A stretch of 64,000 nt of DNA from Candidatus Nanohaloarchaea archaeon. GTDB lineage: Archaea > Nanohalarchaeota > Nanosalinia > Nanosalinales > Nanosalinaceae. The notes below the pieces were generated by a model. The model did not search any database and had not been told where the DNA came from. It saw nothing but the letters and a program-made list of their open reading frames with translations. The stretch lies in assembly GCA_013343275.1 (NCBI GenBank), contig CP046106.1, positions 224,001-288,000 on the forward strand. The letters run 5' to 3'. The translations under genes and the position numbers were made by a program. Shown here piece after piece: positions 1 to 64,000 of this stretch. Each line of letters starts with the position of its first letter. The first letter of the stretch is position 1.

Positions 1-2391
1 GAAATACTAACGGACATGTCGGATCCTTATCTTCCAGGGAGAGAGGACGCAAGGATAGAAGTAAACGTAACGAATAATACGAACGGAGAATATCTCTCCG
101 GAGCAACCGTGGAAATCAAGATTACCAATACTACTTACATCAGCACACAGAACCTTAACGAGGATACCGACAATAAGCGATATGAGCTTTACGCCATGGA
201 TATACCGGATGCAGTACAGCAGCAGTATGCTCTACATGTAATAGCTAATGTGGGAGGACAGACATCAGTTACAACACAGTTCATCAGCACAATGGACTAC
301 CTGAACACATCAGTGGACAAGGTGCAGGCAGGAGAGGCCTGTGGCCAGCAGAGCATGCCTACAAGCTGTGAGCCTGGGGCAACTCTTGATCTAGGCCTCA
401 ACGTAACATCGGCTTACGCTGAGAATGTAACTCTTCAAGTTCTGAAGGATAGTGTTGAAGGAGGCATGACTCAGGTGCAGGAGTTGGAGCTGACTGAAAA
501 CCAGGAGACAGGCCTTTATGAAGGACAGATAACCTATCCGCAGATCGATACCAGCAGTTATGAGGATAAACTGGTTCTGAAGTTTATCTCGGAGAATAAC
601 TACAGTCAGCATGTTTCCTACTACAATATCAGCAAGGCCAGTTTCGAGGTCTCAGAGGATATGAATCAGAAAGCATATCAGGGATCGCAGTATGGTATCA
701 AGTTCAGCTTGATGACTCCTTACACAGGGAATCCTTACAATGCAAGCAAGTTTGCCTCTGCCGATCTAAGCTTCAAGTATCCTAATGGCACCACTTACAG
801 GACGCTCAGTAAATCCAACCTCAGTTACGATAGCGAGACCGGCTGGGTGACAGGAGACGTACTTATTGAGCAGGGAGCGCCTAACGGTAGCTACACGCTG
901 GATGCTCAGGTCTCAAATATGTACGGCACGACGAAGTCGTTTACTCACAGCTTCGAGGTACTGACTACCTCCCAGATCTTTTCAGCGACCGACCAGATAA
1001 CTGTCGATCTGCAGAAGCAGAAAAATTACACGAAGAACTTCACTATAACGAATAAACTCTCAAGCAGCATAACAGTGAATCCTGAAGTAAACGGAGATAT
1101 ACAGGGTATAGCAAACGTAAATTCAGGCCAGAACATCGATATAGCAGCAGGGAATAGCACGAACGTAACTGTAGAGTTCGATATCGATGAAGTACAGGAC
1201 TACTCTGGAGAAATAGTTCTTCACGATACTGCCTCCGATTACAATGAGACAGTGGATGTCGAGCTTAATGCTCCAGACTGCGGTACGAGGAACGCTACTA
1301 TCTGTGTAAGCAGAGACGGATGGATTAACGTGACACGTGTAGGAAGAGGCCAGTCAAGCGAGACATTTACACTGAACTACCTTGGACCGGAAGAAGATGT
1401 AGCAGTTGAAATAGGGAAGAGAGGCGAAGCTGCCAGCCATATTTCGATATCTAACACCAGTTTCAATCTGTCCGACTCACGAGAGATAACATTGAACTAC
1501 ACAATCAACGAACCGGTAAACGTTACAGGAGAAATATTCGTCAACTCAACCTACGACATCACAATACCTACTGAGGTCGTAGGCGACTTCGCACAGCCAC
1601 AGGTAAATATGAGTGTAGTGAAAGACACTGTGGACTTAGGAGTAATACAGGCCCTGCAGACAGACTTCAAGGTAGAGGTGCAGAACAATGGAACAACAGC
1701 AATAGACTACTTCGAATCAACAGACCAAGTAACTATAGAAGACTATAACTCAATCGATCCATCCTCTACAGGCAATATCACCCTTAATATTTCCAGAGAG
1801 GATTACGGACTTACTGATCAGGCTATCACATTAACGGCCTACAGAGCAAACCCTGCAAACACTCAGGAAGAGCTATCCGGATCCTCAGATGCCTTCCAGC
1901 TGGTAGCAAGGTTTATGCCTGAAACTGAGGCCGCAGCCCAGAACATAACATCATGGGCAGACGAGCTAATGGGTAAGACTTTCAGTTCATCGATGATCAG
2001 CCGACTAGAACAGGCGAAGACCAACGCAACGATTATGAGGGACGAATTTAGCAAAGGGAACGACAAGAAGGCCTTCAGAATATACCAGACGACGATGGAC
2101 AACCTCGCAAGCATGGAGGAGGAAATAAACAGCAATACAAATACGGGAGGCCAGAACGGTGGAACTGGCCAAGATGATGCAACTGATGATCAGCAGGGCC
2201 AGAGCGGTGACTCTTCTGATAGTCCTACAGGCAATCCGTCTGGAGATGCTCAGAAGAAAAGCGGCGGTGCTGGAATACTACCTATTATTCTTGTGGTATT
2301 GATACTGGTTGTAGCAGGATTTATCTTCTACACCAGTTACATCCCCGAACCCGGAGACCCACTCTACGAATACCTGGGTGAACAACAGTAA
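1..2391 (+). CDS. Large membrane-anchored surface/S-layer-like glycoprotein with Ig-like beta domains (5' end truncated by window)
   Basis: Frame open from base 1; many N-x-S/T sequons; beta-rich; G/Q/D/S low-complexity linker then C-terminal TM helix (GILPIILVVLILVVAGFIFY). Confidence 0.75.
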   Translation, partial: EILTDMSDPYLPGREDARIEVNVTNNTNGEYLSGATVEIKITNTTYISTQNLNEDTDNKRYELYAMDIPDAVQQQYALHVIANVGGQTSVTTQFISTMDYLNTSVDKVQAGEACGQQSMPTSCEPGATLDLGLNVTSAYAENVTLQVLKDSVEGGMTQVQELELTENQETGLYEGQITYPQIDTSSYEDKLVLKFISENNYSQHVSYYNISKASFEVSEDMNQKAYQGSQYGIKFSLMTPYTGNPYNASKFASADLSFKYPNGTTYRTLSKSNLSYDSETGWVTGDVLIEQGAPNGSYTLDAQVSNMYGTTKSFTHSFEVLTTSQIFSATDQITVDLQKQKNYTKNFTITNKLSSSITVNPEVNGDIQGIANVNSGQNIDIAAGNSTNVTVEFDIDEVQDYSGEIVLHDTASDYNETVDVELNAPDCGTRNATICVSRDGWINVTRVGRGQSSETFTLNYLGPEEDVAVEIGKRGEAASHISISNTSFNLSDSREITLNYTINEPVNVTGEIFVNSTYDITIPTEVVGDFAQPQVNMSVVKDTVDLGVIQALQTDFKVEVQNNGTTAIDYFESTDQVTIEDYNSIDPSSTGNITLNISREDYGLTDQAITLTAYRANPANTQEELSGSSDAFQLVARFMPETEAAAQNITSWADELMGKTFSSSMISRLEQAKTNATIMRDEFSKGNDKKAFRIYQTTMDNLASMEEEINSNTNTGGQNGGTGQDDATDDQQGQSGDSSDSPTGNPSGDAQKKSGGAGILPIILVVLILVVAGFIFYTSYIPEPGDPLYEYLGEQQ

Positions 2392-2855
2392 TGGTACTAG
2401 GATTCCTGAGTTCGCTTCCTCAGCAATACAGCACAGTAATACTTCTGGTGCTGCTGCTTGCAGCATTCATTGCTGCTTTCAAACTTATGGAAATGGTATT
2501 CGAGACAATAATGGTGTCGGTGCTCTCAGCAGGAGCATACATAGCATTCACCAGACTGGTATACAACTCAATGCCAGGCCTCAATAATATCCTTCTATTT
2601 GCATTTGCAGGAGCATCACTCTACCTAGGATACACCTTACTGGCATCGGCCTACGGCCTCGCAGCAACTGTAATCAGTATACCTTACAGGATAATCAAGT
2701 TTGCCTTCAAAGGCCTGAGGAAAGCTTTCAGCTCTCTAATGAGCCAGGCAGAGGAGAAGAAAAAGTCGAGGAAACAGACAGAAAACGAGAAAGAAGTAAA
2801 GGAAGTAGTGCTTGACAAGATGAAAGGGGATAAGGACAAAGAGGAAGAAAACTAG
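2391..2855 (+). CDS. Membrane protein, hypothetical
   Basis: 3-4 hydrophobic helices, charged tail; TAATG overlap with upstream gene. Confidence 0.75.
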   Translation: MVLGFLSSLPQQYSTVILLVLLLAAFIAAFKLMEMVFETIMVSVLSAGAYIAFTRLVYNSMPGLNNILLFAFAGASLYLGYTLLASAYGLAATVISIPYRIIKFAFKGLRKAFSSLMSQAEEKKKSRKQTENEKEVKEVVLDKMKGDKDKEEEN

Positions 2856-3526
2856 TTCTCCTCAGCCTTCAAAGTCAGGCTTCCTGCATTCAACTCATTT
2901 ATCTTGCCTTCGAAAACAAATCTCTCCTGCTCAGGGTAGACAGTTATATTGCCTGAGAAAGAGTCAATTTTCAGGTTGCTGTTGTTAATACTCGTGGAAC
3001 TTGAAGCAGTCTCCACAACACCGGAAACTCCATCAAAACTGACTTTAACTCTTCTGGCACCGGTGATCGAGATCCTGCTTGTATCAAGCTCTTTCTCGAA
3101 ACTGAAACTTCTGGAAGAGTTCACGCCGCTGCTGATGTAACCAGAGGCCCTACCCTTGACATCTGTGCTGTTGGTATCGAAAACCATCTTTCCGTTGAAC
3201 CCTGTCAATGTAACTTCGGAATCAGAACTTATCGAGAACCTTTCCGCGCTGTAGGAGGTCATGTTCTTCGCAGTGAAGGAGGCCTCTGAGAACTTCAGGG
3301 TTTCCTCTCCCTCAGCAGTTATGTTAATACTTACAGATTTTGTAGGCTCAGGCCTGTTCGAAAGCATGGAGAAAATATCTATAGACTTGGGAAATATCCC
3401 TTCAAGAATGTTCTTCTGCTGGGAGTTAATATTCTGTACATCTGCTTGATTAAGCGAGCCTCCGTTGATCCCTACTGCAAGGGCCATTATAGAGGCAAAT
3501 ACCGCGGCTAGAATTCTGGCTTCCAT
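2852..3526 (-). CDS. Secreted/membrane-anchored hypothetical protein
   Basis: Start reassigned to MEARILAAVF (3526), giving an N-terminal hydrophobic signal and avoiding overlap with the divergent gene. Confidence 0.7.
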   Translation of the reverse strand: MEARILAAVFASIMALAVGINGGSLNQADVQNINSQQKNILEGIFPKSIDIFSMLSNRPEPTKSVSINITAEGEETLKFSEASFTAKNMTSYSAERFSISSDSEVTLTGFNGKMVFDTNSTDVKGRASGYISSGVNSSRSFSFEKELDTSRISITGARRVKVSFDGVSGVVETASSSTSINNSNLKIDSFSGNITVYPEQERFVFEGKINELNAGSLTLKAEEN

Positions 3527-3563
3527 AAAAGGAATGTAAAGTCTTGCCTCGATATAAAACCAT

Positions 3564-4130
3564 GTGAAAGCAGTAATCCTAGTCGAACCAGAAATACCGG
3601 AGAACACCGGCTCAATCGCCCGCCTAGCCCACAACTACGACTACCAGATACGGATAGTCAATCCGGAATTCAACCTGGAAAAAGCCCGGAAGACAGCGAA
3701 AAACGGCCAGGAAAAACTGAGAAACGCAAAAATATACGATAATGTAGAGGAAGCAGTTGACGGACTGGACTTCGTTGTCGGAACCAAGCCAGGTAAAGGA
3801 GTGGGCCTGAAAGAGTTCACGCCGAGAGACAATACTTCTATCATGATCGGCCGGGAGAGTTCGGGCCTTTCCAATGAGGAACTTGAAATGTGTGATGCAG
3901 TTGTCCATATCGAGACCGAAGACTACCGGTCAATCAACCAGAGTCACGCAACGGCCATAGTAATGCACAGTTTTGCTGAAACGGAAGGAGAAGGCCTTGA
4001 TCTGGACAAGAAAGAATATATTTCCAGTATAGTTGATTCAGAGGTTTTAGAAAAACTTATTTTCAGGGCCAATCCGTCGGAAAGTGAGGCCAATCGCCTG
4101 ATCGGTGATCTCAAGGATATGTCTGACTGA
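3564..4130 (+). CDS. SPOUT tRNA/rRNA methyltransferase, TrmJ/TrmH family
   Basis: VILVEPEIPENTGSIAR, IGRESSGLSNEEL, SINQSHA SPOUT motifs. Confidence 0.88.
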   Translation: MKAVILVEPEIPENTGSIARLAHNYDYQIRIVNPEFNLEKARKTAKNGQEKLRNAKIYDNVEEAVDGLDFVVGTKPGKGVGLKEFTPRDNTSIMIGRESSGLSNEELEMCDAVVHIETEDYRSINQSHATAIVMHSFAETEGEGLDLDKKEYISSIVDSEVLEKLIFRANPSESEANRLIGDLKDMSD

Positions 4131-4181
4131 GTTCGAACCATTGGTTTCAGAGTTAAAAAGATGGTAAATTAATTCTGTTTC

Positions 4182-5459
4182 ATGCCTCTAGGAATACTTG
4201 CAGCAGGCGGAAACGACTTACTAACTCAGATATACCAAATCCTGATGATAATATCCTTCCTGATATTCCCTGCCCTGATAATCTTCGGACCGAGACTTAT
4301 GGTCTGGCAGGTAGACAGGAAGATGAAAGATGTACTTTTCGACCTCGAGGCCTACAAGGAATCTACAGAGGCCATGTTCCTCGACAAGCTTACGTCCGAT
4401 CCAAACCCCGGACTTAAGGACAAGATGAACTCTCTGAAGAACTTCCAGATGTCCGCACCAACAAATCTGGACCCGGCAGGAATGGTTCAGAGACTTGAAC
4501 ACGTACTTGACACATCAGAGAGCAAGTTCAGAAGATTCGTAGAGAACCAGGCAGATACAGAAGACGAAGAAGAACTGGCAGACCTGACAATGGCCTTCAA
4601 GGGAGTAATGGGTACCAACCAGATCTACAAGGTAATGAACCACTTCAGACAGCTTATCAAGAAAACACAGAACTTTCAGATGGTAGGTCTCGTCAACATG
4701 ATGATGCCTATCTACAAGGAGATCGCAGAAGCTCAGAAAGAAGCAACACGGGCCTTCGTCAACCAGGCACCGACCGGCGACGGAATCGGCCCGCTTGTCG
4801 CAGCTAAGCTCATAGAATCAGACGAAGAACCGGAAGAAGTAGCAGAAGACATCATCAAGTCAGAGGAAGAAATTGACGGCAACAAGGTCCACGTAGTCAA
4901 AAGCAGAGGCCCAGGAGCCCGCCTGGGTAAATACGGCGACGCAATTGACACACTCGCCGAAGAAAACGATCTGGAAGCCATCATTACAGTTGATGCAGCC
5001 GGAAAGTTCGAGGGAGAAGACACTGGAGCAGTCTACGAAGGCGTAGGCGTCATGATGGGAGGCCCCGGCGTAGAGAAATCGAAGATTGAGGAAGCAGCAA
5101 CTGACCACGACGTACCGCTTGAAGGAGTAGTAATCAAACAGTCGCCGCCAGAAGCCTCCAAGCCTATGAAGAAAGAGATCTACGAGGCCTACCACGAAGC
5201 AGTCGACAAAGTAAACGAAATAGTCGGCGAATACGACGGTGAAGTAGCAGTAGTAGGAGTAGGAAACACCTGCGGAGTAGGCAACACTCGCTCACAGGTA
5301 GCTGGAGTCCATAACAGGCTCAGGAAGTTCTGGAAAGAGTACGAAGAAAAGGAAGAGGAAGAAGTCAGCTACCAGGGCATGATGGGAATCCTGCCAGGAG
5401 GAGACCAGGCCCAGCTAGAAGAAGTCAAATCCAGCATCCTCTGGAAACTACCAAGATAA
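4182..5459 (+). CDS. DUF1512-family archaeal protein
   Basis: N-terminal TM; PTGDGIGPLVA, ITVDAAGKFEGE, GVGNTCGVGN motifs recalled for DUF1512. Confidence 0.75.
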   Translation: MPLGILAAGGNDLLTQIYQILMIISFLIFPALIIFGPRLMVWQVDRKMKDVLFDLEAYKESTEAMFLDKLTSDPNPGLKDKMNSLKNFQMSAPTNLDPAGMVQRLEHVLDTSESKFRRFVENQADTEDEEELADLTMAFKGVMGTNQIYKVMNHFRQLIKKTQNFQMVGLVNMMMPIYKEIAEAQKEATRAFVNQAPTGDGIGPLVAAKLIESDEEPEEVAEDIIKSEEEIDGNKVHVVKSRGPGARLGKYGDAIDTLAEENDLEAIITVDAAGKFEGEDTGAVYEGVGVMMGGPGVEKSKIEEAATDHDVPLEGVVIKQSPPEASKPMKKEIYEAYHEAVDKVNEIVGEYDGEVAVVGVGNTCGVGNTRSQVAGVHNRLRKFWKEYEEKEEEEVSYQGMMGILPGGDQAQLEEVKSSILWKLPR

Positions 5460-5462
5460 GGC

Positions 5463-5503
5463 CTCTCCTCACTTCTCATTTTTCATTTCTTCTCTTACTC
5501 TTC
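5463..5503 (+). terminator. Pyrimidine/U-rich tract, probable archaeal terminator
   Basis: ctctcctcacttctcatttttcatttcttctcttactcttc directly after the stop; similar tracts follow several other genes. Confidence 0.45.
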
Positions 5504-5538
5504 ACAGCCATTATTTTTTATACCACTCCAGCCAATCA

Positions 5539-8067
5539 ATGTGTATGTATAAGAAGCTGCTACTAGCCCTACTGTTCTTTACATTCTTCCTGACTCAAGC
5601 TAACGCTGTTAGCTGGGACTGGACTCCCGCCACATCAGATCCGGCAGAAGGAGATGACTATGAAAACGGAGTTGAGAACTTTGAATATGGGGACACGGTT
5701 AGAAATGCGTTTAGGGGCTCGATAGGTAAGGAGTTTGTTCTCTCATGTAATGATGGTGTTGGATATTCAGGTAGTTGCCCTGCTAAGGATTTGACTCTAA
5801 ATATTTGCGGTAAATCGATAAATCTTAATCACAAAGGTACTACTGAGGGCAATCCCGGTGAACATGTGTGGGGGATGTCAACCCATAGGGTATATGGTAG
5901 TGAAAATTACGGAGGAAATATCCCTTGTTATCTAGGATCTCATAGTATTACCATTACAAATGATGGCTCGCCAGTAGGTATTCCAGATGACGAGGACGAC
6001 TTCAATGTAGTGCCGGAAGACATGCCGCCTAATAGAGGGAAATACCTTATCATGGCTATGGACCAGGCTGGCTCCACTGCAGAGGGATCTTCTCTTGACA
6101 ATATTCATGGCTTCTTCCTCTCAAATGATCCAAGCTGGAAGAGCTTCAGTCTTTCTAAGACTGATGTTGTAGCAGCTGAGATGGATGCAGGGTGTCCTGA
6201 CATGCTGAAAGTACAGTCAAAAGCTGTAGGCACTGTAATACCTATGGAGGATGGCTTCAAGATGAGGAGAGCTGTTAAAATGGATACGATAAACTATCAC
6301 ACGTCTTGGACTTGCACAGATGCGCAGATGGATGCATGGGAATTACTTGATTCTCCTCTAAATAAGAACCTCGGCAGAAAGTTTGGAGTAAAGGAAAGGT
6401 TGTATCCCGGCAGTATTTCACCTGTCTGGGACCGTAACTCTGAAGGATACTACCCTGATGGAGAAATAATCAAGGCCAAGACTACATCTGGACAGGGGCC
6501 TTTCTGGTTTATCTGCAGAGGAAGTATGGATGGCCAGAGAGTAAATGTAGACGGTCAAACCTACCGGTGCGATGTCAAAGGTAACGGTGTTGACTGGAGA
6601 GGAAATGAGCCAAAGACATGGATTATACCAGATGATGGGCCAACCTGTCAGTCACCGGTAGTAGGGCTTAAACCTGATGGAACAAAGGCAGTATTTTGGG
6701 ATGTTAACGAAGATGCTGCACCTACCGATGCACGTACCGGCTGCAACTACACGAATATCGATACCACTATAGAGACAGGTCAGCCCGATCTCTTCCTGTG
6801 TAGCAAGTCAGATGGCCCTAGAGAAACCTCTGCAACCGGTGGAGACACTTTGACAACCGGTGAAGAAAACTACTGCCAGTTTAATATGGACTCAACAGGA
6901 AGCTTATCTCTGGGAGACTACCACAATGGGAGCGCTCTTGCGGTAAGATACTTCGTTCCTAAGGAAGCAATACCTGTAGGAGAAGAAGGTTCGGAATATG
7001 CAACTACCTCAGGGTTCAAGAATACAAGATACGATCACATACACCGTGCTGAGCTAGATGCAATACCCTGCAACTATGAGGACTATAACTACTATCCTTG
7101 CAGAACAGCTCACAACCAGAGCAAATACCAAGGAATTAACGTTTCAACAGGAACAGCCTACAACAACTCATTTACCAACTTGGACGAAGACGCAGTAAGA
7201 AACATGTGGAAAGTAAGCAACGCAACAGGCCAGTACACATCAGATATTGATGGAATAGATAGTTCCCGACTGAACCAGATAGACGTTGGTAGAAACAACT
7301 CCGAAGTATTCAATGGAGGATTCTACCCTAAATGCTTAGGAGGCCAGCAGTGGACATATACTCCTACTCAAGAAACAGTTTCGGGATGGGAGTGTTCCGG
7401 TGCGCTAGATTTCAAAATACCAGTTTACTCCTTTGATACCAGCCAGTTCTATGGAGAAACTACAACTGGTTTCTGGATTAAGCCATATGTTTTCAGAGAA
7501 GTTACTGCAGACCCTCAATTTACAAGTTACCGACAGGCAAGGTTAGATGAAGATAAATCTGCTGCGACTCTTGAGCAGATTAGATCGGTTTGCTGGGAGG
7601 GAACTGCCTCTGAGAAGCCAAGTGAGTTTAATTCCAGTAACTCCGGCGACTGGTTTGCTAAAGAAGTAACTGGAATAGGTACCAGTCCAAGCGTGCCTGT
7701 TCCTGTAGTAGGTAACTTCAGTGCTTCTTCAAGCTCTGTTGGAGACTATACCTGCAAGTTTGAGTTTATCAACTCTAATGGTAACCCTGTTAGAGTTCAG
7801 GGTAACTTGGTAGCTATCTCTCATGAGGCTGCTGCCAAACAGCACCGTTCTCTGGCCATCCTTACGGGAGAGTACTCTACATGGATTAACCCGGACTGGT
7901 TCGCTGAATCAACTATCTGTGGCGGGAGTTGCAGTCTGCTGATAGAGAAAGAGGACCTGAACGGTACAGTACCTCAGTCACAGGTTAGAAGACTAACCAG
8001 TCAGTGGAAAGATAATCTGGGATACAGCTACAGCAGCTTTACTCCAAACGGATACCTAGCACAATAA
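5539..8067 (+). CDS. Large secreted Cys-rich protein, unknown function
   Basis: Signal peptide (KKLLLALLFFTFFLTQANA); many Cys/Trp/Gly; 842 aa. Confidence 0.75.
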   Translation: MCMYKKLLLALLFFTFFLTQANAVSWDWTPATSDPAEGDDYENGVENFEYGDTVRNAFRGSIGKEFVLSCNDGVGYSGSCPAKDLTLNICGKSINLNHKGTTEGNPGEHVWGMSTHRVYGSENYGGNIPCYLGSHSITITNDGSPVGIPDDEDDFNVVPEDMPPNRGKYLIMAMDQAGSTAEGSSLDNIHGFFLSNDPSWKSFSLSKTDVVAAEMDAGCPDMLKVQSKAVGTVIPMEDGFKMRRAVKMDTINYHTSWTCTDAQMDAWELLDSPLNKNLGRKFGVKERLYPGSISPVWDRNSEGYYPDGEIIKAKTTSGQGPFWFICRGSMDGQRVNVDGQTYRCDVKGNGVDWRGNEPKTWIIPDDGPTCQSPVVGLKPDGTKAVFWDVNEDAAPTDARTGCNYTNIDTTIETGQPDLFLCSKSDGPRETSATGGDTLTTGEENYCQFNMDSTGSLSLGDYHNGSALAVRYFVPKEAIPVGEEGSEYATTSGFKNTRYDHIHRAELDAIPCNYEDYNYYPCRTAHNQSKYQGINVSTGTAYNNSFTNLDEDAVRNMWKVSNATGQYTSDIDGIDSSRLNQIDVGRNNSEVFNGGFYPKCLGGQQWTYTPTQETVSGWECSGALDFKIPVYSFDTSQFYGETTTGFWIKPYVFREVTADPQFTSYRQARLDEDKSAATLEQIRSVCWEGTASEKPSEFNSSNSGDWFAKEVTGIGTSPSVPVPVVGNFSASSSSVGDYTCKFEFINSNGNPVRVQGNLVAISHEAAAKQHRSLAILTGEYSTWINPDWFAESTICGGSCSLLIEKEDLNGTVPQSQVRRLTSQWKDNLGYSYSSFTPNGYLAQ

Positions 8068-8071
8068 AGAA

Positions 8072-9766
8072 CTATGCGCCGGCCAGTGTTTGCTGGCCCA
8101 TGTCTCCTTCTATTTCTTCTCCCTCCAGTGTTGCGTCGATTTCTTCCGCGCTCATCGAGTAGGAAGGATTGTCTCGGAGGAACTGGTTGAAATCATCGTA
8201 ATGGCCTTGTTCATCCTGCCATACATCTTCGACAACAGATTCGTCTTCTACAACTGCGTACTGTGGGTTCCCGGTGTCTCCGTAGATTATGTGGTTGGTG
8301 TCCTTGTCTTTTAGCAGTTCGTTCATCACTTTAGCTTGGTTATGTAGTTCTTGGAAGTCAGCGTCATTTTGATTGTAGGTTCTTAGTTTTTCCGTGAAGT
8401 CTTGGAGGTACTCTGTTGTTGGGGCAACTTTTTCTGCTCGAGCCATGGAGGCTTTATTACCCTCTACTTCGGCCGTGATAGGGGAGCTTGCTATATTCTT
8501 GACTAAAGACGATGCTTTTCTTTTGTTTGACTCAAAATTTGAGTTGTATTGGTTGTTACTGTGTCCTTCCCATCCAAACCGTAGTGGGTGCCAGAACTGC
8601 TGGTAGCCATCGTTTCCTGGTTCTAAGTACCCTGAGTTCTCTACTAATGGATGCATCTGAGGGTCTTCTGACGTGGCTGTTACTGGTCCCTTTATGGTCT
8701 CCATTATCCGGAGTTCGTCGGTTCCATCGGCGTTTTTTCCGTAGATTAGGCCATTGCCGTGTCCGCCGTCTAACTGGAATTCCCATGCATGTAGTTCCAG
8801 GTCTCTGTTATTCTTCTGTTCAACTGCCTGTTCCAGAACGGGGGCGTAGACATTGTTCTCGCTGCTTATTGGGCCTTCGTTGGTCATTGTGCGTTGCCAG
8901 TTGAAGTAGTAGCTGTGTATCCAGTCGAGTGCTTCTTCTACTGTTTCTGCATTTGAGAACTTTTCGGCGTTGAAGTGGCCGAAGCTCTCTCCCCACTCTC
9001 CGTTTGGATAGACAAAGCCGTAACCCTGTTTTGCTTGCTCTATCTGTGGATTGCCTGTATCTGTTCCTATGCTTTGTATGAACTGACTGGTTTCTGATGA
9101 CGGGTCTGTCTGTGGGCTCGGTGCTAGTTCTTCGTAGTCGTTGTCGTGGTACCATTCGAGTGCGGCGAGATCGACTCCTAGTTTGTCGAATCCTAGGGCC
9201 TCGTGACTGCTGTAGGTGTCGAGTGTTGGATCTGTGGTGATGAATCCGCCTTTTTCCTGCAAGTAGTTTTCCTCGTCGCTTTTCTGCTGTATTGTGTTCC
9301 TCAGTTCTTCATTTCTCTCTGGTACTACATCCAGTTTGTAGTTTCCTGGTGTAGGTTTGGAGGCCTGTGCTGTGTCTTCTGCTGTCGCTCCGTTTCTACT
9401 TGCTGTTGCCTTGAATTCCTGTTGGCCCTTCTTCATTTGGCCTGGCTGTACTGTTAAACTGTTTTCCTGCCACTGTTCTGACTCTCTGTTAATCTGTACT
9501 TTACCGTTGCTTACAGTTACTTGAGTGGGTTGGCCGCTGCTCTGAACTGAGAATTGGGCCTGGTAGTCCTCAATACTCTGAGAATCTGTCCAGATTGAAG
9601 GCAGTTGAGAAGGTTGGGCCTCTGTAGAAATACTTACAGAAATATCTTGGCTAGGGTTGTTATCGTTACTGTTGTTACTTTCATCTCCACCTGTAACTGT
9701 GTTGCACCCTGCAAGGCCTGTTAAGGTTGCAGCGCCGGCGGCCTTCATGAAGTCTCGTCGTTTCAA
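8072..9766 (-). CDS. Tat-exported lipoprotein, unknown function
   Basis: MKRRDFMKAAGAATLTGLAGC: twin-arginine motif plus LAGC lipobox. Confidence 0.8.
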   Translation of the reverse strand: MKRRDFMKAAGAATLTGLAGCNTVTGGDESNNSNDNNPSQDISVSISTEAQPSQLPSIWTDSQSIEDYQAQFSVQSSGQPTQVTVSNGKVQINRESEQWQENSLTVQPGQMKKGQQEFKATASRNGATAEDTAQASKPTPGNYKLDVVPERNEELRNTIQQKSDEENYLQEKGGFITTDPTLDTYSSHEALGFDKLGVDLAALEWYHDNDYEELAPSPQTDPSSETSQFIQSIGTDTGNPQIEQAKQGYGFVYPNGEWGESFGHFNAEKFSNAETVEEALDWIHSYYFNWQRTMTNEGPISSENNVYAPVLEQAVEQKNNRDLELHAWEFQLDGGHGNGLIYGKNADGTDELRIMETIKGPVTATSEDPQMHPLVENSGYLEPGNDGYQQFWHPLRFGWEGHSNNQYNSNFESNKRKASSLVKNIASSPITAEVEGNKASMARAEKVAPTTEYLQDFTEKLRTYNQNDADFQELHNQAKVMNELLKDKDTNHIIYGDTGNPQYAVVEDESVVEDVWQDEQGHYDDFNQFLRDNPSYSMSAEEIDATLEGEEIEGDMGQQTLAGA

Positions 9767-9889
9767 AGACAGAACCCTCGTTGTTACTAAGTAATAACGT
9801 CATGCTCGTTTATATATCTTTTCTACAATGGAGGTGCCGACCTATACTCTTTGAGAGGTTTTTTATTCACGGCCTCACCTTTAGAACTT

Positions 9890-12800
9890 ATGAGTATTAG
9901 AAAAGCTCTAGCCATAGCTTTACTTCTCTCAGTACTGGCTGGAACTATCTCTGCCTACCAGTTTACAGGGGGTTCTGAAGACACAGGCACCGGGCCTCCT
10001 GAGCGACCTCCTCAACCATCTGCATGCTTGGATAGTAGCGATAATGATGGTGATGGCTTGGTGGATGGAAAAGATTCGGACAGCGATAATGATGGAACTC
10101 CTAACTGGCAAGAGGTAAATGCTGATGGCCCTGATCCTGGCTGCTCGAAACCATATGATTACGATGACAGCGAGGCAAATATGTACGATCTCGATGCATC
10201 TTGGATCTTCGGCACGAGATTCTCGGCCCCTACTCCGCAAGATTCATCTGTATTCTATGGTTCGGAACTCATAACAAATGGATCATCTACTACTGTCCAT
10301 CCAGATACTGTATCTACTTCTAACTCTATAATTGAGTATTATGTTGAAGGATCCTCTGATAACTGGGGTGGAGGCGACAAAAAGTCGGTTGAGATCTCTA
10401 ACTCTGAGAACAGGCCACAGGGCACAATGACTGGCACAACAACTACCGGTGTTGAAGGATCTGCTGAACTAATAGATGCACCTTATAATTCTAGTAGCGA
10501 TGGCCAGTGTGGGGATGGTATAGAGAACTCAGATGAGAACAACCTTGACTGTCCGGAGGATTATGGCCTTCCGGATGATGCAGGCACCACAAAAAGTACT
10601 TCATCTGAAACTCTTTCCGACAGGTTTAATGCCAAAGTCAGTCAGTGGAATGTGAACAATGCTAACGGTGTCTCTGTAGGCGATCCCAACAATCAGGCTA
10701 ACAACGGCGAGTATCTGACTTCAAAGAATAATAATGATGATCTGGCTGATAATATCGAGTACAGGTTCAGTAACTCTGGTCAAGGCCTTGTAGCTCCTGA
10801 AGCGGAAGGCCAGAAAACTGATGATATAAGCGGATCCTTCCCTTACACCAGCGACCTGCAGAGTGGAACGCAGGCTAACGCTGGAGAGACTACTGATCAG
10901 GTTGTTCAGGATCAACAGTGGACTGATGTTCCCGACTACTATCTGAAGGATGCTGATGGAGATGGTGCTCCGGACGAGCTCTGGATGGTTTACCCTGAGA
11001 AAGTTGGAGAAACAAAGATGGGATCGGTAACTGACTATGACCTTACCGGTGATAAAAATGTTGAGACATGGGAGGTCACCGGTAGCGAGGGTACCTGCTC
11101 TGGGGCTAATTGCTCTACTTCCGGCAGTGTCTGTAGCAGTGTTGATCAGGGTACAGATACAAAATATACTCTTGAAAGTGAGACCACGACTACTGTCTCC
11201 GATAGTGGTAATGAACAGTACTACGCTGATAGCAGCGGGAGCTACCAGCACAGTAAAGAAAATACCAATCTCAATCAGGTTTCAGTTGAAGTAACACATC
11301 ATCCTGGCTACAATACAGAGACTGTTGATGATGACGGCTGTGGAGGGTATACTACTACTGGTTCCTGTACCTCAAGCCAGGGGTGTAGCTCAGGTTCAAC
11401 TCCTGTCGCCAGCGAAGTTTCCGACCAGGATATTGCTACAGGCCAGACCAGTAACACGATTACTTACAGGTACGAAGATATCGAACTTCATACAGCAAAA
11501 GTCTTTGATTTGAATCCGGCGGAAAATCCTTCTTACTCGCCGGCATTTCCTACAAATGCTCTTTTCGAGGGAGATACTTTCAAGTACGGAACTGAGGCAT
11601 ATTCTCGTTCCAATATCAAGTACAATGCGTTTAACGGGGATGCCTACTTTGCTTATACTGTAGATAAAGATAGTAAGACTCTGGGCAATGATGAGGCCTT
11701 GACTTCCAGCAGTTACCATATCCAGGTTGATGGGACGGCATTTGAGTCCGTAAGAGATTATGAGAAGACCTGGGATGTAGATGGGCCTGAAGGCCAGTCA
11801 GACGGGTATATTGCGGTGCTTCACCGTAAGGGTTACCTTGGTTCGGGACAGGTTGAGCTACAGGGTAAGAGCAACAGGTTGATGGCGACGGAGATTACTG
11901 ATGGGAACTCTGCAGTAGATATTGTTCAGCCATCAGATGCTCTAGGAGAGGTAGGTCTTGCCGGCGGTTGTAATGATCCTTTCACTCACTGTATTGCGGC
12001 TGTAGATGTAATGTTCCGTAACATTAACAACTGGCGTAATCCGAAAGATCCTTCTGTCCAGACTGGTAGTGAGGCCTATCCTACAGCTGTGACTTACAGG
12101 CATGATATAGAGAATACTAATCGCTCTCTCGGAGTTTGTAAGATGTATCAGGAGCTCGACCCTGATGCAGCGATTGGTTCTAACTACGGTTCAAATACTG
12201 ATAGCCCCACCCAGAGTTCTGATAAAAGGTGTGCCGGCGATACGGCCACTGAGTTCTGGGTTACTATGGAAGGCCCAGAGATTGATGAAAGCGCTATCTC
12301 TACCCACCACCTTGAAGGAACCGCGGACAGAATTACTGACTGTCTATGGTATGGTGTAGATGTTCCGGAGGGAACAGTCAGGACATCAGGAACTCAGGAG
12401 TACTCTCAGTATGAACTGGGAGGTTACTCTCCTGACGGTGAGGTGTGCTTAGCTATAGATAGCAGCGGAGAGTCATTTACTCAGAATGGAAAGACCTACG
12501 AGGAAACTCTCCCTTCCAATGATCCTGGAGATGACGTCCCTTATGATAACTACGACTACGACGATGATGGAACTGTTGAAGAGGTAGGCGGAGAATGGTA
12601 TGATCTAGATAATAAGAGGATAAACCAGTACCTCAGAAACAACGGGAATATACTGGTAACAAATGGAGATCCAGATAACGCATCGCAGATAGCCTATTAC
12701 TGGCGTCAAAATGAGAACCCGTCACATCCCGACTTCAATCCGAAAGGCCTTGGATCAGGGGATAATATCGGCGTAACGCTCGAAGACGACTGCGGCCCTC

Positions 12801-12892
12801 TGCTTATCGGCTGCGATGAGTCAAAATCAAAGACTGAAGGGAAGGAGCCTGTGTTCTTCAGCTTCTTCTGGCAGCTGGTGGGCTTCCAGTGA
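9890..12892 (+). CDS. Large secreted acidic Cys-rich surface protein with DxDxDG Ca-binding-type motifs
   Basis: Signal peptide from MSIRKALAIALLL; DNDGDGLVD, DSDNDGTP, DADGDGAPD motifs; about 1000 aa. Confidence 0.75.
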   Translation: MSIRKALAIALLLSVLAGTISAYQFTGGSEDTGTGPPERPPQPSACLDSSDNDGDGLVDGKDSDSDNDGTPNWQEVNADGPDPGCSKPYDYDDSEANMYDLDASWIFGTRFSAPTPQDSSVFYGSELITNGSSTTVHPDTVSTSNSIIEYYVEGSSDNWGGGDKKSVEISNSENRPQGTMTGTTTTGVEGSAELIDAPYNSSSDGQCGDGIENSDENNLDCPEDYGLPDDAGTTKSTSSETLSDRFNAKVSQWNVNNANGVSVGDPNNQANNGEYLTSKNNNDDLADNIEYRFSNSGQGLVAPEAEGQKTDDISGSFPYTSDLQSGTQANAGETTDQVVQDQQWTDVPDYYLKDADGDGAPDELWMVYPEKVGETKMGSVTDYDLTGDKNVETWEVTGSEGTCSGANCSTSGSVCSSVDQGTDTKYTLESETTTTVSDSGNEQYYADSSGSYQHSKENTNLNQVSVEVTHHPGYNTETVDDDGCGGYTTTGSCTSSQGCSSGSTPVASEVSDQDIATGQTSNTITYRYEDIELHTAKVFDLNPAENPSYSPAFPTNALFEGDTFKYGTEAYSRSNIKYNAFNGDAYFAYTVDKDSKTLGNDEALTSSSYHIQVDGTAFESVRDYEKTWDVDGPEGQSDGYIAVLHRKGYLGSGQVELQGKSNRLMATEITDGNSAVDIVQPSDALGEVGLAGGCNDPFTHCIAAVDVMFRNINNWRNPKDPSVQTGSEAYPTAVTYRHDIENTNRSLGVCKMYQELDPDAAIGSNYGSNTDSPTQSSDKRCAGDTATEFWVTMEGPEIDESAISTHHLEGTADRITDCLWYGVDVPEGTVRTSGTQEYSQYELGGYSPDGEVCLAIDSSGESFTQNGKTYEETLPSNDPGDDVPYDNYDYDDDGTVEEVGGEWYDLDNKRINQYLRNNGNILVTNGDPDNASQIAYYWRQNENPSHPDFNPKGLGSGDNIGVTLEDDCGPLLIGCDESKSKTEGKEPVFFSFFWQLVGFQ

Positions 12893-15810
12893 GAAAAGCA
12901 GTTCTTGTAGCTTCCCTACTGCTTTCCCTGTTCGTAGCTCCTGCTTCAGGTCAGATGTATATGGAGGACATGTCAGGAACGCAGAGCGACTGGAGTTGCT
13001 ATACTACAGGAAGATCGCTGGATAAATGTACTACAGATGCTACCGGAAGTTACTCCACTCCAGAACAGTCGGCAAAGGCCACGGGGAGATACGAGATCTG
13101 TGGTAAAGGAGGCATAACGAAATCTTTCAATTTCTCTCGGCAGCCAAAGTATCTGAGCTTTGACTACAGAATAAGTCTAGACAGCTGGGGCAAGGGAACT
13201 ATATACATCAACGACTCCTCCGGAGTCACAGAGCTTATTGACAAGAAAAGAACAGGTTCAACCTATGATTCTGGCTGGAGAAGCGAAACATTTGTAGTCA
13301 GCTCACAGGACAAAGACTTCTCTCTCACCGCAGGAAGTATAAGCAGCTCCAGCTTCTGCGACAGCAAGCCGGAAGATAGATCATGGAAAGTATGGGTAGA
13401 CGATATCAAGGTAACATCCAGCGCAGACAAACCAAATGAACCTTCCTTCCGACAGCCAGAGGATGGAGCAACGGCAACACGCACAACAGTAGAACTCTCA
13501 ACAAGGATAACAGATCCTAACGACGACACTATGAACGTAAGTTTCCACAGAGCCGATGGCACACTGATAGAGAACGAAACGGCTCCCAGTGGAGCAACAG
13601 TCTCAGTATACTGGGGAGGTCTAAGTGATGGAGGGAGTTACAGTTGGTACATCAAAGCCTGTGATGGAACCGGCCAGTGCAGAATTACCGATACCTGGAG
13701 TTTTACTGTAGATAAGGCTGCAGAGAAAACATATACTGGAGGAGGCCTGATGGATGAAGACTATACAAAGATCGGTGAGAACAGGAGCGTAGGAAACTAC
13801 TACTTTGAGGGCTATGTTAACAAGCTGGAGGAGGCTACCAACCAGCTGGAGGATGGAATGGATACAAGTTACTACAGTCCAAGCGATTACGGTATCTGGT
13901 CGGACTCCGATGGCTCTCAGGGGAGTGCAGATCAATGGGCCATCACAAAGTACCAGAACTGGTCGATATCGAACAGAGGGATTCCATATCCTCCAGGCCC
14001 AACAGTAATCTCTCCGCAGATAAGACAGGGGGGTCTTTACCATCCAAGCTACAGCAGCGAGGGAGGAACATATTATCACAAGACCTACGGCGGGCCATAT
14101 CGAAGCGTTCCTACTAATCTAGGCGCCTTCACCTCTCCAAGTGTTTCCAAGAAGGACAAGGTAATGGGCAACTCGTTCGCTGCTGTAGCTGCACAGAACT
14201 TTACAGGTGCTTTCGGGCCTGTTCGAGAAGGTGATGGAGTATGGGTAGATCCTGATGATATACGGTCAATGAATGAATTATTGGAGGGGCCTTGGCTACA
14301 GAAACTTGTATACAATACTGACCTTACCGGTCCTGACATGGGTCTCGGCTTCAATCTTGGAGATAACCGAGGAATAAGCTATCGTTCAGGATTTGGCTCT
14401 CCAAGATCCTACGTTATGTACGGTAATGTCTACTTTGAAGGAGAAGCGGATAAAGTTGATAATGACGGAGATGGAGTTGTAGACGAGGAATGGAACAGCA
14501 ATGGAACAGTCGGTGAATCCAAGCCTTATATAGAGGCCCCGATGTGTGGTGATGATCAATACGAATACCTGCTTGAAGAGCTAGGAGAGTCAAAGAGATC
14601 GGTAGCAGGAGATGGAAAGTATGCCTGTACTGATTCACAGAACGTCTGTATAGATATGAGTGCGGAAGGAAGTAAGGTATTCGGCCTAGGAGTTTACCGG
14701 CAGACAGATGAGCCTGATGAAGCCTTCGGGAGATCCAAGCTTGATAAGGAGGCCTGTGCAGTGATAGGCACCGATACAGTTGCTAAGTGGTATGATCAGG
14801 ACTTCAAACAGAGGCTGTGCCGCGACAACACTCTCTACGGTAATAGCGGCGTAAGATGGTTCTCGGAAAGTGAGATCGCACAGCACCCAGCAGCGTTCAA
14901 AGGAGGAATAGACGACGACTTCAACGAATTTATAGAGGAAAACAGGGCGCTGGAAGGAACAACCTCGCAAAACCTCCAGTCAGATCCTACAAGAACCTAC
15001 ACATCTTCCAGCAGCCTGGGCCAGTACAGTCCCGTACCGACAGGTAATGCGGATCAGAGAAACGGTGTCTCAAATACTACAATAGCAACACCTGGCTTCT
15101 GTGGTGGAGATGACTCATCAGAATACCTGGTAACGCAGGAAGGCGTAACGAGTCTCATTCAGACCAACAACTCCATCATAGGAGTTGCTTCACAGCCGGG
15201 CGCATGTATACTTGATGGAGCCAAGTATCCTGAAGTTTCCAGCGACAAAAGGGAGCTTTACAGTCCTGGAGCGCAGATAGAGTTCGATCTCGGAAGCGAT
15301 ACCAAGATGATATCATGTTACGGCGGAGCCTGGTACCAGAAATGGCCTGTAGTATTCAGAAAAGATACTGTAGATGTGCCTCTAGGAACCTCTCGACTAG
15401 CACAGTTCAAGGTAATCAACGTGGAGACAGAGGCAAAAACCTTCAATATCGAGCTTAAGGACGACAGCTCCAGTAACTGGAACAACGCATGGTCATACCT
15501 ATCCCAGGAAGATGCCACAAGATCCGATACAGTAACAGCGACTATAGGCGCTCAGTCATCCAGGACATACACAGTTAAACTCTACGGAGGGAACTCAAAC
15601 GTAGACAACGCACAGATCACGGTAAGAGCTGCCTCAGCAGATGGCACAATATCCGGTGACGACAGCATCCGAATTGATGTAACAAAGGCCCCTAACTCCA
15701 CGCAGACCGGAGCGACTTCCAGCAACGCAGTACCCGGAATAGGCCTACCACAGATAGTAGTGCTGCTTATGCTATCCTCAACAATGTTCCTCTACTGGAA
15801 CAAACCGTAA
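12889..15810 (+). CDS. Large secreted surface protein with Ig/FN3-like domain and C-terminal PGF-CTERM-like anchor
   Basis: Signal peptide; GTGA overlap with upstream gene; CGDD..EYL repeats; C-terminal VPGIG followed by a TM helix. Confidence 0.75.
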   Translation: MRKAVLVASLLLSLFVAPASGQMYMEDMSGTQSDWSCYTTGRSLDKCTTDATGSYSTPEQSAKATGRYEICGKGGITKSFNFSRQPKYLSFDYRISLDSWGKGTIYINDSSGVTELIDKKRTGSTYDSGWRSETFVVSSQDKDFSLTAGSISSSSFCDSKPEDRSWKVWVDDIKVTSSADKPNEPSFRQPEDGATATRTTVELSTRITDPNDDTMNVSFHRADGTLIENETAPSGATVSVYWGGLSDGGSYSWYIKACDGTGQCRITDTWSFTVDKAAEKTYTGGGLMDEDYTKIGENRSVGNYYFEGYVNKLEEATNQLEDGMDTSYYSPSDYGIWSDSDGSQGSADQWAITKYQNWSISNRGIPYPPGPTVISPQIRQGGLYHPSYSSEGGTYYHKTYGGPYRSVPTNLGAFTSPSVSKKDKVMGNSFAAVAAQNFTGAFGPVREGDGVWVDPDDIRSMNELLEGPWLQKLVYNTDLTGPDMGLGFNLGDNRGISYRSGFGSPRSYVMYGNVYFEGEADKVDNDGDGVVDEEWNSNGTVGESKPYIEAPMCGDDQYEYLLEELGESKRSVAGDGKYACTDSQNVCIDMSAEGSKVFGLGVYRQTDEPDEAFGRSKLDKEACAVIGTDTVAKWYDQDFKQRLCRDNTLYGNSGVRWFSESEIAQHPAAFKGGIDDDFNEFIEENRALEGTTSQNLQSDPTRTYTSSSSLGQYSPVPTGNADQRNGVSNTTIATPGFCGGDDSSEYLVTQEGVTSLIQTNNSIIGVASQPGACILDGAKYPEVSSDKRELYSPGAQIEFDLGSDTKMISCYGGAWYQKWPVVFRKDTVDVPLGTSRLAQFKVINVETEAKTFNIELKDDSSSNWNNAWSYLSQEDATRSDTVTATIGAQSSRTYTVKLYGGNSNVDNAQITVRAASADGTISGDDSIRIDVTKAPNSTQTGATSSNAVPGIGLPQIVVLLMLSSTMFLYWNKP

Positions 15811-15842
15811 ACTATTTCAAAATTCTCTTTCTCTTTTACTGT

Positions 15843-15896
15843 ATGAACGGTGGCTACGTTCCGCAGCTTCCTCAACAAAGCTGCATTGCAGGATAA
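15843..15896 (+). CDS. uORF1, putative leader peptide MNGGYVPQLPQQSCIAG
   Basis: Hand translation ATG AAC GGT GGC TAC GTT CCG...GGA TAA; shares GGYVP with uORF2; 2 Pro codons. Confidence 0.6.
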   Translation: MNGGYVPQLPQQSCIAG

Positions 15897-15951
15897 ACAG
15901 TATTCTCAACATTTCCTTAGCCACTGCTCTACCCATTCTAACGTGATTTCT

Positions 15952-16017
15952 ATGACACAATCAACCAAAGGTGGATATGTTCCACACGACTGGTTACGCT
16001 CAGTCGACACGCAATAA
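15952..16017 (+). CDS. uORF2, putative leader peptide MTQSTKGGYVPHDWLRSVDTQ
   Basis: GGT GGA TAT GTT CCA; differs from the uORF1 motif only at three synonymous third positions. Confidence 0.62.
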   Translation: MTQSTKGGYVPHDWLRSVDTQ

Positions 16018-16037
16018 TGCGTTCAGAAGAACGCATT
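16016..16037 (+). promoter_or_regulatory. Perfect 9-bp RNA hairpin covering the uORF2 stop/uORF3 start
   Basis: AATGCGTTC-AGAA-GAACGCATT. Confidence 0.6.
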
Positions 16038-16097
16038 CAAACACAACTCAAAACCTTTCAACAGAAAAATTCTCAGGCCGGTCGCTATGAAACGTAG
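16017..16097 (+). CDS. uORF3 (MRSEERIQTQLKTFQQKNSQAGRYET), overlapping the ProRS2 start out of frame
   Basis: TAATG coupling with uORF2; stop TAG at 16095-16097 lies inside the ProRS2 ORF. Confidence 0.4.
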   Translation: MRSEERIQTQLKTFQQKNSQAGRYET

Positions 16098-17313
16098 CGA
16101 ACTATTTGCCACAACCTCCAAGGAATCGGAGGCTGAGTTCGACTGCCGCAGTGCAGAACTTGCCGTAAAGGCCGGGCTGGTCCACAACTATGGTTCCGGA
16201 ACTTTCGGATTCACACACCTGGGCCGGAAAGTACTGGACAATATAGAAGAAGTAATCAGGGATGAGATGGACGAGATAGGCCAGGAAGTGACGATGAACA
16301 TCCTGCAGAACTCGGAGATGTGGGAGAAGTCCGGGAGGTGGAAGAACTTTGAGGGAGACGAGTTCTTCACACTGAAGAACCGTGACAACAGAGATTTCAC
16401 GATCGCGGCGACGCATGAAGAAGCCTCTGTCGAACTTGTCCGGAAGAAGATTCGATCCTACAGAGACCTGGACTTCATCATCTACCAGATAGGTCGAAAG
16501 TTCAGAGACGACAGAGCCAGGAAAGGCCTTCTGCGTGGGAAAGAGTTCTTCATGAAGGATGCCTACAGCTTCCACGCCGACAGAGAGCAACTTCAGGAAA
16601 CCTACCATGAAATGATTGAGGCCTACACCACGATCTTCGAGAAACTAGGCCTTGAATTTTCCAGAGTCTCCGCTGAAAACGGTTCAATGGGAGGCAGTCA
16701 GAGCCATGAGTTCATGGCTGAATCAGAGATCGGTAGCGACACATACCTCAAATGCGTGGATTCGGAGTGCAGATACGGCGCCAAAGATCTGGGTGAAGAG
16801 AAATGCCGTGAATGTGGCTCTGAACTTCAGGATGTCAGCGGCATCGAGATAGGCCATCTGTTCAAGCTTGGCAAAAGATACAGCTCCAAAATGGATCTGA
16901 CATTTACCGATGAAGATGGAGAGGAGAAAGATGTCATCATGGCCTCCTACGGAATCGGTGTATCAAGGCTGATCGCAGCAATAATCGAGCAGAACAACGA
17001 TGAAAACGGCATCACCTGGAACAGTAAGGTGTCTGCCTTTGACTGCTCGATCATCATTGCAAGACATGAAGATGCGGCAGTTGAAAAGGCGGAAGAGCTG
17101 CACGATAAACTTTCCGAAAGAGGCCTTGAAGTCCTGCTCTTCGATGAAGGATCTGTCGGTGAGAAGTTCGCTGAGTCCGATCTAATGGGGATCAAACGGA
17201 AGGTCATATTGGGGAATAACTACCTGGAGAACGATGTGATTGAGGTAGAGAAGAGGGATGGACGAACCTTCCAGGCCGACTTTGAGGAGATTAAGGAGGT
17301 GGTATCCTCCTGA
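16087..17313 (+). CDS. proS: Bacterial-type prolyl-tRNA synthetase paralog (short form without full INS domain), contains no proline
   Basis: ATHEE, YQIGRKFRD..R.GLLRGKEFFMKDAYSFH (motif 2), GIEIGHLFKLG, MASYGIGVSR (motif 3), anticodon-binding domain. Confidence 0.9.
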   Translation: MKRSELFATTSKESEAEFDCRSAELAVKAGLVHNYGSGTFGFTHLGRKVLDNIEEVIRDEMDEIGQEVTMNILQNSEMWEKSGRWKNFEGDEFFTLKNRDNRDFTIAATHEEASVELVRKKIRSYRDLDFIIYQIGRKFRDDRARKGLLRGKEFFMKDAYSFHADREQLQETYHEMIEAYTTIFEKLGLEFSRVSAENGSMGGSQSHEFMAESEIGSDTYLKCVDSECRYGAKDLGEEKCRECGSELQDVSGIEIGHLFKLGKRYSSKMDLTFTDEDGEEKDVIMASYGIGVSRLIAAIIEQNNDENGITWNSKVSAFDCSIIIARHEDAAVEKAEELHDKLSERGLEVLLFDEGSVGEKFAESDLMGIKRKVILGNNYLENDVIEVEKRDGRTFQADFEEIKEVVSS

Positions 17314-17316
17314 AAT

Positions 17317-18051
17317 TTATTCAATTTCTATATGCCTGGTATGGTTACATTCCTCGCATTGGACCTCTATTTTACCGTACCTAGTTTTAGATCCGATCGT
17401 GGTCAGACCTGAGTATTTGAACTTGCTGTTGTGCCTGTCGTTTTTGAAGTACCACTCGTTTCCACAGGCCGGGCAGTTCATCTCGACTTCTGTCGCCCTT
17501 CTCTCCGTTCTTTCCTTGTGCCTTTTCTTTTCCTCTTTTTTCTTCTCCTTTCTTTTCTTTTCCTTGAACTCTTCGGTTTTGTTTATGGATTCGCCTTTAC
17601 TGAAGCTGGAGGGATACTTTTTCTGGGCTTTTTTACTGTGTTTTCTCCCGTTTCCATAGACTAGGAAACCTAAGAGTCCACTTGCTCCTGCTATAGGTAT
17701 CCAGAGTATCCACATCAGGATAGGGTGAAGGCCGCTTAACGCGAATCCTGAAAGTACAGGTCCTCCGATACCGATTCCGGCTGCCTGTTTCTTTCTTTTC
17801 TCGCCGTGTTCTCTTTTCTCCTTTCCAGGATCCGAACCGCATTCAGGACATTCATTCAGGTCTGCATCAATAATTTCGCCACATTCCTCACATGCTGCTT
17901 TCCTTACTGTCCCGCATGAACTGCATTTTCTATCTCCATCATCGAACCGTTCGCTGCATTCCGGGCAGAAAAGCCGTTTCTGACCGCAGAAAGAACAGAA
18001 CCATTCATCGTCTCCTATCTCTTCATCGCAGTTACTTGATCCATAACACAT
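17317..18051 (-). CDS. Zinc-ribbon (double zinc ribbon-like) membrane protein
   Basis: Multiple CxxC pairs at the N-terminus, two TM helices, Lys/Glu-rich coil, C-terminal CPAC...CEEC. Confidence 0.7.
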   Translation of the reverse strand: MCYGSSNCDEEIGDDEWFCSFCGQKRLFCPECSERFDDGDRKCSSCGTVRKAACEECGEIIDADLNECPECGSDPGKEKREHGEKRKKQAAGIGIGGPVLSGFALSGLHPILMWILWIPIAGASGLLGFLVYGNGRKHSKKAQKKYPSSFSKGESINKTEEFKEKKRKEKKKEEKKRHKERTERRATEVEMNCPACGNEWYFKNDRHNSKFKYSGLTTIGSKTRYGKIEVQCEECNHTRHIEIE

Positions 18052-18169
18052 ATTCAGGTTAATTTTTCCTCAGCCTTATGTAGTTTTTTCAATCTAGCTG
18101 GATTTTTCAGGGAAAAAGTAACTTCCAGGCAGGCAAGAAAATTAAGAATTACTCCTCAGAACTTATTGT

Positions 18170-19648
18170 ATGAGCCAGGAACTCGGTATCACGGTAAAGA
18201 AAGATCAGAACCCTTCAGAATGGTATACGCAGGTAGTCCAGAAAGCAGAGCTAGCGGATTACGCACCTGTCAAGGGCTGCATGATAATCAAGCCGTACGG
18301 CAACAAGCTATGGGAATCAATCAAGGAAGACTTCAACTCCAAGATCACAGATACCGGGGTAGAAAACGCATACTTCCCACTATTCATACCGGAGAGCTAC
18401 CTGGAAAAAGAAGAAGATATTGTAGAAGGGTTTGATCCTGAAGTCGCATGGGTAACACATGGAGGCGACAAAGAACTGGAGGAAAGACTTGCAGTAAGGC
18501 CTACATCTGAAAGCATAATCGCACCATACATGGCTGACGAAGTAAGAAGCCACAGAGACCTGCCTCTAAGACTCAATCAGTGGGCCAACGTTGTACGCTG
18601 GGAAGCCACAGACACAAGGCCTTTCCTGAGGACCAGAGAGTTCCTCTGGCAGGAAGGACACACAGCACATGCAACAGAGGAAAGTGCTGACGAAGAGACT
18701 ATGTTGAGGCTGGAGCAGTATCAGGAAGTAATCGAAGATCACCTTGCCATTCCTTCGATCCTGGGTTACAAGCCGGAGCATGATAAGTTCCCGGGCGCCA
18801 AATACACTACAACAATCGAAACCTTGATGCCGGATGGAAAAAGTATTCAGTCGGGAACATCTCACCAGCTGGGCCAGCACTTTGCCGAGGCCTTCGAGAT
18901 AGAGTTCGAGGATGAGGACTCGGATACTCAGACTGCGTGGACGACGTCCTGGGGCCTCTCAACAAGGACGATCGGTGCTTTGATCATGGCACACGGTGAC
19001 GATGATGGCCTTAGATTGCCTCCTCGTGTTGCACCGACACAAGTGGTCGTCGTACCTATCTATCAGGAGGACAATCAGGAAGAAGTAGTTGAATACGCAG
19101 AAAAAGTGACGGAAGAGCTCGAAGCTGAAGGCCTGAGAGTAGACCTCGATGACAGAGATCACAGAACTCCTGGCTACAAGTTCAACGAATGGGAGTTGAA
19201 AGGAGTACCTCTCAGAGTAGAGATAGGGCCTAACGAAGTAGAAGACGATGCAGTTACACCTGTTAGAAGAGACAGCGGCGAGAAAAACATGGGCCAGGAC
19301 AGAGAAGAGTTCGTGGAGGAAGCCGAAGAAGTACTGGAAAACATCCAGGAATCACTTTACAACGAGTTAGAAGAGTATCTGCATGAAAATATCAGAGAGG
19401 CCGACTCGAAGAACGAGATTCTGGCGACAATAGGCAAGAACCGTGGATACGTCAAGGCCCGATGGTGCGGAAAAGAGGAATGCGAGGCCGAAGTGAAGGA
19501 CGAAGTCTCTGCCGAGATCGTAGTGCTACCGTTCCGAGAGGACTCCAAGCCTGCTACTATCCAGGCCTCCGAAGAACACATCGACGGAGAATGCGCAGTC
19601 TGCGGTGAAGAAGCCGAGAGATGGGCCTACTTTGCGAAAAATTACTGA
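18170..19648 (+). CDS. proS: Prolyl-tRNA synthetase, archaeal/eukaryotic type (housekeeping)
   Basis: AVRPTSE, NQWANVVRWE, PFLRTREFLWQEGHT, TSWGLSTR, C-terminal Zn domain ending FAKNY. Confidence 0.97.
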   Translation: MSQELGITVKKDQNPSEWYTQVVQKAELADYAPVKGCMIIKPYGNKLWESIKEDFNSKITDTGVENAYFPLFIPESYLEKEEDIVEGFDPEVAWVTHGGDKELEERLAVRPTSESIIAPYMADEVRSHRDLPLRLNQWANVVRWEATDTRPFLRTREFLWQEGHTAHATEESADEETMLRLEQYQEVIEDHLAIPSILGYKPEHDKFPGAKYTTTIETLMPDGKSIQSGTSHQLGQHFAEAFEIEFEDEDSDTQTAWTTSWGLSTRTIGALIMAHGDDDGLRLPPRVAPTQVVVVPIYQEDNQEEVVEYAEKVTEELEAEGLRVDLDDRDHRTPGYKFNEWELKGVPLRVEIGPNEVEDDAVTPVRRDSGEKNMGQDREEFVEEAEEVLENIQESLYNELEEYLHENIREADSKNEILATIGKNRGYVKARWCGKEECEAEVKDEVSAEIVVLPFREDSKPATIQASEEHIDGECAVCGEEAERWAYFAKNY

Positions 19649-19715
19649 GGGAGTAATTTTTCTCTCTTTTCTCTTGCTTACGTTTTCTTAAGCTTCAGGC
19701 CCGACTAACTGCTTT

Positions 19716-20987
19716 ATGATCCTCAAAAACATTCGATACCTGGTAACTCAGAACGATGATCGGCAGATTATAGAGGATGTTGATCTGTTGATTCATGGTG
19801 ACAGGATTGCTGGTATAGGCCATCAGATACCTGCTGGGAACCACAGGATAATTGACTGCAGCAACAAGGTGGTGATGCCGGGCCTGATAAATGCTCATAC
19901 TCATGTTTCGATGACTCTTCTGCGTGGGATTTCTGATAACAAGGAGTTGCAGGACTGGCTTGAGGAAGATATATTTCCCGCCGAGGAGAAGCTGGAAGAG
20001 GAGGATGCCTACATAGGTGCTCTTCTGGGATGTATGGAGATGCTGACAACCGGTACAACTACATTCAACGATATGTATGATCATATGGATCAGGTCGCCG
20101 AGGCCGTAGATCAGACAGGTATCCGTGCTATGCTTGGAAGAGGCCTTCTGGATGTTGATGGTGAGAGAGACAGGAGAGTGGATGAAGCGATTGAACTGGT
20201 TGAGAGCTGCCGTGGCCATGGTAGGATCTCTACCTGTTTCGCCCCTCACGGAGTTTACACTGCTTCGGAACAGCTTCTACTAGAGGCCAAGGACTGTGCA
20301 GAGATCTTCAACACCTCATATCACATTCATGTCTCGGAAACCGAGAAAGAAGTAAATGACTCGATAGATGAAAACGAGAAACCGCCGCTGGAATACCTCA
20401 ACGAACTGGGACTTGTAAACAACGATTTGATAGCAGCACATGGAGTCTGGCTGACGGATAAGGAAAAGCAGATCATGGCAGAAAAAGGAGGAAATGTGAT
20501 CCACAACCCTGCAGCAAACCTGAAACTAGGTTCGGGGATCGCAGACATACCGGAAATAATGGAGAAGGAGATCAACGTAGCTCTCGGAACCGATGGCGTA
20601 GCATCCAACAACAACCTCAACCTGTTCGAAGAGGCAAAACTTGCATCAATACTTCACAAGAGGAACAACCCGGAAAAGATCAATGAACAGCAGATACTCG
20701 ATATGGCCACGATAAACGGTGCGAAAGCACTGGGGCTGGAAGATGAGATAGGATCTATAGAGCTCGGGAAGAAAGCCGACCTGATAACGATAGACCTTGA
20801 CTCGCCGGATATGACTCCTGTACACGGCAAGAAAGGCCTGATATCCAATATAGTGTACTCGTTCTCAGGGAAGGTTGACGATGTAGTAGTCGATGGCGAA
20901 CCCGTTGTTCAGGGTGGAGAGGTCGTTAAAGTAGGTAGAGAGAAAATTTTGAAGTACGCAGCAGATCTATCGGAAAAGTTCGAATAA
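19716..20987 (+). CDS. Amidohydrolase, MTA/SAH deaminase (MtaD-like)
   Basis: PGLINAHTH, HIHVSET, AHGVW, LGTDG metal-binding motifs. Confidence 0.85.
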   Translation: MILKNIRYLVTQNDDRQIIEDVDLLIHGDRIAGIGHQIPAGNHRIIDCSNKVVMPGLINAHTHVSMTLLRGISDNKELQDWLEEDIFPAEEKLEEEDAYIGALLGCMEMLTTGTTTFNDMYDHMDQVAEAVDQTGIRAMLGRGLLDVDGERDRRVDEAIELVESCRGHGRISTCFAPHGVYTASEQLLLEAKDCAEIFNTSYHIHVSETEKEVNDSIDENEKPPLEYLNELGLVNNDLIAAHGVWLTDKEKQIMAEKGGNVIHNPAANLKLGSGIADIPEIMEKEINVALGTDGVASNNNLNLFEEAKLASILHKRNNPEKINEQQILDMATINGAKALGLEDEIGSIELGKKADLITIDLDSPDMTPVHGKKGLISNIVYSFSGKVDDVVVDGEPVVQGGEVVKVGREKILKYAADLSEKFE

Positions 20988-21038
20988 GAAGTAGAGAGTA
21001 AAAAGATTTTTACAAGCCAGGTCAGCTTTACAGATGAC

Positions 21039-21275
21039 ATGGACGAAGTACTGGATATCCTGACAGAGTTTGCGCCTATCGAAACCCTGATATCCATAAT
21101 CGCCGGCCTGATGATGGTAGCAGGCCTTATCGTAACGGTTGGAGGCTACTTCCTCAACCTTAACCTCTTCGACGAACTAGGGATTGCGGTAGGAGTAGTA
21201 CTGATAATCGCTGGAGTACTGCTATACGTCTTCAGCTCTGTAGCAGGAGAGGCCCTGGAGCTAGTCCTCGGCTAG
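21039..21275 (+). CDS. Small two-TM membrane protein
   Basis: 78 aa, two hydrophobic helices. Confidence 0.65.
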   Translation: MDEVLDILTEFAPIETLISIIAGLMMVAGLIVTVGGYFLNLNLFDELGIAVGVVLIIAGVLLYVFSSVAGEALELVLG

Positions 21276-21306
21276 AAAAGAAGAAAAAAGGCCTTCTTTT
21301 CTTTTT

Positions 21307-22415
21307 CTATACTTTTGCGTCTTTCAACTCTGGTTTCTCATCGATGCTCGGGATAGTTTTCTTCTGCTTGATCCTGCGGAACTTATCATGATCTTTAGGT
21401 TCTAGCAGGGTAATAGCTTCTCCTTCACGACCCTGGCGTCCTGCACGGCCGATCTGTGAGTGTAGGTGTCTGCTGTATCCGGTACGTCATAGTTGAAAAC
21501 ATGTGTTACCCGGTCTACATCGATTCCACGTGCTGCGACATCAGTCGCGACTACGACTTTGATCTCGCCGTTTGCGAACTTCTCCAGAGTGTCTTCTCTC
21601 TGGTTCTGGTTCATATCGCCGTTAAGCTCCTGTGCATCGATACCGTTTTTCCTCAGCTTGTCTGCAAGCCAGCGGGTAGTAGCCTTTGTCTGGCAGAAAA
21701 CAACGGATAGATCTCTATCCTTCTTCTCTAGGAAGGTGTACAGAAGCGAGAGCTTCTTGTCGGACTTTGCGTTAACGTATTTCTCATCGAGATTTCGTGT
21801 CTGCTTGCTTTTCTTGATCCTTATAGTCTCCGGATCAATATCGTATCGGTCGCACATCTTCTTCAGTGAACGTGGAATCGTGGCGCCGAAAAGAAGGTTC
21901 TGACGTTCATCTGGAAGATAGCTGATAATATCCTCCAGTTCGTCCTGGAAACCCATGTCAAGCATGCGGTCTGCCTCATCCAGAACAAAGAAATCCAGAT
22001 TATCGACTTTAAGCTGGCCTTTGCCCAGTAGATCGAGAACTCTTCCCGGTGTACCGACCACTATATTGGCCTTTTTCGCTCCCTCGATCTGAGGCTCGTA
22101 ACTTACTCCACCGTAGATAGTAACTGTTTCGACAGGCTTGCCGGCAGCTGTATCAATCTCTTTCGTAATTTGCTTCGCCAGTTCCCTTGTAGGCGATAGA
22201 ATCAAGGCCTGTGTATCGCTTCCGTGGACCTGCTCCATTATAGGTAGGGAGAATGCCAGTGTCTTACCGGATCCTGTCTCGGACTCGACCATGAGGTCTT
22301 TGCCCTCGAAAACTTTAGGTATAGCTTTTTCCTGTACTTCTGTAGGTTCTGTAATACCGTGTTTCTCCAGTTTCTCAACTGTCCTGTCTGAAATATTAAG
22401 CTCTGAAAAATTCAT
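21307..22415 (-). pseudogene. DEAD-box RNA helicase with a 1-nt frameshift in motif VI (real lesion or assembly error)
   Basis: Q motif, ETGSGKT, PTRELA, DEAD, ARGID. At about 21453 CAC AGA TCG breaks HRIGR; the -1 frame continues IGRAGRQGREGEAITLL to a stop at 21307. Confidence 0.85.
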
Positions 22416-22475
22416 CTTACTAAATCAAATCCTCGTATTATACCAAAGTATTGGCCCTCTGTCTTTTTAGGTATA

Positions 22476-23420
22476 TTACTTTTCCAGGAACACAGGTTTT
22501 CCTCTGTCCAGCATCTTTTCTTCTCCAAGCCAGACGGTAGGGCTCTCGCAGACAGCATCCCAGTGTACACTGCAAGGGTTGTATCTTTCGTGATCTTCCG
22601 GGAAGTAGTGGGTATTGTCGCCGAACGCTATGTGGACTGTTCCAAGCACTTTCTCGTCCTGCAGAGTTTTACCTATCAATGTGGCCTCAGGATTTGTCCC
22701 GAAACCGAACTCAGCTATATTCCTCACGCATTCATCTTCCATTGCATCCTTCAGCTTGGATTCTCCCTTCACCTCTACAACCTGCGAGTTCTCTATTACT
22801 ACTTCAGTTCCTGAATCCGCATGAGGGAAGTGATCTATAACCAGAGTACCATTCATCTCTATCACTCCTCCATGAACCTCTCCAGCCGGAAGATTACCGA
22901 AGTCTCCCGGCTCATGTATTATCCCGGTATCTGTAAAGAAGGAGTCCATACGAACCTTGAACTCAAGATCTGTGCCTGAAGGAGTCTCAATTCTTATTTT
23001 CTGGCCTTCTTCAAGAAATGAGAAAGCTTTCTGTGAAATTTCCTCTATCCTGCTGTAGTCGGCCTGCAAGGAGCCTGTCCAGATCTCCTTGTTAACTCCA
23101 GGAAGCGTAGCTCCTCTTGCACCTGCTTTATTGGCATCTACACGGGCCTGTGTATGGCTTATAGACTTGACTGTAGGAGCAATAAACACATCTGAGCTCT
23201 TCATAGCCTCTGCAACATCCTCCGGTGGCTCGGTTCCAGAGGTATCAGGCTCAGGGTATTCTCTGTACTCCAGACTTCCAGCTTTCCTTTCCGTAACTGA
23301 ACGTAAGGCCTCTATGATGTCTGGGTCGTTCCCATCATCAACTATCACAACAGACTCATCGCTACCGATATCCAGACACTGGTTCACAATTCTTTCAGCA
23401 CCTTTCTCCAGATCCATCAT
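22476..23420 (-). CDS. Aminopeptidase, M29/thermophilic metalloprotease-like
   Basis: GNLPAGEV, IAEFGFGTNP, DEKVLGTVHIAFG, HWD motifs. Confidence 0.85.
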   Translation of the reverse strand: MMDLEKGAERIVNQCLDIGSDESVVIVDDGNDPDIIEALRSVTERKAGSLEYREYPEPDTSGTEPPEDVAEAMKSSDVFIAPTVKSISHTQARVDANKAGARGATLPGVNKEIWTGSLQADYSRIEEISQKAFSFLEEGQKIRIETPSGTDLEFKVRMDSFFTDTGIIHEPGDFGNLPAGEVHGGVIEMNGTLVIDHFPHADSGTEVVIENSQVVEVKGESKLKDAMEDECVRNIAEFGFGTNPEATLIGKTLQDEKVLGTVHIAFGDNTHYFPEDHERYNPCSVHWDAVCESPTVWLGEEKMLDRGKPVFLEK

Positions 23421-24508
23421 CTATCCACCTCGAAATCCGATACAAAGTCCATCATGATGCTGTAGTAATCACCGAGACTGTCGATCACTGCGTACTCGTT
23501 CGGAGCGTGAGCATTGTAGCCCTCAGGTCCGAAGACGACGGCAGGGATACCGTGCTCTGTCAGAAACCTCATATCACTGCCTGGCTCCTTACGGGAGATC
23601 TTGCATTCCTCCTCAAATTTTTCAGCTGAACTCTTCAAGGTCTGAACATGTCTATTGTCGTGATCGGTCGAGAGCATCGACTCATTTAGCGACGCCTCAA
23701 CTTCAAGCCCTTCTATACTCCGGATATCCTCCAGTACTTCCTCGTTAGGGTACTCTCTGGCAGTCCTGATATCCAGCCAGGCCTCTGTTATTTCCGGCAC
23801 TTTGTTGGTTGATTCCCCGCTTTCCAACTTTCCAAGGTTTACTGTTGTAACCCATTTTTCGCCATCCTTGTGGTCAGCAAATAGATCTCTGATATCGGGC
23901 CATTTATCCATGAACTTTTTCGCTGCGTTCTCACCGTTCCACGGCCTCGATCCATGCGCCGAGAGGCCTTTTGCAGTTACTTTCAGCCATAGAATTCCTT
24001 TCTGATCTGTAATTATGTCCATATAGCCTTCCTGGTTATTCGGTTCCGCTGATACCGCGAACTCTGGAGAGTAATGTTCTTCGAAGAGGTAGCCAGCGCC
24101 GTTGAACCCGCCTTTTTCCTCGTCTGAGACTATCATCAGGCCTACGCTTGGTTGCTTATCTTTCAGATCCTTCATTACCTGCATGAGTGCGGCGACTCCT
24201 GCCTTCATGTCGCCTGTTCCTCTACCATAAAGCTTTCCATCTTCTCTTTCTGGCTGGAACATTTCATCTGGTGCCTCTATTACGTCGATATGGCCGTGCA
24301 GCATCAGATCAGGATTGTCATCGCCGAAAGTGATAACCATGGAAGGGATGCCCTCATTTTCATGTCTGTTGACCTCGAACTCTGGTTCGGAGAAGTAGTC
24401 CTCGATAAAGTCCAGGCACCTGTTTATCTCCTTCAGGTCGTCGTTTGTGGATTTGAACTTCACAAGTTCCTCGGTAAGTTCCAGTATCTGGTCCTGTTTA
24501 TCGGCCAT
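23417..24508 (-). CDS. M20 family metallopeptidase (ArgE/DapE-like)
   Basis: HGHIDV, GRGTGDMK, DEE, AHGSRPW, GSDMR, AHAPNE motifs. Confidence 0.9.
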   Translation of the reverse strand: MADKQDQILELTEELVKFKSTNDDLKEINRCLDFIEDYFSEPEFEVNRHENEGIPSMVITFGDDNPDLMLHGHIDVIEAPDEMFQPEREDGKLYGRGTGDMKAGVAALMQVMKDLKDKQPSVGLMIVSDEEKGGFNGAGYLFEEHYSPEFAVSAEPNNQEGYMDIITDQKGILWLKVTAKGLSAHGSRPWNGENAAKKFMDKWPDIRDLFADHKDGEKWVTTVNLGKLESGESTNKVPEITEAWLDIRTAREYPNEEVLEDIRSIEGLEVEASLNESMLSTDHDNRHVQTLKSSAEKFEEECKISRKEPGSDMRFLTEHGIPAVVFGPEGYNAHAPNEYAVIDSLGDYYSIMMDFVSDFEVDR

Positions 24509-24560
24509 ACCCAGTTATTACCGGAGAATTGTCTTAAATTTTCAGGAACAAACATGTAGT

Positions 24561-24821
24561 ATGGAATTTGACTGGTTTGACCAAGCAGTTGACTATGCGG
24601 AAGAAGAGTACGGAGAGCTCGAGGGCCGTGAGTTCGAGGCATCTGTCAGAAAATCTCTTTCAGCACTAGGTTTCGACACAACCTTTGTCCAGGATGTAGA
24701 ACTTGATGAAGGTGTTGTCAACAGTTACCGGGTTGAAACCGATGAAGGAGATTACAGGATCGCAGTTCACAGAGATCAGTCTGAAATAGAGATCTATGAT
24801 AGGCCTGACCATCTGGCGTAA
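24561..24821 (+). CDS. Small acidic hypothetical protein
   Basis: Start reassigned to MEFDWF to avoid overlap with the divergent peptidase; acidic composition typical of the genome. Confidence 0.6.
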   Translation: MEFDWFDQAVDYAEEEYGELEGREFEASVRKSLSALGFDTTFVQDVELDEGVVNSYRVETDEGDYRIAVHRDQSEIEIYDRPDHLA

Positions 24822-24853
24822 AAGATAAATTTCTCATTCCTTCATTATTCTGC

Positions 24854-25231
24854 ATGAGCTCTCAAAAAGAAGCCGGAAATACTTTTGAAAGAGTTATAGA
24901 TGCCGCACCAGACACGCTCTACGGCGATTACTCTGATGTAAGTGATCTTGAGGACAGGTACGTGATTTTCGAATATAAGGATATTGATGAAGGCATCAAT
25001 GTAATTTCCTCCGAGGAGATTGGAATGATTCTCGAGGCCGGAGCTGCGAATGACCAAGAATTTCCTCTTTTCAGAGGTATCGAGGCCAGCGAAGGATATG
25101 TCAGAAATGCCCTGGAGAATGGAGAGGGACTGATGGCTGCAAGAATAAGAGAAGGAGAAATTGATGATGCAGGTTACATGATTGAAGAAGGAGAGCTGAA
25201 AGGCCTCATGACCTTCGAATCAACTAACTGA
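24854..25231 (+). CDS. Acidic hypothetical protein
   Basis: 125-aa ORF with genome-typical composition. Confidence 0.6.
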   Translation: MSSQKEAGNTFERVIDAAPDTLYGDYSDVSDLEDRYVIFEYKDIDEGINVISSEEIGMILEAGAANDQEFPLFRGIEASEGYVRNALENGEGLMAARIREGEIDDAGYMIEEGELKGLMTFESTN

Positions 25232-26401
25232 AACATTTCTCACCCCTTCTACCGGTCCCTGCCCATGATCGCTGTATTCGGTGCCTGTGGCTTCAAGTGC
25301 TTCCTCAGCGGAATCGATTAACTGGATCTCACCGGTTCCGTCTTTATGGAACTGATAACCCATTGCATCGCTGACCTCATCACCGTAGTTAATGGCCTCT
25401 GGGCTGTATCTTTCTGGGTTAAATCCGGCATCGGAAAGCCTGTCTGCGACATCCCATGCTGACTGATGGTTGGCATCGAACTCTACGCCAACCCAGCGAA
25501 TGCTGTCGTCTTCAAGGGCCTGTTCAATGCTGTAGGCCTCGTCCTCCTCGCTTTCTTCAACCTGCTTTTCTGGGTCAAGTGCCGACATGACATCGTCAAG
25601 CGAATGTTCTCCTCCGTGGAGGATGCGGAAGCTGGCCATCTCACCGGTTTCATCGTCGTAGGTCTTCTGCTCAACTCGGTAACCCGTATCGGTAGAGCCT
25701 CCGGAACCCACTTCAAACTCTCTGGCCACACGCTCATCACGCTCCTCGTTTAAACTGGAGTGCACGTGATCCACTAGGCCTATATTCTCGTCAGTTACGT
25801 AGACCTCTCTGGAGTTCTCACCGGTGTACTCAAAGTTGCCGTCAGGATAAACCATAGGAACAACTGTCTCACGGCCTTCTCCAGCGAATACCTCAGGGTA
25901 CTTGTTCAGGCTGACTCCTTCAGGTACTGCTCCCTTCTTTTCATGGCCGTGCTGAGTCTTCGCATGAACAGAGGAGACAGGATGGGTAACATACCTGTCG
26001 GCGTCGGACTGTCTAGCTGTTTCAACCCTCTGATCCACGAGGTCCTGGTAGAAAGGTGCGCCATCCATTTCCTGAAACTCTGGATCCAGAACAATCCCTC
26101 CGAACTCGGCCTCATGGCCATCACGGTGATACTTTACAGATCCTGTACCGACAACAGTATCCTCCGGTATTTCTTCGCCTTCAACTTCTTGGCCTCCCGC
26201 TACTTCAACTACAAAGTTATCGCTGCCTTCTCCAGGGATTACTTCTTCCTCAACCATTTCAGGGTCTGTGAAGGCCACGAAAGGATAGTCCTCGTAGACT
26301 GCGTTGTAAGCTCCTGCTATGCCTTCGGCATCGAGTTCCTGTTCTCGGGCAGGTCTTACTTTGTACTCTACTGATTTCTGTTCTTGCTCCAAGTAGGCCA
26401 C
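25220..26401 (-). CDS. GNAT-fold N-acyltransferase-like protein
   Basis: VRPA..DAEGIA.AY..VY.DYPF...DP, VVGTGSV, AEFGGIVLDPEFQ resemble the N-terminal GNAT of AblB/YodP-like acetyltransferases. Confidence 0.6.
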   Translation of the reverse strand: MAYLEQEQKSVEYKVRPAREQELDAEGIAGAYNAVYEDYPFVAFTDPEMVEEEVIPGEGSDNFVVEVAGGQEVEGEEIPEDTVVGTGSVKYHRDGHEAEFGGIVLDPEFQEMDGAPFYQDLVDQRVETARQSDADRYVTHPVSSVHAKTQHGHEKKGAVPEGVSLNKYPEVFAGEGRETVVPMVYPDGNFEYTGENSREVYVTDENIGLVDHVHSSLNEERDERVAREFEVGSGGSTDTGYRVEQKTYDDETGEMASFRILHGGEHSLDDVMSALDPEKQVEESEEDEAYSIEQALEDDSIRWVGVEFDANHQSAWDVADRLSDAGFNPERYSPEAINYGDEVSDAMGYQFHKDGTGEIQLIDSAEEALEATGTEYSDHGQGPVEGVRNVSVS

Positions 26402-26478
26402 CTATAGCTGCTGTTTTCTTGCTGATTTTTGCCTGTTTGTGCGTTGCGTCGTGTTGTAATGATGTGTTGTAGTGTCAT
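26368..26478 (-). CDS. 36-aa uORF overlapping the GNAT start, or the true N-terminus separated by a frameshift
   Basis: GAGGTGA SD-like sequence, then ATG ACA CTA CAA...; MTLQHIITTRRNAQTGKNQQENSSYRWPTWSKNRNQ. Confidence 0.4.
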   Translation of the reverse strand: MTLQHIITTRRNAQTGKNQQENSSYRWPTWSKNRNQ

Positions 26479-26507
26479 TGAATTTCACCTCAAAAAGCAG
26501 AATGAGA

Positions 26508-26531
26508 CTGTAGAGGTCTTTAGCTCTACAG
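26508..26531 (-). terminator. Hairpin followed by a pyrimidine/U tract in the GNAT leader (attenuator-like)
   Basis: CTGTAGAG-N8-CTCTACAG then TCTCATTCTGCTTTTT on the minus strand. Confidence 0.5.
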
Positions 26532-26631
26532 AATCAGGATAATCAGCAGGATAATAGAAATACCGGGTGCTAGCTGATCAAGATCTGAAACAGAATTAAA
26601 GCTTTGAGAGTCAAGGCTAGAGGTGAAGCTA

Positions 26632-26709
26632 TTACTTAGTCTGTAGAACGCGGCCACCCTTCTCGAGCTGGCCTTCAATAAAGCGTCCACCCGTGATTGC
26701 CTTGGACAT
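26632..26709 (-). CDS. Putative leader peptide MSKAITGGRFIEGQLEKGGRVLQTK
   Basis: TATA-like TTTTATAAAA at 26731-26740 and GGAGG just upstream; two GGR motifs. Confidence 0.5.
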   Translation of the reverse strand: MSKAITGGRFIEGQLEKGGRVLQTK

Positions 26710-26854
26710 ACCTCCAGTTAGGTGATTACTTTTTATAAAAATTCTGCTTAACAGGCCGTTGTGGAGGAGTTCCACATACCTATTTAAAGATAAGAGAGGA
26801 ATCTTTGCTTAGTAAGTTTTAATCCGTGAAAGTTTTTCTCGGGGATGATTTATA

Positions 26855-27505
26855 ATGGAAAATAACCAGGTTCAGACGAAACAGGACATGGACGAATTCA
26901 AAACAGGCACGACTACAGTAGGCCTAACAACCGATAAAGGAGTTATTCTGGCAGCTGACCGGAGAGCCTCAATGGGAAGGCTTACAGCTTCAAAGTACGC
27001 CAAGAAGGTGTACAAGCTGGATGATCAGATAGGCCTTACAATCGCTGGCAGCGTCGGCGATGCACAGAAGATTATCAGGATGATGAGAAGCCAGCTCAAC
27101 CTGCACAAGCTGGAGACCAAGGAACTATCGGTCAAAGGAGCAGGAACACTACTATCTAACATACTACACGGCCACAAAGCCATGCCGTTCTTCAACCAGT
27201 TCATCATGGGCGGAATCGAAGACGGCGAAGGAGTACTCTACGACCTGGATCCTGCAGGAGGCCTGATGAAGCACGAGAAGTTCACGGCCACAGGATCAGG
27301 AAGCCAGATGGCTTACGGAGTACTTGAGGACAAGTTCGAGCAGGAACTTGACCACGAAGAGGGAAGAAAACTTGCAACACGAGCAGTACAGGCTGCCATG
27401 GAAAGAGACACGGCCTCCGGAAACGGAATTATGGTAGCTGAAATCACTGAAGACGATGGCTACCGTGTGCTCGATGAGAAAGAAGTAGAGAGCGTTCTCA
27501 AGTAA
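26855..27505 (+). CDS. psmB: Proteasome subunit beta
   Basis: Propeptide then KTG|TTTVG, AADRRAS, GSVGDAQ, ATGSGS, RDTASG. Confidence 0.96.
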   Translation: MENNQVQTKQDMDEFKTGTTTVGLTTDKGVILAADRRASMGRLTASKYAKKVYKLDDQIGLTIAGSVGDAQKIIRMMRSQLNLHKLETKELSVKGAGTLLSNILHGHKAMPFFNQFIMGGIEDGEGVLYDLDPAGGLMKHEKFTATGSGSQMAYGVLEDKFEQELDHEEGRKLATRAVQAAMERDTASGNGIMVAEITEDDGYRVLDEKEVESVLK

Positions 27506-27608
27506 AGGTTTTCTCTCCTCTTCTCTTACTTACTTTATTTTACTTCAGGGTTTCGTACATAGCAAAAATTTATACAGAGTATTTTAACAACAAGGATTGA
27601 TTGACAAA

Positions 27609-29489
27609 ATGGAAGAATTAGAAGACGTAAAAGATCTTTTGCCTCCAGAGGCAAACGTAGACGACATAAAGTTCGAAGCATCAGACATAGTGGTATACAC
27701 AAACAGCAAGGATTTTTTCCTTGACCACTCAGATGTTATTCAGGACATAGTATCACAACTCAAGAAAAGAGTGGAAGTAAGGCCTTCATCAAAGCTTTTC
27801 AACAAGCCTGAAACCGCTGAAGAGAAACTCAAAGAAATAGTTGAAGAAAGAGAAGAAGCAGAGATCGACAATGTTATCTTCCAGCCTTCTCTCGGAAAAA
27901 TGATAATCAGGACACCAAAGCCTGGAGCAATTATAGGTAAGAAAGGCTCAGGCCTACAGGAAATCAAGGAGGCAACTCTGTGGGCTCCGCAGGTGGAAAG
28001 AGTGCCATCTATCAGCTCGAAGGTAGTTGATAGAGCCAGAGAGCTGACTGTAGAGGATCCAGAGTTCAGGAAAGACTTTCTGCATGAAGTTGGGCAGAAG
28101 ATCCGCCTTGACAAATCTGTCGGCGATGAATGGATACGTACCTCCGCTCTAGGAGGGTTCCGGCAGGTAGGAAGAAGCTGTGTGCTTCTGCAGACCGAGG
28201 AATCTAACGTACTGATGGATGCAGGAATCGACCCTTCCGCAGAGTCAGGCACGAAGGACAACTATCCTTTCCTCAACGCGCCTGAACTTGATCTTCAGAA
28301 CCTTGACGCAGTAGTTCTCAGCCACGCACACATGGACCACGTAGGAATGATCCCATATCTATACAAGATGGGATACGACGGGCCTCTGTACTGCACCAAG
28401 CCTACAAGAGACCTGATGATCATGCTGTGCCTAGACTACATAGGCCTGGCACACAGCGAGCGAGCAAAAGCCCCTTACGACTCCTCAGACATCAAAAAGG
28501 CAGTTAAAAGAACAATCACACCGGATTATGGAGAAGTTACCGATATCACCCCTGATATGAGGCTTACGCTGAAGAACTCAGGCCACATTATCGGATCAGC
28601 TCTCTGCCACATCCACGTGGGTGAAGGCCTGCATAATCTGCTTTACACTGGAGACTACAACTACGATCAGACTGAGATGTTGAGTCCTGCAGATACTAAC
28701 TTCCAGCGTGTTGAGACCATGATTACGGAGTCTACTTACGGAGGCCGTGATGATAAACAGACGCCGAGAGATGAGGCGAACAAGAAGTTCCTCTCCCGGG
28801 TAAAGCAGACTCTGAATAAGGGGGGCAAGGTTATCGTACCTGTCTTCGCCGTAGGACGTTCGCAGGAGGTTCTAGGTCTCTTGGCTGACGAGATGAAGAG
28901 AGACTACTTTGACTACAATGTCTACATTGATGGCATGATTAACGATGTGAACGCTCTCCACACAGCCTATCCAGAGTTCCTCTCGGAGAAGGTACAGAAC
29001 AAGGTCCTGGATGAGGAATCGCCGTTCCTTATGGACAATATCAAGACTATCGGAAGCCATCAGGAGAGAAAGGAAGTGTATGAAGACGATTCCTGTATAA
29101 TTCTGACAACTTCAGGATCTATCACAGGCGGACCGGTAATGTCCTACCTTCAGGAAGAGGCCGAAGCTCCAGAAAACACTCTGATCTTCGTAGGTTACCA
29201 GTTCGAGGGATCGCTTGGACGTAAGATCCAGTCCGGAGCAGACAGGGTTGAGATTAACGGAGAGAAAGTTGATGTCAACCTTGATACCTACACGGTTTCA
29301 GGTTTCTCTGCACACAGTGACCGGCAGCAGATCATCAACTTCTCCAAGAACCTGAGAAGCACACCTAACAAGATCCTGACTAACCACGGCGAGGAATCAA
29401 AATGCTTCTCACTCGCCAGCTCCCTGCACAAGATCCTGAACATCGACACGTCAGCACCTCAGAACCTGGAGACAATCCGACTTAACTAA
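27609..29489 (+). CDS. Beta-CASP ribonuclease aCPSF1/FttA (KH + MBL + beta-CASP)
   Basis: KH GxxG (PGAIIGKKG), LGGFRQVGRS, SHAHMDH, FAVGRSQE, GFSAHSD; conserved adjacency to psmB. Confidence 0.95.
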   Translation: MEELEDVKDLLPPEANVDDIKFEASDIVVYTNSKDFFLDHSDVIQDIVSQLKKRVEVRPSSKLFNKPETAEEKLKEIVEEREEAEIDNVIFQPSLGKMIIRTPKPGAIIGKKGSGLQEIKEATLWAPQVERVPSISSKVVDRARELTVEDPEFRKDFLHEVGQKIRLDKSVGDEWIRTSALGGFRQVGRSCVLLQTEESNVLMDAGIDPSAESGTKDNYPFLNAPELDLQNLDAVVLSHAHMDHVGMIPYLYKMGYDGPLYCTKPTRDLMIMLCLDYIGLAHSERAKAPYDSSDIKKAVKRTITPDYGEVTDITPDMRLTLKNSGHIIGSALCHIHVGEGLHNLLYTGDYNYDQTEMLSPADTNFQRVETMITESTYGGRDDKQTPRDEANKKFLSRVKQTLNKGGKVIVPVFAVGRSQEVLGLLADEMKRDYFDYNVYIDGMINDVNALHTAYPEFLSEKVQNKVLDEESPFLMDNIKTIGSHQERKEVYEDDSCIILTTSGSITGGPVMSYLQEEAEAPENTLIFVGYQFEGSLGRKIQSGADRVEINGEKVDVNLDTYTVSGFSAHSDRQQIINFSKNLRSTPNKILTNHGEESKCFSLASSLHKILNIDTSAPQNLETIRLN

Positions 29490-29545
29490 ATCTGGGTAGA
29501 AGGCCGTAAAAAGGTTTAAATCGGCCGCTCCCACATACTTTTTCT

Positions 29546-29815
29546 ATGGTTTGGGAAGTTAAATGCGATAACTGTGGAGAGATAATTAACTGGGGCGGCA
29601 GCGAGCCCTCGGAATACGGGCCTGGAGAGCCGGAGGACATGAAGCTTGGAGATGAGGCCATCAAGTTCGATGGAAATACTTACTGCAAGGCCTGTGTCAA
29701 GAAGTTTGTCAAGTTCGGCGTAGGAGATGTAGAAGATCGGGTTGACTACCTGGAAGATAGAATGAAAGAAGTTATGCAGGCTGTGGGCATGGAGAAAAGC
29801 ATTAACCCTGAGTAG
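29546..29815 (+). CDS. Small Zn-finger protein with C-terminal coiled coil
   Basis: CDNC...CKAC. Confidence 0.65.
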   Translation: MVWEVKCDNCGEIINWGGSEPSEYGPGEPEDMKLGDEAIKFDGNTYCKACVKKFVKFGVGDVEDRVDYLEDRMKEVMQAVGMEKSINPE

Positions 29816-29998
29816 CTATTTTTCGCTTATTCTTTCTCTAATCTCTTCTTCCTCGTAAGCAATATTGGGTTCAGCTACGTCCGTTTCTCGCTGGAGATCG
29901 TGTTCTCTTTTCATGTGCTGCTTGGCCAGCTGGACAAGGTCGTCTTCGTTTTCGTCCTCGAACTCCATGCCGCATATATCACAGGTAAACTGCTTCAT
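29816..29998 (-). CDS. DUF1059-like small metal-binding protein
   Basis: FTCDICG....E.EDDLV...KQHMKREH pattern. Confidence 0.65.
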   Translation of the reverse strand: MKQFTCDICGMEFEDENEDDLVQLAKQHMKREHDLQRETDVAEPNIAYEEEEIRERISEK

Positions 29999-30052
29999 CA
30001 GAAGTTACACCGACACTATTTATCGTCTCAACTAACTAAAAACTTGCGAAAC

Positions 30053-30820
30053 TCAATCCTGGAGAACTCTCTGAGCATCGTTCTCCTCCAAGGTATTGTT
30101 CATCTTCAGAAGTACTCTGTTCTCCGGCAGGAACGGTGGTGGAAGAAATCTAAGCCCGAGGAGACCGGCCTCAGTCATAAAGACAGGGAAGGGAACCAGG
30201 TGGCAGCTGTAACCTTCATCCCTGTAGATATCTTTCGCTAACTCTCCCAGTGATATCTCTTCGTCTCCTGCCACTTCTAGGACTTCTCCACTGTAGTTAT
30301 CCAGACAGCGGTATAGTATTTCGATCAGAGAGTCTTTTTCGATAGGCTGCATCTGCGTAGGTATATCCGGGAACACTCGCGTGAAAGAGATATTGCGGAT
30401 AGACTCCAGTAGACGGTTGCCTTCGCCAAGAACAGTTGAAGGCCTGACAATAGTATAGTCCACACCAGATTCCTGTATGATCTCCTCTGCTCTCTCCTTT
30501 GTGTTGAAGTAGCTGTGGTCTATCTTACCTACACCCAGAGCACTTAGATAAACTATCTTTTCAGTGTCTACACCTTTAACCAAGTGTTCTGTACCTCTAA
30601 CGTGCGTGTTGTAGTACTCTTTCTCACCGTAGAATCCGGGAGCCAGTCCTATAGTATGATAGACTACATCAAAGCTCTTGTCGATCCCAAACTCCTTTCT
30701 GATATCTATATGGTAATCTCCTCTAGTCCTGTCGAGATACTCTACGCTGTGGCCTTCGCTGGAAAGTCTCTTCCCTATATTTTTACCGATAAATCCCTTG
30801 CCAGCTACTAAAACATCCAT
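30053..30820 (-). CDS. NAD(P)-binding atypical SDR (NDUFA9-like epimerase family)
   Basis: VAGKGFIG, YLSALG, YFNTKERAE, TIVRPSTV. Confidence 0.85.
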   Translation of the reverse strand: MDVLVAGKGFIGKNIGKRLSSEGHSVEYLDRTRGDYHIDIRKEFGIDKSFDVVYHTIGLAPGFYGEKEYYNTHVRGTEHLVKGVDTEKIVYLSALGVGKIDHSYFNTKERAEEIIQESGVDYTIVRPSTVLGEGNRLLESIRNISFTRVFPDIPTQMQPIEKDSLIEILYRCLDNYSGEVLEVAGDEEISLGELAKDIYRDEGYSCHLVPFPVFMTEAGLLGLRFLPPPFLPENRVLLKMNNTLEENDAQRVLQD

Positions 30821-30897
30821 GAAATAACTTTCATGGCTTCCTAATTAATAAGTCCACTTGCTCTACAGTTTTTAACACGGATAACTAAACAATAGGT

Positions 30898-31389
30898 ATG
30901 GACCTCGACAACTCGGCCCTGGCATACCAAGTATTCCGATACACTTTTCTAGACGATAAAAGCTACAGCGTGCAGATGGAGCTAAAGCACGGAATAGAGG
31001 ACGAGAAAGCTGAACAGATTATACTACAGGCCTCGGAAGAAGGTCTACTCGATGTAGTAGAAGGTAGCGATCCCGAGGAGTACACTGTAGACTTCGATGC
31101 GCTTGTGGAGAAGTTCTACGAATACTGGGAGGAAGAAGTAGAGGAGTTGAATACGCCGGTAGCATTCGACGACTTCCTGAAAGGTTACATGAAGGCCTAC
31201 TTCAGAAACGAGGAGAACTCCTCAATCAACGAGATGCTTGTAGAGAAGCTTTATCTTGGTCTGGGCAACATGGAGTCATCAACAGGCCTGCCAAGAGGGC
31301 TTGATGAAATGCTGAACGAACTAAGCGAGAGGTATGAAGGCCCTAAAAAGTTCAGAGATTACGTACAGAAAGGTCTAGACAATTCATAG
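30898..31389 (+). CDS. Hypothetical protein
   Basis: 163-aa acidic ORF. Confidence 0.65.
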   Translation: MDLDNSALAYQVFRYTFLDDKSYSVQMELKHGIEDEKAEQIILQASEEGLLDVVEGSDPEEYTVDFDALVEKFYEYWEEEVEELNTPVAFDDFLKGYMKAYFRNEENSSINEMLVEKLYLGLGNMESSTGLPRGLDEMLNELSERYEGPKKFRDYVQKGLDNS

Positions 31390-31398
31390 GTGGCTTAA

Positions 31399-31722
31399 GT
31401 GACCGGCTCTCTTTTCGACACGGATTTCAAGGTAGGTACAGTGGAAAAAGCAGAGGACTTCTCAGAGGCTGAGAAACCTGAGATGGCCAAGCTCTGGATA
31501 GATCTCGGTGACGAAAAGGTCCAGAGTGCAGCCCAGACAGGCTACAATTATGGGCCAGAAGATCTGGAAGGCCGACAGGTAATATGTGCCACTAATCTCG
31601 GTAATGTAAGGATTGCAGGTTTCAAGTCGGAGGTACTTACAGTTGGAGTGCCTGACAGTGACGGAAACCCGGTGCTTGTAGGCCCTGACAGCAAGGTTCC
31701 TGAAGGCGGCAACCTCTACTGA
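31399..31722 (+). CDS. csaA: CsaA-like tRNA-binding/chaperone protein
   Basis: VGTV..AE.F.EA.KP..KLWID.G, SAAQ, IAGFKSEVLTVG. Confidence 0.85.
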   Translation: MTGSLFDTDFKVGTVEKAEDFSEAEKPEMAKLWIDLGDEKVQSAAQTGYNYGPEDLEGRQVICATNLGNVRIAGFKSEVLTVGVPDSDGNPVLVGPDSKVPEGGNLY

Positions 31723-31759
31723 ATCATTTATTTAGATTTTTACATACGGAATACTTATT

Positions 31760-32173
31760 GTGAAAGCAGAGGAAATAGAGACAAGAATAGATGAAGTAGG
31801 AAATGAATGGAGAGGCCTCTACTCGCTTTTCGAGGACAAAGGAGATAAGGCAGTTGATATCCTCTACCATGCAGATCCTGAGGACTACAACCTTCCGTTG
31901 CCTGGAGAAGTTTACCAGGAAGTAGATGAAGACGGCCTTCTGCCTTCAGGAATTCCAGAGGGAGATTTCGAGAGTATTGTCAACTTTCTTTCCCGTGCGG
32001 AGATACTTCCGACCTGGAACGACTCCGCTCCCTTCAGAATATTGATGAATGATATCGATGAACAGGATCTGGCAACGGCCTATGAATATGTCTCAGGAGA
32101 ACAGTATAACTTTCCAGAAGACGGACTGGTTGCGGAAAGAAATGTAGATGTTCCAGACTACCTCAGTTCATAA
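31760..32173 (+). CDS. Hypothetical protein
   Basis: 137-aa acidic ORF. Confidence 0.6.
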   Translation: MKAEEIETRIDEVGNEWRGLYSLFEDKGDKAVDILYHADPEDYNLPLPGEVYQEVDEDGLLPSGIPEGDFESIVNFLSRAEILPTWNDSAPFRILMNDIDEQDLATAYEYVSGEQYNFPEDGLVAERNVDVPDYLSS

Positions 32174-32440
32174 ACTATTACGTTCTCTTATCTCCAGACC
32201 GAGTTTCTGCCGTGCACCGTAGATTGCTCTCCTGCTTACATCGAGCTCCTCAGCTATAGTATCCAGATTACTGTCATATTCTTCTGTCTCATAGAGACCT
32301 ACACCAACACATACCCGTGGATTGCCGCCTCTATCACTGTATTCTGCTGCGATCTCTAGACCTTTCTCATCGAGTTCTTCAACATAAACTTCACTGACAT
32401 ACTCCGAAAACAGCTTTTCGTAGTCAATATCCAGGTCCAT
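32168..32440 (-). CDS. Small HTH protein
   Basis: LDTIAEELDVSRRAIY helix-turn-helix signature. Confidence 0.6.
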   Translation of the reverse strand: MDLDIDYEKLFSEYVSEVYVEELDEKGLEIAAEYSDRGGNPRVCVGVGLYETEEYDSNLDTIAEELDVSRRAIYGARQKLGLEIRERNSL

Positions 32441-32627
32441 CGGAAAAATAGGTAGAAGAAAAAATGTAATAAGGCCTACATATGTTTCGCAGCGAACCTA
32501 GGTCTTGTAACAGTCTACCTGGCTCTGGCATCCGCACTTTTCATGGGTGATGTCTTGAAAGATATAGAAGATGGCTACATCTCTGTAGAATAACCGATTT
32601 AACATTTTACCGGTAAAAATTTACTGT

Positions 32628-33185
32628 ATGGCTCCGTGGGAAGATATGCTAGAGGACGAACAAGTTGAAGTAGATCGTGGAAAAGGCACTATCGATATTG
32701 AGGCACCTCCCAGTTTTGGAAGAAGCGAATACGAACAAATGGTAGAGAACCTGTGGGACGGAGGCCGATATCAGAACCTGACAGTCCTCGATAGAACTCT
32801 TGACGCTGTAAATGAGGCAGGAGCCCTTGTAGGAGAAAGCGCAGAAAAGATAGTTGAAACTACAGTTAACGGTAATCGGGATCGAGAACAGTACGGTCTT
32901 GGAGCTTTAGGGATTCTTCTAGGAGGTGGCGGCCTTGCAGCGACACCGATGCTAGCATCCATGGAATGGGGCGGTAAAGCCCTAGAAAACACTCTTGCCG
33001 CACCAGGAAACACTAAATCAAACAATATCTACGACACAACGCCCAGCATAGAGGAAGAGGCAGGAAAGATATTCTACAGCGAATCCTCCGATGGGAGATA
33101 CATAAGGATTACAGGGCCTGAGATCGGAGAACTACCTGAAGAAGAAATAGCAGAACAGGGCCTCGACTATATCAAGAACTTCTAG
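32628..33185 (+). CDS. Hypothetical protein with a Gly-rich hydrophobic segment
   Basis: 185-aa acidic ORF; GLGALGILLGGGGLAA. Confidence 0.6.
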   Translation: MAPWEDMLEDEQVEVDRGKGTIDIEAPPSFGRSEYEQMVENLWDGGRYQNLTVLDRTLDAVNEAGALVGESAEKIVETTVNGNRDREQYGLGALGILLGGGGLAATPMLASMEWGGKALENTLAAPGNTKSNNIYDTTPSIEEEAGKIFYSESSDGRYIRITGPEIGELPEEEIAEQGLDYIKNF

Positions 33186-33227
33186 AAGAGAGATCTAATT
33201 ACTGGAAGGAGGGGTTTTTCTCCCACT

Positions 33228-33794
33228 TTAATTTCCTTCCAGTGCATCGATTGTTACTGCTGCAGCGATGATAGTTTCCTTATTATCTACTCCTTCTTCC
33301 AGCTCTATCTCGTACTTATCTCTGAAGCTGAACTGGCCCTGAATTGTTCCGATCTGCTCTCCCTCCGCATTTTCAATTGTGTACCTGTGAGGGAATAGCT
33401 GGGCTATGTCGGAGAGCGATCTTAACAGGCCTACAAGTTTGCCTCTGCTCTCAATTTTTGCGATCAGGTTGCCTTCGGTGTCTTTAACCCTCCATTTGTG
33501 CACCAGGAAGCTGAAGTCCTGTGTAAGTACGGCTATCTTCTCGCCGGTACCGGAGTCGGTGATAGCATAGTCTCCGGCTATATCCATCAGGTTCTCGGCC
33601 TTTACAGTAAATACCTCGTTACCTTCCGGATCTGTGAAGGGGAACTCTTCTTTCATCTTGAACATTTTCTGCTTCGCACCGAGAACCTCCTCTCCACTTG
33701 AATCATACAGTTTATACGCATTTCTAACTGCTTTCTGCTTCAAAGTATACTTGTTATCCGAGAAATCGATCCTGCTCAATGCATCGCCTGGCAT
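33228..33794 (-). CDS. LURP-one/scramblase (tubby C-like) family protein
   Basis: KQKMFKMKEEF, W.V.D..G..IA.I, FSFRDKYEIE pattern. Confidence 0.8.
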   Translation of the reverse strand: MPGDALSRIDFSDNKYTLKQKAVRNAYKLYDSSGEEVLGAKQKMFKMKEEFPFTDPEGNEVFTVKAENLMDIAGDYAITDSGTGEKIAVLTQDFSFLVHKWRVKDTEGNLIAKIESRGKLVGLLRSLSDIAQLFPHRYTIENAEGEQIGTIQGQFSFRDKYEIELEEGVDNKETIIAAAVTIDALEGN

Positions 33795-33892
33795 AACCAG
33801 ATATTATGCCTCCAATGGTTTAAAACCAGAACAAAACTCAGAGCATTTGCTACCGAACAGATATAAAAATTTAGCCAGGTCTATCGTGTGGT

Positions 33893-34990
33893 ATGCCTCC
33901 AGAGCTCCCGATCAGCCCGGAAACTGACGACTCTCTCGAGGATGAACTGGTGAGGTGGGCGACAGAGTTCCAGGTAAGGCCGGGAAACTACAATCCTGAA
34001 TTCGATGGAGACGACTCAATTGCAATCGTAAGGTCTATAGCAGAAGAAGGAAGTCTTGAGGAAAACATAGATCTTGTAGAGGAAGTTGATGAGAGAATAC
34101 AGGAGATAAGAAGTCAAACACACGATACTGACAGACTGCCGATGCTTCACGTATCAAGAGAAAACATGTCCGAAGTAGAACGTATTGGAGGGCTACCCGA
34201 AGGATTCCTGGATGACCTCCATGAAGTCGCAGCAGAATACATCGACGGATTCATGCCAGGACAGAAGATCACACCGCCCTCCAGTACAGAGTTCACCGAT
34301 ACCGACAAGAACTACGCTGGTAGCCACAGCTTCAGAAGAGACAGATCAAGCCTCTACCACACATTCGGAGGAATAAGCGAAGGATCACCAGCAGCCGAAG
34401 CAGCAGCACACGAAACAATGCACAAAAACAACGTAGAGGCCCTCATAGGAGAAGTAGACAGAGTCAGAGATCTCGCAACAGTATACGAAAACGATGTACC
34501 CGAAGAGTACGAGGAACTAATTGAAAATACCGAGGTACCTAGCGTAAAACACGATCTCCTTGGAGGCCTCTCACTTCTAGTCCTCGATGAAATATACAAT
34601 GCTGGAATTCTTTCTGCATACCAGGAAAACAGTAGAGAGGACATAGATTTCACTCAGTATATAGAAGAGTTCGAGAATGCTGCTGAAGTTATGAACGAGA
34701 AGTTTGGTCTAGAAGAGTATGATACACGTGATGAAACGATCTGTCAGGCCGTCAGCTACTTCATGAAAGGCCAGTTTGAGGAAGGGTTCGAGAAAGAACT
34801 CGCCGACACACGTAGCTCATACAACAGCCTCGATCATTACGGAGAGAAAGCAGGAGACATCATCGCATCACACCTGAATGGATTCCGGAAAGAAATGGAG
34901 CAGGCAGAAGGCCTTCGAGGCCAGAGATTCAAACAGGTAATGCAGAACAGAATACCCTTCCTGAAAGGAGAATACGAATTCGGGAAGTAA
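33893..34990 (+). CDS. Hypothetical protein with HExxH (possible zincin metallopeptidase)
   Basis: AAAHETMHK; downstream DE as a possible third ligand. Confidence 0.55.
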   Translation: MPPELPISPETDDSLEDELVRWATEFQVRPGNYNPEFDGDDSIAIVRSIAEEGSLEENIDLVEEVDERIQEIRSQTHDTDRLPMLHVSRENMSEVERIGGLPEGFLDDLHEVAAEYIDGFMPGQKITPPSSTEFTDTDKNYAGSHSFRRDRSSLYHTFGGISEGSPAAEAAAHETMHKNNVEALIGEVDRVRDLATVYENDVPEEYEELIENTEVPSVKHDLLGGLSLLVLDEIYNAGILSAYQENSREDIDFTQYIEEFENAAEVMNEKFGLEEYDTRDETICQAVSYFMKGQFEEGFEKELADTRSSYNSLDHYGEKAGDIIASHLNGFRKEMEQAEGLRGQRFKQVMQNRIPFLKGEYEFGK

Positions 34991-35063
34991 AGATCTCCAA
35001 AGCGGCAGATCCAGGGCCTGCAGTAATCTATTTATAGTTTCTTTTCCTACTGAATTAGTTGCC

Positions 35064-35657
35064 ATGAAAAAACTTGCAATAATTATGATGCTCGCACTGG
35101 CAATGAGCACTGCAGTCCTCGGGAATCCTGTTTTTACGGATCGAGGAGCTGAAGCCAGCAACCCACTGTACGAGGGAATCGGCGGTGGAGACTGTGACGA
35201 CACAGATCGATGTATAAAGCCTGGTCAGATCGCCCTGACTGTCCAGACATGGAATGATCCTGACAGCGACGGAGATGGGATCAGCGATCTAGCACTGGAA
35301 AGCACAGAGATGATTGGAACAAACAGAGGGCAGGTAATATCCGCAGTTAAGGCCAACAAAAACAAGTTCAAGGCTGGAGCAGAGCTCTCCAAAACAGTAA
35401 ACTCAATGGATGTAGGAGACCTTGACGGAGACGGATACCCTGACATAGTTGTCGGCATTGAAAGAAACGAAGAAACTGTAACAGTTACAGGAACAGGGGT
35501 CGACAAGAGATCAGCCAGAACAGGCCTCTACAAGGTTAACACGATGAACAAGGCCGAACTTATCGAGGCAATGGCCAGTGAAGCAGGCCTTTCCAAGGCC
35601 GACTCCAAGAAAGCTCTTGACGCAGTAGGAGAGATTATCCTGGGAGAGGACCGTTAA
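35064..35657 (+). CDS. Secreted mosaic protein containing HU-like fragments and FG-GAP/DxDxDG motifs
   Basis: Signal peptide; KFKAGAELSKTVN, KRSARTG, MNKAELIEAMASEAGLSKADSKKALDA; GDLDGDGYPDIVVG. Confidence 0.7.
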   Translation: MKKLAIIMMLALAMSTAVLGNPVFTDRGAEASNPLYEGIGGGDCDDTDRCIKPGQIALTVQTWNDPDSDGDGISDLALESTEMIGTNRGQVISAVKANKNKFKAGAELSKTVNSMDVGDLDGDGYPDIVVGIERNEETVTVTGTGVDKRSARTGLYKVNTMNKAELIEAMASEAGLSKADSKKALDAVGEIILGEDR

Positions 35658-35713
35658 GACCTCTTTCTTTCTCTCAGTGGAACTTTTTACACTACCCAAC
35701 AAAATTCTCAATT

Positions 35714-36625
35714 ATGAAAGTAGAGAAAGCAGTCAAACAGGTACTCGGCAGAGAACCAGAAAAAGTTGAAGAGATTGCCGAGGGATTGAAACATGATACC
35801 TATTGGGCAACGGTAGAAGGCAAGGATTACATAGTGCAGTTCTCCGGCGACGACTACGATGACCATGCATCCCTCAGACACTGCCTGAAGATGTACGAAC
35901 TTCTCTCAGACACCGTCAAAGTTCCACACGCAGCGACCAGTGAAGTCCAGGAACTTGATGGAGAAAGATACATCATAGTAGAAAAACTGGAAGGACAATC
36001 AGGAGAAAAAAGTATCTCGAAGGAGAAAACACGGAAAGCAGGGAAAGAACTGGCCAAGATCCACAACCACACAACACTCGACAAAGCAGGCTGGATAGAG
36101 TTCAGAGATGAAGGTTACGAAATAGTGGAGTTCGAGGAAGGAGGCCTGAAAGAACATTTCCTCACACAGCTTGAAGAAAAACTACAGATACTCAGGGATG
36201 AGGGCCTGGAAGAGCTCGCTGACAAAGTAGACAGTTTCATCGAGGAAAGAGAAGAAGTCTGGCCCGAAAACTTTACACCTGTGATCTGTCACGACGACTT
36301 CACACCCGACAACACCATCTACCTCAACGGAGAAGTCAACGGAATAATCGACATAGACTACGCATTCTCAGGCCTCGACGCACGTAACCTAGTAAAGGCC
36401 GCCAACGCATTCTGGATGAATGATCCTGTCAAAGACTGGCCTCGCGACAAGTTTTACCAAGGCTATTCTGAGGAAAGGCCTCTGCCTGAGAATTTTGATG
36501 AGTTAGAGAAGTTCTTCCGTGTAGAAACACTGGTCCAAACAGTGGCCTCACTGATTGATATGGATGTTTTGACGGAAGATCAAATAGAATTTTATGAGGA
36601 AGAAATTATGGAAGAGCTAGAATAA
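35714..36625 (+). CDS. Aminoglycoside phosphotransferase/choline kinase-like protein
   Basis: GKELAKIH, ICHDDFTPDN (Brenner motif), GIIDID. Confidence 0.85.
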   Translation: MKVEKAVKQVLGREPEKVEEIAEGLKHDTYWATVEGKDYIVQFSGDDYDDHASLRHCLKMYELLSDTVKVPHAATSEVQELDGERYIIVEKLEGQSGEKSISKEKTRKAGKELAKIHNHTTLDKAGWIEFRDEGYEIVEFEEGGLKEHFLTQLEEKLQILRDEGLEELADKVDSFIEEREEVWPENFTPVICHDDFTPDNTIYLNGEVNGIIDIDYAFSGLDARNLVKAANAFWMNDPVKDWPRDKFYQGYSEERPLPENFDELEKFFRVETLVQTVASLIDMDVLTEDQIEFYEEEIMEELE

Positions 36626-36654
36626 TTACCGCTAGACAGTAACCTCTTCTGTCT

Positions 36655-37155
36655 TTAGAAGTTTACTGATTTTGATATAGTCTCAACTCGTCTTACTATT
36701 GCCATTAGAAGTAGAGAATAATGAATTAGGGTAGAAAATAGTACAAAAGAAAGTACTGTACTTGAATTGGTTACTTTTATCATTAAAATTATTCCTAGGA
36801 GCATAATAACCAAGAAAATACTGGTTGTAGTATAATATCTAAGACTCCTAAAAAATTGTTCAAAATTGTTCTCAAATTCGGCCCTATTTTTGTCTTCAGG
36901 GACGTTAAGATCTTCTAAACAAACTTTGTTAGTTAAGGAAAAAATAGCGTTGATGGAGAACCCTGCTACTATAGCTAGTGTTGTGCCTAGATAATTCAGA
37001 ACCTCTGACTTTAATTCAATAAAATGAGTCATTATTGCTCCTAAAATAACAGGAAGAACTATAAACCAAGAGATCAGATATAGATAACTCTCTTCATTTA
37101 TTATTTCTTGGTACGTGTTCTTGATATTAGATTTAGGCGATATAAAGCTGCTCAT
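36655..37155 (-). CDS. Four-TM membrane protein of AT-rich cassette
   Basis: Hydrophobic helices; AT-rich codons; ATGA overlap with upstream gene. Confidence 0.7.
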   Translation of the reverse strand: MSSFISPKSNIKNTYQEIINEESYLYLISWFIVLPVILGAIMTHFIELKSEVLNYLGTTLAIVAGFSINAIFSLTNKVCLEDLNVPEDKNRAEFENNFEQFFRSLRYYTTTSIFLVIMLLGIILMIKVTNSSTVLSFVLFSTLIHYSLLLMAIVRRVETISKSVNF

Positions 37156-38135
37156 TCTTTTGAACTCGGGAAATTGGTAATTTTTTCATCCTGGTAAGAA
37201 CTTATTAAGTCTTCAATTAGATTCTCAGAGAATTTAGATAAACTTCCATCCCTAACTCTTCCTTTTGTAATTCTAACTTCAGGGTCGCTAGGTTTGAGTA
37301 TATCTACCATTTTAACTGCATCACCCTCATCTAGTGAAACTGTTCTTTCTGATCCTGATTCATTAACTACTGCTCCAACATCCAGAATATTAAAATCATA
37401 TGCTCTCGAGAAACCAATTTTTTCATCGTTGCGAATCTTATCTATTAAATCACTACAGGAGAAAAAACCTCCTCCAGGATCGGGTTTTATCTCTATAGTT
37501 TGTCTGGTAATTTCGCTAGGCCCTCTTTCATCATTTATTCTTTCTTCATGATTAAGATTGAGATCGGGTCCTTTTTCCGTCTCTAGTTTAAATCTCAGTA
37601 ATTCATCGGCTTTTCTCAACTGCCTAACTATATCCTTGGTAAAAAGACGGTTTACTTCAACTTTTACTTTATTGCTGCCAATAAAAGCAGAAAGTTTTCT
37701 TTCAAACTCTGTCTTCGCCCCCATCCCCTTAAACTGTTCCATCACTAACACTGCAGATTCTTTGGGCAGATTGTTTGATCTTGTAACCTGGAAAAAGAAA
37801 TCAATCTCCATAGAATCCTTGACTCCAACTGCATTTTCTTCTCTATTTTCGTTATCTATATTGAATCTGTCTTGTTCGTAACCCCATTCTCCTGTCCTAA
37901 TTCTACCTATGACATTTTTGTTAGACTTATGGAAGTATTTTGCCGAGAACGTCTTTTTCCGATCTTTATCGGCATCAGAGGCTCCCTTATAGTTCTCTAG
38001 GAACTCTGCCATGAAATCCTCAAATGAGTCATAAGCATACAACTCAGGTATATTGTTGGTCCTCTGTAGGTTATAATACCAGCCATTAGGTTCATGCAGC
38101 TTTATCTCATAGGGGACTATTTTATGGGTAGACAA
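37152..38135 (-). CDS. Soluble hypothetical protein of AT-rich cassette
   Basis: 327 aa; less acidic and more K/I/N-rich than the genome norm. Confidence 0.7.
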   Translation of the reverse strand: MSTHKIVPYEIKLHEPNGWYYNLQRTNNIPELYAYDSFEDFMAEFLENYKGASDADKDRKKTFSAKYFHKSNKNVIGRIRTGEWGYEQDRFNIDNENREENAVGVKDSMEIDFFFQVTRSNNLPKESAVLVMEQFKGMGAKTEFERKLSAFIGSNKVKVEVNRLFTKDIVRQLRKADELLRFKLETEKGPDLNLNHEERINDERGPSEITRQTIEIKPDPGGGFFSCSDLIDKIRNDEKIGFSRAYDFNILDVGAVVNESGSERTVSLDEGDAVKMVDILKPSDPEVRITKGRVRDGSLSKFSENLIEDLISSYQDEKITNFPSSKE

Positions 38136-38158
38136 GGATATCTCCTCATAGCAGCGGG

Positions 38159-38479
38159 CTAATCTGATGCCACTCCTACTTTTGTATCGTTATAGGCCGT
38201 GATTTCTACTTGCTGGGTTTCAGGTGTTACTCCTGTGTCTAGTTCTGTTTGTTGGAACTGGTCGTAGTCTGAGCCTTCTGTTTCTCCTAGGTATCTAACA
38301 TGCCTATCGTCGTATCCTAGTTCTGTGTCGTCTTCTACTAGTTTGGCCTGTGTGGTTCCTTGGGCCATTGGTGTGCCTGGTGTCAGCATTGTTTTTACTT
38401 CGTCTGCGCTTGGGATTTGTTCCATTTCTGTGAGGTGGAATAGTTTGTACTGTCCAAGGTCGAGTTGTTTGTCTTCCAT
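38159..38479 (-). CDS. Hypothetical protein
   Basis: 106-aa acidic ORF downstream of nrdJ with similar codon style. Confidence 0.55.
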   Translation of the reverse strand: MEDKQLDLGQYKLFHLTEMEQIPSADEVKTMLTPGTPMAQGTTQAKLVEDDTELGYDDRHVRYLGETEGSDYDQFQQTELDTGVTPETQQVEITAYNDTKVGVASD

Positions 38480-38615
38480 AGTTGATCGAAAGCATTTCCA
38501 ACCGGTTAGATTGAAGAAATGCTGAAAGTTGACAGGAAATTAAAGGCTCCTGTCAGGCCTTTTCGGGATCCATTCTGTGAATGGTTTATTGCGTCCGACT
38601 CTCAGCGTAACGAGG

Positions 38616-41558
38616 TCAACACTTGCTCCAGCCACAGTCTGGGCATTTCTTGCATCCTTCTTGGAGGACTAGCATTCCTCCGCAGTCTGGGCATTCTGGG
38701 TTGCCGCCGTCGCTGACGATGCTTGCTGCGTCTCCTTTGTCGGCCTGTTCTTCTGTCTCTGTCTTTGGCTGAGTCTGCCCTTTCTGCTGTGTTTTCTGGG
38801 CCTGTGTGTCGAACTGATCGACCGTTTGCTGGCTGCCTTCGTGGTTTTCCAGGTGGCGTTTCATGGCCTCTGCGATTGCGTCTGGTACTGAGTGAATCTG
38901 TGTTCCCTGGTCCCATGCGATCTGCGGTGAGCGGATGTCGTCAAGCTGTTTGATGACGTCCTCTCCTGATGCACCGCTTCTCAAGGCCAGCGAGGTCATT
39001 CTTCCGAGGGCCTGTGTGAAGGATTGTGTGTATCCTCCGGATTTGCCCAAGTTGGCGAATACCTCGAAAGGCCCGTTGTTTTCGCTATTGTTGATTGTGA
39101 CGAACAGGTCGCCGTAGGCTGTTTCTATTTCCTGTGTTGTTCCCTGTGCGACTTTCGGCCTTTCCTTAATTCCTTTCTTCTCGTCGCCCATGTGTGTGGA
39201 CTGGCCTGTGTCCTGTGTGTCGGCCTCGATACCTTCCTGAGTGACTTCCTGTGAAAGGTCTTCTGTGTCTTCTTCCTGTACTTTGAGGCCTGTGTCGCCG
39301 ACTACTTCCTGGAACTCGTTGGACTGGAGTAGGTCTTCTGCGCCTCCGAATTCATCGATGATCTCTGAGAGCATGTCGACTTTGTCCATGTCGGTGAGCT
39401 GGTTTTCCTTGTTGGTCTGCATGACTTGTGTTTCTCTTGTTCCATCTCTGTAGACTGTCATGCCTTTGACTCCTTTGTCGTAGGCTCTCATGTAGGCCTC
39501 TCTGACATCGTCCTTAGTTGCTTCGTTAGGGAAGTTGCAGGTCTTGCTGATTCCGGAGTGGTTGTGTTTCTGGAATGCTGCCTGGATATCGATGTGCTCT
39601 TTTGGTGAGACCTGATCTGCTGTTGCGAAAATCTCTTTGACGTCGGCCGGCAGAACATCATCAGGAATGGATTCTACTCCTTCCCATTCATTGTTCTCCA
39701 TCTTCTCCTGTGCAGCTCTCTTGACCTCCTCTACGTCGACGTCGTTGGCTTCCAGGGCTTTGATGAAGTAGTCGTCGAACTCGACGAGCATGTCTTCTCC
39801 CTGGATGTCCTTTGCGACGTTCTTGAAGTAGGCCAGTGAGTAGATTGGCTCGCATCCTCCACTGGTGTTTCCGATCATGGAGGTGGTTCCGGTTGGTGCG
39901 ATGGTTACCGTGTTGTGGTTTCTCATCTTGAGGCCGTCCTCGAACTCTTCTGGGTCGAGGCCTCCGGTGTACTGTCTGAACCATTCTTCGTACTCGGTTG
40001 GGTTGGCCCATTTGGATTTCTCCCATTCCGGGAATTCTCCACGGATTTCTGCCAGTCTGTTGGATTCTTCTATTGAGAACCTTGTGATCAGTCGCTGGAT
40101 TTCTTCTGCTGCGGCTACTGATTCGTCTGATCCGTATCTGATTCCTAGCTGGATCATCATCTGTGCGAATCCCATAAGTCCGAGACCGACTTTTCTGAGG
40201 TCTGTTACTGTTTCTTCGATCTCTTCGAGTGGGAAGTCGGACATGGTTACTACGTTGTCGAGGAATCGTAGGCCTGTCTTGGCTACGTACTCGAACTCCT
40301 CCATGTCTACTGCTTGCTGGATGTACTCCTGCATTGCGGCCTGTAGATCGGCCTCGTTCTCGAAATCGTAACGATCCTGATTCTGTTCCTTCCATTCAGG
40401 GAAGGATAGAGCTGTTCCATCACCCTGATCGTCTACAAGGAGCGATAGATTGATGTGGCCGAGGTTACAGGCCTCATAGTTCTCAAGCGGCTGCTCACCG
40501 CAAGGATTTGTCGCTTCGATTCGATGTTCTGGGTGTTTTTCGGTGTCGAAGCTGTGCATGTCGTTAGCTTCGTCATACATGAAGAGGCCTGGTTCTCCGT
40601 TTCTCCATGCTCCGTCGATCAAGGTTTCCCAGATGAATCTTGCTGGGAGTTTCATTTCTTCTCCTGGCTCTAGATGGATGTCGAACTCCTCTATTTCGTC
40701 GCCAAAGCTTGATGCGTGATCTCTCCAGAAGTTTTCGTCCTTACCCTGGTCTGATCCTTCTGCTTCAGGGTACCATTCTTCGTCTCTGTTGTAGAACTGC
40801 GCTGTCTCCTTTGCTACCTCGAAAGGTTCTCCGGTTCTCGGATTGGTTAAGGTGTATTCTTCGTCGTTCTTGACAGCCTCCATGAACTCTTCCGTCAGGC
40901 CGACTGAGATGTTGAAGTTGGAGAGGTTGCCTTCTTTTCTCTTTGATGTTATGAATCTGAGGACGTCAGGGTGGTCGATCTTCATGATTCCCATCTGTGC
41001 TCCTCTTCTCTTGCCTCCCTGCTTGATCGTTCCGCACATTGTGTCGAAGACCTGCTGGAAGCTTAGAGGGCCGGATGCGATTCCTCCTGTTGAGGAGACG
41101 ATATCTCCTTTCGGTCTCATGAGGTGGAATGGGTATCCCATGCCGCCTCCGGACTGGAAGATCTTTGCAGCGTCGTGAACTTTGTTAAAAATACTATCCA
41201 TGTCGTCTTCTGGATGTACGACGAAACATGCGGATAACTGCTGTAGATCTGCTCCAGCGTTCATCAGTGTCGGACTGTTCGGCATGAATTTCTGATGTGT
41301 CATCAGGTCGTAGAACTCTTCCCATGAGTCCTCGAAGTCTACATCATCGTAGTTTTTGTCTGGTTGTGCGACGTTCTTCGCTACCCGTTCAAACATGTCT
41401 TCAGGAGCCTCTACTACCTCGCCATCTTCATCTTTCAGAAGGTATCTGGCTGGTAGAATTCTCTCATAAGCGTTCTCTGTTAATCGCTCTTCGACGGTTT
41501 CTCCTTTGACTCTTTTGACAGGTAACGTGAAGTCTGACTTCTGTTCTAGTTTTGCCAT
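38616..41558 (-). CDS. nrdJ: Class II (adenosylcobalamin-dependent) ribonucleotide reductase with C-terminal TSCPD-like and Zn-ribbon domains
   Basis: [70 protein letters not shown]. Confidence 0.95.
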
Positions 41559-41596
41559 GTTAACACCATAGTGGAATACAGGTTCGCAATCATGAT

Positions 41597-42037
41597 TTAG
41601 TCCTCTTTCAAGGCCTTAACTTCTTTCTGGAATGATTCAACGTCTTCGAATGAGTCGTATACCGAGGCAAATCTGATGTAGGCTACTTTGTCTCTTTTCT
41701 GGAGTTCTTCCTTGACTTTTTCTCCTATTTTCTCGGCCTCTATCTTTTTGCGGCCTCGCAGCATGCTTTTGACCTCTTCGACTATTTCTTCTACTTCTTC
41801 GTCGGTTATGGAGGTCTTGTTTGCTGCTCTTTCGACTCCGTTCCTTACTTTTTCTTCCTGGAATTTCTCGTTCTCTTTGTCTCTCTTGACTACCGTGAGT
41901 TCGAGTTTCTCGGCTGTTTCGTATGTTGTGAATCTTCTGCCGCAGTTTTTGCACTCTCGGCGTCTTCTTACTTTGTCTTCGGCTTCTCGTGTGTCGACTA
42001 CTCTTGTCGAGTTTTCCTCACAGTAGATGCATTTCAT
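41597..42037 (-). CDS. nrdR: Transcriptional repressor NrdR
   Basis: [34 protein letters not shown] cone, [10 protein letters not shown]. Confidence 0.95.
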
Positions 42038-42081
42038 TGGGTATAGTTGGGTCTAGCTTGTTGAAATCAGTTTTGGAAGCA

Positions 42082-42129
42082 ACGCAATATATAGGGAGAA
42101 TTCTCTCCCTCCCCCACGATATGTTGTGT
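42082..42129. promoter_or_regulatory. Tandem NrdR boxes
   Basis: acgCAATATATAGgga (42082-42097) and ccaCGATATGTTGtgt (42114-42129), 32 bp apart, upstream of nrdR-nrdJ. Confidence 0.75.
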
Positions 42130-42264
42130 TTTGTCTGTCAGAGTTTTTCTGGTGCATTCCTTAAATACCTGTCCATGTGAAGGCCGTTCGCACACCGAGA
42201 ATAATTATCGGGCAGTCACAACAGGATCGATGTTTATTTAATACTGGTACTGCTTCGGTTATCT

Positions 42265-43188
42265 ATGAGGAACTCTGCTGACGACGCCCAGAGAGTAATC
42301 GACCAGGCAACCGCAAAACTTGGAAACTTTGATGTCGACATCGAGGCCGTTCGTGAGCAGAAACCCGAAGGCAGCATGCAGACCCTAGATTCTATGGACG
42401 AACTCATGGAGCTCGCAGAATCCAGTATGCCGGACTCCGATATCGATATATCACGTGATATAGACACGGAAATAATGGATGAAGTATATTCTGCCCTGAG
42501 AACCAACGCCGATAGAAGAAACGATGGCTACAACCAGTTCAGAGGCCTTGCCGCTGTGGAGAAGGGAATCAATCCGGCAATGATTACAGGAGCAAAGCCC
42601 GAGACTGTAGATTCCTGGTACGAAAAGTTCAGGGACGCAGGCCTGACATACACCGAGAATGGCGATGAAATGCTTACTACAGAAGGAGAAATCTTCATGG
42701 ACGAGGCCTACGGTTTCCTGGACGCCATAGGTAAAGACCAGGATACACGGGAGGTACAGGAGTACATTGCGGAGGCCTTCGGCAGCTTCAGCAGAAGGGC
42801 CTCGAACCAGGAGGTTCCATTGACAGGTTTCATATATGCTGCGGACGAAGAGCCTTCAACCAGTCGGATAGCGGAGGCCTCCGATGTCTCCAAGAGAACA
42901 GTGTACAACTGGATGGAGAAATGGAACGGTGGGGAAGGCCTGGGATTCATCCGCGGGGAGCCTCGGGACCGCAAGCTTACTGGCAGAGGCCTTCGTGCTT
43001 ATGAAATGGTGGAGAACCAGCACCGTGCACTTGACGTGGCCTCGGAGATGAAGGCCTCGATGATCGAGGAGTTAGAAGAAGATAGAACTGGTTCTGATTC
43101 TCTGCCGTTTATTCCAGGTAATCAGCAGCTTGTGGAGCGGTACCTTGACGATTCATCGCTTGCAGAGAAGTATATGGAGCGAAACTGA
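42265..43188 (+). CDS. Hypothetical protein with HTH motifs
   Basis: STSRIAEASDVSKRTVYNW; two LT.EG/LT.RG winged-helix-like ends. Confidence 0.65.
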   Translation: MRNSADDAQRVIDQATAKLGNFDVDIEAVREQKPEGSMQTLDSMDELMELAESSMPDSDIDISRDIDTEIMDEVYSALRTNADRRNDGYNQFRGLAAVEKGINPAMITGAKPETVDSWYEKFRDAGLTYTENGDEMLTTEGEIFMDEAYGFLDAIGKDQDTREVQEYIAEAFGSFSRRASNQEVPLTGFIYAADEEPSTSRIAEASDVSKRTVYNWMEKWNGGEGLGFIRGEPRDRKLTGRGLRAYEMVENQHRALDVASEMKASMIEELEEDRTGSDSLPFIPGNQQLVERYLDDSSLAEKYMERN

Positions 43189-43239
43189 AAAACATCTTTT
43201 TGAAACTTGTAGACAAGTCTTGAGTAGAGTATACTAGCC

Positions 43240-45036
43240 ATGGCAAAGAAAATTATACCAGACACCTCTATCATAATCGACGGAAAACTCTCCTATCTTA
43301 TCGAAAAAGGAGATATAGAGGAAGACATAGTAATTCCGGAGTTTGTTGTAGACGAGCTCGAGAACCAGGCCAATGAAGGCAAAGAAACTGGTTACAAAGG
43401 TATCGAGGAGATCAAGGAGATCCGGATGCTCGCCGAGAGGGAAGATCTAGGCCTCGAGTTCAAGGGCAGGAAGCCTACATCCGAAGAGATAGAGATGGCT
43501 CACGCAGGAAGGATCGACGCACTGATCCGGGACATGGCAGAGGAAATGGATGCAACACTCTACACGGCCGATAAAGTCCAGGCGAAGGTTGCCAGGGCCA
43601 AAGGTATCGATGTCCGGCAGTTTGAACAGGAACGGAATGTAGAGTTTTCGCTGGAGGATTACTTTGACGATAAAACTATGAGTGTACACCTCAAGGAGGG
43701 AGCAACGCCGAAAGCGAAGAGAGGGCTTCCTGGCGAGTTCGAACTTGAGGAGATAGGTAAAGAAATACTTACACACGACGAAATGTACGACCTGATCAAC
43801 GAGACAATGGAGAAGGCCGAGATCTCCGATGAAGGTCTTGTCGAGATGGAGGAAGACGGTGCAACAGTTATCCAGCTTGGAGATTATAGAATCGCTATGA
43901 CACGGCCTCCTTTCTCGGAAGCAGCAGAGATTACAGCTGTAAGGCCTGTCGCAAAAGTTACGCTTGACGATTACGAAATGAGCGAGAAGCTATTGAACCG
44001 GTTGAAGACCGAGGCCGAGGGAATCCTGGTTGCAGGTGCGCCGGGACACGGTAAATCCACCTTCTCACAGGCCCTTGCAGAATACTACAGAGAGCAGGGA
44101 GAGGTCGTGAAGACCATGGAGAAGCCTAGAGACCTGGATGTCAGCGAGGATATTACTCAGTATACGGCTCTGGATGAGTCGATGGAGGATACCGGAGACT
44201 TCCTTCTGCTGGCTCGTCCTGACTACACAGTCTTCGACGAGGTAAGGAAAACGGACGACTTCGAGGTATTCTCCGACATGCGTATGGCAGGAGTGGGAAT
44301 GATCGGTGTTGTCCACGCTTCGGAAGCGGTCGATGCTGTTCAGAGACTGATCGGAAGGGTAGAGCTCGGAATGATTCCACAGGTCTGTGACACAGTAGTC
44401 TTCATTAGAGACGCCGAGATCGCAGAGGTCTACAAGATAGAGCTTACAGTTAAGGTACCGGAAGGAATGACGGAAGAAGACCTTGCAAGGCCTGTAATCC
44501 AGATCTCAAGGTTCGAAGACGATACACCTCAGTACGAGATCTACACATACGGAGAGGAAACAGTAGTAGTACCTGTATCCGACAGAGATGAAAGAGAGAC
44601 AGGAACACAGAAACTGGCAAAGGACCAGCTTAACCACTACTTCCAGCAGTACGCCGACAACCCCAGGATAGAGTTCCTGTCAGACAACCATGTACAGGTA
44701 GAGGTTGACGAAGACAATATCGCCCAGATCATCGGTAAAGGAGGCCAGAACATCGACAGGATAGAGGACGAGCTAGGCCTAGACATAACTGTCGAACCGA
44801 AGACAAACACCTTGAAGAGCGACACAGGTTTCAATGTCGAGGAAAGAGGCAACTCCGTAATAATCGGTGTCGGAGAGGAGATGTCGGGCGAAGAAGTGGA
44901 CATATATGACGAAGACGAGTTCCTCTTCGCAGCAACCGTCGGCAAGAACGGAGAAATCTCATTAACCAAGCAGTCCGACCTCGCAGGCCGTGTTCTTGGT
45001 GCAGCCGAGCAGGGCGATTTGAAGGTCCGGAGCTGA
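43240..45036 (+). CDS. PINc/VapC-family ATPase with KH domain (PINA-like)
   Basis: IIPDTS PIN domain, GAPGHGKST, DEVRK, GVVHA, IIGKGG KH. Confidence 0.93.
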   Translation: MAKKIIPDTSIIIDGKLSYLIEKGDIEEDIVIPEFVVDELENQANEGKETGYKGIEEIKEIRMLAEREDLGLEFKGRKPTSEEIEMAHAGRIDALIRDMAEEMDATLYTADKVQAKVARAKGIDVRQFEQERNVEFSLEDYFDDKTMSVHLKEGATPKAKRGLPGEFELEEIGKEILTHDEMYDLINETMEKAEISDEGLVEMEEDGATVIQLGDYRIAMTRPPFSEAAEITAVRPVAKVTLDDYEMSEKLLNRLKTEAEGILVAGAPGHGKSTFSQALAEYYREQGEVVKTMEKPRDLDVSEDITQYTALDESMEDTGDFLLLARPDYTVFDEVRKTDDFEVFSDMRMAGVGMIGVVHASEAVDAVQRLIGRVELGMIPQVCDTVVFIRDAEIAEVYKIELTVKVPEGMTEEDLARPVIQISRFEDDTPQYEIYTYGEETVVVPVSDRDERETGTQKLAKDQLNHYFQQYADNPRIEFLSDNHVQVEVDEDNIAQIIGKGGQNIDRIEDELGLDITVEPKTNTLKSDTGFNVEERGNSVIIGVGEEMSGEEVDIYDEDEFLFAATVGKNGEISLTKQSDLAGRVLGAAEQGDLKVRS

Positions 45037-45070
45037 ACAAATAAATACAGTATTCTCTCATTTTCTTTCT

Positions 45071-46237
45071 GTGAGACAGTTACAGGTAACAGTTCCCAAG
45101 GGATCCAAGGATATTACTAAGGAGGTACTGGAAGATTACTCTTCAGATATCTCTTCTTCAGAAGCCGAAAAGAATGAGGAAAAGGTTATAGAGTTCACGG
45201 CAACTGTCGACTCCGACGAAATCGACGAACTTACAGAAGACCTGAAGTCTCTAGATGATATCGATGTCGGCGAGCTCTCGATAAGAGTGCTGGAGCAGGA
45301 ATCTCTAATCCAGAAAGGCCAGAAAACAAAGGGTTCCAGCTCGGAGCTCTCGCAGGAGGAACTGTACAGCAAGGCCCAGGAGTTCTCAGGATTCTCCCGC
45401 CCACAGTGGGGTTTAATCGGTCTTTCCTCCGCAATTGCTGCATATGGCATCGCTCTGGACAACGTTATAGTTGTTATAGGTGCAATGATGCTGGCACCGA
45501 TGCTTTCACCTTTTGTCTCAGCAGCACTCTCACTGGCCGTCGGAGACAAACAATTACTGAAAGGCTCACTGCTTGCAGGCGTTGAAAGCATAGTAATCGC
45601 CGTAATTGTATCCACAGCAGCTCTTACAATCATACCTTTGAATAGAACAGCGGTTCTGGACATGATTATAGCTCCAGGCTTCCCTACTATAATGCTATCA
45701 TTACTTGTCGGAGCTGCCGCAGCACTAACATTTACCACAGGCCTGAGAGACCAGATAGCAGGAGTTGCCGTAGCCATCGCACTGGTACCTCCACTGGCAG
45801 CAGTAGGAGTAGGATTGAACCTACAGGACTACTACCTGGCCGCTCAATCAGCCTCTATAGCCCTTCAAAACGCTCTCTCGATTATAGTGGCAGGGTTCGC
45901 AGCATTCAAGATTCTAGGCGTAAAACCCAGCACATACTACAAGAAGAAGGAGGCGGAGAAGCTGAGGCCTGTCGTCACTGCAGCAATAGTGATCATGTTC
46001 GTGGTATCGGTACCTATCACATTTATCTCGTATCAGAGCCATGAACCGTACAGTATCCAGAAAGACGTTGAGAAGACTGCTGGAAACTTCTTCGGTGAAG
46101 ATCTTGTGTCAGTAAGCCTAGACAACTCAAAGGTCAGAGCTCTCGTAGTCGGAAACCACAGTGAACAAGAGTTCCGGCAGAGACTTCCAGAAGGCCTTGA
46201 AGTGAATATAGTCGAGCTACAGAGTTACAGAGAATAA
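45071..46237 (+). CDS. TIGR00341/DUF389 family membrane protein
   Basis: VVIGAMMLAP, AGVAVAIALVPPLA. Confidence 0.85.
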   Translation: MRQLQVTVPKGSKDITKEVLEDYSSDISSSEAEKNEEKVIEFTATVDSDEIDELTEDLKSLDDIDVGELSIRVLEQESLIQKGQKTKGSSSELSQEELYSKAQEFSGFSRPQWGLIGLSSAIAAYGIALDNVIVVIGAMMLAPMLSPFVSAALSLAVGDKQLLKGSLLAGVESIVIAVIVSTAALTIIPLNRTAVLDMIIAPGFPTIMLSLLVGAAAALTFTTGLRDQIAGVAVAIALVPPLAAVGVGLNLQDYYLAAQSASIALQNALSIIVAGFAAFKILGVKPSTYYKKKEAEKLRPVVTAAIVIMFVVSVPITFISYQSHEPYSIQKDVEKTAGNFFGEDLVSVSLDNSKVRALVVGNHSEQEFRQRLPEGLEVNIVELQSYRE

Positions 46238-46275
46238 GAAACTAAAGAGAAGGAGTGGAGAAGGTAGAAAAGGCC

Positions 46276-47445
46276 TTATTTCCTGTGTTCTTCTCTCTTC
46301 TCTTTCTCCTTTCTGATCTGGGTGTTGATGTCGTTAAGTGCTGTGTCCAGCGTATCCATCATGTCCCAGCCTTCTTCCTGAGCGGTTACAACGCCGAACT
46401 CGCAGTCAAGCTTGACTGTGAACTCATATCGGTGCTGCTTGCCGTCTTTGTCGAACTTCCTTACTCTGACAGTGAAAGATTTAGGTTTCTCAACTTTTCT
46501 GCCAAGAGTTCCTCTCATCGTCTTCTCAATCTTCTCGTGGACGACAGCCTTCTCCTCATCTACATCAAGGCCTGTAATCTGTACCAGTAGCATGTCGCTT
46601 ACCTGGTAGCCAGCTACATGGTCGATGAAGTCCTTGACAGCCACAATACTGACAGGGTAGTCGTCGTCAGTTATGATTATCTGGCTGCTTTCGTGGTCGT
46701 TCATCAGTTCTACGGCTTCCCGTCCTTCCATATGGCCTTCATGTGTGAGAGGTGTTCTGTTCATGATCTCGCTGACATTGATATCCGTCATCTTCAGCTT
46801 CTTGTTGCCGCCAGCGATCTGTGTTTCCTTATCGGTAGGGCCTGATGTTCCTCCTGGCGAAGGGCTTTCCTTAGGGACGATTGTGGTGAGTATGTCCGTG
46901 CTGTCGACCATTCCTGTCAGGTTGCCGTTGTTGTCAAGTACTGGCAGTCGGGAGATGTTGTTGTCCAGCATCTTGTGACGTGCTTCTTCGATACTGTCTT
47001 CTTCAAATACTCGGATTACTTCGTTTGAACCTATGGTTCTGGTGTTGGTGTCGTCAATTTCCTCTGCTTCTGCAAAGGCCTCTCGGAACTCTGTATCGTC
47101 GATTTTTCCGACAAGCTTTCCTCCTTCCTCCAGTACAAGCATCTTGCGGCCGGAGTTGATCCTCAGTTCTGCGAGGTCAACGAGGGAGTCCTCTTCGTCG
47201 AATCTCGGAGGTTCGTGCATTACCTGGTCTGCCTTTGTTTTCTCTGGATTGAACTGGATGTGTCTGATTACATCTCTGTACCCTACAGCCCCTTTCAGAT
47301 TATCTTTTTCGTCTACTACGGGAACTGCTCTCAAGTCGTTCTCTTCCATTCTCGTCTTGATTTTGGATACCGCCATATCAGGTGAGACGGTTACTGGGTC
47401 TGCGTTCAGTACTTCTTCTGCCGTTATCTGGTTTACAGATTTCAT
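46276..47445 (-). CDS. Four-CBS-domain protein with C-terminal HPF/RaiA-like domain (candidate ribosome hibernation factor)
   Basis: CBS repeats (AVPVVD, SRLPVLD); C-terminal beta-alpha-beta-beta-beta-alpha ending GWDMMDTLDTALNDINTQIRK. Confidence 0.75.
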   Translation of the reverse strand: MKSVNQITAEEVLNADPVTVSPDMAVSKIKTRMEENDLRAVPVVDEKDNLKGAVGYRDVIRHIQFNPEKTKADQVMHEPPRFDEEDSLVDLAELRINSGRKMLVLEEGGKLVGKIDDTEFREAFAEAEEIDDTNTRTIGSNEVIRVFEEDSIEEARHKMLDNNISRLPVLDNNGNLTGMVDSTDILTTIVPKESPSPGGTSGPTDKETQIAGGNKKLKMTDINVSEIMNRTPLTHEGHMEGREAVELMNDHESSQIIITDDDYPVSIVAVKDFIDHVAGYQVSDMLLVQITGLDVDEEKAVVHEKIEKTMRGTLGRKVEKPKSFTVRVRKFDKDGKQHRYEFTVKLDCEFGVVTAQEEGWDMMDTLDTALNDINTQIRKEKEKREEHRK

Positions 47446-47459
47446 TTTGTTAATTCACC

Positions 47460-47960
47460 TTAATCTACGAGGAACTTGTCCGAGTTTTCATCCATGTCGA
47501 TGAAGTTGGTGGCTGATTCTCTGATTTCCTTTGCGGATGATTTACCGAAGCTCATTACTTCCACTCGGCAACCCATGGACTTGAGATGGTCGACGAGGAC
47601 TGCAAAGTCTCCATCTCCCGTAACAAGTACGATAGTATCAAGCTTTTTAGCCTGCTGGATCATATCGACAGTCATGCCGAGATCCCAGTCTCCCTTCTTT
47701 TCTCCGCCGTAGAACTCTTTCAGCTGTTTGATTTCAACTTCATAACCAATCTTGCGAAGTGCTTCGAAGAAGTTGCTTTCGTCAGGCGTATCAGCTTTTA
47801 TAACGTAAGCTGAGGCCCTTACAAGCTTCCTGTTCATCACTGCGGCATCAAGAAGCTTTTCAAAGTCTACTTTGGAGTTGTAAAGATTTTTCGCGCTGTA
47901 GTACATATTTTGAACGTCAACGAAGACGCCTACTCTCTGATCTTTATGAATATTTGACAT
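47460..47960 (-). CDS. NYN-domain (LabA/DUF88) protein
   Basis: FVDVQNMY, KGDWD, LVTGDGDF. Confidence 0.92.
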   Translation of the reverse strand: MSNIHKDQRVGVFVDVQNMYYSAKNLYNSKVDFEKLLDAAVMNRKLVRASAYVIKADTPDESNFFEALRKIGYEVEIKQLKEFYGGEKKGDWDLGMTVDMIQQAKKLDTIVLVTGDGDFAVLVDHLKSMGCRVEVMSFGKSSAKEIRESATNFIDMDENSDKFLVD

Positions 47961-48052
47961 TAATTTAACCTCTAATTTCTAGAAAATCGATTCAAGAACG
48001 ATTTTCGGTACAAAGAACTAAAGTCGGACGAAGCTTAAAAGGACTTTGGTAC

Positions 48053-48610
48053 TCAATCCACCGAACGCCAGAGATAAAGACTGGCGATACTTCTGTACGG
48101 TTTCCACTCCTCAGCCTTTTCTCTCATCTCGCTCCTGGAGTCGAGGCCGTACAGTTTCTCCATAGCCTTCCTGATACCTAGGTCCTCAACAGGGAAAACG
48201 TCCTCACGGGCCAGTACAAAGATCATAAACATCTTCGCAGTCCATTCGCCTACCCCATGAATATCCGTCAACTCTTCAATCACTTCTTCATCCGGCATCT
48301 TCGAGAATTTCTCTGGAGAAAGATTGTCTTCCTGGAAATGCTTTGCTGCCGACCTGATGTAATCTATCTTCTGCCTTGAAAGCCCTACATCAGAAAGATT
48401 CTCTTCATTGGCATCCAGCAAGGCCTCCGGGGTTATCTCAAAGTTTTCGAAAAGTCTTTCTCTGATGGCCTCTGCTGACTGTGTGGATAGCTGCTGGTTG
48501 ACAATCGAGACAACCATTCTCTCGAAGGGTTTATTGGAGGCCTCCAGTTCCAGCTCTCCGTGTTCCTCGATCAGAGCTCTCAGTTTTTCGTCTTCTTTCA
48601 GCGGTTCCAT
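48053..48610 (-). CDS. DNA-3-methyladenine glycosylase II (AlkA family)
   Basis: SIVNQQLS, HhH IHGVGEWTA, FPVEDLG, WKPYRS. Confidence 0.92.
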   Translation of the reverse strand: MEPLKEDEKLRALIEEHGELELEASNKPFERMVVSIVNQQLSTQSAEAIRERLFENFEITPEALLDANEENLSDVGLSRQKIDYIRSAAKHFQEDNLSPEKFSKMPDEEVIEELTDIHGVGEWTAKMFMIFVLAREDVFPVEDLGIRKAMEKLYGLDSRSEMREKAEEWKPYRSIASLYLWRSVD

Positions 48611-49452
48611 TATTCTCTGAGTTCCAGAACCTTCTCCAGGTTCTCCTTGTATCCGTCTCTTTCGTCGCTCGGTGTTTCAAGGATCATAGGCAGGTCTTCA
48701 AACTCCTCTGCGTTGACGATGTTGGAGAAGCCTTCATCTCCGATCTTCCCGCACCCTATATCCTGGTGGTTGTCTTTTTCTGAACCTTTCTCGTCTTTTG
48801 AATCGTTAAGGTGTAGAACTTTGATCTTGTCCAGGCCTATGTCTTCCCTAATTTCCTGAAGAAAGTCCTCGAATCCTTCCTCGGTTTTCAGGTCGTATCC
48901 TGCGGCGTGTGCGTGGCATGTGTCGATGCAGACTCCGATCTTCTCGTCCGGCGTGTCCGCGTGTTTGATCATATCTCTGAGTTCGCCCATCGATCTTCCG
49001 AGGGTTGTGCCTTTTCCGGCCGTATTTTCAAGTAGTAAAGTTACGTTTTCCGGTATGTTCAGTTCGTCGATTCCTTCGGCAATCCTCTTTACTCCTGTAT
49101 CTCTTCCGCTCCCGGTATGTGCTCCTGGATGGAATACAACGTATTCGACTCCTAAAGTGCTCGCGGCATCAAGTTCGCTCTGGAGACAGTTCAACGATTT
49201 CTCGAATAGATCGTCTTTCGGCGTTGCAAGGTTTACCAGATAGGTGGAGTGAATCACGTACGGGTTCTGGCCTTTCTCATCTCTGAGGTCTTGGAATTCC
49301 TGTCCGTCCTCTTCGTCGTATTCTGATACGCTCCAGGTTCTTGGAGATCCTGCAAATATCTGACCGCAGTTACCTCCTATCTCTTCCTGGCGTTCGATCG
49401 CTTTGTCAAGGCCTCCCGAAATACTGACGTGTGCACCTATTCTGATGTTCAT
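48610..49452 (-). CDS. nfo: Endonuclease IV
   Basis: IGAHVS, FHPG, LLENTAG, IDTCH, HLNDSK, ILETP; start reassigned to MNIRIG. Confidence 0.93.
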   Translation of the reverse strand: MNIRIGAHVSISGGLDKAIERQEEIGGNCGQIFAGSPRTWSVSEYDEEDGQEFQDLRDEKGQNPYVIHSTYLVNLATPKDDLFEKSLNCLQSELDAASTLGVEYVVFHPGAHTGSGRDTGVKRIAEGIDELNIPENVTLLLENTAGKGTTLGRSMGELRDMIKHADTPDEKIGVCIDTCHAHAAGYDLKTEEGFEDFLQEIREDIGLDKIKVLHLNDSKDEKGSEKDNHQDIGCGKIGDEGFSNIVNAEEFEDLPMILETPSDERDGYKENLEKVLELRE

Positions 49453-49541
49453 ACTGAAACCTGGAAGGGAGAACTTGAAATAATCTTTCGAAACAGGTAG
49501 GCCTGCCATTAAAAAGAGTTTGTGTAATATAGTTGAACTAT

Positions 49542-50609
49542 ATGTCACAGAAAATCTTGGATAAACTGACGCACCTTCAGGAGAACCATGCTCTGGAAGT
49601 CGTGCTTTTCTTCCTGTTGTTGACGGTGGCAATGATTCCGGGTATGGGCCGTGTTGAGACGATTGTGGCTCTGGAGAATATGATGCCGTCAAGTTCTGAG
49701 CCGGTCAGAGAGTTCAACAATCTCAGGGCAGAAGGAATAGGCAAAGACTCTATTGCTGTACAGATCACAGCAGGCAAGGGCGCGGACGGCGTCGAATCCA
49801 TAGGCAGTGAAACGGCCCGCCAGTACATCGAACAGCTTGCCAAGGATATCGAAGACATATACGGAGTTACAGAGGTCTATACACCCTACGAGATGGAAGG
49901 CCTGATAGATGACAGGAACAGGACGGCTGTGATAATTGCATATACCTATATGGGTGATTCTGGAAGCTCTATGGATAGAATATTCAATGAAGTAAAGGAG
50001 GAAACACAGTATAACAGACCTGAAGGAATTAAGGCGTCTGTTTCGGGAGTTCCTGCAGTTCAGCAGAGACTTTCCTCCATGGTCCAGCGCGATAAAAATG
50101 TTACTACAGCTATTTCTCTTTTCCTGGTGTTTCTGATAACTTTAGGCCTGTTTGAAGGCTCTTTAACCTCTTCGATCATGCCACTTATTGTTGTAGGCCT
50201 GAGCGTGGTCTGGCTTTATGGAACAATGGGTTACCTAGGTATACCTCTTTCAACGCTTGCAGGATCGGTAGCTGCGCTGGTTATAGGTATAGGTATCGAT
50301 TACTCGGTGCACATCCTGAATACTTACAGATTCCATCGTAGAGACAATACTGTGGGAGAGGCGCTCTCTGAGGCGGTAGGCGAGACAGGAGTAGCTATTG
50401 TTGCTACCTCTGTCACAACTATCAGCGCCTTTATGGCCTTTCTCTCAGGTAAAATGCCAGAGATGCACAGGTTCGGAATTATAATGTCGATAGGAATTGG
50501 CTACTCGCTTATTTTCAGCTTCTTCCTCCTGCCATCTGTATTCGTTTTGGAGGAGAAGTTAATCAACAAAATCCATGAATCTGTCAAGTGGAGGCATGAT
50601 TTCCGATGA
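49542..50609 (+). CDS. MMPL/RND family transporter, half-size subunit 1
   Basis: One TM + extracellular loop + 5 TM; GIGIDYSVH. Confidence 0.85.
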   Translation: MSQKILDKLTHLQENHALEVVLFFLLLTVAMIPGMGRVETIVALENMMPSSSEPVREFNNLRAEGIGKDSIAVQITAGKGADGVESIGSETARQYIEQLAKDIEDIYGVTEVYTPYEMEGLIDDRNRTAVIIAYTYMGDSGSSMDRIFNEVKEETQYNRPEGIKASVSGVPAVQQRLSSMVQRDKNVTTAISLFLVFLITLGLFEGSLTSSIMPLIVVGLSVVWLYGTMGYLGIPLSTLAGSVAALVIGIGIDYSVHILNTYRFHRRDNTVGEALSEAVGETGVAIVATSVTTISAFMAFLSGKMPEMHRFGIIMSIGIGYSLIFSFFLLPSVFVLEEKLINKIHESVKWRHDFR

Positions 50610-50661
50610 TTAGAAGGTTAACATCTTCTGCTAAATCAGGAGAAACCTGGAGGTTTTTCGG

Positions 50662-51723
50662 ATGATTATTGAGGAGTTGGCAGCCCGGACAGTTGAGATA
50701 CAGTCTGAAAGCCCTTACAAGGTACTTATGGTTCTGGGAGTACTGACTGCAATGATTCTGCCGGGCACCATGATGCTTGATATTAAGCCCAGTACTGAGG
50801 CCATACTTCCTGCAGATGATCCTGTAGTTGAATCTCTAGATACTTTGCGGGCCAAGTTTGCAGGAGATACAACCTATCTCGTGATTAACGCTGAGAATGA
50901 TATACGGAAGGCAGAGAACTTCGAGAGCATGTTAAGGATTCAGAAAAGGGTTGAACTATCATCAAATGTTCTCTCTACGAGTTCGCCTGCTTCGATGCTG
51001 GAGAGACGGTACGGTGAGATTCCTGAAGACGCTGATAGGCTGAAACAGTTCAACTACAGGAATATGGTTACGGAAGATTACAGAACTGCGGTAGTGGCTA
51101 TACGGGCAGATACACAGGCCAGTTCATCGGAGATCAGAAAACTGCATAACCGGATTCAACAGGTGGCTAACTCCGAGTTCCGTAGATCACAGTATCATCT
51201 GACAGGATACAATATGATTAATCTGGCGACATTCCAGGTTATAATCAGAGATTTCATGACTATAACAGCAGTCTCCTTTACTGCGGTTCTCGGCGTGCTT
51301 TACGCAGTTTTCAGAGATCCACGGAAGATGATGTATCCGATTGTACCTGTGATGTTCTCTCTGATCTGGATGCTGGGCCTCGGAGGATACCTCGGAGCAG
51401 ACCTTACAATAATCTCTATGGTATCTGCAGCCATGATAATGGGCCTCGGTATCGACTTTGGCATCCATGTGACGAAGAAGTATTTCTCCACAAAGAGAGG
51501 TACTGAAGGAATGAGCGAGACAATGATAGAGCTTTCCAGAGGCCTTCTTGGAGGGGCTGCAACGACAGGAGTTGGTTTTCTGGCCTTACTTGCAGCTAAT
51601 CTTACAGGAATGCACTCTCTTGGAATATTTCTGTTTACAGGTATAATTTCGGCCTATATTGGTGCTACCATCCTGCTTCCAACCCTTATACTGATTTCAG
51701 ACGGTAAAGAATCGATTGTATGA
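50662..51723 (+). CDS. MMPL/RND family transporter, half-size subunit 2
   Basis: GLGIDFGIH; own GGAGG SD-like site. Confidence 0.85.
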   Translation: MIIEELAARTVEIQSESPYKVLMVLGVLTAMILPGTMMLDIKPSTEAILPADDPVVESLDTLRAKFAGDTTYLVINAENDIRKAENFESMLRIQKRVELSSNVLSTSSPASMLERRYGEIPEDADRLKQFNYRNMVTEDYRTAVVAIRADTQASSSEIRKLHNRIQQVANSEFRRSQYHLTGYNMINLATFQVIIRDFMTITAVSFTAVLGVLYAVFRDPRKMMYPIVPVMFSLIWMLGLGGYLGADLTIISMVSAAMIMGLGIDFGIHVTKKYFSTKRGTEGMSETMIELSRGLLGGAATTGVGFLALLAANLTGMHSLGIFLFTGIISAYIGATILLPTLILISDGKESIV

Positions 51724-51733
51724 AAATGATACT

Positions 51734-52987
51734 ATGAAACGAACAACTACACATTCAACGGCTTTCAAGATTGGTCTAACCCTTACGATAATGATTATTG
51801 CTGCAGGACAGGGCCTTTCAGCGCCTCAACTGCAGGACGTCAGCTTTGATCCCGGAGTTATCTCTGCAGGAGACAGAGTCGACATTACGGCCTCGCTTCA
51901 TTACGATATCTACGATGGAGATGAGGAGGAGAAAAATGTGGCGGTATCGTTGAAGCCTGAGAACAGGCTCGCTGAGAGGTATGTAACTATTGAAGATGTT
52001 AACAGCGATAGTATCTTCATCTATCCTGGAGGAGGATGGAATCAGCAGTTCCAGGTCAAGGTTCACGGAGATGCTCCATCCGGAAACTACCGGTTCACAG
52101 TTGAAATTACAGAGACAGGTCAGAACTCAAGTACAACATATGAAGAGGAGTTCATCATGCCTGTTGAGAAAGAAGGCGTGGATCTGACGGCAGATGTTGT
52201 AAAGACCTCGCCAGATACACCTAGGGCAGGTGATAACGATGTTAGACTAGGCCTGAGAGTGTCCAATACTGGTAACAAGGATATCGAGGAGATAAAGGTA
52301 GTCCCGGAGTTTCCTGAAGGCGTTTCCTCTTCAAACGCTATGACAGAGAAGATACTGATCGACAGAATATCCAGGACCGGTTCCGCTAGAGAGCAACTTT
52401 CTGTAGACCTCAGAGACGATCTAAGGCCTGGAGTTTACTGGATTAACCTATCGGCAAGTTATGAGGACACAGAGAGCAACAGTTACAGCGAGAAACTTGA
52501 AATCCCTCTCAGAGTAGAAGGAAGGCCTGACCTCGAAGTCGTAAACTCCAGTATGGAGATGAAAGCAGGATCTACAGCCCAGCTGGAACTGACAGTTCTG
52601 AACACAGGAACTCAGGACGCAGAGGCTGTATCAGCCCGTGTTATCGCACAGAGATCTCAGCCTTTCTCACTGGCAGACAGATCAAACTATATCGGCGAGA
52701 TAAAGCCTGGAGAGAAAGGAAAAGCAGTACTCAGTATCTCCTCAGACAGGTCGGCATCACTGAAAGAGCATCAGCTAAAGATAGAGCTGAGAGCAAACGG
52801 AGACTCTGAAGAAGGCGACAACTCGGTCTATACCTTTACCGAAAACGTCGATGTGAGACTGGAGGATAGAGCCAGATCACCGCTCATCTATATTGGAACA
52901 GCAACAGCGCTTCTACTGCTGACGATAGGCCTTTTCAGGCACTTCCATGGAAGAAAAGATGACTCTGAAGGAGGTGAATCCCAGTGA
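51734..52987 (+). CDS. COG1361 S-layer-domain/CARDB-like surface protein
   Basis: Signal, repeated V.NTG..DA Ig-like modules, C-terminal TM. Confidence 0.8.
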   Translation: MKRTTTHSTAFKIGLTLTIMIIAAGQGLSAPQLQDVSFDPGVISAGDRVDITASLHYDIYDGDEEEKNVAVSLKPENRLAERYVTIEDVNSDSIFIYPGGGWNQQFQVKVHGDAPSGNYRFTVEITETGQNSSTTYEEEFIMPVEKEGVDLTADVVKTSPDTPRAGDNDVRLGLRVSNTGNKDIEEIKVVPEFPEGVSSSNAMTEKILIDRISRTGSAREQLSVDLRDDLRPGVYWINLSASYEDTESNSYSEKLEIPLRVEGRPDLEVVNSSMEMKAGSTAQLELTVLNTGTQDAEAVSARVIAQRSQPFSLADRSNYIGEIKPGEKGKAVLSISSDRSASLKEHQLKIELRANGDSEEGDNSVYTFTENVDVRLEDRARSPLIYIGTATALLLLTIGLFRHFHGRKDDSEGGESQ

Positions 52988-53172
52988 GAAGCAAGAAAAA
53001 ATTCATGAGAAGGCTCGCAGGCACAACGATCCTGACAGGATTCATCGGCGGATGGTTTGTCCACCCATACTTCTATCTAATCGATGCCTTTGTAGGCCTC
53101 AACATGTGGCAGAGCAGCTTTACAGATTTCTGCCCGCCTGAAATGTTCTACGAGGAATATATCGCGGAATAA
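52984..53172 (+). CDS. DUF2892 (YgaP-like) membrane protein
   Basis: R.LAG, FVGLN..QS.FT.FCP. Confidence 0.8.
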   Translation: MRSKKKFMRRLAGTTILTGFIGGWFVHPYFYLIDAFVGLNMWQSSFTDFCPPEMFYEEYIAE

Positions 53173-53202
53173 ATTTTTCTGTTCTCTTCTTTTTCATCTC
53201 CT

Positions 53203-53886
53203 TTATTTTTCCGGGAACTCTGAGAGCTCTCCGTCTTCCAGCCATATCACTCTATCAGCTTCTTTTCCGAGTTCTTTCTCGTGGTTGACAGTGATTACCG
53301 TCTGTCCCTGTTCAGCTAGATCTCTGTAGAGCTGCATCATCTTTTCTGAGACCTCTGTATCCAGCTGGGAAGTTGATTCATCCGCCAGCAATATTTCAGG
53401 TTCTCCAGCGAGAGCTCTGGCTACAGCCACTCTCTGCCTCTGTCCTCCCGAGAGTTCATCCGGGGAATGTTTCATCCTGTCGCTCAGGCCTACTTTTTCA
53501 AGAGCTTCTCTTGCTCTCTCTTTTGCCTCTGAGTCAGGTACGCCATCAAGTGTTAGAGGAAGGTATACCTGTTCCAGGCTGTTAAATCCTTTCAGCAGTG
53601 AGTAGAACTGGAATACGAAACCTATTTTCTCAAGCCTGAACTCTGATTTTTCATCCTCAGTCATACTTGATGTATTGGTGCCATCGACCGTGATTTCTCC
53701 ACTGGAAGGATCATCTAATAGGCCTATCAGATGCATTAAAGTGGACTTTCCAGAACCAGAAGGACCCATTATCGATACAAACTCCCCTTTCTCTATATCG
53801 ATACTTACGTCTTTCAAGGCCTCCACCTCTACTTCTCCCATGCTGTATATCTTCGACAGGTCTTCAGTTTTGATTGCGTAGTTCAT
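53203..53886 (-). CDS. ABC transporter ATP-binding protein (LolD/MacB-like)
   Basis: GPSGSGKST, LSGGQRQR, LLADE. Confidence 0.93.
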   Translation of the reverse strand: MNYAIKTEDLSKIYSMGEVEVEALKDVSIDIEKGEFVSIMGPSGSGKSTLMHLIGLLDDPSSGEITVDGTNTSSMTEDEKSEFRLEKIGFVFQFYSLLKGFNSLEQVYLPLTLDGVPDSEAKERAREALEKVGLSDRMKHSPDELSGGQRQRVAVARALAGEPEILLADESTSQLDTEVSEKMMQLYRDLAEQGQTVITVNHEKELGKEADRVIWLEDGELSEFPEK

Positions 53887-55061
53887 CGGTTCTCGATCGT
53901 CTCGACTATCTCGGTTTTTGAAGCAAGATATGCAGGTACGAAGCCTGCTACCACGGAAGCTGCTACCATCCAGGCACTCCTTGTCAGCAGCAGGTTCGGT
54001 GAGATTCTCGTTGATATGGTCCCTACAGGCGAGTTTATCGGGTGGGAGGTGAGGAAAGAGTTTATCCCCAGCGTGAGCACGTTGCCGATCACTACTCCGG
54101 TCAGGCCGAAGATGAAGGCTTCCAGCACGAATATCTCCAGCACTCTCCTCTCCTTTGCTCCCACCGCCCTTACGATACCCATTTCCCTTACTCTCTTGCT
54201 GGTGTTGATGAATATGACGACGCCTATCGCCGCGAGAGCCACTATCAGGCCTACTATGGAAAGCACGTTGATCACTATAGCGAATGTTCCGGAGATTCCC
54301 TCCGCCATGTTTGACTGTTCTCTCCAGGTCTTGATCTCTCCCTGCGTGTTTAAGGCCTGGAGTCGCTTCTTGAAGTTGTCTGATGCTTCCCTGTCTTCAA
54401 GTATCACTTTGATCTTGCTGGCTCTGTTTTCGACTCCCAGCATCTGCTCTGCCTGTTCAAATGTTACGTATATCTTCTTGGACATGCCCGCTATCCCGCC
54501 TTTCGTGCCTATAACACCTCTAACCTTGAACTCGCGGCTGAAGTTCTCACCTTTTAGAGTGAGTATCTGACCGCGGTCGATTCCTAGGCCTTCGATTCCT
54601 CTTTTCTCGCTTTCAGCTGCGATAAATCTTCCTATAACTGTCTCATCGGAGTCCTCCTTCAGGAAGCTCCCGGATATCATCTTGGAGGTGTATCCTTCAA
54701 AATCTGGGGAGTCCGTACCTTTCACAGTTATGTGCGCTACTTCTCCACTGTAGACAGCGGAGGCCCTGAAGGTCAGGACTTTCTCCACATTCTCCACTCC
54801 AGCGAGCCTTGAAATCCTGTTCACCAGGGCCTCAGGGTTCTCAAGGTATCCTTCTTCCGCCTCAACTGCGGCGTGACCTGTCTGACCCTCTATCAGGCCT
54901 TCGGTGAAGGTATGGCTGAGGCCGGTGATGAATGCAGGGAAGAAGACCAGGTTCAGGAAGGCGAAGCTGAGCATCACCACAACTATCAAGGAAACTTTCT
55001 TGTCCTCGAATATGTCTCTCTTCGCCAGTTTCCAGACGAACTTCGCCTTGTGCAGCTTCAT
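53883..55061 (-). CDS. ABC transporter permease (FtsX/MacB-like)
   Basis: TM1, large loop, REMGIVRAVGA, three further TMs. Confidence 0.9.
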   Translation of the reverse strand: MKLHKAKFVWKLAKRDIFEDKKVSLIVVVMLSFAFLNLVFFPAFITGLSHTFTEGLIEGQTGHAAVEAEEGYLENPEALVNRISRLAGVENVEKVLTFRASAVYSGEVAHITVKGTDSPDFEGYTSKMISGSFLKEDSDETVIGRFIAAESEKRGIEGLGIDRGQILTLKGENFSREFKVRGVIGTKGGIAGMSKKIYVTFEQAEQMLGVENRASKIKVILEDREASDNFKKRLQALNTQGEIKTWREQSNMAEGISGTFAIVINVLSIVGLIVALAAIGVVIFINTSKRVREMGIVRAVGAKERRVLEIFVLEAFIFGLTGVVIGNVLTLGINSFLTSHPINSPVGTISTRISPNLLLTRSAWMVAASVVAGFVPAYLASKTEIVETIENR

Positions 55062-55065
55062 GGAA

Positions 55066-56166
55066 TCACTCCTGCTTTTTTCTCCAGTAATATGTTCCTC
55101 CGACCAGCAGGACAGCCAGAACCCCTAGAATCGGTATCTTATCAGTTCTCTTTCGGGAGGCACTGATTTCAAATGATTGAGTGGCTTGTTCTTCCTTTGA
55201 GTCGGTGTAGCTTATTTCTACAGTACAGTTAACTTCGCCAGAGTTCGGTATCACCTGGTAGACTGTCGGAACGCTTTCCCCGGAGTCCAGTGATCCTGCG
55301 AACGCCTTTGAGTCCTGTACTTTGGCGTTTTTGCATGAGAGTTTTGAGGAAAGTTTCTCGGCCTCGCCAGGCCCTGTGTTCTCGAGTTCAACCATTACCC
55401 GTGTGTCCGATCCCATGTATGCCTCTTCTGTTTGGATCTGTGAAACTGTTATCTCTGCGTTTTCCTGTATGTATACCGAGCTGGAGGCTTTTTCCACATC
55501 TTTTCTGCTCTCGTCTCTGTACTCGGAGGTTATCTGAATATCATGAGTGCCTGAAGAGATCGCATCTGATGTTCGGATGCTTATATTTTTTACCGCGGTT
55601 TCTTCAGGCCTTAATGATCCGAGGTACATCTTTGAAGGATCAAAACTGGTGCTGGGCATTGAAAATGTTACCGATATCTGGGAGGCGGTATCTGTTCCGG
55701 TGTTTCTTATCTTCAGTGATGCTTCAGAGTCTTTTCCCTGTACTATTCCGGTGGTGTTTATCGAGATAAACAGATTAGGTTCTCCATCCACTACAATCGA
55801 AAAGGTTTCTTCCTGGCCGAATCCTGTATTGTAGGACGAGTCAGGTTCCAGATCTATTTTGTAGGTTCCGGAAGCTGTTCCCTCTTCTACCTTGATCTTG
55901 AAGGTTCTTTCAACGCTACAGTCAGCGCAAAGCTCTGTAAGGCCTTCATCAGGCTGGTTTATTACCTTGAACCCTTCCGGAAGATTTAATGTCAGAGGCT
56001 TGTATGTTGCGGACTCGTATTCTGAATTATGTATGGTAGCCTGAACAGTAAAGGTGTTTCCCGGCTTTACTTTTGCCTTTGAGATGTCGCTGATAGTTGT
56101 TGAGGCCATTGCAGAGCTGGAGACTGCCAGAAGGAGGGATGTAATCAAGACGACTTTCGCATTCAT
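55066..56166 (-). CDS. COG1361 S-layer-domain/CARDB-like surface protein
   Basis: Signal peptide, I.NTG...A repeats, C-terminal TM with basic tail. Confidence 0.8.
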   Translation of the reverse strand: MNAKVVLITSLLLAVSSSAMASTTISDISKAKVKPGNTFTVQATIHNSEYESATYKPLTLNLPEGFKVINQPDEGLTELCADCSVERTFKIKVEEGTASGTYKIDLEPDSSYNTGFGQEETFSIVVDGEPNLFISINTTGIVQGKDSEASLKIRNTGTDTASQISVTFSMPSTSFDPSKMYLGSLRPEETAVKNISIRTSDAISSGTHDIQITSEYRDESRKDVEKASSSVYIQENAEITVSQIQTEEAYMGSDTRVMVELENTGPGEAEKLSSKLSCKNAKVQDSKAFAGSLDSGESVPTVYQVIPNSGEVNCTVEISYTDSKEEQATQSFEISASRKRTDKIPILGVLAVLLVGGTYYWRKKQE

Positions 56167-56185
56167 ATCTAACAGGTTCTTGATC

Positions 56186-56215
56186 CTAACTTATAAAGTT
56201 AGTGAGGACTAACTT
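56186..56215. promoter_or_regulatory. Inverted repeats, probable TetR operator
   Basis: AAGTTAGT-GAGG-ACTAACTT (56196-56215) plus overlapping CTAACTT-ATA-AAGTTAG, between divergent genes. Confidence 0.65.
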
Positions 56216-56221
56216 AGTGGT

Positions 56222-56809
56222 ATGGGTGAGAGAAAGACTTCCGAGGAACGCCGCGAACAGATACTTGAGACAGCACTTGAGATCCTTCATGAGGAAGGAA
56301 GATCCCGCCTGACTGTCGGAAGAATTGCTGAAAAAATCAGTATTTCCGAGGCCGCAGTGTACAGACACTTCGACTCCAAGGAGGAGATTATCAGAAAGAT
56401 GGCGGAGAAAGTTTTCTCGATAGAGCTAGTCGATCCTGAGGAGCTGAGCTTTGAGGCGCCTAAAGAGCTTCTTGAGGAGATAATTAGAGGGATTTTCGCT
56501 AAACTTGAAGAGGACAGAAAGATCGCCTCAGTACTGTTCCACGACGAACTATTTACAGAGTATCCAGAAGTGGAGGAAATATTCAGAGAACACAGAAAAG
56601 AGAAGAAGGAGAAGCTGAAGAACCTCGTGATCATGGGAAAGACATCAGGCCTGTTTAACGAAGAAGTTGATCCTGACACGTTCGCAAGAACTATGATGGG
56701 CAGCATCAGGATAACAGTGCTTGAATGGAGAGATGCTGAATTCTCTCACTCTCTGGAAGAAGAAGTAAGGCCTCTTGCACAGCATCTGGCAAAAATTCTC
56801 CAGAACTGA
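56222..56809 (+). CDS. TetR/AcrR family regulator
   Basis: ILETALEIL..LTVGRIAEKISISEAAVYRHFDSKEEI. Confidence 0.93.
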   Translation: MGERKTSEERREQILETALEILHEEGRSRLTVGRIAEKISISEAAVYRHFDSKEEIIRKMAEKVFSIELVDPEELSFEAPKELLEEIIRGIFAKLEEDRKIASVLFHDELFTEYPEVEEIFREHRKEKKEKLKNLVIMGKTSGLFNEEVDPDTFARTMMGSIRITVLEWRDAEFSHSLEEEVRPLAQHLAKILQN

Positions 56810-56866
56810 GTTTATCTAGTATATTTATACAAAACTATTTAAATTTGCATGCATGAGTGTGCACAT

Positions 56867-57169
56867 ATGCAAGTTTTCAAGGCGCTTTCGAGCGACACCC
56901 GGCTCCACGTGTTAGAGCTTATCATGGAGCATGAGCCGGTATGCATCTGTGAACTAGACGAGACGTGTCCACGCGATCGATCCGTGATCTCTCGCCACAT
57001 CAAGAAACTGGACGAGGCAGGAGTGATAGAGACTGAGAAAGACGGGAGAAAGCTTATCTCGACAATTCCGCAGAGAGAAGCAGTCGAAAATCTACTAGAA
57101 GCCAAGGAGGTGCTAGAAGATGAAGATTCAGATTCTGGGAAGAGGATGTCCAAAATGCAAGAAGCTTGA
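56867..57169 (+). CDS. ArsR/SmtB family regulator
   Basis: FKALSSDTRL, VCICEL, SVISRHIKKLDEAG. Confidence 0.88.
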   Translation: MQVFKALSSDTRLHVLELIMEHEPVCICELDETCPRDRSVISRHIKKLDEAGVIETEKDGRKLISTIPQREAVENLLEAKEVLEDEDSDSGKRMSKMQEA

Positions 57170-57389
57170 GAAAAACGCTGAAAACGCACTGGAGCAGATG
57201 AAGGAGAACGCTGAAGAAGCATCCGAAGGCCTCGAAAATGTTGAGATCGAGAAAGTATACGATCTGCAGGAAGCCAGCAAGATGGGCCTGATGTCTGCAC
57301 CAGGCCTTGCGATCGACGGCGAGCTCAAGAAGCAGGGCAGCGTCCTTAAACCCGATGAGATCAGGGAAGTCATACAGCAGGAAGCATGA
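57120..57389 (+). CDS. Small redox-active disulfide protein (MTH895/thioredoxin_3 family)
   Basis: MKIQILG.GCPKC, GLMSAPGLAIDG. Confidence 0.88.
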   Translation: MKIQILGRGCPKCKKLEKNAENALEQMKENAEEASEGLENVEIEKVYDLQEASKMGLMSAPGLAIDGELKKQGSVLKPDEIREVIQQEA

Positions 57390-58291
57390 TCTCTTCACTC
57401 TCCTCTCTCCTTCTTTCGCTCGGAGTACCGCAGTCGATAGCCGGAGTCATATCCTTCTGGATCTTCGACTCCGTTAAGATACTGGCTTTGATGTCCGTAC
57501 TGTTCTTCGGCCTGAACTATCTGAGGACATACCTGACTCCGCAGAAGATCAGCGAGTACCTCGACAGGCACAAGTCTGTCCAGTACCCCTTGGCATCGGT
57601 TTTCGGAACGCTCTCGCCTTTTTGCTCCTGTTCCACGATACCACTCTTCATGGGTTTCCTGCGCGCAGGAGTCTCTATAGGCCCTACACTAACCTTCCTG
57701 CTGACCTCTCCGATAGTCAACCTTGTGGCGATACCGATACTCTGGACTGCCTTCGGCTGGAAGATAACACTGCTCTACACCGCGGTAGGCCTCACGATCA
57801 GCATGATAGCCGGTTACTCGCTCGAGAAACTTGGCTTCGAGAAAAACATCGAGAGAGGAGACGTCGCCGAGACAGAAGTAGACAACAGATGGAAGGAAGC
57901 GTACAGAGACACCTACGACCAGATGAAAAGATTCACTCCTTATGTCCTGGTAGGAACAGCTCTTGGAGCGTTGATCCACGGCTACCTGCCCACTGATTTG
58001 CTGAAGAGGTACGCCTCCACGGTCTGGGCGGTGCCTGTAGCGGTATTGCTGGCGGTACCGGTCTACACCAACATCTTCGCCGTCATACCGGTAGTTGAAT
58101 CACTGATGGAGAAAGGCCTTCCTGTCTCGGTAGCTGTCACCTTCATGATGGCGGCAGCAGGCCTTTCACTCCCCGAATTCATAATGCTGAAGGATGTCAT
58201 GGACAACAAGATGCTCGCGGCATTGATAGGAGTGGTTACGGCAGTCATAATTCTTACTGGATATCTGATCGCGGCAGTACCGAGTCTCTAG
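57386..58291 (+). CDS. ArsP/DUF318 family permease
   Basis: PFCSCSTIP, FLLTSP, GLSLPE motifs. Confidence 0.88.
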   Translation: MISSLSSLLLSLGVPQSIAGVISFWIFDSVKILALMSVLFFGLNYLRTYLTPQKISEYLDRHKSVQYPLASVFGTLSPFCSCSTIPLFMGFLRAGVSIGPTLTFLLTSPIVNLVAIPILWTAFGWKITLLYTAVGLTISMIAGYSLEKLGFEKNIERGDVAETEVDNRWKEAYRDTYDQMKRFTPYVLVGTALGALIHGYLPTDLLKRYASTVWAVPVAVLLAVPVYTNIFAVIPVVESLMEKGLPVSVAVTFMMAAAGLSLPEFIMLKDVMDNKMLAALIGVVTAVIILTGYLIAAVPSL

Positions 58292-58390
58292 AGACTAGCA
58301 AGGTGTCACATCTTCGCCAGTTTCTCTCTTTTTCTCGCTTTAACCAGGTCAATCTATTGCTTTATAACTCAGTTAGGCCAAAAGCTGCTT

Positions 58391-58618
58391 ATGGAAAAGA
58401 ACGTAGGTGACACGGACCGCAAGATAAGAATGGCTCTGGGGACTATCCTAGTTGCGCTGGGAGCAGCAGGGTATGCAGGAGTAATCCCTATAGCTAACGT
58501 TGCACCGCAGGCTCTGACCTCGGTGGCCTTAACGGTTGTAGGTATAGTGCTTCTGGTTACAGGTTACACCAGCAAGTGCGCGCTTTACTCCGCTCTGAGA
58601 ATCGATACCTCGGAGTAG
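58391..58618 (+). CDS. DUF2892 membrane protein
   Basis: MEKNVG.TDR.IR, C.LY..L.IDT. Confidence 0.85.
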   Translation: MEKNVGDTDRKIRMALGTILVALGAAGYAGVIPIANVAPQALTSVALTVVGIVLLVTGYTSKCALYSALRIDTSE

Positions 58619-58658
58619 ATTAGCCGATCTCTAGGTCTCCACTTTTTTGATCTTTGAG

Positions 58659-59024
58659 TCAGGTCACCCAGGCCTCTTCTTTTTCTCCTTCTCTGAGGTT
58701 GTCTCGGCCCCACTCTATCATGTCTTCGACAAGTGGCAGAAGCTTTTCGCCGAACTCTGTCAGTTCGTATGTGATCTTCACCGGTTTCTCATCCTCTACC
58801 TTCCTGTTGATTATGCCCTGTTCCTGCATTCTATCGAGGTTGTCGGAAAGAGTTTTGTTGGTGATACCTCCGATCTCATCCTTTAACTGGTTGAAACGTA
58901 CTTCTTCATTGTCTCCTACATGGAAGACAATTACCGGCACCCATTTGTGGCCCAGAATTTTTGAAGTAGATTTCAATGCACACCACTCTCCTCCTTTACA
59001 CCATACAGGAATTCTATCAGTCAT
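58659..59024 (-). CDS. HxlR family winged-helix regulator
   Basis: ILGHKW, RFNQLK, ITNKTLS, P.KITYELTEFG. Confidence 0.88.
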   Translation of the reverse strand: MTDRIPVWCKGGEWCALKSTSKILGHKWVPVIVFHVGDNEEVRFNQLKDEIGGITNKTLSDNLDRMQEQGIINRKVEDEKPVKITYELTEFGEKLLPLVEDMIEWGRDNLREGEKEEAWVT

Positions 59025-59140
59025 CAGGTATCCTCCTCGAAACCTCGTGTAAAGGTACACACTCCGGCCTTTAATATCTTCTGTAAATCAGGTATAGATA
59101 TGAAACTAATTTTGAGAGTCGGAGACGGAGGTAGAGAAAT

Positions 59141-59950
59141 ATGAGCGAAAATGAAGGTATCAAACTGGAGTTCACTGCAAAACAGGCTACTATTCTGTCC
59201 CTTGCATTAGGCCTTTTGGTTGGTGGTTTCGGAGGTTTTGCTTTAGGGACTGTAAGTGCTTCTCCAGCCGAGAGAGCCACAGTGACAGATAATTCACAGA
59301 ATACTAACTCGGATAGCGGTAGCGGTGATTCTACCAGCCTGGTAAGCCTGGAAGGTATAGAGTTCAAGGGAGAACCTGATCTCGGTAATGAAAGTGCCCC
59401 GATCAAGGTAGTGGAGTACACCGAGTTCGGATGTCCGTTCTGCTCGGAATGGGAAGGCTATGATGCGTCTTCCAGGATTCCTATAGATCGGTGGAACGTC
59501 AAAAAGAACCTGGTACAGGAGTATGTGGAGACAGGAGAAGTAGAGTTTATTCAGAAGAACTGGCCACAACCAAGACTGCACCCTAACTCTATTAAAGGCC
59601 ACAAGATCGCAAACTGCGTCTACAGGAATGCTAACGAATCCAAGTACTGGGATTATCAGGGCCAGCTGTTTGACCGTAGAGCTCAGTGGATGAAAGGAGG
59701 ACAGGACAATCCAAAACAGACATTCAGGCAGATCTCCAACGATCTCGGCCTTGATACGGAAACTATCCTGAGCTGTTACAACTCCTCGAACGCAGAGGAG
59801 GCCAAGGAAGATCAGAATGCATTGACAAGACAGATCGGAAGGATAGGCACGCCGACATTCTTTATCGGAAACAGAGAGCAGGGATTCATCAAAATCTCGG
59901 GCGCTCAACCTCTTTCAAGATTTAGAGAAGCAATTCAGAGATTCCAGTAA
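59141..59950 (+). CDS. DsbA family membrane-anchored thiol-disulfide oxidoreductase
   Basis: G.ESAPIKVVEYTEFGCPFC, GTPTFFIG, GAQP. Confidence 0.88.
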   Translation: MSENEGIKLEFTAKQATILSLALGLLVGGFGGFALGTVSASPAERATVTDNSQNTNSDSGSGDSTSLVSLEGIEFKGEPDLGNESAPIKVVEYTEFGCPFCSEWEGYDASSRIPIDRWNVKKNLVQEYVETGEVEFIQKNWPQPRLHPNSIKGHKIANCVYRNANESKYWDYQGQLFDRRAQWMKGGQDNPKQTFRQISNDLGLDTETILSCYNSSNAEEAKEDQNALTRQIGRIGTPTFFIGNREQGFIKISGAQPLSRFREAIQRFQ

Positions 59951-60498
59951 TGACTATAGAAATCACTGTAAACCCAAAAATCACTGTAAACCCAAGGAGA
60001 TGGCCAGAAGGATTTAAGCAAGGTCTTGAAGGAGCCTCCCGTAACTGGAAGAGGGCTATAGGTGCCTCCTCTGTCGGCCTCTCTGCTTTCCTTCTTACTG
60101 TTTTCTCTTCGAGTCCCGAGTACTCAATGCAGATGCTTTCCTCAGGGATAAAGTACTGGAGCCTGGCCTTTTCAACACGGCTCTCAGGACTTCTAGCTAC
60201 CTCAGGTTATACAGGTCTTTCACTAACACTTCTGTTCTCGGCTCTTGTGGGCGTTACAATGACAAACACAGCAGTACAGCTGAGAAGAAACAGGCTAGAT
60301 TTCAGCAGTATAGGAGCTCTTCCAGGGTTTCTGGCCGGAGGATGTGCCTCCTGTGGTGTCGGAGTTCTCTCACTCCTTGGATTCGGAGGAGTACTTGCCT
60401 CCATGCCATATGAAGGAAATCTTCTCAGACTCGGAGGAGCACTCTTGCTGGCAGGACTGATCACAAGGACAGGAAATCCTGATACATGCAAAATCTAG
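59950..60498 (+). CDS. Membrane protein with GCASC motif (probable DsbA partner)
   Basis: Several TMs; AGGCASCG; TAATG coupling to the DsbA gene. Confidence 0.7.
   Translation: MTIEITVNPKITVNPRRWPEGFKQGLEGASRNWKRAIGASSVGLSAFLLTVFSSSPEYSMQMLSSGIKYWSLAFSTRLSGLLATSGYTGLSLTLLFSALVGVTMTNTAVQLRRNRLDFSSIGALPGFLAGGCASCGVGVLSLLGFGGVLASMPYEGNLLRLGGALLLAGLITRTGNPDTCKI
59960..59995 (+). repeat. Perfect 18-bp tandem duplication (in frame, ITVNP x2)
   Basis: AAATCACTGTAAACCCAA twice. Confidence 0.85.
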
Positions 60499-60633
60499 AT
60501 AGATAATTACTTACTTCGAACCATTAAGACCTTATCTAGGAGTTGTTTCAACGGTGCTGATTTGGTTCTTCGTCTACAGGGATTTCCTAAAGAAAGAATA
60601 AAAATTATCAAGAAAGGCGATGAAGGCTTGTAG

Positions 60634-61059
60634 TTATTCTAGTTTCAGTTTTACAGGTGTTTCATGGCTGATGTTATCTCTAACAGGGCATCTCTGCTCT
60701 ACTTTCTCGAACAGTTCTCTTTCAGTCTCTAGATCTGCATCTGTCTCTGCATCGATATTCATTTCTATCTGCTGGAACCCTGCTCTTTCATCGGTGTCCT
60801 CGCCCTGGAACTTAGCGGGGTTAAGCTCTCCTGAGGCCTTTATCTCCAGATTTTCAATCTCTACACCCATTTCATCTGCCACGACATGGGCCACTACATT
60901 GAAGCATCCTGTTAATGCCCCTAGTTCGTATTCTACTGGAGTAGGTGCTGAACCTGTGCCTCCGTGGGCCTCTGGCTCGTCTATTTCGAAGCTGTAACCT
61001 CTAACGTTTACCTCTACTTTTGTCGGATTCTTGCTCTCTGCATTTACATCAGATTTCAT
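60634..61059 (-). CDS. OsmC family protein
   Basis: IDEP..HGG...APTPVEY.LGAL.GC ... RCPV.D. Confidence 0.9.
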   Translation of the reverse strand: MKSDVNAESKNPTKVEVNVRGYSFEIDEPEAHGGTGSAPTPVEYELGALTGCFNVVAHVVADEMGVEIENLEIKASGELNPAKFQGEDTDERAGFQQIEMNIDAETDADLETERELFEKVEQRCPVRDNISHETPVKLKLE

Positions 61060-61159
61060 TAATTGAAACTGGAGATAGGCTGTTTTTATCAGATCTGGTA
61101 ATAAATTCAAAGAAGTTGAAGAATGTGAATAAAAGAAAGGAAAAATACTGGAAATGCTG

Positions 61160-61405
61160 TTATTCTTCAAGGTTTTCTATTGCTTCCTCAATTTTATCCG
61201 GTCGGTAACCAATCACTGCTTCATCGCCGACGAATACCTGTGGAACTCCTTTCTGACCAGTCTTCTCGATCATTTCACGGGCCTTATCCCTGTCTTCAGC
61301 TACGTTATGTTCCTCAAACTCGTAGTCGTTCTCGTTAAGCCACTGTTTGACTTTTGTGCAGTAAGGACATGTCGGTGTCGAAAAGACTTGTATCTCTGCT
61401 GTCAT
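61160..61405 (-). CDS. Glutaredoxin (NrdH/YruB-like)
   Basis: STPTCPYC, GQKGVPQ. Confidence 0.9.
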   Translation of the reverse strand: MTAEIQVFSTPTCPYCTKVKQWLNENDYEFEEHNVAEDRDKAREMIEKTGQKGVPQVFVGDEAVIGYRPDKIEEAIENLEE

Positions 61406-61445
61406 AGTTTGTGTAAGAGTGTTGAACTTTTATACAGTTTGGGTT

Positions 61446-61775
61446 TCAGAGTTCTTCAAGAACCTCTATCTTTTCCTCTTCCCACTCTCTCATCCTTTCC
61501 TTAACCTTGCTCTTCATCTCATCTTTGTCAGGTACAGAGTAGATGTAGTATCGGCCTCTCTTACCTTCCTCTACCTTGCTCTCCCTCTCGACAAGGCCTG
61601 TGCTCTGAAGCTTGGAGAGGTATCTCTGAACAGTAGAACGATCCTTGCCTAGTTCCTCAGCTATATCCGATGCGCGGGCCTCATTATCGCATAAATAGTA
61701 GAGCACTTCTGTTTCCGAAGATGAAAGATTATACAGCACCTTCAGCAACTGCTTTATCTCGGTTGGACACTTCAT
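61446..61775 (-). CDS. HTH transcriptional regulator (TrmB-like N-terminal HTH)
   Basis: DIAEELGKDRSTVQRYLSKL...GLVER. Confidence 0.8.
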   Translation of the reverse strand: MKCPTEIKQLLKVLYNLSSSETEVLYYLCDNEARASDIAEELGKDRSTVQRYLSKLQSTGLVERESKVEEGKRGRYYIYSVPDKDEMKSKVKERMREWEEEKIEVLEEL

Positions 61776-61812
61776 GCAGAAAGTTTGTGCAACAAGATGT
61801 AAAACACTTTTT

Positions 61813-62025
61813 CTAGATTTTGCCTGTTGCAACGGCGTATCCTATTGCCGAGAAGAACAGGGCCTCCATCACAATTATTGTCGATACTAGAAGCCCACTG
61901 CCAGAGTCTAGGAAGCCTATATTGAAGATATCGCCGAGAAATGCTATTGCAACTACCAGACCTACAGCTCCTATAGCGGCAACTATGTGGAGGCCTAGAT
62001 CTTTAAGGAAATCAGGTATCTGCAT
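61813..62025 (-). CDS. Small two-TM membrane protein
   Basis: 70 aa, hydrophobic. Confidence 0.55.
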   Translation of the reverse strand: MQIPDFLKDLGLHIVAAIGAVGLVVAIAFLGDIFNIGFLDSGSGLLVSTIIVMEALFFSAIGYAVATGKI

Positions 62026-62080
62026 GTATCTAAGATTCCTTCAGTAAGAGATGTAAAACTCGGACCAGCAACGGTTTAAT

Positions 62081-62818
62081 GTGAGAATAGTTTCTCTAGC
62101 TCCCTCCAACACCGAGATCCTCTACCGGCTGGGCCTAGGGGATGAGATAGTTGCTACTACTTCTCTCTGCGGTACTCCTGTAGAGGCATTGGAGAAGCCA
62201 AGTATCGGTGGCTGGACTAATCCGGATATTGAGAAGGTTAGGAGCTTTGATCCTGATCTTGTAGTGGCTTCTGACGACCTTCAGGACAACGCAATCGACC
62301 TTTTCGAAGACGAGAGCTTTGAGATTCTGCAGGTCAGGCCCCATACTGTAGAGGAAGTTTTTGACAGCATCAGGAGGATTGGGAGGGCTGTCGACAGAGA
62401 GAAGGAAGCGGAGAAGCTTGTTGAAGAAATGAAGAATAACTTGGAAGGCCTTGAGTTCGATAGCTCGCCCAGGATTTACTGTGAGGAATGGATGGATCCG
62501 CCGATGGCCTCCGGTAACTGGATTCCAGGCCTTGTTGAGAGATCTGGTGGAGAGTACTTTATTGATGAAGGTGAACGCAGCAGAGAGTTCGATTTGGAGG
62601 AGTTGAAGGATTTCGATCCCGAATATATTTTTCTGAACGTATGCGGTGCTGGTGAGAATGTAGATAGATCAGAGATCCTGGAAAGGCCGGAGTGGCAGGA
62701 AATTACCGCTATCAAGAAGGAGAACGTTTTTGTGGTAGATGATTCGCTGTTGAACAGGCCCGGGCCTCGACTGGTTGACGGTATCGAAGAAATAGTAGAG
62801 AAAGTAAATGAGGAGTAA
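62081..62818 (+). CDS. Cobalamin-binding (BtuF-like) helical-backbone protein lacking a signal peptide
   Basis: RIVSLAPSNTEIL..LG, EEWMDP, LNRPGPRLVDG. Confidence 0.85.
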   Translation: MRIVSLAPSNTEILYRLGLGDEIVATTSLCGTPVEALEKPSIGGWTNPDIEKVRSFDPDLVVASDDLQDNAIDLFEDESFEILQVRPHTVEEVFDSIRRIGRAVDREKEAEKLVEEMKNNLEGLEFDSSPRIYCEEWMDPPMASGNWIPGLVERSGGEYFIDEGERSREFDLEELKDFDPEYIFLNVCGAGENVDRSEILERPEWQEITAIKKENVFVVDDSLLNRPGPRLVDGIEEIVEKVNEE

Positions 62819-62819
62819 G

Positions 62820-63380
62820 TTAGGTGTCGTGGTCCTGGTAAGGTTCTCCGTACTTCTCGCTTAGAAGGTTGGCTGCTGCTTTCGTGCCGTCGCCTATTGC
62901 GAAAGATGTCTGGTGCACCCAGTAACGGGCCAGTCCTGCTGCATATACATTTTCTGCGGCCTTATTGTCCTCATCTGTGTCTATGTGCTCATCCATCAGG
63001 TATGGGTCGTCACGGCCTTCGACGAAGTCGAGATCCAGTTCTTCTAGGTAGTCATGCATTCCTGCAGAGGCCACGATGACGTATTCTGTTTCGTATTCTT
63101 CTTCCGAAGTTGTTACTTTGAGGCCTTCATCGGTTCTCTCTACTTTTTCGACTTCTTCCTCTTTGAATTCTCCTCCGAATTCGTCGAGTTTTTCCTTTCC
63201 TTTTTTGAGTAGTTCGCTGCCGCTTATAGAGTCGTGGCCTATCAGGTTCTGAATGTTTGAAGTGTTTAGAACCAGGGACTCTCCTGAATCGAGTACAAGC
63301 ACGTCTTCGCCCGCCTTTGCGGTGAAAGAACCTGCCTGTAGGCCGGATACTCCGCCGCCGATTACGATTACGTCTTTCAT
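62820..63380 (-). CDS. Small FAD-dependent oxidoreductase (thioredoxin reductase-like)
   Basis: DVIVIGGGVSGL, VYAAG, AIGDG. Confidence 0.85.
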   Translation of the reverse strand: MKDVIVIGGGVSGLQAGSFTAKAGEDVLVLDSGESLVLNTSNIQNLIGHDSISGSELLKKGKEKLDEFGGEFKEEEVEKVERTDEGLKVTTSEEEYETEYVIVASAGMHDYLEELDLDFVEGRDDPYLMDEHIDTDEDNKAAENVYAAGLARYWVHQTSFAIGDGTKAAANLLSEKYGEPYQDHDT

Positions 63381-63487
63381 ACTTACTGGAAATCTGGATA
63401 AATCTGTAAATAACTTCCGGAGAGAAAAATTTCTCTCGCAGAGCAGGCTTTTTTATTGCGGTTGAGGTAAAATTTCTTTAGAATAAT

Positions 63488-64000
63488 ATGTTGACTAAGA
63501 GGCAGAAACTTCTAGCTGCAGTACTGTTTCTGCTAAGTATCTCTCTTGGAGTTGCTGCTTCTCTAGTTACTGAAAGCTACGCTCAGTCTGTCGCCCTGAT
63601 AAACATGATCTATCTGCCTATCTTTGCAGTTCTGATTGTTGCAACAGTTGTAGGCATGATTCCTCTAGTTAAGCTCTCCACAACTACTGTCTTTACAACC
63701 AGTAAAGATGGAGAAGAGATACTGGAGGATATCAATAAAGACGATTCGCTTCTGGCCCTTGATACAGAGAGAGGTTTCGAACTTGTCAATAGAGATGAGG
63801 GGAAGGTAGAGCTGGAGACATACCCTACACTGGTACATAAATGGCTGGATAGGGAAGTCAGAGTTGTAAAAGAGTTTGAACAGGTCTCAGATAACGAGCT
63901 AACAGTTGAGGAATACGTAAATGATGATGAAGAGTCTGTTTCAAAGTTAGAGATCGATGAGTCCGGAGATAACACCAAGTTAATAGACCGGACGGACTAC
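63488..64000 (+). CDS. Membrane-anchored hypothetical protein (3' end truncated by window)
   Basis: ATG at 63488 (MLTKRQKLLAAVLFLL...), two TMs, frame appears open to the window end. Confidence 0.65.
   Translation, partial: MLTKRQKLLAAVLFLLSISLGVAASLVTESYAQSVALINMIYLPIFAVLIVATVVGMIPLVKLSTTTVFTTSKDGEEILEDINKDDSLLALDTERGFELVNRDEGKVELETYPTLVHKWLDREVRVVKEFEQVSDNELTVEEYVNDDEESVSKLEIDESGDNTKLIDRTDY

Follow-up and report, generated by a model that had tools for sequence, protein, structure and literature searches.

A proline-free prolyl-tRNA synthetase behind two proline-codon leader ORFs in a nanohaloarchaeon: a candidate for control by +1 frameshifting

The nanohaloarchaeal gene proS2 encodes an accessory prolyl-tRNA synthetase (ProRS) that does not contain a single proline and is preceded by two short upstream ORFs (uORFs), each with one proline codon behind a common core. 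Comparison of related loci establishes the proline-free enzyme, the conservation of the uORFs, the agreement between the residue encoded behind the core and the gene that follows, and an RNA helix (H1) in the leader; it also establishes that the +1 frames leading out of the uORFs are open, conserved in phase, free of cognate codons and end at start codons. From these features we infer the direction of regulation and its trigger: promoter, both leader ORFs and proS2 would form a self-contained module that provides the accessory ProRS solely when Pro-tRNA(Pro) is short.

The proS2 locus and its proline-free enzyme

The locus lies at positions 15813 to 19648 of the window, that is the whole stretch of 64,000 nucleotides of nanohaloarchaeal DNA analyzed here, and comprises the following features:

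15813-15822, + strand: TATA-like box TATTTCAAAA, about 26 nt 5' of the uORF1 ATG; putative promoter of a leader mRNA that would be leaderless
15843-15896, + strand: uORF1, encoding MNGGYVPQLPQQSCIAG up to its stop; GGUGG core 15849-15853, P-site codon GTT 15858-15860, sensor Pro codon CCG 15861-15863
15862-15981, + strand: +1-frame path 1, 40 codons without stop or Pro codon, from sensor 1 into the uORF2 frame up to the uORF2 Val codon
15913-15927, + strand: box 3, TTCCTTAGCCACTGC, partner of uORF1 codons 2-5 (15845-15856) in helix H1
15943-15947, + strand: Shine-Dalgarno sequence GTGAT of uORF2, within conserved GTGATTTCTATG
15952-16017, + strand: uORF2, encoding MTQSTKGGYVPHDWLRSVDTQ up to its stop; GGUGG 15970-15974, P-site codon GTT 15979-15981, sensor Pro codon CCA 15982-15984
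15970-15975 with 15981-15986, + strand: local hairpin H2 in uORF2
15971-16090 and 16017-16097: small ORFs further to uORF1 and uORF2
15983-16090, + strand: +1-frame path 2, 35 codons without Pro; its TGA stop (16088-16090) overlaps the proS2 ATG (16087-16089)
16016-16037, + strand: variable 9-bp hairpin, AATGCGTTC-AGAA-GAACGCATT, just 3' of the uORF2 stop; several leaders, but not all, have a hairpin at this place
16049-16061, + strand: conserved CAAAAYCTTT(C/T)AA box, about 30-40 nt 5' of proS2
16087-17313, + strand: proS2, bacterial-type ProRS (TIGR00409), 408 aa, no proline
17317-18051, - strand: double-zinc-ribbon membrane protein (PF12773), a neighbor only
18170-19648, + strand: proS1, housekeeping archaeal-type ProRS (TIGR00408), 24 prolines

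A first-pass annotation of this DNA had listed two GGYVP uORFs, a hairpin, a Pro-free ProRS, a Zn-ribbon gene and a ProRS with 24 prolines, and all of these are present in their places. The neighboring proS1 and Zn-ribbon genes are not conserved parts of the arrangement: the neighbors differ in all 13 other loci listed, and a second ProRS gene adjoins proS2 in only two (G000 and G020) of the five proS2-bearing genomes with a known proS1 position. In the 916-kb genome the leader elements of proS2 are found once, and proS1 lacks a leader of this family here, R1 and R2 having had no match between 18052 and 18169, 5' of the gene. The two copies of the GGYVP repeat differ solely at third codon positions. 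A/T-rich boxes resembling gRAAA-NN-TTTAA stand at the same spacing in all 15 aligned leaders and also 5' of the other leader uORFs of this genome. Boxes similar to that at 16049-16061, which resembles the one 5' of uORF1 and is possibly a second, basal promoter, occur in the cysS, thrS, glyS and tyrS leaders as well. The Shine-Dalgarno sequence of uORF2 is kept in the leader alignments and is complementary to the organism's own 16S rRNA 3' end, ...GGATCACCTCC.

With 404.5 bits against TIGR00409 (cut-off 306.7) the proS2 product is a bacterial-type ProRS, while proS1 belongs to the archaeal type (577.7 bits against TIGR00408, cut-off 437). The INS editing domain is missing from proS2, with a four-cysteine insertion in its place; the catalytic motifs THEE, FRDD-R, MKDAYSF, GGSxSHEF, GIEIGH and YGIGVSR are retained, and conserved proline positions are substituted, e.g. 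LPxLQP by MNILQN and APTHEE by AATHEE. Proline accounts for 3.52% of the genome's protein residues. A survey of 696 non-overlapping ORFs with a minimum length of 150 aa showed, apart from proS2, no ORF of 300 aa or more from which any of 16 common residues is missing. Proline is also absent from three shorter ORFs, two of them coiled-coil-like and one without a family match. The Pro-free state of proS2 is far beyond chance. Judged from the tree, it has become fixed in one monophyletic clade, which comprises 64 full-length sequences, the group with zero to two prolines forming 64 of the 112 tree rows on one side of a branch with an SH-aLRT of 100. The nanohaloarchaeal proS2 clade (72 sequences, fragments included) has 8 prolines in 27,879 residues as compared with 298 in 7,293 in its sister clade, and single sequences of sister clades contain 10-21, so that the homologs bear out the peculiarity noted at first in a single gene. 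The gene is accessory and patchily distributed, occurring in 12 of 70 genomes and within single genera.

Leader uORFs and the genes they precede

The Pro-free ProRS and the GGYVP uORFs, whose association had been proposed on the basis of this one locus, go together throughout: all 16 of the distinct Pro-free loci have uORF2, and 15/15 readable ones have uORF1 in the form M-x-[G/C]-[G/D/E]-x-[V/I]-P, although the loci are related and these counts overstate their independence. The distance from ATG to GGT in uORF2 is 18, 21 or 27 nt and thus always in frame. GGUGG and GUU are conserved at the nucleotide level, third positions included. The third position of the sensor Pro codon varies freely, with CCG, CCT and CCA alternating among the uORF1 copies. 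A related leader is already present in front of haloarchaeal homologs of normal proline content and is therefore older than the Pro-free state. In these haloarchaeal leaders R-G-[R/W]-V-P is retained and the +1 frame is open, whereas the GGUGG sequence is lacking; an rRNA-pairing stimulator may therefore be dispensable, and the nascent peptide may matter instead.

The leader core K-G-G-[R/C/Y]-[V/F]-X precedes 13 gene families, the downstream genes having been verified with NCBIfam, and the codon after the core is cognate in 13/13:

X = P: proS1, proS2, proC-proB (proCB)
X = H: hisG
X = L: leuA, leuS
X = S: serS
X = C, V, T, G, Y: the matching aminoacyl-tRNA synthetases (aaRS) cysS, valS, thrS, glyS, tyrS
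X = W,W: operon ending in trpS

A scan made independently with the pattern ATGAARGGTGGNYGYTTY yielded 71 matches in 38 of 50 genomes and a single match for the reversed control. In the 30 loci fetched from it (31 uORFs), the sensor was cognate without exception (S-serS 10/10, G-glyS 8/8, T-thrS 8/8, Y-tyrS 4/4). The exchange of the sensor residue together with the regulated gene resembles a codon-swap experiment carried out by nature and supports a proline sensor in front of proS2; the uORFs very probably sense the cognate aminoacyl-tRNA. These comparative tests lend weight to the earlier suggestion that the uORFs respond to Pro-tRNA(Pro) and switch on the Pro-free synthetase. On the other hand, the idea that such control is specific to proline has to be given up. 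As far as the comparison reaches, the proS2 leader is one member of a genome-wide family, and leaders of the same kind precede many other synthetase genes in relatives; with the sensor codon exchanged, the same device would control many other aaRS and biosynthesis genes in this nanohaloarchaeal family.

It is possible, if on the unlikely side, that the same leader serves another physiology and that proS2 is mainly a resistance copy, a bacterial-type enzyme that would be insensitive to a natural inhibitor or proline analogue blocking the archaeal-type housekeeping ProRS. With ProRS1 blocked no Pro codon would be readable, and proS2 would have to be Pro-free. That proline is strictly absent, and not just infrequent, points to Pro-tRNA being lost almost entirely; proS2 and the housekeeping enzyme are of different types, and an accessory, patchy occurrence with varied neighbors is often seen in resistance paralogs; inducible resistant aaRS paralogs are known from bacteria. 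Furthermore, a true lack of proline would not be relieved by an additional ProRS, which also counts against our preferred explanation. Against a resistance function it may be held that we know of no ProRS inhibitor for this habitat and that biosynthesis genes and ordinary aaRS of the housekeeping set would be under the control of such leaders too, which points to the sensing of supply. In addition, the single-contig genome (96.5% complete) has no match to proC or OCD and, for proB, a weak match that stays under the cut-off; proline starvation is plausible because proline biosynthesis is not recognized in this genome, and a low-Km scavenging enzyme would help in that situation too.

The +1 frame between the uORFs and proS2

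In our preferred reading each leader ORF combines the core (K/T)-G-G-x-V, the P-site codon GUU and a single Pro sensor codon, the (A)GGUGG of the core RNA being complementary to the 16S rRNA 3' end of the organism (...GGAUCACCUCC, which pairs with AGGUGG). When Pro-tRNA is plentiful, the Pro codon would be read and translation would terminate a few codons on, at least 70 nt 5' of proS2. When it is scarce, the A site would remain empty and the peptidyl-tRNA would slip by +1 as in the RF2 gene prfB, a hungry sense codon taking the place of UGA. Such a shift in uORF1 would bring the ribosome into the uORF2 frame and to the second sensor, and a second +1 shift would lead through a Pro-free spacer to the UGA that overlaps the proS2 start (AUGA), where the ribosome would be passed on by termination-reinitiation. 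Because neither the +1 paths nor the 408 codons of proS2 include a Pro codon, the enzyme could be completed without Pro-tRNA past both sensors. We hold with moderate confidence that the output is such a prfB-like +1 frameshift at a hungry codon, coupled to the proS2 start; frameshifting would occur, would rise upon starvation and would thereby raise proS2 translation. Of the original stalling proposal, the halt of the ribosome at the hungry codon is retained, whereas stalling alone is probably not the output.

In 14 of 15 leaders the +1 frame is open as far as a stop (NUGA) that overlaps the start of proS2, and in 14 of 15 the +1 frame of uORF1 is the frame of uORF2. Across the leaders, path 1 has 2 Pro codons among 494, both in the out-of-phase leader L103, and path 2 has none among 493, versus 16 in the +2 frame. 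The in-phase spacers come in 12 distinct lengths from 63 to 294 nt, and in shuffled sequence a frame would be open with a probability of 0.0005-0.33 per locus. Other genes show the same geometry: of the G000 leaders, those of cysS, thrS and glyS have ATGA at the +1 stop, as does that of proS2, and the stop lies at -5 for valS and -10 for tyrS, while in other genomes it is GTGA for proCB, ATGA for leuS and at most 3-9 nt from the start for leuA, serS and proS1; hisG itself sits in the +1 frame of its leader. In the loci of the independent scan 29 of 31 +1 stops fall within -10 to +16 nt of the first start codon. The P-site codon is slippery UUU in most non-Pro leaders and GUU in the Pro, His and Leu leaders. 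Several points count against frameshifting. The tRNA reading GUU would re-pair poorly after a +1 slip onto UUC, and stops are depleted outside +1 too, as about 9 of 15 proS2 leaders have a +2 frame that runs open beyond the start codon. In leader L021 the phase is not kept, the +1 stops of two G000 leaders in front of unknown genes lie some 100-127 nt 5' of the gene, and a frameshift model assigns no clear role to the covarying helix H1.

H1 would find its place in classical leader-peptide control without recoding, in which the position of the stalled ribosome alters RNA folding or transcription termination, an explanation we regard as unlikely. Access to proS2 would depend on pairings of box 3 with the core of uORF1 or uORF2 and on H2, or on termination at U-tracts, possibly via an archaeal termination factor. 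H1, formed by box 3 and uORF1 (inverted repeat I2), is an RNAalifold helix with four compensatory pairs and has 89.6% of cells paired, compared with 83.1 ± 1.3 in shuffles (0/500) and 29-56% when slid; box 3 pairs alternatively with the uORF2 GGUGG (98%), which gives a 1:2 / 2:3 / 3:4 layout as in bacterial attenuators. H2 is predicted in the leaders with one-sided changes only, U-rich tracts follow the uORFs, and the sensor/gene match fits this explanation as well as it fits frameshifting. However, it does not account for a +1 frame that is open, in phase and cognate-free up to NUGA at the start. Masking the footprints of stalled ribosomes left the predicted accessibility of the proS2 ribosome-binding site unchanged (mean 0.37 vs 0.35-0.37 in 14 leaders), a conserved hairpin-plus-U terminator was not found in the leaders, and the single-uORF leaders of thrS, glyS and tyrS have no equivalent of box 3.

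The GUG of GGUGG is invariant and lies in the +1 frame, so that the +1 ORF of the Shine-Dalgarno-led uORF2 might be initiated in its own right, which speaks against frameshifting. In general terms, a +1 ORF started at this GUG or a nearby AUG would be coupled to proS2 and modulated through occupancy by the zero-frame uORF. Leaders of hisG with a +1-frame AUG inside the core and the termination of +1 ORFs on start codons agree with this, but we consider it very improbable: in the leaderless MKGG[R/C]F-X leaders the GUG is 7 nt from the presumed 5' end and has no ribosome-binding site, a ribosome stalled at the sensor would cover it and lessen coupling upon starvation, an effect of the wrong sign, the agreement of the uORF1 +1 frame with the uORF2 frame (14/15) would have no role, and a cognate-free path implies translation during shortage. 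That the motif acts as RNA without being translated or as a binding site for a protein, for instance as a T-box-like tRNA sensor or a ProRS operator, with coincidental small ORFs is scarcely credible, since the nucleotide-level conservation of GGUGG and GUU and hairpin H2 are outweighed by the lack of any Rfam family at gathering score in the window, by ATG starts and reading frames kept across indels, by the free third position of the Pro codon and by the in-frame codon that tracks the regulated gene in 13/13 families.

Relation to known systems

With the prfB frameshift, as outlined in PMC5009743, the leader shares a short ORF in the zero frame, a Shine-Dalgarno-like stimulator located inside it a few nt 5' of the shift codon, a slow A-site codon as sensor and a +1 frame of useful outcome. 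It differs in that a sense codon instead of UGA would report on aminoacyl-tRNA instead of release factor, that mostly the shifted ribosome would make no product but be brought to an overlapping start codon (in hisG and the first trp-operon gene the +1 frame encodes the protein itself), and that two sensors stand in series 5' of proS2 in an archaeal host, the frameshift here being predicted. Leader ORFs translated into a spacer by frameshifted ribosomes would be shared with ermC, where the shift is in the -1 direction, and with pheL. In the ermC leader, ketolide-induced frameshifting takes ribosomes into the intergenic spacer and activates the downstream gene, and frameshifting in pheL is judged incidental (Atkins et al., 2016; PMC5009743). 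The drug-induced ermC shift unfolds a structure, whereas the trigger here would be the natural supply of cognate aminoacyl-tRNA.

Bacterial attenuation systems (trpL, hisL, pheST, actinobacterial aaRS leaders) likewise place an ORF with cognate codons 5' of biosynthesis or aaRS genes, read the supply of charged tRNA from the progress of the ribosome and involve alternative RNA pairings. In contrast, the leaders described here usually have one sensor codon, not a run, within the conserved core K-G-G-x-V/F, no conserved hairpin-plus-U terminator, mRNAs that are probably leaderless, and an open +1 frame to the start codon. In mycobacteria, the short leaderless polycysteine uORFs with which operon mRNAs begin also act as amino-acid-responsive attenuators; these bacterial ORFs contain runs of Cys codons, and the abstract mentions no conserved core, frameshift architecture or aaRS regulon (bioRxiv 10.1101/834739). 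T-box riboswitches resemble the present family in that a common leader serves aaRS and biosynthesis genes genome-wide and takes its amino-acid specificity from one exchangeable specifier codon, but they are untranslated and bind uncharged tRNA directly, while here the ribosome would read the codon; no T-box match was obtained in the window. Our literature search yielded neither a published archaeal example of leader-peptide attenuation nor a description of a Pro-free ProRS with such leaders.

Enzymes induced by starvation are known to be depleted in the scarce nutrient, sparing the cognate residue or element. In proS2 the sparing is total (0/408), includes otherwise invariant active-site and motif-1 prolines, affects an aaRS with respect to the amino acid it handles and reaches into the leader path that would be translated. 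If the proposed mechanism is correct, the organism would possess a ProRS that can be completed without Pro-tRNA and is gated by two serial sensor codons.

The proS2 locus and its two prolyl-tRNA synthetases

The elements that the first-pass annotation had listed at this locus, i.e. short leader ORFs, a hairpin, a bacterial-type prolyl-tRNA synthetase (ProRS) without proline, a zinc-ribbon gene and an archaeal-type ProRS, were all confirmed by coordinates and family scores. The genome that carries them (G000) is a single contig of 915,886 bp with 47% G+C and encodes an acidic proteome.

Features of the proS2 locus
12889-15810, + strand: ORF of 973 aa without Pfam match; N-terminus signal-like, C-terminus hydrophobic
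Between the 973-aa ORF and uORF1: TATA-like box
15843-15896, + strand: uORF1, first leader ORF, MNGGYVPQLPQQSCIAG (stop)
Between uORF1 and uORF2: conserved box, followed by the Shine-Dalgarno sequence GTGAT
15952-16017, + strand: uORF2, second leader ORF, MTQSTKGGYVPHDWLRSVDTQ (stop)
Between uORF2 and proS2: hairpin
16087-17313, + strand: proS2, ORF of 408 aa, bacterial-type ProRS (ProRS2)
3' of proS2, convergent orientation: zinc-ribbon gene
18170-19648, + strand: proS1, archaeal-type ProRS (ProRS1), 577.7 bits with TIGR00408 (cut-off 437), 24 prolines

A homologue of the 973-aa ORF also stands 5' of proS2 at locus L004. The proS2 product belongs to family TIGR00409 (proS_fam_II; 404.5 bits, cut-off 306.7) and stays below the stricter equivalog NF006625 (445.6 versus 558). 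It comprises a class II core (PF00587, 3.6e-36) and an HGTP anticodon-binding domain (PF03129, 1.1e-10) and aligns with the Enterococcus faecalis ProRS 2j3l (E = 2e-87). An alignment of 29 sequences including bacterial enzymes shows invariant columns at H110, E111, E112, R140, D141, R150, F154, D158, Y160, S161, F162, G202, G203, S206, E208, F209, E254, G256, H257, Y288, G289, G291 and R294, and by these alignments ProRS2 keeps the class II core, motifs 2 and 3 and the residues binding proline and ATP. The INS editing domain is absent from the interval between motifs 2 and 3, where about 170 residues are replaced by an insertion of about 30 residues with four cysteines; this feature is also seen in haloarchaeal sister clades and in certain bacterial enzymes about 410-440 aa long. 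The tRNA(Pro) species UGG and GGG, putative substrates of ProRS2, are encoded in G000. The 64-kb window contains no tRNA gene and no match to any Rfam family at or above the gathering score, the T-box riboswitch (RF00230) included.

At a proline content of 3.52% in the G000 proteome, proS2 is, among 696 ORFs with a minimum length of 150 aa, the sole one of 300 aa or more from which any of 16 common residues is missing. Other proline-free or proline-poor ORFs in G000 are few and either coiled-coil-like or without family match, which rules out a proline-sparing regulon in this organism. Among the best 120 homologues listed, those with 58-84% identity to ProRS2 contain no proline, apart from a handful with one or two, and the next clade (about 50% identity, named haloarchaea included) contains 15-21. 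With fragments counted, the 72 sequences of the proline-free clade hold 8 prolines in 27,879 residues, several of them at a mis-called N-terminus or at fragment ends, versus 298 in 7,293 residues for 18 sequences of the sister clade. The lack of proline is thus a property of a whole clade. A tree of 112 rows separates the 64 that have 0-2 prolines from the rest by a branch with an SH-aLRT support of 100; two basal clade members retain a single proline, in APTHEE. Prolines conserved in the family, that of motif 1 among them, are all replaced in ProRS2 (for example LPxLQP by MNILQN, (A/G)PTHEE by AATHEE, WP by WN, APF by SAF) and the catalytic columns are unchanged. As judged from these comparisons, the proline-free state is selected and not an accident, and its strictness argues for conditions under which Pro-tRNA is almost absent.

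The proS2 gene occurs in 12 of the 70 genomes of the phylum (E <= 1e-60) and is confined to one family, with 11 of 49 members besides G000 and none of the 20 genomes from four other families. Its patchy occurrence within genera marks it as an accessory gene, and its neighbours differ at all 13 loci listed. Adjacency of the two ProRS genes, part of the original proposal, holds for G000 and G020 and fails in the other three of the five genomes with both positions on record. Collections of genome contigs and metagenome contigs yielded mostly distant bacterial ProRS and three new proline-free loci each. Genome G057 carries two proS2 copies, on contigs C9 (L102, the same as L021) and C83 (L106, the same as L022). 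At L196 (G056, contig C47) the whole two-uORF leader is followed by the C-terminal part of ProRS2 only (residues ~320-394, proline-free), and this locus looks like a deletion remnant of proS2.

Leader ORFs and their proposed sensor codons

The leader was compared at 16 distinct proline-free loci with upstream DNA (L001-L007, L021-L023, L103-L105, L107-L109), the duplicates L101, L102 and L106 being left out of the counts. A uORF2 of the type ..[T/K]-G-G-[Y/R/C]-[V/I]-P.. is found at all 16, and uORF1 (M-x-[G/C]-[G/D/E]-x-[V/I]-P..) at all 15 readable loci, L007 being masked in this region. The co-occurrence of proline-free ProRS and leader ORFs with proline codons, suggested earlier as a check on homologues, is thereby established. 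The codon following the core, hereafter the sensor, is CCG, CCA or CCT with constant first and second bases, and the spacing between uORF2 ATG and core amounts to 18, 21 or 27 nt. Every uORF1 ATG is preceded, at about 26-30 nt, by an A/T-rich box, a spacing that suggests a leaderless mRNA. From the kept frame and codon we infer that the uORFs are translated. A conserved box, CAAAAYCTTT, may be an internal promoter.

Two models, the covariance model R1 for the whole leader and the sequence model R2 for the core of uORF2, retrieved the same architecture 5' of other genes in related genomes. A regular-expression scan of G000 added leaders that read M-(x)-K-G-G-[R/C]-F-X, each located 3' of a TATA-like box and probably leaderless.

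Sensor residues and the genes behind them (family scores versus cut-off)
Pro: proS1 in three genomes without proS2; identity to ProRS1 of the window 76% at L206 and 73% at L212, L257 assigned by ORF
Pro: proC-proB; L201 with TIGR00112 239.9 versus 196.75 and TIGR01027 215 versus 186, L205 similar
His (CAC/CAT), in both uORFs: hisG and a hisS/hisZ-like gene; L215 with TIGR00070 117.8 versus 75.75, L247 by sequence
Leu: leuA, 611.8 versus 517
Leu: bacterial-type leuS, 900 versus 548
Ser: serS, 230 bits, ORF truncated at the contig edge
Cys: cysS (G000), 468 versus 340
Val: valS (G000), 1062.6 versus 738
Thr: thrS (G000), 642.5 versus 383.65
Gly: glyS (G000), 665.5 versus 243.3
Tyr: tyrS (G000), 404.2 versus 220
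Trp, two uORFs: operon with trpS last (G000), 280.8 versus 176.75

The G000 leader ORFs lie on contig C1 at 190761 (-) before cysS, 451538 (+) before valS, 556332 (+) before thrS, 583445 (+) before glyS, 668768 (+) before tyrS and 581377 (-) and 581129 (-) before the trpS operon, which consists of a 242-aa ORF, an M20 deacylase gene and trpS. The bacterial-type LeuRS gene (L254; G019, contig C1, ~493117-495248; TIGR00396, 900 bits) follows its Leu-sensor leader with an ATGA overlap.

In all 13 gene families of known specificity the sensor is a codon for the cognate amino acid. In an independent replicate with the pattern ATGAARGGTGGNYGYTTY, 38 of 50 family genomes gave a total of 71 matches, and the reversed control gave a single one. 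In a replicate set of 30 loci with 31 uORFs taken from these matches, Ser was linked with serS (10/10), Gly with glyS (8/8), Thr with thrS (8/8) and Tyr with tyrS (4/4); one Ile leader precedes an ORF without assignment. The central interpretation of the first-pass annotation, that the uORFs sense proline, is supported by these sequences, since the sensor codon follows the identity of the downstream gene in 13/13 families and in 30/30 assignable cases of the replicate set. The finding is real and far from random, and the proS2 leader is part of a larger archaeal leader-ORF family.

Many Leu-type or tandem Val/Ile+Leu leaders precede proteins that are without family match, GATase-like or ilvA-like, which is at odds with the cognate rule. 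A view of the Leu-type leaders as decayed Pro leaders was overturned by the links to leuA and leuS, which indicate that at least some of them are genuine. Examples of such leaders (L213, L214, L237, L243, L248-L251, L253, L255, L258, L261, L263 and others) stand before acidic proteins without Pfam or NCBIfam match; a recurring family of about 475-580 aa among these carries ..EEFTE(D/E)F..N(Y/F)E(E/D)N(V/I)(G/A)PTGMG.. near its N-terminus, and several of the leaders show a TGATG or NTGA overlap with the +1 frame. The window holds a second leader of the family:

26632-26709, - strand: leader ORF MSKAITGGRFIEGQLEKGGRVLQTK (stop) with box TTTTTATAAAAA on its 5' side; Ile and Leu codons come after its two cores
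25220-26401, - strand: 393-aa ORF behind this leader, no NCBIfam match; the +1 stop of the leader lies 127 nt short of it

Reading frames and the proposed +1 shift

The most likely readout of this family of cognate-codon leaders before archaeal synthetase and biosynthesis genes is, on the layout of frames, +1 frameshifting. In the window, the +1 frame of uORF1 is stop-free from its sensor into the uORF2 frame, and the +1 frame of uORF2 comprises 35 codons, its terminal TGA overlapping the proS2 ATG. The +1 stop overlaps the proS2 start (ATGA, GTGA or TTGA) in 14 of 15 distinct leaders, the exception being L021 with an insertion of 55 nt; likewise, the uORF1 +1 frame equals the uORF2 frame in 14/15 (exception L103) and the sensor-to-start distance is divisible by three in 14/15, at 12 different lengths between 63 and 294 nt. 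The copy with the 55-nt insertion resides in G057 and is the only proS2 copy whose +1 frame misses the start codon. The +1 frame is stop-free, and shuffled spacers are open only 0.05-33% of the time. Proline codons number 0/493 in the +1 stretch after the second sensor and 16/493 in its +2 frame; after the first sensor there are 2/494, both in the out-of-phase L103. At L103, L196 and L217 an acidic, proline-free +1 extension of about 70-100 codons without family match lies between sensor and gene (..QELLDEVYSRYD..).

Other members of the family follow this layout. Zero-frame stops occur 2-22 codons past the sensor, and towards the start codon the +1 frame stays open over 20-98 codons. The +1 stop of the G000 leaders forms ATGA at cysS, thrS and glyS and lies 5 nt before valS and 10 nt before tyrS; in other genomes it forms GTGA at proC-proB (L201; the L205 spacer is masked) and ATGA at leuS, and at leuA, serS and three proS1 leaders it overlaps the start or is at most 9 nt away. 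In the replicate set, 29 of 31 +1 stops fall between -10 and +16 nt relative to the first start codon. In the leaders of hisG and of the gene that opens the trp operon, the +1 frame is that of the gene. The hisG ORFs of L215 (G012) and L247 (G058) lie in the +1 frame right after the His sensor, with 208 open codons, so that a frameshift would fuse the leader peptide to HisG; these two leaders also have a +1-frame AUG inside the core.

In sequence, the site resembles that of the +1 frameshift in prfB (RF2), except that a hungry sense codon takes the position which UGA has there. The sequence (A)GGUGG pairs with the 3' end of the G000 16S rRNA (...GGAUCACCUCC), as an SD-like stimulator of a prfB-type site does, and GGUGG ends 4 nt 5' of the P-site codon, the codon just before the sensor. 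In most leaders this is UUU, a slippery codon, before sensors starting with U, A or G, and would allow good +1 re-pairing.

Frame layout and prfB-like anatomy together favour a +1 shift with subsequent termination-reinitiation. The short and usually leaderless leader ORF would end in a cassette of SD-like GGUGG, UUU or GUU and one cognate sensor codon. Shortage of the cognate aminoacyl-tRNA would leave the A site empty and promote a +1 shift; the shifted ribosome would then cross a cognate-free spacer to the start codon of the matching synthetase or biosynthesis gene, where it would terminate in the +1 frame and reinitiate, or it would run directly into the gene. At proS2, the extreme case, two sensors in series would form a cascade that leads to a synthetase entirely without its own amino acid, and the proline-free path and enzyme would remove the need for Pro-tRNA in making ProRS2. 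We regard it as somewhat better than an even prospect that this constitutes a general ribosome-read 'specifier codon' system with the +1 shift as sensor in Nanohaloarchaea, extending for ProRS2 to haloarchaea. The proline-free ProRS2 module is the most elaborate member of the leader family, and ProRS2 is the only leader-regulated synthetase freed of its cognate residue; no sparing was found in the others, whose content of their own residue is 0.4-6.5%.

Several points weaken the frameshift reading. Before sensors starting with C (Pro, His, Leu) the P-site codon is GUU, which re-pairs poorly on UUC. A +1-frame GUG within the core could serve as an independent start of the +1 ORF, the +2 frame is also often open, and in two G000 leaders before unrecognised genes the +1 stop falls short of the start. 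Moreover, the reading assigns no part to helix H1, formed by uORF1 codons 2-5 and a downstream box. This helix has four compensatory pairs (RNAalifold) and 89.6% paired cells versus 83.1 +/- 1.3 in shuffles (0/500) and 29-56% when slid, a test inflated by relatedness; its downstream box has the core of uORF2 as an alternative partner.

Such pairings recall transcription attenuators, with which the leaders share an ORF with cognate codons 5' of the gene; as to a terminator and an antiterminator that exclude each other, H1 covaries and alternative pairings exist, no terminator hairpin is conserved in the leaders, and no switch appears in the accessibility model. Sequestration of the proS2 ribosome-binding site was dropped as main output, because its predicted accessibility in 14 leaders was unchanged with stalled-ribosome footprints forced single-stranded (0.37 versus 0.35-0.37). 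By eye, the motif could also be read as a UGGN bulge of the kind found in T-boxes, as a mimic of the tRNA(Pro) anticodon or as a ThrRS-type operator; these readings were set aside, the frame-dependent codon swap explaining the data better.

Extension of the +1 reading to haloarchaea rests on five metagenome loci, four of them distinct; no haloarchaeal homologue was found in the plasmid collection. These ProRS2 homologues (64-68% G+C) contain 13-16 prolines and are preceded by one uORF ending in ..A-R-G-[R/W]-V-P.., with a +1 frame open to the start in 5/5 loci (four distinct). The presence of the leader before proline-containing enzymes implies that it is older than the proline-free state. Since GGUGG is absent from the haloarchaeal leaders, the conserved stimulator may be the nascent peptide rather than rRNA pairing. 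L112, L115, L116, L120 and L121 (64-68% G+C) have tandem CGACAGG-type repeats in up to about four copies between uORF and gene and a U tract resembling GGUUUUCGA right after the uORF stop.

Possible physiological role and relation to known systems

The auxotrophy considered probable in the first-pass annotation agrees with the gene content of G000, which has no match for proC or OCD and a weak match for proB below cut-off, so that the cell must import proline. In L201 (G059) and L205 (G015), proC and proB are present behind a Pro leader and read as a single open frame, at least 411-463 aa long, in which there are only 6-7 prolines. None of the five proS2-bearing genomes with recorded proS1 (G000, G005, G020, G021, G022) has a leader hit at proS1, three genomes without proS2 (G004, G007, G023) do, and many others have neither proS2 nor a proS1 leader. 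Two circumstances fit the strict absence of proline: starvation, in which ProRS2 would act as a scavenger, and a block of the archaeal-type ProRS, in which ProRS2 would be a resistant bacterial-type copy.

According to Atkins et al., 2016 (PMC5009743), ketolides cause frameshifted ribosomes to enter the intergenic spacer and thereby activate ermC, and frameshifting in pheL was judged incidental. A study on the Haloferax small proteome goes no further than to call small ORFs in 5'-UTRs reminiscent of leader peptides (PMC10117724). Full-text searches of a library with few subscription journals yielded neither a proline-free ProRS nor leaders of this kind, in keeping with the earlier statement that no description was known; within the same library we found no archaeal leader-peptide control and no regulation of aminoacyl-tRNA synthetases by hungry-codon frameshifting.

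Translation of an aminoacyl-tRNA synthetase requires the synthetase's own product. A ProRS free of proline throughout its clade, together with a probably translated proline-free leader, indicates that selection has addressed this circularity. To our knowledge, archaea have no T-boxes, the adjustment of their synthetase and biosynthesis genes to the supply of charged tRNA is largely unknown, and hungry-codon frameshifting has hitherto mostly been regarded as error. The leader family offers a concrete answer on archaeal control by charged-tRNA supply, with the prediction that a codon swap leads to a specificity swap. If true, it would be the first leader-peptide control described in archaea and the first natural regulon with hungry-codon frameshifting as amino-acid sensor; provided that the frameshift reading holds, hungry-codon frameshifting would have a physiological role. 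The system would also give synthetic biology a compact and programmable sensor of amino acids. For the organism itself, it shows a way in which an auxotrophic, nano-sized symbiont could handle a broken amino-acid supply from its host.

Follow-up and report, generated by a model that had tools for sequence, protein, structure and literature searches.

Leader-peptide amino-acid attenuation is a textbook mechanism of bacteria, and the classical attenuators of this kind include pheM-pheST, which serves a tRNA synthetase. The T-box riboswitches of the Firmicutes control proS, proBA and proI, and the operator of ThrRS is a mimic of the tRNA anticodon arm that is bound by the synthetase. In mycobacteria, leaderless small ORFs (sORFs) with Cys codons were described to attenuate operons, which together form the 'Cys ribulon' (Canestrari et al., bioRxiv 10.1101/834739). 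A limited literature search found no described case of leader-peptide amino-acid attenuation in archaea, and no paper on the leader element that is reported here.

The leader element lies in a window of 64,000 nucleotides (the whole stretch of DNA that was analysed, and whose positions are used below) from a 916-kb single-contig genome of a Candidatus Nanohaloarchaea archaeon. We consider the chances about even that it is a cis-regulatory attenuator, mediated by the ribosome and sensing proline, for the proline-supply genes of one Nanohaloarchaea family.

Locus, reading frames and start signals

Two small upstream frames (uORF1 and uORF2) are held by a 276-nt spacer, of which the 5' neighbour is a 973-aa ORF (12889-15810) and the 3' neighbour is the presumed regulated gene of 408 aa (16087-17313, + strand). 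The product of this gene has the Pfam domains tRNA-synt_2b and HGTP_anticodon, and it scored 404.5 bits against TIGR00409 (cut-off 306.7), with the match split into two stretches. Its scores against PRK09194 and PRK12325 were under the respective cut-offs. The closest solved structures are bacterial prolyl-tRNA synthetases (ProRS), again aligned in two stretches. On these matches the product is assigned as a bacterial-type ProRS, and the split TIGR00409 match indicates that the INS editing domain is absent; it is called the paralog below. The canonical archaeal-type ProRS (18170-19648, + strand; TIGR00408, 577.7 bits) begins 850 nt beyond the paralog, and its upstream sequence in this genome is a plain leaderless promoter with no sORF leader. 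The two ProRS types are near neighbours on the same strand. An opposite-strand zinc-ribbon gene lies between them in the window, and only about 100 nt with no long ORF lie between them at another locus (L005). On the 5' side, the long ORFs 9851-12892 and 12889-15810 (1013 and 973 aa) overlap at their ends, and neither had a match in Pfam or NCBIfam; after PGIGLPQ, the 973-aa ORF ends in a hydrophobic stretch that recalls the anchor of a cell-surface protein.

The first frame, uORF1 (15843-15896, + strand), is predicted to be leaderless and encodes MNGGYVPQLPQQSCIAG* (17 aa). It opens with ATG AAC GGT GGC TAC GTT CCG and ends with TAA; its Val-Pro codons are at 15858-15863, and its ATG is conserved in relatives. 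The second frame, uORF2 (15952-16017, + strand), encodes MTQSTKGGYVPHDWLRSVDTQ* (21 aa), opens with ATG ACA CAA TCA ACC AAA GGT GGA TAT GTT CCA and ends with TAA; its Val-Pro codons are at 15979-15984, and both its ATG and its motif recur in relatives. The first-pass annotation had noticed that the two frames share GGYVP with three mismatches, all at silent third positions, that the Pro codons are CCG and CCT in uORF1 and CCA in uORF2, and that each copy has an in-frame ATG. All of this is seen when the common 15-nt segments (15849-15863 and 15970-15984) and their frames are read directly. Motif copy 1, as delimited by the degenerate-word count and the collected copies, is GGTGGCTACGTTCC (15849-15862, + strand), and copy 2 coincides with a hairpin, H2 (15970-15985, + strand). 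Within the window by itself, the evidence from the repeat is weak: the degenerate word GGTGRNNNNRTYCC was counted 3 times where 0.84 were expected, and 6 of 100 shuffles gave 3 or more. The repeat is nevertheless not a matter of chance, because both frames are conserved upstream of the orthologous gene.

The paralog was found in 12 of the 70 genomes of the class, at 13 loci that all belong to one family, and its distribution is patchy. A leader with both frames stands upstream of it at 13/13 loci in these 12 genomes, including one locus (L010) that was counted though N masks the uORF1 region. An exact-pattern scan of metagenome contigs gave 12 matches: 10 with the paralog start, one cut by the contig end and one unrelated, which is a small ORF of bacterial look; several of these matches are identical to genome loci. 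In total, 53 motif copies were collected from 29 distinct leader loci, and one locus (L014) has three copies and an additional 72-aa ORF. Besides the motifs, the conserved blocks are the TATA-like box, block B, GTGATTTCTATG and block D. Because the leaders are close relatives, with an effective sequence number of 2.81 in Infernal, the counts overstate their independence.

Some loci differ in their surroundings. A small acidic ORF of 61-79 aa lies between the leader and the paralog in L014 (on the reverse strand), L112 and L134, with no Pfam match for any of the three. The copies of L112 and L014 share 41% identity; that of L134 looks alike in style but had no match by tblastn. Moreover, L112 (G056:C47) has an intact leader, but only the last ~75 residues of the paralog are left (56% identity to residues 320-394), and this looks like the remnant of a deleted gene. 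In L010, L016, L122 and L123, N runs interrupt or abut the leader, and parts of it are unreadable.

The start signals of the genome were derived from 565 of its own ORFs. TTTAA/TTAAA peaks 30-26 nt 5' of the first ATGs, which marks leaderless genes, and GGTGA peaks 15-11 nt 5' of the starts. The TATA-like box TTTCAAAA (15815-15822, + strand) is assigned to a predicted promoter, P1, by this genome-wide peak and by the spacing in the leaders. It stands 28 nt 5' of the uORF1 ATG, and a TATA-like word is found 28-35 nt before this ATG in 17/19 leaders. For uORF2, the block GTGATTTCTATG (15943-15954, + strand) consists of the Shine-Dalgarno-like (SD) GUGAU, a 4-nt spacer and the ATG, and the 16S rRNA 3' end, GGATCACCTCC, is complementary to this GUGAU. 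In the alignment, the G, two Ts, four of the five TTTCT bases and the ATG of this block are invariant; the fifth TTTCT base is T in 16/18 rows, and the second G and the A of the SD block are at least 90% conserved. SD-led genes with a nearby TATA box are too few to set a typical spacing.

The position of the start codons also follows the frame. For example, the uORF1 ATG is shifted by exactly 3 nt in L006, L016 has an in-frame ATGATG, and in L014 the uORF2 SD/ATG block is substituted by AGGTG and an in-frame ATG. The gap from the uORF2 ATG to the motif is 0, 6 or 9 alignment columns; indels 5' of the motif measure 3, 6 or 9 nt, and those 3' of the Pro codon measure 1-2 nt. An in-frame ATG precedes 52 of the 53 motif copies, a count for which the search was made in frame only and for which the alignment and the TATA spacing are independent checks; the exception is the middle copy of L014. 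Since these start signals match those of the genome, both frames look translated, uORF1 as a leaderless frame and uORF2 from its own SD.

Base pairing in the leader RNA

RNAalifold analysis of 18 leaders (17 distinct) gave a helix between uORF1 codons 2-5 and block B, ~70 nt downstream, and a hairpin at motif 2. The helix, H1, has 11 bp. Its 5' arm, AACGGTGGCTA (15846-15856, + strand), includes the GGTGG of motif 1, and its 3' arm is block B, TAGCCACTGCT (15918-15928, + strand). H1 includes the GTGGCTA/TAGCCAC pairing of the first-pass annotation, which exists as an inverted repeat with the arms 15845-15856 and 15918-15929. Both-sided changes occur in 6/11 pairs, and 88% of the cells are paired, whereas sliding the partner lowers this to 30-53%. 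With 0.323, the covariation score exceeds that of the shuffled data (0.215 +/- 0.015), and 0/500 shuffles reached it. These results show that H1, which overlaps uORF1, is backed by covariation. The hairpin H2 (GTGGA 15971-15975 / TCCAC 15981-15985; loop TATGT), which also appears in the folds, keeps its five core pairs. It varies only via G-U, which is accepted at three of the five stem pairs, and the two pairs formed by the CC of the Pro codon are constant (17/17). The other pairing proposed earlier, GCAGCTT/AAGCTGC, likewise exists (15863-15869 and 15878-15884). It forms a small hairpin (15863-15884, + strand) in single-sequence folds, which is lineage-specific; the corresponding alignment columns 28-51 are fully occupied only by the window's own sequence.

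The silent mismatches had been taken to point to selection on the peptide rather than on the DNA or RNA. This claim fails, because the peptide varies, GGT and GTT have almost always the same third base among the leaders, and the CACGAC block 3' of the uORF2 Pro codon (15985-15990, + strand) is kept in three reading frames (GTTCCA-CACGAC, GTTCCAC-CACGAC and GTTCCACT-CACGAC). Across the relatives, the peptide motif is [G/C/S]-[G/D/E]-[Y/C/S/H/R]-[V/I]-P in uORF1 and G-G-[Y/R/C/H]-[V/I/L]-P in uORF2; the V/I/L-P part of GGYVP is kept, whereas residues 1-3 change non-conservatively. The silent differences between the two window copies sit at base-paired helix positions. In the aligned leaders, uORF1 has column entropies of 0.38/0.60/0.69 at codon positions 1/2/3 and uORF2 has 0.44/0.57/0.65, and neither shows a clear excess at the third position. 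With no coding periodicity in the entropies, RNA pairing alone can account for nearly all of the conserved sequence.

The 3' part of the leader has further, variable hairpins. One of these, ATGCGTTC/GAACGCAT (16017-16036, + strand), is predicted by folding just 3' of uORF2; hairpins at this site are present in some leaders and missing from the short forms. An optional insertion of ~55 nt was seen right after motif 2 in L012/L023, L021, L026, L029, L122, L123 and L150. It consists of a hairpin with a variable covarying stem, GAGCAS, a second hairpin (TCTC/GAGA core) and a second GCGTTCCAC, in this order, and the uORF2 stop of these leaders is located inside it; its presence also speaks against selection on the peptide. 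Block D, TCAAAACC TTTCAAC (16048-16062, + strand), has a core that is (nearly) invariant in alignment A2. In relatives this block (TCAAAAYC) lies 37-49 nt upstream of the main start, and words of its type also occur 30-41 nt 5' of long-ORF starts elsewhere in the genome. The G content is 3.4% from block D to 12 nt upstream of the start codon. Block D may be a second, internal promoter of TATA/BRE-like type, or it may be a G-poor and unstructured RNA spacer. No pairing of block D with other leader segments was found by eye.

RNAalifold analysis of the 3' half recovered H2 only, with no conserved alternative helix, terminator or RBS-sequestering helix. RBS sequestration by GUUCCACC was rejected; GCGUUC-C-ACCA and UGGUGAACGC pair by hand in one lineage, and the pairing is not conserved. 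In the window, the RBS pairing CGACUGG/CCGGUCG differs from that of the other lineage and is not conserved either, and RNAalifold recovered neither of the two. A scan for bacterial sigma-70 promoters and intrinsic terminators gave chance-level matches only. The motif is complementary to UCACC (the anti-SD) and to GGAAC in the 16S helix-45 loop; the pairing with helix 45 is taken as a coincidence, since the adenines of this loop are normally dimethylated. A programmed frameshift at GUU CCN was discarded because the site is not slippery. ARAGORN found no tRNA within the window, and tRNA-like mimicry was rejected, with no anticodon or acceptor likeness seen by eye against the two tRNA-Pro genes of the genome. 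In a search of Rfam (4227 models, T-box included), nothing reached the gathering score in the window, and nothing appeared at E up to 10 in 15780-16120.

A structured leader of this kind might instead be read by a trans factor, which could be an RNA-binding protein, a ligand such as proline, or tRNA-Pro; the mini-ORFs would then be incidental or would serve to open the RNA. The covariation of H1, the conservation of H2 and the covarying stems of the two-hairpin insertion, with its second GCGTTCCAC, agree with this explanation. So do the occurrence of CACGAC in three frames, the motif copy without an ORF and the lack of codon periodicity, and a similar set of genes forms the proline T-box regulon of the Firmicutes. 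However, a trans factor leaves unexplained the in-frame ATG with a start signal in 52/53 copies and the frame-keeping indels before the motif, and the leader had no Rfam match even at the permissive threshold. The Pro codon is base-paired in both contexts and is thus not displayed as a specifier, and the loops lack the NGG anticodon of the two tRNA-Pro genes. The paralog itself is excluded as the factor, because the leader is present in genomes where the paralog was not found. We therefore regard reading by a trans factor as rather unlikely, and the proline-sensing attenuator is preferred below.

Proline genes and sister cassettes

When a covariance model built from the leader was run against the 70 genomes of the class, it matched in 23. 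A full-length leader stands before proC-proB in G059 and G015 (Pfam F420_oxidored, P5CR_dimer and AA_kinase). Another full-length leader precedes the canonical ProRS in G004, and this ProRS is 76% identical to that of the window; shorter, sORF-only forms precede the canonical ProRS in G007 and G023. At E <= 1e-60, the search for the paralog came up empty in all five of these genomes (completeness 82-97%). The canonical proS adjoins the paralog in G000 and G020, and the leader-proS junctions could stem from deletion rather than from separate recruitment. ProC occurs in only 2/50 family genomes, and both copies are behind the leader. In L117:1745-3124 and L122:3-1229 (- strand), the P5C reductase and glutamate-5-kinase domains share one frame of more than 409-460 aa that is still open where the locus ends. 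ProC and ProB may thus be fused in these two nanohaloarchaeal genomes, the sole carriers of ProC among the 50.

A census of GGTGGRYRYRTTCY in the 50 family genomes gave 91 matches, versus 10 for the reversed control. The CC (Pro) form accounts for 31 matches, with 22 copies in 21 leader loci. Downstream of these loci are the paralog (13), proCB (2), the canonical proS (2), small ORFs (2) and contig ends (2). The remaining 9 CC matches lie inside long ORFs and have no sORF; none of the 31 proved to be a Pro-form sORF in front of a gene unrelated to proline. Both motif copies of the 17 distinct aligned leaders have the CC of the Pro codon without exception, and a Pro codon is present in 53/53 copies across the 29 loci, for which the search pattern required CC. 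A U at this place, which the sister cassettes carry, would keep the hairpin via G-U, and yet CC never varies in the Pro lineage. This constancy is the strongest argument that the Pro codon itself, and not pairing alone, appears to be under selection.

The CU (Leu) form gave 60 matches in the same 50 genomes, and 43/50 genomes match the pattern. Of the 21 Leu forms inspected, 20 belong to sORFs that read M-x(n)-GG[RC]VL... and are predicted to be leaderless, having a TATA box ~30 nt upstream; a proline gene is downstream of none of the 21. These sORFs precede unrelated genes, including those for unknown acidic proteins and a probable glutamine amidotransferase (assigned by eye), and the cassette itself is therefore judged not to be proline-specific. 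The genome of the window has two Leu-type cassettes, both outside the window (G000:C1:319098-319111 and 672879-672892, both - strand). The Leu-type mini-ORFs have the same GGTGGAYGCGTTCT hairpin, and a block-D-like word (TCAAAAYC/TCTAAAAYC) is found past their stop. Further Leu-type cassettes are at L127, L129, L135, L136, L138, L142-L146, L151, L152, L159-L161, L163, L164 and L166, and some cassettes are tandem (GG[CR]F...GG[CR]VL). In L143, L144, L145, L160 and L142, genes for prephenate dehydratase (PDT+ACT), chorismate mutase type II and a class I/II aminotransferase are located 600-900 nt downstream of Leu-type or tandem cassettes, and a small unknown gene separates these aromatic genes from the cassette. 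A phenylalanine analogue was considered, as tandem GG[CR]F...GG[CR]VL sORFs stand 600-800 nt before prephenate dehydratase in three genomes; it was rejected, since an unrelated gene intervenes and the synteny is limited to one genus.

The Leu-type sORFs also bear on nascent-peptide arrest, in which G-G-x-V in the exit tunnel would stop the ribosome at Pro in a manner that depends on the amino-acid sequence and not merely on the tRNA supply. The G-G-x-V core recurs in at least 20 Leu-type sORFs with variable N-terminal lengths, and conservation stops at the Pro codon, as it does in SecM-type arrest peptides. Against this, the Gly positions of uORF1 vary (G/C/S and G/D/E) and covary with block B, x can be Y, C, R, S or H, and GGT and GTT hardly change in their third base; an arrest peptide would conserve the residues before the stall codon, but constancy is limited here to [V/I/L]-P. 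Peptide-dependent arrest is thus improbable. The earlier proposal of a conditional arrest at Pro can be kept in part; a stall at a hungry Pro codon in structured RNA fits better than a peptide-specific arrest motif.

The wide occurrence of Leu-type cassettes before unrelated genes could also mean that the leader is a generic expression cassette of promoter, leaderless mini-cistron and hairpin, with no amino-acid sensing. The proline link would then reflect descent from one ancestral cluster, and the adjacency of the paralog and the canonical proS in G000 and G020 would be in line with such a cluster. But CC never becomes CU in the 17 distinct aligned leaders, though CU keeps the hairpin, the Pro form stands before each of the two rare proC-proB operons, and 0/31 CC matches are a Pro-form sORF before a non-proline gene. 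Little credence is therefore given to a cassette without sensing. The first-pass suggestion that the paralog has these peptides as its substrates or partners in trans is hardly credible: nothing favours it beyond the frames adjoining the paralog, the peptides are poorly conserved apart from V-P, and genomes in which no paralog was found also have the leader, before proCB and the canonical proS.

Proposed mechanism and comparison with known systems

The proline-sensing attenuator builds on the observed helices, the start signals, the invariant codon and the association with proline genes. We infer from these that P1 is transcribed, that the frames are translated, that ribosomes stall at the Pro codon, and that the response would be an increase in expression. 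Transcription would probably start at the uORF1 ATG. As a mini-cistron, uORF1 would be translated in leaderless fashion, and uORF2 would rely on a Shine-Dalgarno of its own. In each frame, the ribosome would meet the invariant [V/I]-Pro pair 4-7 nt after the SD-like GGUGR and within RNA structure; the GGUGR upstream of Val-Pro may add a ribosome pause. When Pro-tRNA(Pro) is scarce, the ribosome would wait at the Pro codon and would cover the H1 5' arm (uORF1) or both H2 arms (uORF2), which would alter the fold or the exposure of the leader. The altered fold would then lead to higher downstream expression, i.e. of the second ProRS here, and of proC-proB or the only ProRS elsewhere. The candidate outputs are RBS access, factor-dependent premature termination, and interplay with a possible block-D promoter. 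Factor-dependent termination by aCPSF1/FttA at U tracts has been described in archaea; the U runs in the leader are 2-6 nt only.

Leader sORFs with start signals are present, as judged by those signals, and they contain cognate codons. Several points nevertheless speak against the attenuator. Each frame has a single Pro codon (sometimes two) and not a run as in classical attenuators, and the middle motif copy of L014 is without an in-frame ATG. Block D is promoter-like; if it is a promoter, the main gene may be off the leader transcript. The same direction is taken by the failure to find a conserved alternative helix, terminator or RBS-hiding helix, by the lack of codon periodicity, by the kinship of the leaders, by the possible origin of the leader-proS junctions through deletion, and by the Leu-type cassettes in front of unrelated genes. 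A broader form of the attenuator can be put forward only tentatively, and we would not expect it to hold in full. The leader would be a modular switch that is read by the ribosome, in which a leaderless mini-ORF with its GGUGR...GUU hairpin would hold the ribosome, and the codon that follows, which is Pro here and Leu in dozens of sister cassettes, would determine what the switch senses. It would represent the first archaeal 'ribulon' of amino-acid attenuation, and would turn on the horizontally acquired bacterial ProRS, or proline synthesis, when prolyl-tRNA is short.

A leader that links three kinds of proline genes is a test case for ribosome-coupled regulation in an archaeal transcription system, and it sits in tiny-genome symbionts that depend on their host for amino acids. 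It may illustrate how a transferred bacterial synthetase gene was placed under host-type control. Moreover, it points to a broader, unannotated family of leaderless mini-ORF cassettes.

Comparison with the described systems showed both similarities and differences. Like the ThrRS operator, the leader has two similar stem-loops before the gene of a dimeric class II synthetase. However, the H2 loops are YRYGU and contain no NGG, whereas the tRNA-Pro anticodons are UGG and GGG, and proC-proB has the leader too, in genomes where no paralog was found. It thus has neither the cognate anticodon-like loop nor the restriction to its own gene of a tRNA mimic that is bound by the synthetase. In the T-box regulon of the Firmicutes, as here, ProRS and proline biosynthesis genes are under one leader type. 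The leader differs in that it has mini-ORFs with start signals, and no T-box covariance-model match, specifier loop or UGGN bulge.

Classical attenuators have a short leader ORF with cognate codons before amino-acid or synthetase genes, and this arrangement is also found here; moreover, the similar regions 1 and 3 could alternately pair with region 2. The differences are that this leader belongs to an archaeal transcription system and has no intrinsic terminator hairpin with a U run, and that it has single codons in two separate sORFs, with a conserved hairpin around the sensing codon. The closest worked precedent is that of the mycobacterial Cys sORF attenuators, as described in the preprint (bioRxiv 10.1101/834739). 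Those are bacterial and have runs of Cys codons, whereas the archaeal leader has a single Pro codon in each of its two sORFs. The output of the Cys attenuators depends on stalled ribosomes that block an RBS-hiding helix, and no such conserved helix is found in this leader. On the other hand, the two systems share a leaderless mini-ORF that comes first, cognate codons, several loci of the same pathway, and RNA structure that overlaps the sORF.

Follow-up and report, generated by a model that had tools for sequence, protein, structure and literature searches.

The described enzymes closest in architecture to the synthetase analyzed here (ProRS2) are the P-type prolyl-tRNA synthetases (ProRS) in which the editing insertion (INS) is reduced or missing. 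These enzymes, represented by the alphaproteobacterial 2i4l, resemble ProRS2 in that they combine a class II core with an HGTP domain, lack a full editing insertion and measure ~400-440 aa; ProRS2 matches 2i4l at E 1.5e-66 and 2j3l at 2e-87. However, the INS-less P-type ProRS are sole housekeeping enzymes with a normal proline content, whereas ProRS2 is accessory, archaeal, free of proline and accompanied by a tRNAPro with C72. A second ProRS of foreign type, kept beside the native one as in the present case, is known from Bacillus thuringiensis, where a P-type enzyme (BtProRS1) coexists with an E-type enzyme (BtProRS2), according to the available text of PMC11229370. The two cases are mirror images insofar as the bacterium carries an E-type enzyme and the archaeon a bacterial-type one. 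The same text describes the second Bacillus enzyme as adapted to the host tRNAPro, with a proposed helping role under stress or in the presence of inhibitors, and both enzymes as constitutively expressed under the conditions tested there; unlike in the case of ProRS2, neither proline depletion nor a Pro-codon leader is mentioned in its available parts.

According to the cognate-bias hypothesis, as set out in the available text of PMC4209129, selection favours a low content of an amino acid in those enzymes that are required for recovering when it runs short, which keeps their own synthesis unblocked. In that text the hypothesis was formulated and tested for biosynthetic pathways, and in the available main text the word “synthetase” appears a single time, where tryptophan synthetase is meant. 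Here, in contrast, the enzyme is an aminoacyl-tRNA synthetase and the elimination is complete: ProRS2 contains 0% proline as compared to 3.48% in the proteome, and this state is kept clade-wide. No description of a Pro-free ProRS or of cognate-free synthetases was found in the openly searchable literature.

With respect to regulation, the leader of ProRS2 resembles leader-peptide attenuators in having short uORFs with cognate codons that overlap helices upstream of a cognate gene. The pheST leader is an attenuator that reads the levels of charged tRNA, and leaderless polycysteine uORFs reportedly serve as leader-peptide attenuators in mycobacteria; in the ProRS2 leader there are two tandem uORFs, of which the first is apparently leaderless. 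A Pro-codon attenuator responding to low Pro-tRNAPro is described for mgtP of Salmonella in the available text of PMC3641672. The ProRS2 leader differs from the known attenuators in that it is archaeal, that each uORF carries one conserved Pro codon (two in some) within a conserved peptide, and that no terminator/antiterminator pair was identified in it. It shares with T-box riboswitches that it is structured, lies upstream of an aminoacyl-tRNA synthetase gene and would respond to tRNA charging, but it has no Rfam match and its conserved elements read as coding mini-ORFs. No case of leader-peptide attenuation in Archaea was found in the openly searchable literature.

ProRS2 and its companion ProRS1

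The window, i.e. the whole stretch of 64,000 nucleotides that was analyzed, comes from a tiny salt-loving symbiotic archaeon. The genes discussed are:

16087..17313, + strand: ProRS2, bacterial-type, INS-less prolyl-tRNA synthetase paralog, 408 aa, 0 Pro
17317..18051, - strand: double-zinc-ribbon membrane protein gene (Pfam DZR), which shares a 2.4-kb indel with ProRS2
18170..19648, + strand: ProRS1, core archaeal-type ProRS, 492 aa, 24 Pro

The original prediction, of a prolyl-tRNA synthetase without a single proline in 408 residues, was borne out in both of its parts. No CCN codon occurs in frame among the 409 codons of the gene (GC 0.50), as compared to 30 and 22 in the two other frames. 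The identity as ProRS follows from the Pfam domains tRNA-synt_2b (PF00587, E 3.6e-36, residues 94-303), the class II core of the G/H/P/S/T group, and HGTP_anticodon (PF03129, E 1.1e-10, residues 322-406), and from a score of 404.5 against the NCBIfam model of bacterial-type ProRS, TIGR00409, which exceeds the cut-off of 306.7. The score against the full-length model PRK09194 stays below its cut-off (445.6 vs 558) because the INS domain is missing. Pfam returned no PF04073, the YbaK-like INS editing domain, in the interval between motifs 2 and 3; in the structure alignment residues 233-248 of ProRS2 bridge residues 232-401 of the 2j3l chain, and a short four-Cys segment occupies the place of INS.

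The prediction had also put the chance of such an absence at ~1e-9, using the proline frequency of the neighbouring gene (24/492). The genome-wide frequency of 3.48%, derived from 932 crudely called ORFs (100 aa or longer), gives a probability of 5.2e-7 for 0 Pro in 408 residues. ProRS2 is the longest Pro-free ORF of the 915,886-bp genome, the runner-up having 208 aa, and ranks second when all cases of an ORF lacking one of the 20 residues altogether are compared across the 932 ORFs. As a side observation, a Lys-free ORF of 276 aa and a small Pro-free companion ORF were compared with Pfam and yielded no family.

Sequences shorter than 370 aa were excluded from trees and column counts. All 13 columns that are mostly Pro in the relatives are occupied by other residues in ProRS2 (T9, H44, N71, N75, A108, D129, E212, R241, K268, N312, A317, I324 and K370), which agrees with the residue-by-residue replacements that had been listed against the consensus of bacterial ProRS. 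When family-conserved columns were defined as those at least 90% conserved in 78 relatives, ProRS2 kept 47 of the 48 columns conserved for a residue other than proline, with a change from L to I as the sole exception, but 0 of the 6 conserved for proline. The catalytic motifs, claimed earlier to be intact, are visible when ProRS2 is aligned to the solved ProRS 2j3l and 5znj. Conservation of these motifs and of the anticodon-binding domain suggests that ProRS2 is still active as an enzyme, and tRNAPro would be its expected substrate. However, the three tRNAPro genes of this genome carry C72/A73, unlike the G72/A73 that bacterial-type ProRS normally reads (available text of PMC11229370), and charging of the native tRNA by ProRS2 consequently stays putative.

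ProRS2 is an accessory spare beside ProRS1, and no replacement for it. ProRS1 scores 577.7 against TIGR00408 (cut-off 437). Of the 70 genomes of the phylum 59 contain it, as do 27 of the 28 high-quality ones; the corresponding counts for ProRS2 are 13 of 70 and 6 of 28. ProRS1 was also seen in 10 of the 13 genomes that have ProRS2, and the remaining three are 75-82% complete. ProRS2 is missing from most relatives, including one complete genome of the same genus, and its decay is seen as fragments in three genomes (G048, G055 and G061). Its benefit must therefore be conditional. The double-zinc-ribbon gene is not found beside ProRS2 in four genomes (G046, G044, G047 and G067); since it is not conserved in this position, a relation is unlikely and the gene is probably unrelated to ProRS2.

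Absence of proline across the clade and in bacteria

The strongest test is the comparative evidence, above any probability calculated for a single sequence, and it establishes that the absence of proline is conserved clade-wide. Among the nanohaloarchaeal relatives of ProRS2 (58-84% identity) 59 of 64 contain 0 Pro and five contain 1-2, while the haloarchaeal homologs of the sister group (42-53% identity), which are INS-less too, contain 10-21 among the matches listed. One homolog, P0030, bears the name Candidatus Nanohalobium constans at its source. The Pro-poor clade received a support of 100 in FastTree (259 rows) and of 97 in IQ-TREE (71 rows). Mapping of the proline content across ProRS on the tree, proposed as a check in the original prediction, placed the Pro-free state over the whole nanohaloarchaeal clade. 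Within the ProRS2 clade, with a tree length of 13.2 substitutions per site, proline is variable in 2 columns and fixed in 0. On a tree of similar length (11.8 substitutions per site), the haloarchaeal sister group varies for proline in 34 columns and has it fixed in 7.

In bacteria, Pro-free and INS-less ProRS evolved separately, which together with the DPANN archaea makes at least two origins. The bacterial clade around P0173 includes a member that its source names Gemmatimonadaceae; of the 80 INS-less rows in the clade 40 contain 0 Pro and the other 40 contain 1-11, as compared to 18-38 in the full-length sister proteins of this clade. Further zero-Pro rows are placed elsewhere in the tree (P0125, P0149 and P0214), and a single clade of all rows with at most one proline was rejected in the AU test (p-AU 1.9e-42). 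This repeated evolution makes it likely that the trait is adaptive. Pro-free ProRS is not common regardless of context. In the control set of ordinary INS-less ProRS, composed of matches to P0307, a protein of the bacterial Pro-free clade, at 35-48% identity from named genomes, mostly alphaproteobacteria, 80 of 80 loci carry at least 12 Pro among the matches listed. The selection against the cognate residue that had been proposed from the sequence of one gene is thus supported by the 59 of 64 Pro-free relatives, by the 2 vs 34 variable columns, by the retention of 47 of 48 other conserved columns against 0 of 6 for proline and by the repeated origin.

A mobile or viral origin of ProRS2 was considered and dropped: no relative was found when viral contigs were searched with ProRS2, and the plasmid collection contained ordinary bacterial proS only. 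A search of the viral contigs with P0307 gave one match, 44% identical.

The leader upstream of ProRS2

A conserved leader of ~245 nt with two uORFs and one covarying helix was newly found upstream of ProRS2. It had gone unnoticed in the original prediction, as had the accessory status of ProRS2 and the Pro-free forms of bacteria. Its features are:

15813..15822, + strand: block A, TATA-like and A/T-rich, 21-30 nt 5' of the uORF1 ATG, a distance conserved in the aligned leaders
15843..15896, + strand: uORF1, 17 codons (MNGGYVPQLPQQSCIAG, followed by a stop), with the motif G-G-Y-V-P and the conserved Pro codon CCG
15846..15856, + strand: 5' strand of helix P1, covering uORF1 codons 2-5, partner 15918-15928
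15918..15928, + strand: 3' strand of helix P1 (block C), partner 15846-15856
15943..15954, + strand: block D, Shine-Dalgarno-like GTGAT, 4-nt spacer and uORF2 ATG
15952..16017, + strand: uORF2, 21 codons (MTQSTKGGYVPHDWLRSVDTQ, followed by a stop), with the motif G-G-Y-V-P
16048..16062, + strand: block F (TCAAAACCTTTCAAC), conserved element between uORF2 and the ProRS2 ribosome-binding site

All 15 leaders that extend far enough upstream contain uORF1, with the pattern M-x-G-[DGE]-x-[VI]-P. The leader of G067 is outside this count, as the 330-nt window used was too short and its uORF1-type motif sits further upstream. Intergenic mini-ORFs of this type number only two in the whole genome, both of them in the ProRS2 leader. 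Block A may represent the promoter of a leaderless uORF1. uORF2 was seen in all 16 leaders; its Pro codon is invariant apart from the third base, which is A or G, and lies 10, 11 or 13 codons from the ATG, so that the indels are multiples of 3. Block D (GTGATTTCTATG) has one occurrence in the genome, is complementary to the 3' end of 16S rRNA (...GGATCACCTCC) and is conserved across leaders, one of which carries GAGGT instead. Judged by such signals, both uORFs are predicted to be translated. The two share the peptide motif G-[GDE]-x-[VI]-P. Its Pro codon is invariant, and the embedding of this codon in a conserved peptide suggests that the nascent chain matters.

Helix P1 consists of 11 pairs, 5 of which changed on both sides. 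Its paired cells amount to 92%, as compared to 26-55% with the partner slid, and its covariation score was reached by 0 of 500 shuffles. A possible local hairpin within uORF2 (15970-15985) is 99% paired, with one-sided changes only; variable hairpins are located at the uORF2 stop, and a T-rich tract precedes the ribosome-binding site. In the interval 15600-16300 there were 0 matches to 4227 Rfam families, T-box included, at E up to 10. The variable base of GTTCCNC had been considered as a T-box-like specifier, and was dropped once the blocks were read as uORFs. Ribosome stalling was simulated in 15 leaders by barring 27 nt round the Pro codon of either uORF, or round the uORF2 stop, from pairing. 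The ProRS2 ribosome-binding site did not become consistently more or less accessible in these leaders, the simulated uORF1 stall lowering accessibility in 4 of 15, and therefore no mechanism is drawn from folding.

Block F is conserved in the ProRS2 leaders and also in the ProRS1 and ProC-ProB leaders of family f1. It was ruled out as a general promoter motif, the core CAAAAYCTTY having a single match in the 64-kb window. A leader peptide of the ProRS2 type was found upstream of ProRS1 in 7 of the 43 upstream regions examined (G056 included), but in 0 of 8 from genomes with ProRS2, as well as upstream of both P5C-reductase genes found in the phylum. Both of these are fused ProC-ProB genes, with 7 Pro in 501 and 6 in 517 residues. 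In the present 96%-complete, one-contig genome P5C reductase and ornithine cyclodeaminase were not found, and in view of this lack of a recognisable last step of proline synthesis the organism must import proline.

Proposed rescue from scarcity of Pro-tRNAPro and alternative explanations

Aminoacyl-tRNA synthetases are made by the process that they feed, and consequently, once one charged tRNA is exhausted, a cell can no longer produce more of the enzyme needed to restore it. We consider it probable that ProRS2 is a rescue synthetase under the control of a leader that senses Pro-tRNAPro, and that it can itself be translated without Pro-tRNAPro. Scarcity of Pro-tRNAPro, caused by a failing proline supply or a disabled ProRS1, would stall all mRNAs with Pro codons. 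Ribosomes on both leader mini-ORFs would then stall at the single conserved Pro codon, and the stall would reshape the structured leader, whose helix P1 overlaps with uORF1, and thereby increase downstream expression. Since the ProRS2 mRNA is without a Pro codon it would be translated in full length under these conditions, and the new ProRS2 would recharge tRNAPro and allow translation to resume. That stalling should induce rather than repress ProRS2 is suggested by analogy, and scarcity of Pro-tRNAPro is the presumed physiological trigger. Of course a second synthetase cannot create proline, and would be useful only with better kinetics at low proline or when ProRS1 fails.

The same spare design could also respond to another trigger, namely the poisoning of ProRS1 by a natural inhibitor or a proline analogue, with ProRS2 as a resistant bypass. 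Such a spare would answer the objection that a second enzyme makes no proline; ProRS2 is of another structural type than ProRS1, a foreign-type second synthetase is discussed as protection from natural ProRS inhibitors in the available text of PMC11229370, and free-living bacteria, to which starvation as a symbiont does not apply, have Pro-free copies too. We nevertheless regard this trigger as unlikely: an inhibitor released by competitors or hosts in this habitat is hypothetical, and in relatives the leader drives the proline-making ProC-ProB, which is no bypass of an inhibited synthetase and fits a shortage of proline itself. It is decidedly improbable that ProRS2 acts outside translation, as a regulator, a sensor of proline or tRNAPro or a source of another prolyl product, with a lack of proline unrelated to its own synthesis. 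The label “aminoacyl--tRNA ligase-related protein” given to several members by NCBI, the score below the PRK09194 cut-off and the dispensability of ProRS2 in most relatives would fit such a role, but the low score stems from the missing INS and the TIGR00409 cut-off is passed, ProRS2 retains 47 of 48 conserved residues together with the anticodon-binding domain, and no other role explains repeated Pro-free forms specifically in ProRS. The absence of the INS editing domain also raises the question of self-protection, in which ProRS2 would mischarge tRNAPro and avoid Pro codons in order to keep its own sequence free of errors. Proline numbers at least 12 in all 80 loci of ordinary INS-less ProRS and 10-21 in the haloarchaeal INS-less relatives, in both cases among the matches listed, and loss of the editing domain alone therefore does not drive loss of proline, which leaves self-protection a very slim chance. 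As for chance or compositional drift, a single sequence of 408 aa with 3.5% Pro has a P(0) of 5e-7, and the ORFs examined ran into the hundreds. However, this explanation is refuted by the absence throughout the clade of 64 sequences, by the retention of conserved columns other than those for proline and by the tree-length comparison, to which convergence adds, and its probability is negligible.

A further alternative concerns the leader only, insofar as the repeated GGTGR-N4-GTTCC blocks could be operator sites for a DNA- or RNA-binding protein instead of mini-ORFs. The nucleotide motif is highly conserved, third positions of GGT included, the three-base periodicity is only mild (0.44/0.66/0.79 and 0.45/0.60/0.69 bits), and the second block copy is a near-palindrome. 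The first copy, however, is no palindrome and pairs with a distant block, with covariation. Moreover, the ATG and an in-frame stop are kept in 16/16 and 15/15 leaders, the indels between ATG and motif are multiples of three, and each uORF is preceded either by a Shine-Dalgarno-like site or, at the distance of a leaderless start, by a TATA-like box. Variation is free in the middle codon but spares G, V/I and P, and the Pro codon varies in its third base. Operator sites thus appear doubtful.

If the leader and the rescue synthetase act as we propose, a synthetase without its own amino acid breaks the circle in which the enzyme depends on its product, and the cognate-bias idea is carried over, in its most extreme form, from biosynthetic enzymes to the machinery of translation. 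The zero-cognate signature provides a simple way to find “rescue” paralogs of other synthetases. A natural Pro-free and apparently functional enzyme of 400 residues is also useful for work on protein folding and for reduced-alphabet protein engineering. The Pro-codon leader peptides offer a case in which amino-acid sensing by ribosomes can be tested directly in Archaea, and they mark out a small proline regulon in organisms reliant on a host for their amino acids. To the broader proposal we assign about equal weight for and against: the Nanohaloarchaeota may operate a proline regulon by ribosome stalling on conserved leader peptides, with a Pro-purged synthetase that restarts translation from zero Pro-tRNAPro as its top output, and Archaea would thereby gain their first described case of charged-tRNA sensing by leader peptides. 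The independent Pro-free ProRS of bacteria suggest a rule, which could be looked for in every aminoacyl-tRNA synthetase family, that selection keeps emergency parts of the translation machinery devoid of the very substrate that they restore.

Proline loss in ProRS2 and its convergence in bacteria

The original prediction that the bacterial-type prolyl-tRNA synthetase ProRS2 has no proline in 408 residues was borne out. The ORF is intact, with no CCN codon in frame and 30 and 22 in the remaining two frames. The two synthetase genes, ProRS1 starting 856 bp downstream of ProRS2, are as follows.

16087-17313, + strand: ProRS2, intact ORF, 408 codons, 0 Pro
18170-19648, + strand: ProRS1, canonical archaeal-type enzyme, 24 Pro in 492 residues, TIGR00408 match of 577.7 bits

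Since the ProRS2 gene has a G+C content of 50%, base composition is not the cause of the missing proline. By crude ORF calling the one-contig genome (915,886 bp) has 932 ORFs of 100 aa or more, whose proline content is 3.48%; at this frequency the probability of no proline in 408 residues is 5.2e-7, and the next-longest proline-free ORF has 208 residues. The sole complete residue absence in this genome more extreme than that of ProRS2 is a lysine-free 276-aa ORF outside the window (L252, G000:C1:834436-835269, - strand; P about 8e-8 at 5.7% Lys), for which no Pfam family was matched.

Pfam assigns to ProRS2 a class II core of the type shared by Gly, His, Pro, Ser and Thr synthetases, together with an HGTP anticodon-binding domain, and the NCBIfam model for bacterial-type ProRS (TIGR00409) is matched with 404.5 bits at a cut-off of 306.7. 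The INS editing domain is lacking, which splits this match in two, and by these profiles ProRS2 is a member of the bacterial-type family without editing domain. At the INS site lie four cysteines (C223, C228, C240 and C243; residues 223-243, window 16753-16815, + strand), three of them nearly invariant among INS-less relatives; the segment is probably a small zinc-binding knuckle in place of the editing domain.

Over chance, the comparative evidence from aligned relatives is decisive. Among 5.8 billion protein clusters searched, 64 relatives of full or near-full length were found (58-84% identity; Nanohaloarchaea where named), and they form a single clade with a support of 100 in a tree of 259 rows and of 97 in one of 71 rows under a site-heterogeneous model. 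Mapping proline content on the ProRS tree, as had been proposed with the original prediction, gives zero prolines in 59 of the 64 and one or two in the other five, next to a haloarchaeal sister group; the next-nearest relatives (42-53% identity, haloarchaea where named) have 10-21. The total branch lengths are similar (13.2 substitutions per site in the ProRS2 clade, 11.8 in the sister group), yet the clade has 0 fixed and 2 variable proline columns whereas its sister has 7 and 34, and new prolines are therefore continually removed. Moreover, among 54 columns at least 90% conserved in 78 relatives with normal proline content, ProRS2 keeps 47 of the 48 non-proline columns, the other having changed from L to I, and has lost all six proline columns. 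The positions listed beforehand as individually replaced prolines were confirmed among the conserved columns lost, and judged by this alignment the loss is specific.

When 1.84 billion representatives were searched exhaustively with a profile, 147 ProRS rows were added (median proline content 3.7%), including four further INS-less proteins with zero proline (P0125, P0149, P0173 and P0214). With P0173 as query a whole bacterial clade was recovered, in which 40 of 80 INS-less rows have no proline and 40 have 1-11; one proline-free member, P0307, is a Gemmatimonadaceae bacterium per its source. The sister group of this clade consists of full-length INS-containing proteins with 18-38 prolines. Forcing the 25 rows with at most one proline into a single clade, a group chosen after the first tree had been seen, cost 313 log-likelihood units (p-AU 1.9e-42). 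According to these trees, the proline-free INS-less ProRS is convergent between nanohaloarchaea and bacteria. Absence of the editing domain is insufficient for proline loss, because among the matches listed from named genomes, which are mainly alphaproteobacterial, 80 of 80 INS-less ProRS contain 12 or more prolines, and 19 INS-less metagenomic loci have 10-17. The same 80 proteins speak against the possibility, raised with the original prediction, that proline-free ProRS is common regardless of context.

A conserved leader at genes of proline supply

Of 16 distinct genomic and metagenomic loci, 15 conserve the 276-bp spacer 5' of ProRS2; at the sixteenth, in G067, the same elements lie farther upstream, beyond an inserted small ORF. 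The core motif occurs twice genome-wide, both times at the ProRS2 leader. From their sequence, the conserved blocks are read as two mini-ORFs.

15843-15896, + strand: uORF1, peptide MNGGYVPQLPQQSCIAG, then stop
15952-16017, + strand: uORF2, peptide MTQSTKGGYVPHDWLRSVDTQ, then stop

The pattern M-x-G-[DGE]-x-[VI]-P is present in uORF1 at 15/15 loci, and ...[ST]-x-x-G-G-[YRC]-[VI]-P in uORF2 at 16/16. Bases 1-2 of the proline codon are invariant and the third is variable; in uORF2 the spacing from ATG to proline is 10, 11 or 13 codons, so its indels are multiples of three. When intergenic ORFs of up to 35 codons were screened for the motif at peptide level across the genome, uORF1 and uORF2 were the only two recovered. 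The uORF1 start follows a TATA-like block after 21-30 nt, a spacing that would be expected of leaderless mRNA, and before uORF2 stands GTGAT, a complement of the 16S rRNA 3' end. Codons 2-5 of uORF1 form a helix, P1, with a block situated some 70 nt further 3'. Of its 11 pairs, 5 show compensatory changes; 92% of its cells are paired (26-55% with slid partners), and its covariation score was reached by 0 of 500 shuffles. No Rfam family matched the ProRS2 leader, and a T-box identity was rejected on that ground.

A third, proline-free mini-ORF of 26 codons (window 16017-16099, + strand) begins with an ATG that shares bases with the uORF2 stop (TAATG), covers block F (16048-16062) and ends in a TAG overlapping the first ProRS2 codons. 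Its equivalent was seen in none of the other leaders read.

In 70 genomes of the phylum two uORF-derived nucleotide patterns gave 39 and 32 matches, and reversed controls 4 and 8. Outside ProRS2 leaders, small-uORF matches lie upstream of ProRS1, at 112 nt in G039 and 70 nt in G056. Screened at peptide level, 43 regions upstream of ProRS1 also yielded G057, G003, G004, G005 and G009, giving 7/43 in total and 0/8 from ProRS2-bearing genomes. In family f5 (L187:2331-3098, - strand, in G014; G016:C3; G017:C36) a same-type uORF is found on the ProRS1 strand, 1.2-1.5 kb before that gene. A NIF3/DUF34 gene with 2 prolines in 256 aa intervenes in G014, which suggests a leader-NIF3-ProRS1 operon. The leader is also found 5' of the fused P5C reductase/glutamate-5-kinase gene (ProC-ProB) in G038 and G052, the only two of the 70 genomes in which P5C reductase genes were found. 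The fusions are proline-poor (7/501 and 6/517), and the G052 leader is complete, with both uORFs, P1, block D (SD-like GTGAT and uORF2 ATG) and block F. Leaders of ProRS2, ProRS1 and ProC-ProB in family f1 share block F; as a general motif it was rejected. One cis-element is thus common to three gene kinds, with Pro-tRNAPro supply as their shared denominator, and this is the main argument for the uORF proline codon as the putative sensor.

Downstream of the GGxVP leader there is also a conserved acidic ORF, roughly 100 aa long.

L022:6546-6854, - strand: acidic ORF in G067, 0 Pro
L206:349-642, - strand: acidic ORF in G048, 0 Pro
L209: acidic ORF on contig 2 of G062, 1 Pro

In G067 and G048 the leader and ProRS2 are separated by this ORF, which overlaps the start of ProRS2. 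Between the copies of G067 and G062 identity is 30% over 106 aa (E 5e-10); the G067 copy matched no Pfam family. The ORF is a possible additional member of the proline regulon.

Distribution and probable loss of ProRS2

ProRS2 is an accessory gene, present in 13/70 genomes of the phylum (6/28 high-quality) and confined to one family, and ProRS1 is present in 59/70 (27/28). Both occur in 10 of the 13 ProRS2 genomes, the remaining three being 75-82% complete. In G053, a complete genome of the same genus without ProRS2, about 93 bp separate the upstream surface-protein gene from ProRS1; in the window's genome the interval is 2.38 kb, occupied by ProRS2 and an unrelated zinc-ribbon gene (2.4-kb indel, window 15777-18156 versus L018). 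Reciprocally, G053 has an insertion of about 1.9 kb (two ORFs) after ProRS1. ProRS2 lies immediately upstream of ProRS1 in G000 (the window's genome), G046 and G044, and at other sites in G047 and G067. Fragments or a truncated copy occur in G055, G061 and G048.

G055:C7:587657-588013: partial ProRS2 copy
G061:C3:571931-572458: partial ProRS2 copy

The main copy of G061 is split across two frames. In G048 an 81-aa ORF (L206:107-352, - strand) resembles the C-terminal anticodon-binding part and is preceded by a complete leader and then a small proline-free ORF; it looks like a deletion remnant. A search with the window protein found no relatives on viral contigs. The patchy distribution and the fragments therefore look as if a gene of conditional use had been lost repeatedly.

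Proline supply and the proposed mechanism

Neither P5C reductase nor ornithine cyclodeaminase was found in the window's genome, which is therefore very probably dependent on imported proline. From its sequence we infer that ProRS2 is active on native tRNAPro. The acceptor of this tRNA has C72/A73, whereas bacterial-type ProRS usually require G72/A73, as an excerpt of PMC11229370 states, and ProRS2 must therefore have adapted; for BtProRS2 the same excerpt describes tRNA adaptation in the opposite direction. For tRNA-Pro(GGG) (G000:C1:600554-600626, + strand, outside the window) ARAGORN predicts the loop CCGGGGC, with C before the anticodon in place of the usual U, and for a third tRNA-Pro (CGG) the only prediction contains an intron of 26 nt in an unusual place.

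We hypothesize that low Pro-tRNAPro would stall the ribosome at the uORF proline codon and that, by analogy with bacterial leader peptides, the stall would raise downstream expression. For mgtP, transcription goes up when Pro-tRNAPro is predicted to fall (excerpt of PMC3641672). Given the conserved peptide around the codon, one may speculate that the nascent chain plays a part, in the manner of arrest peptides. A T-rich tract precedes the ProRS2 ribosome-binding site, and constrained folding of the leaders gave no consistent result. The leader was likened to a leader-peptide attenuator, but an alternative terminator, a defining feature of these, was not found in it.

Searches of the open full-text literature, main texts only, listed nothing on a proline-free ProRS, cognate-free synthetases or archaeal leader-peptide attenuation. 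ProRS2 would be the one product that can be completed when Pro-tRNAPro is low, which agrees with the cognate-bias argument put forward for biosynthetic enzymes in an excerpt of PMC4209129. What appears to be new is a synthetase in which cognate bias has gone as far as zero cognate residues and, if the sensing that we infer by analogy holds, a charged-tRNA-sensing leader peptide in Archaea.
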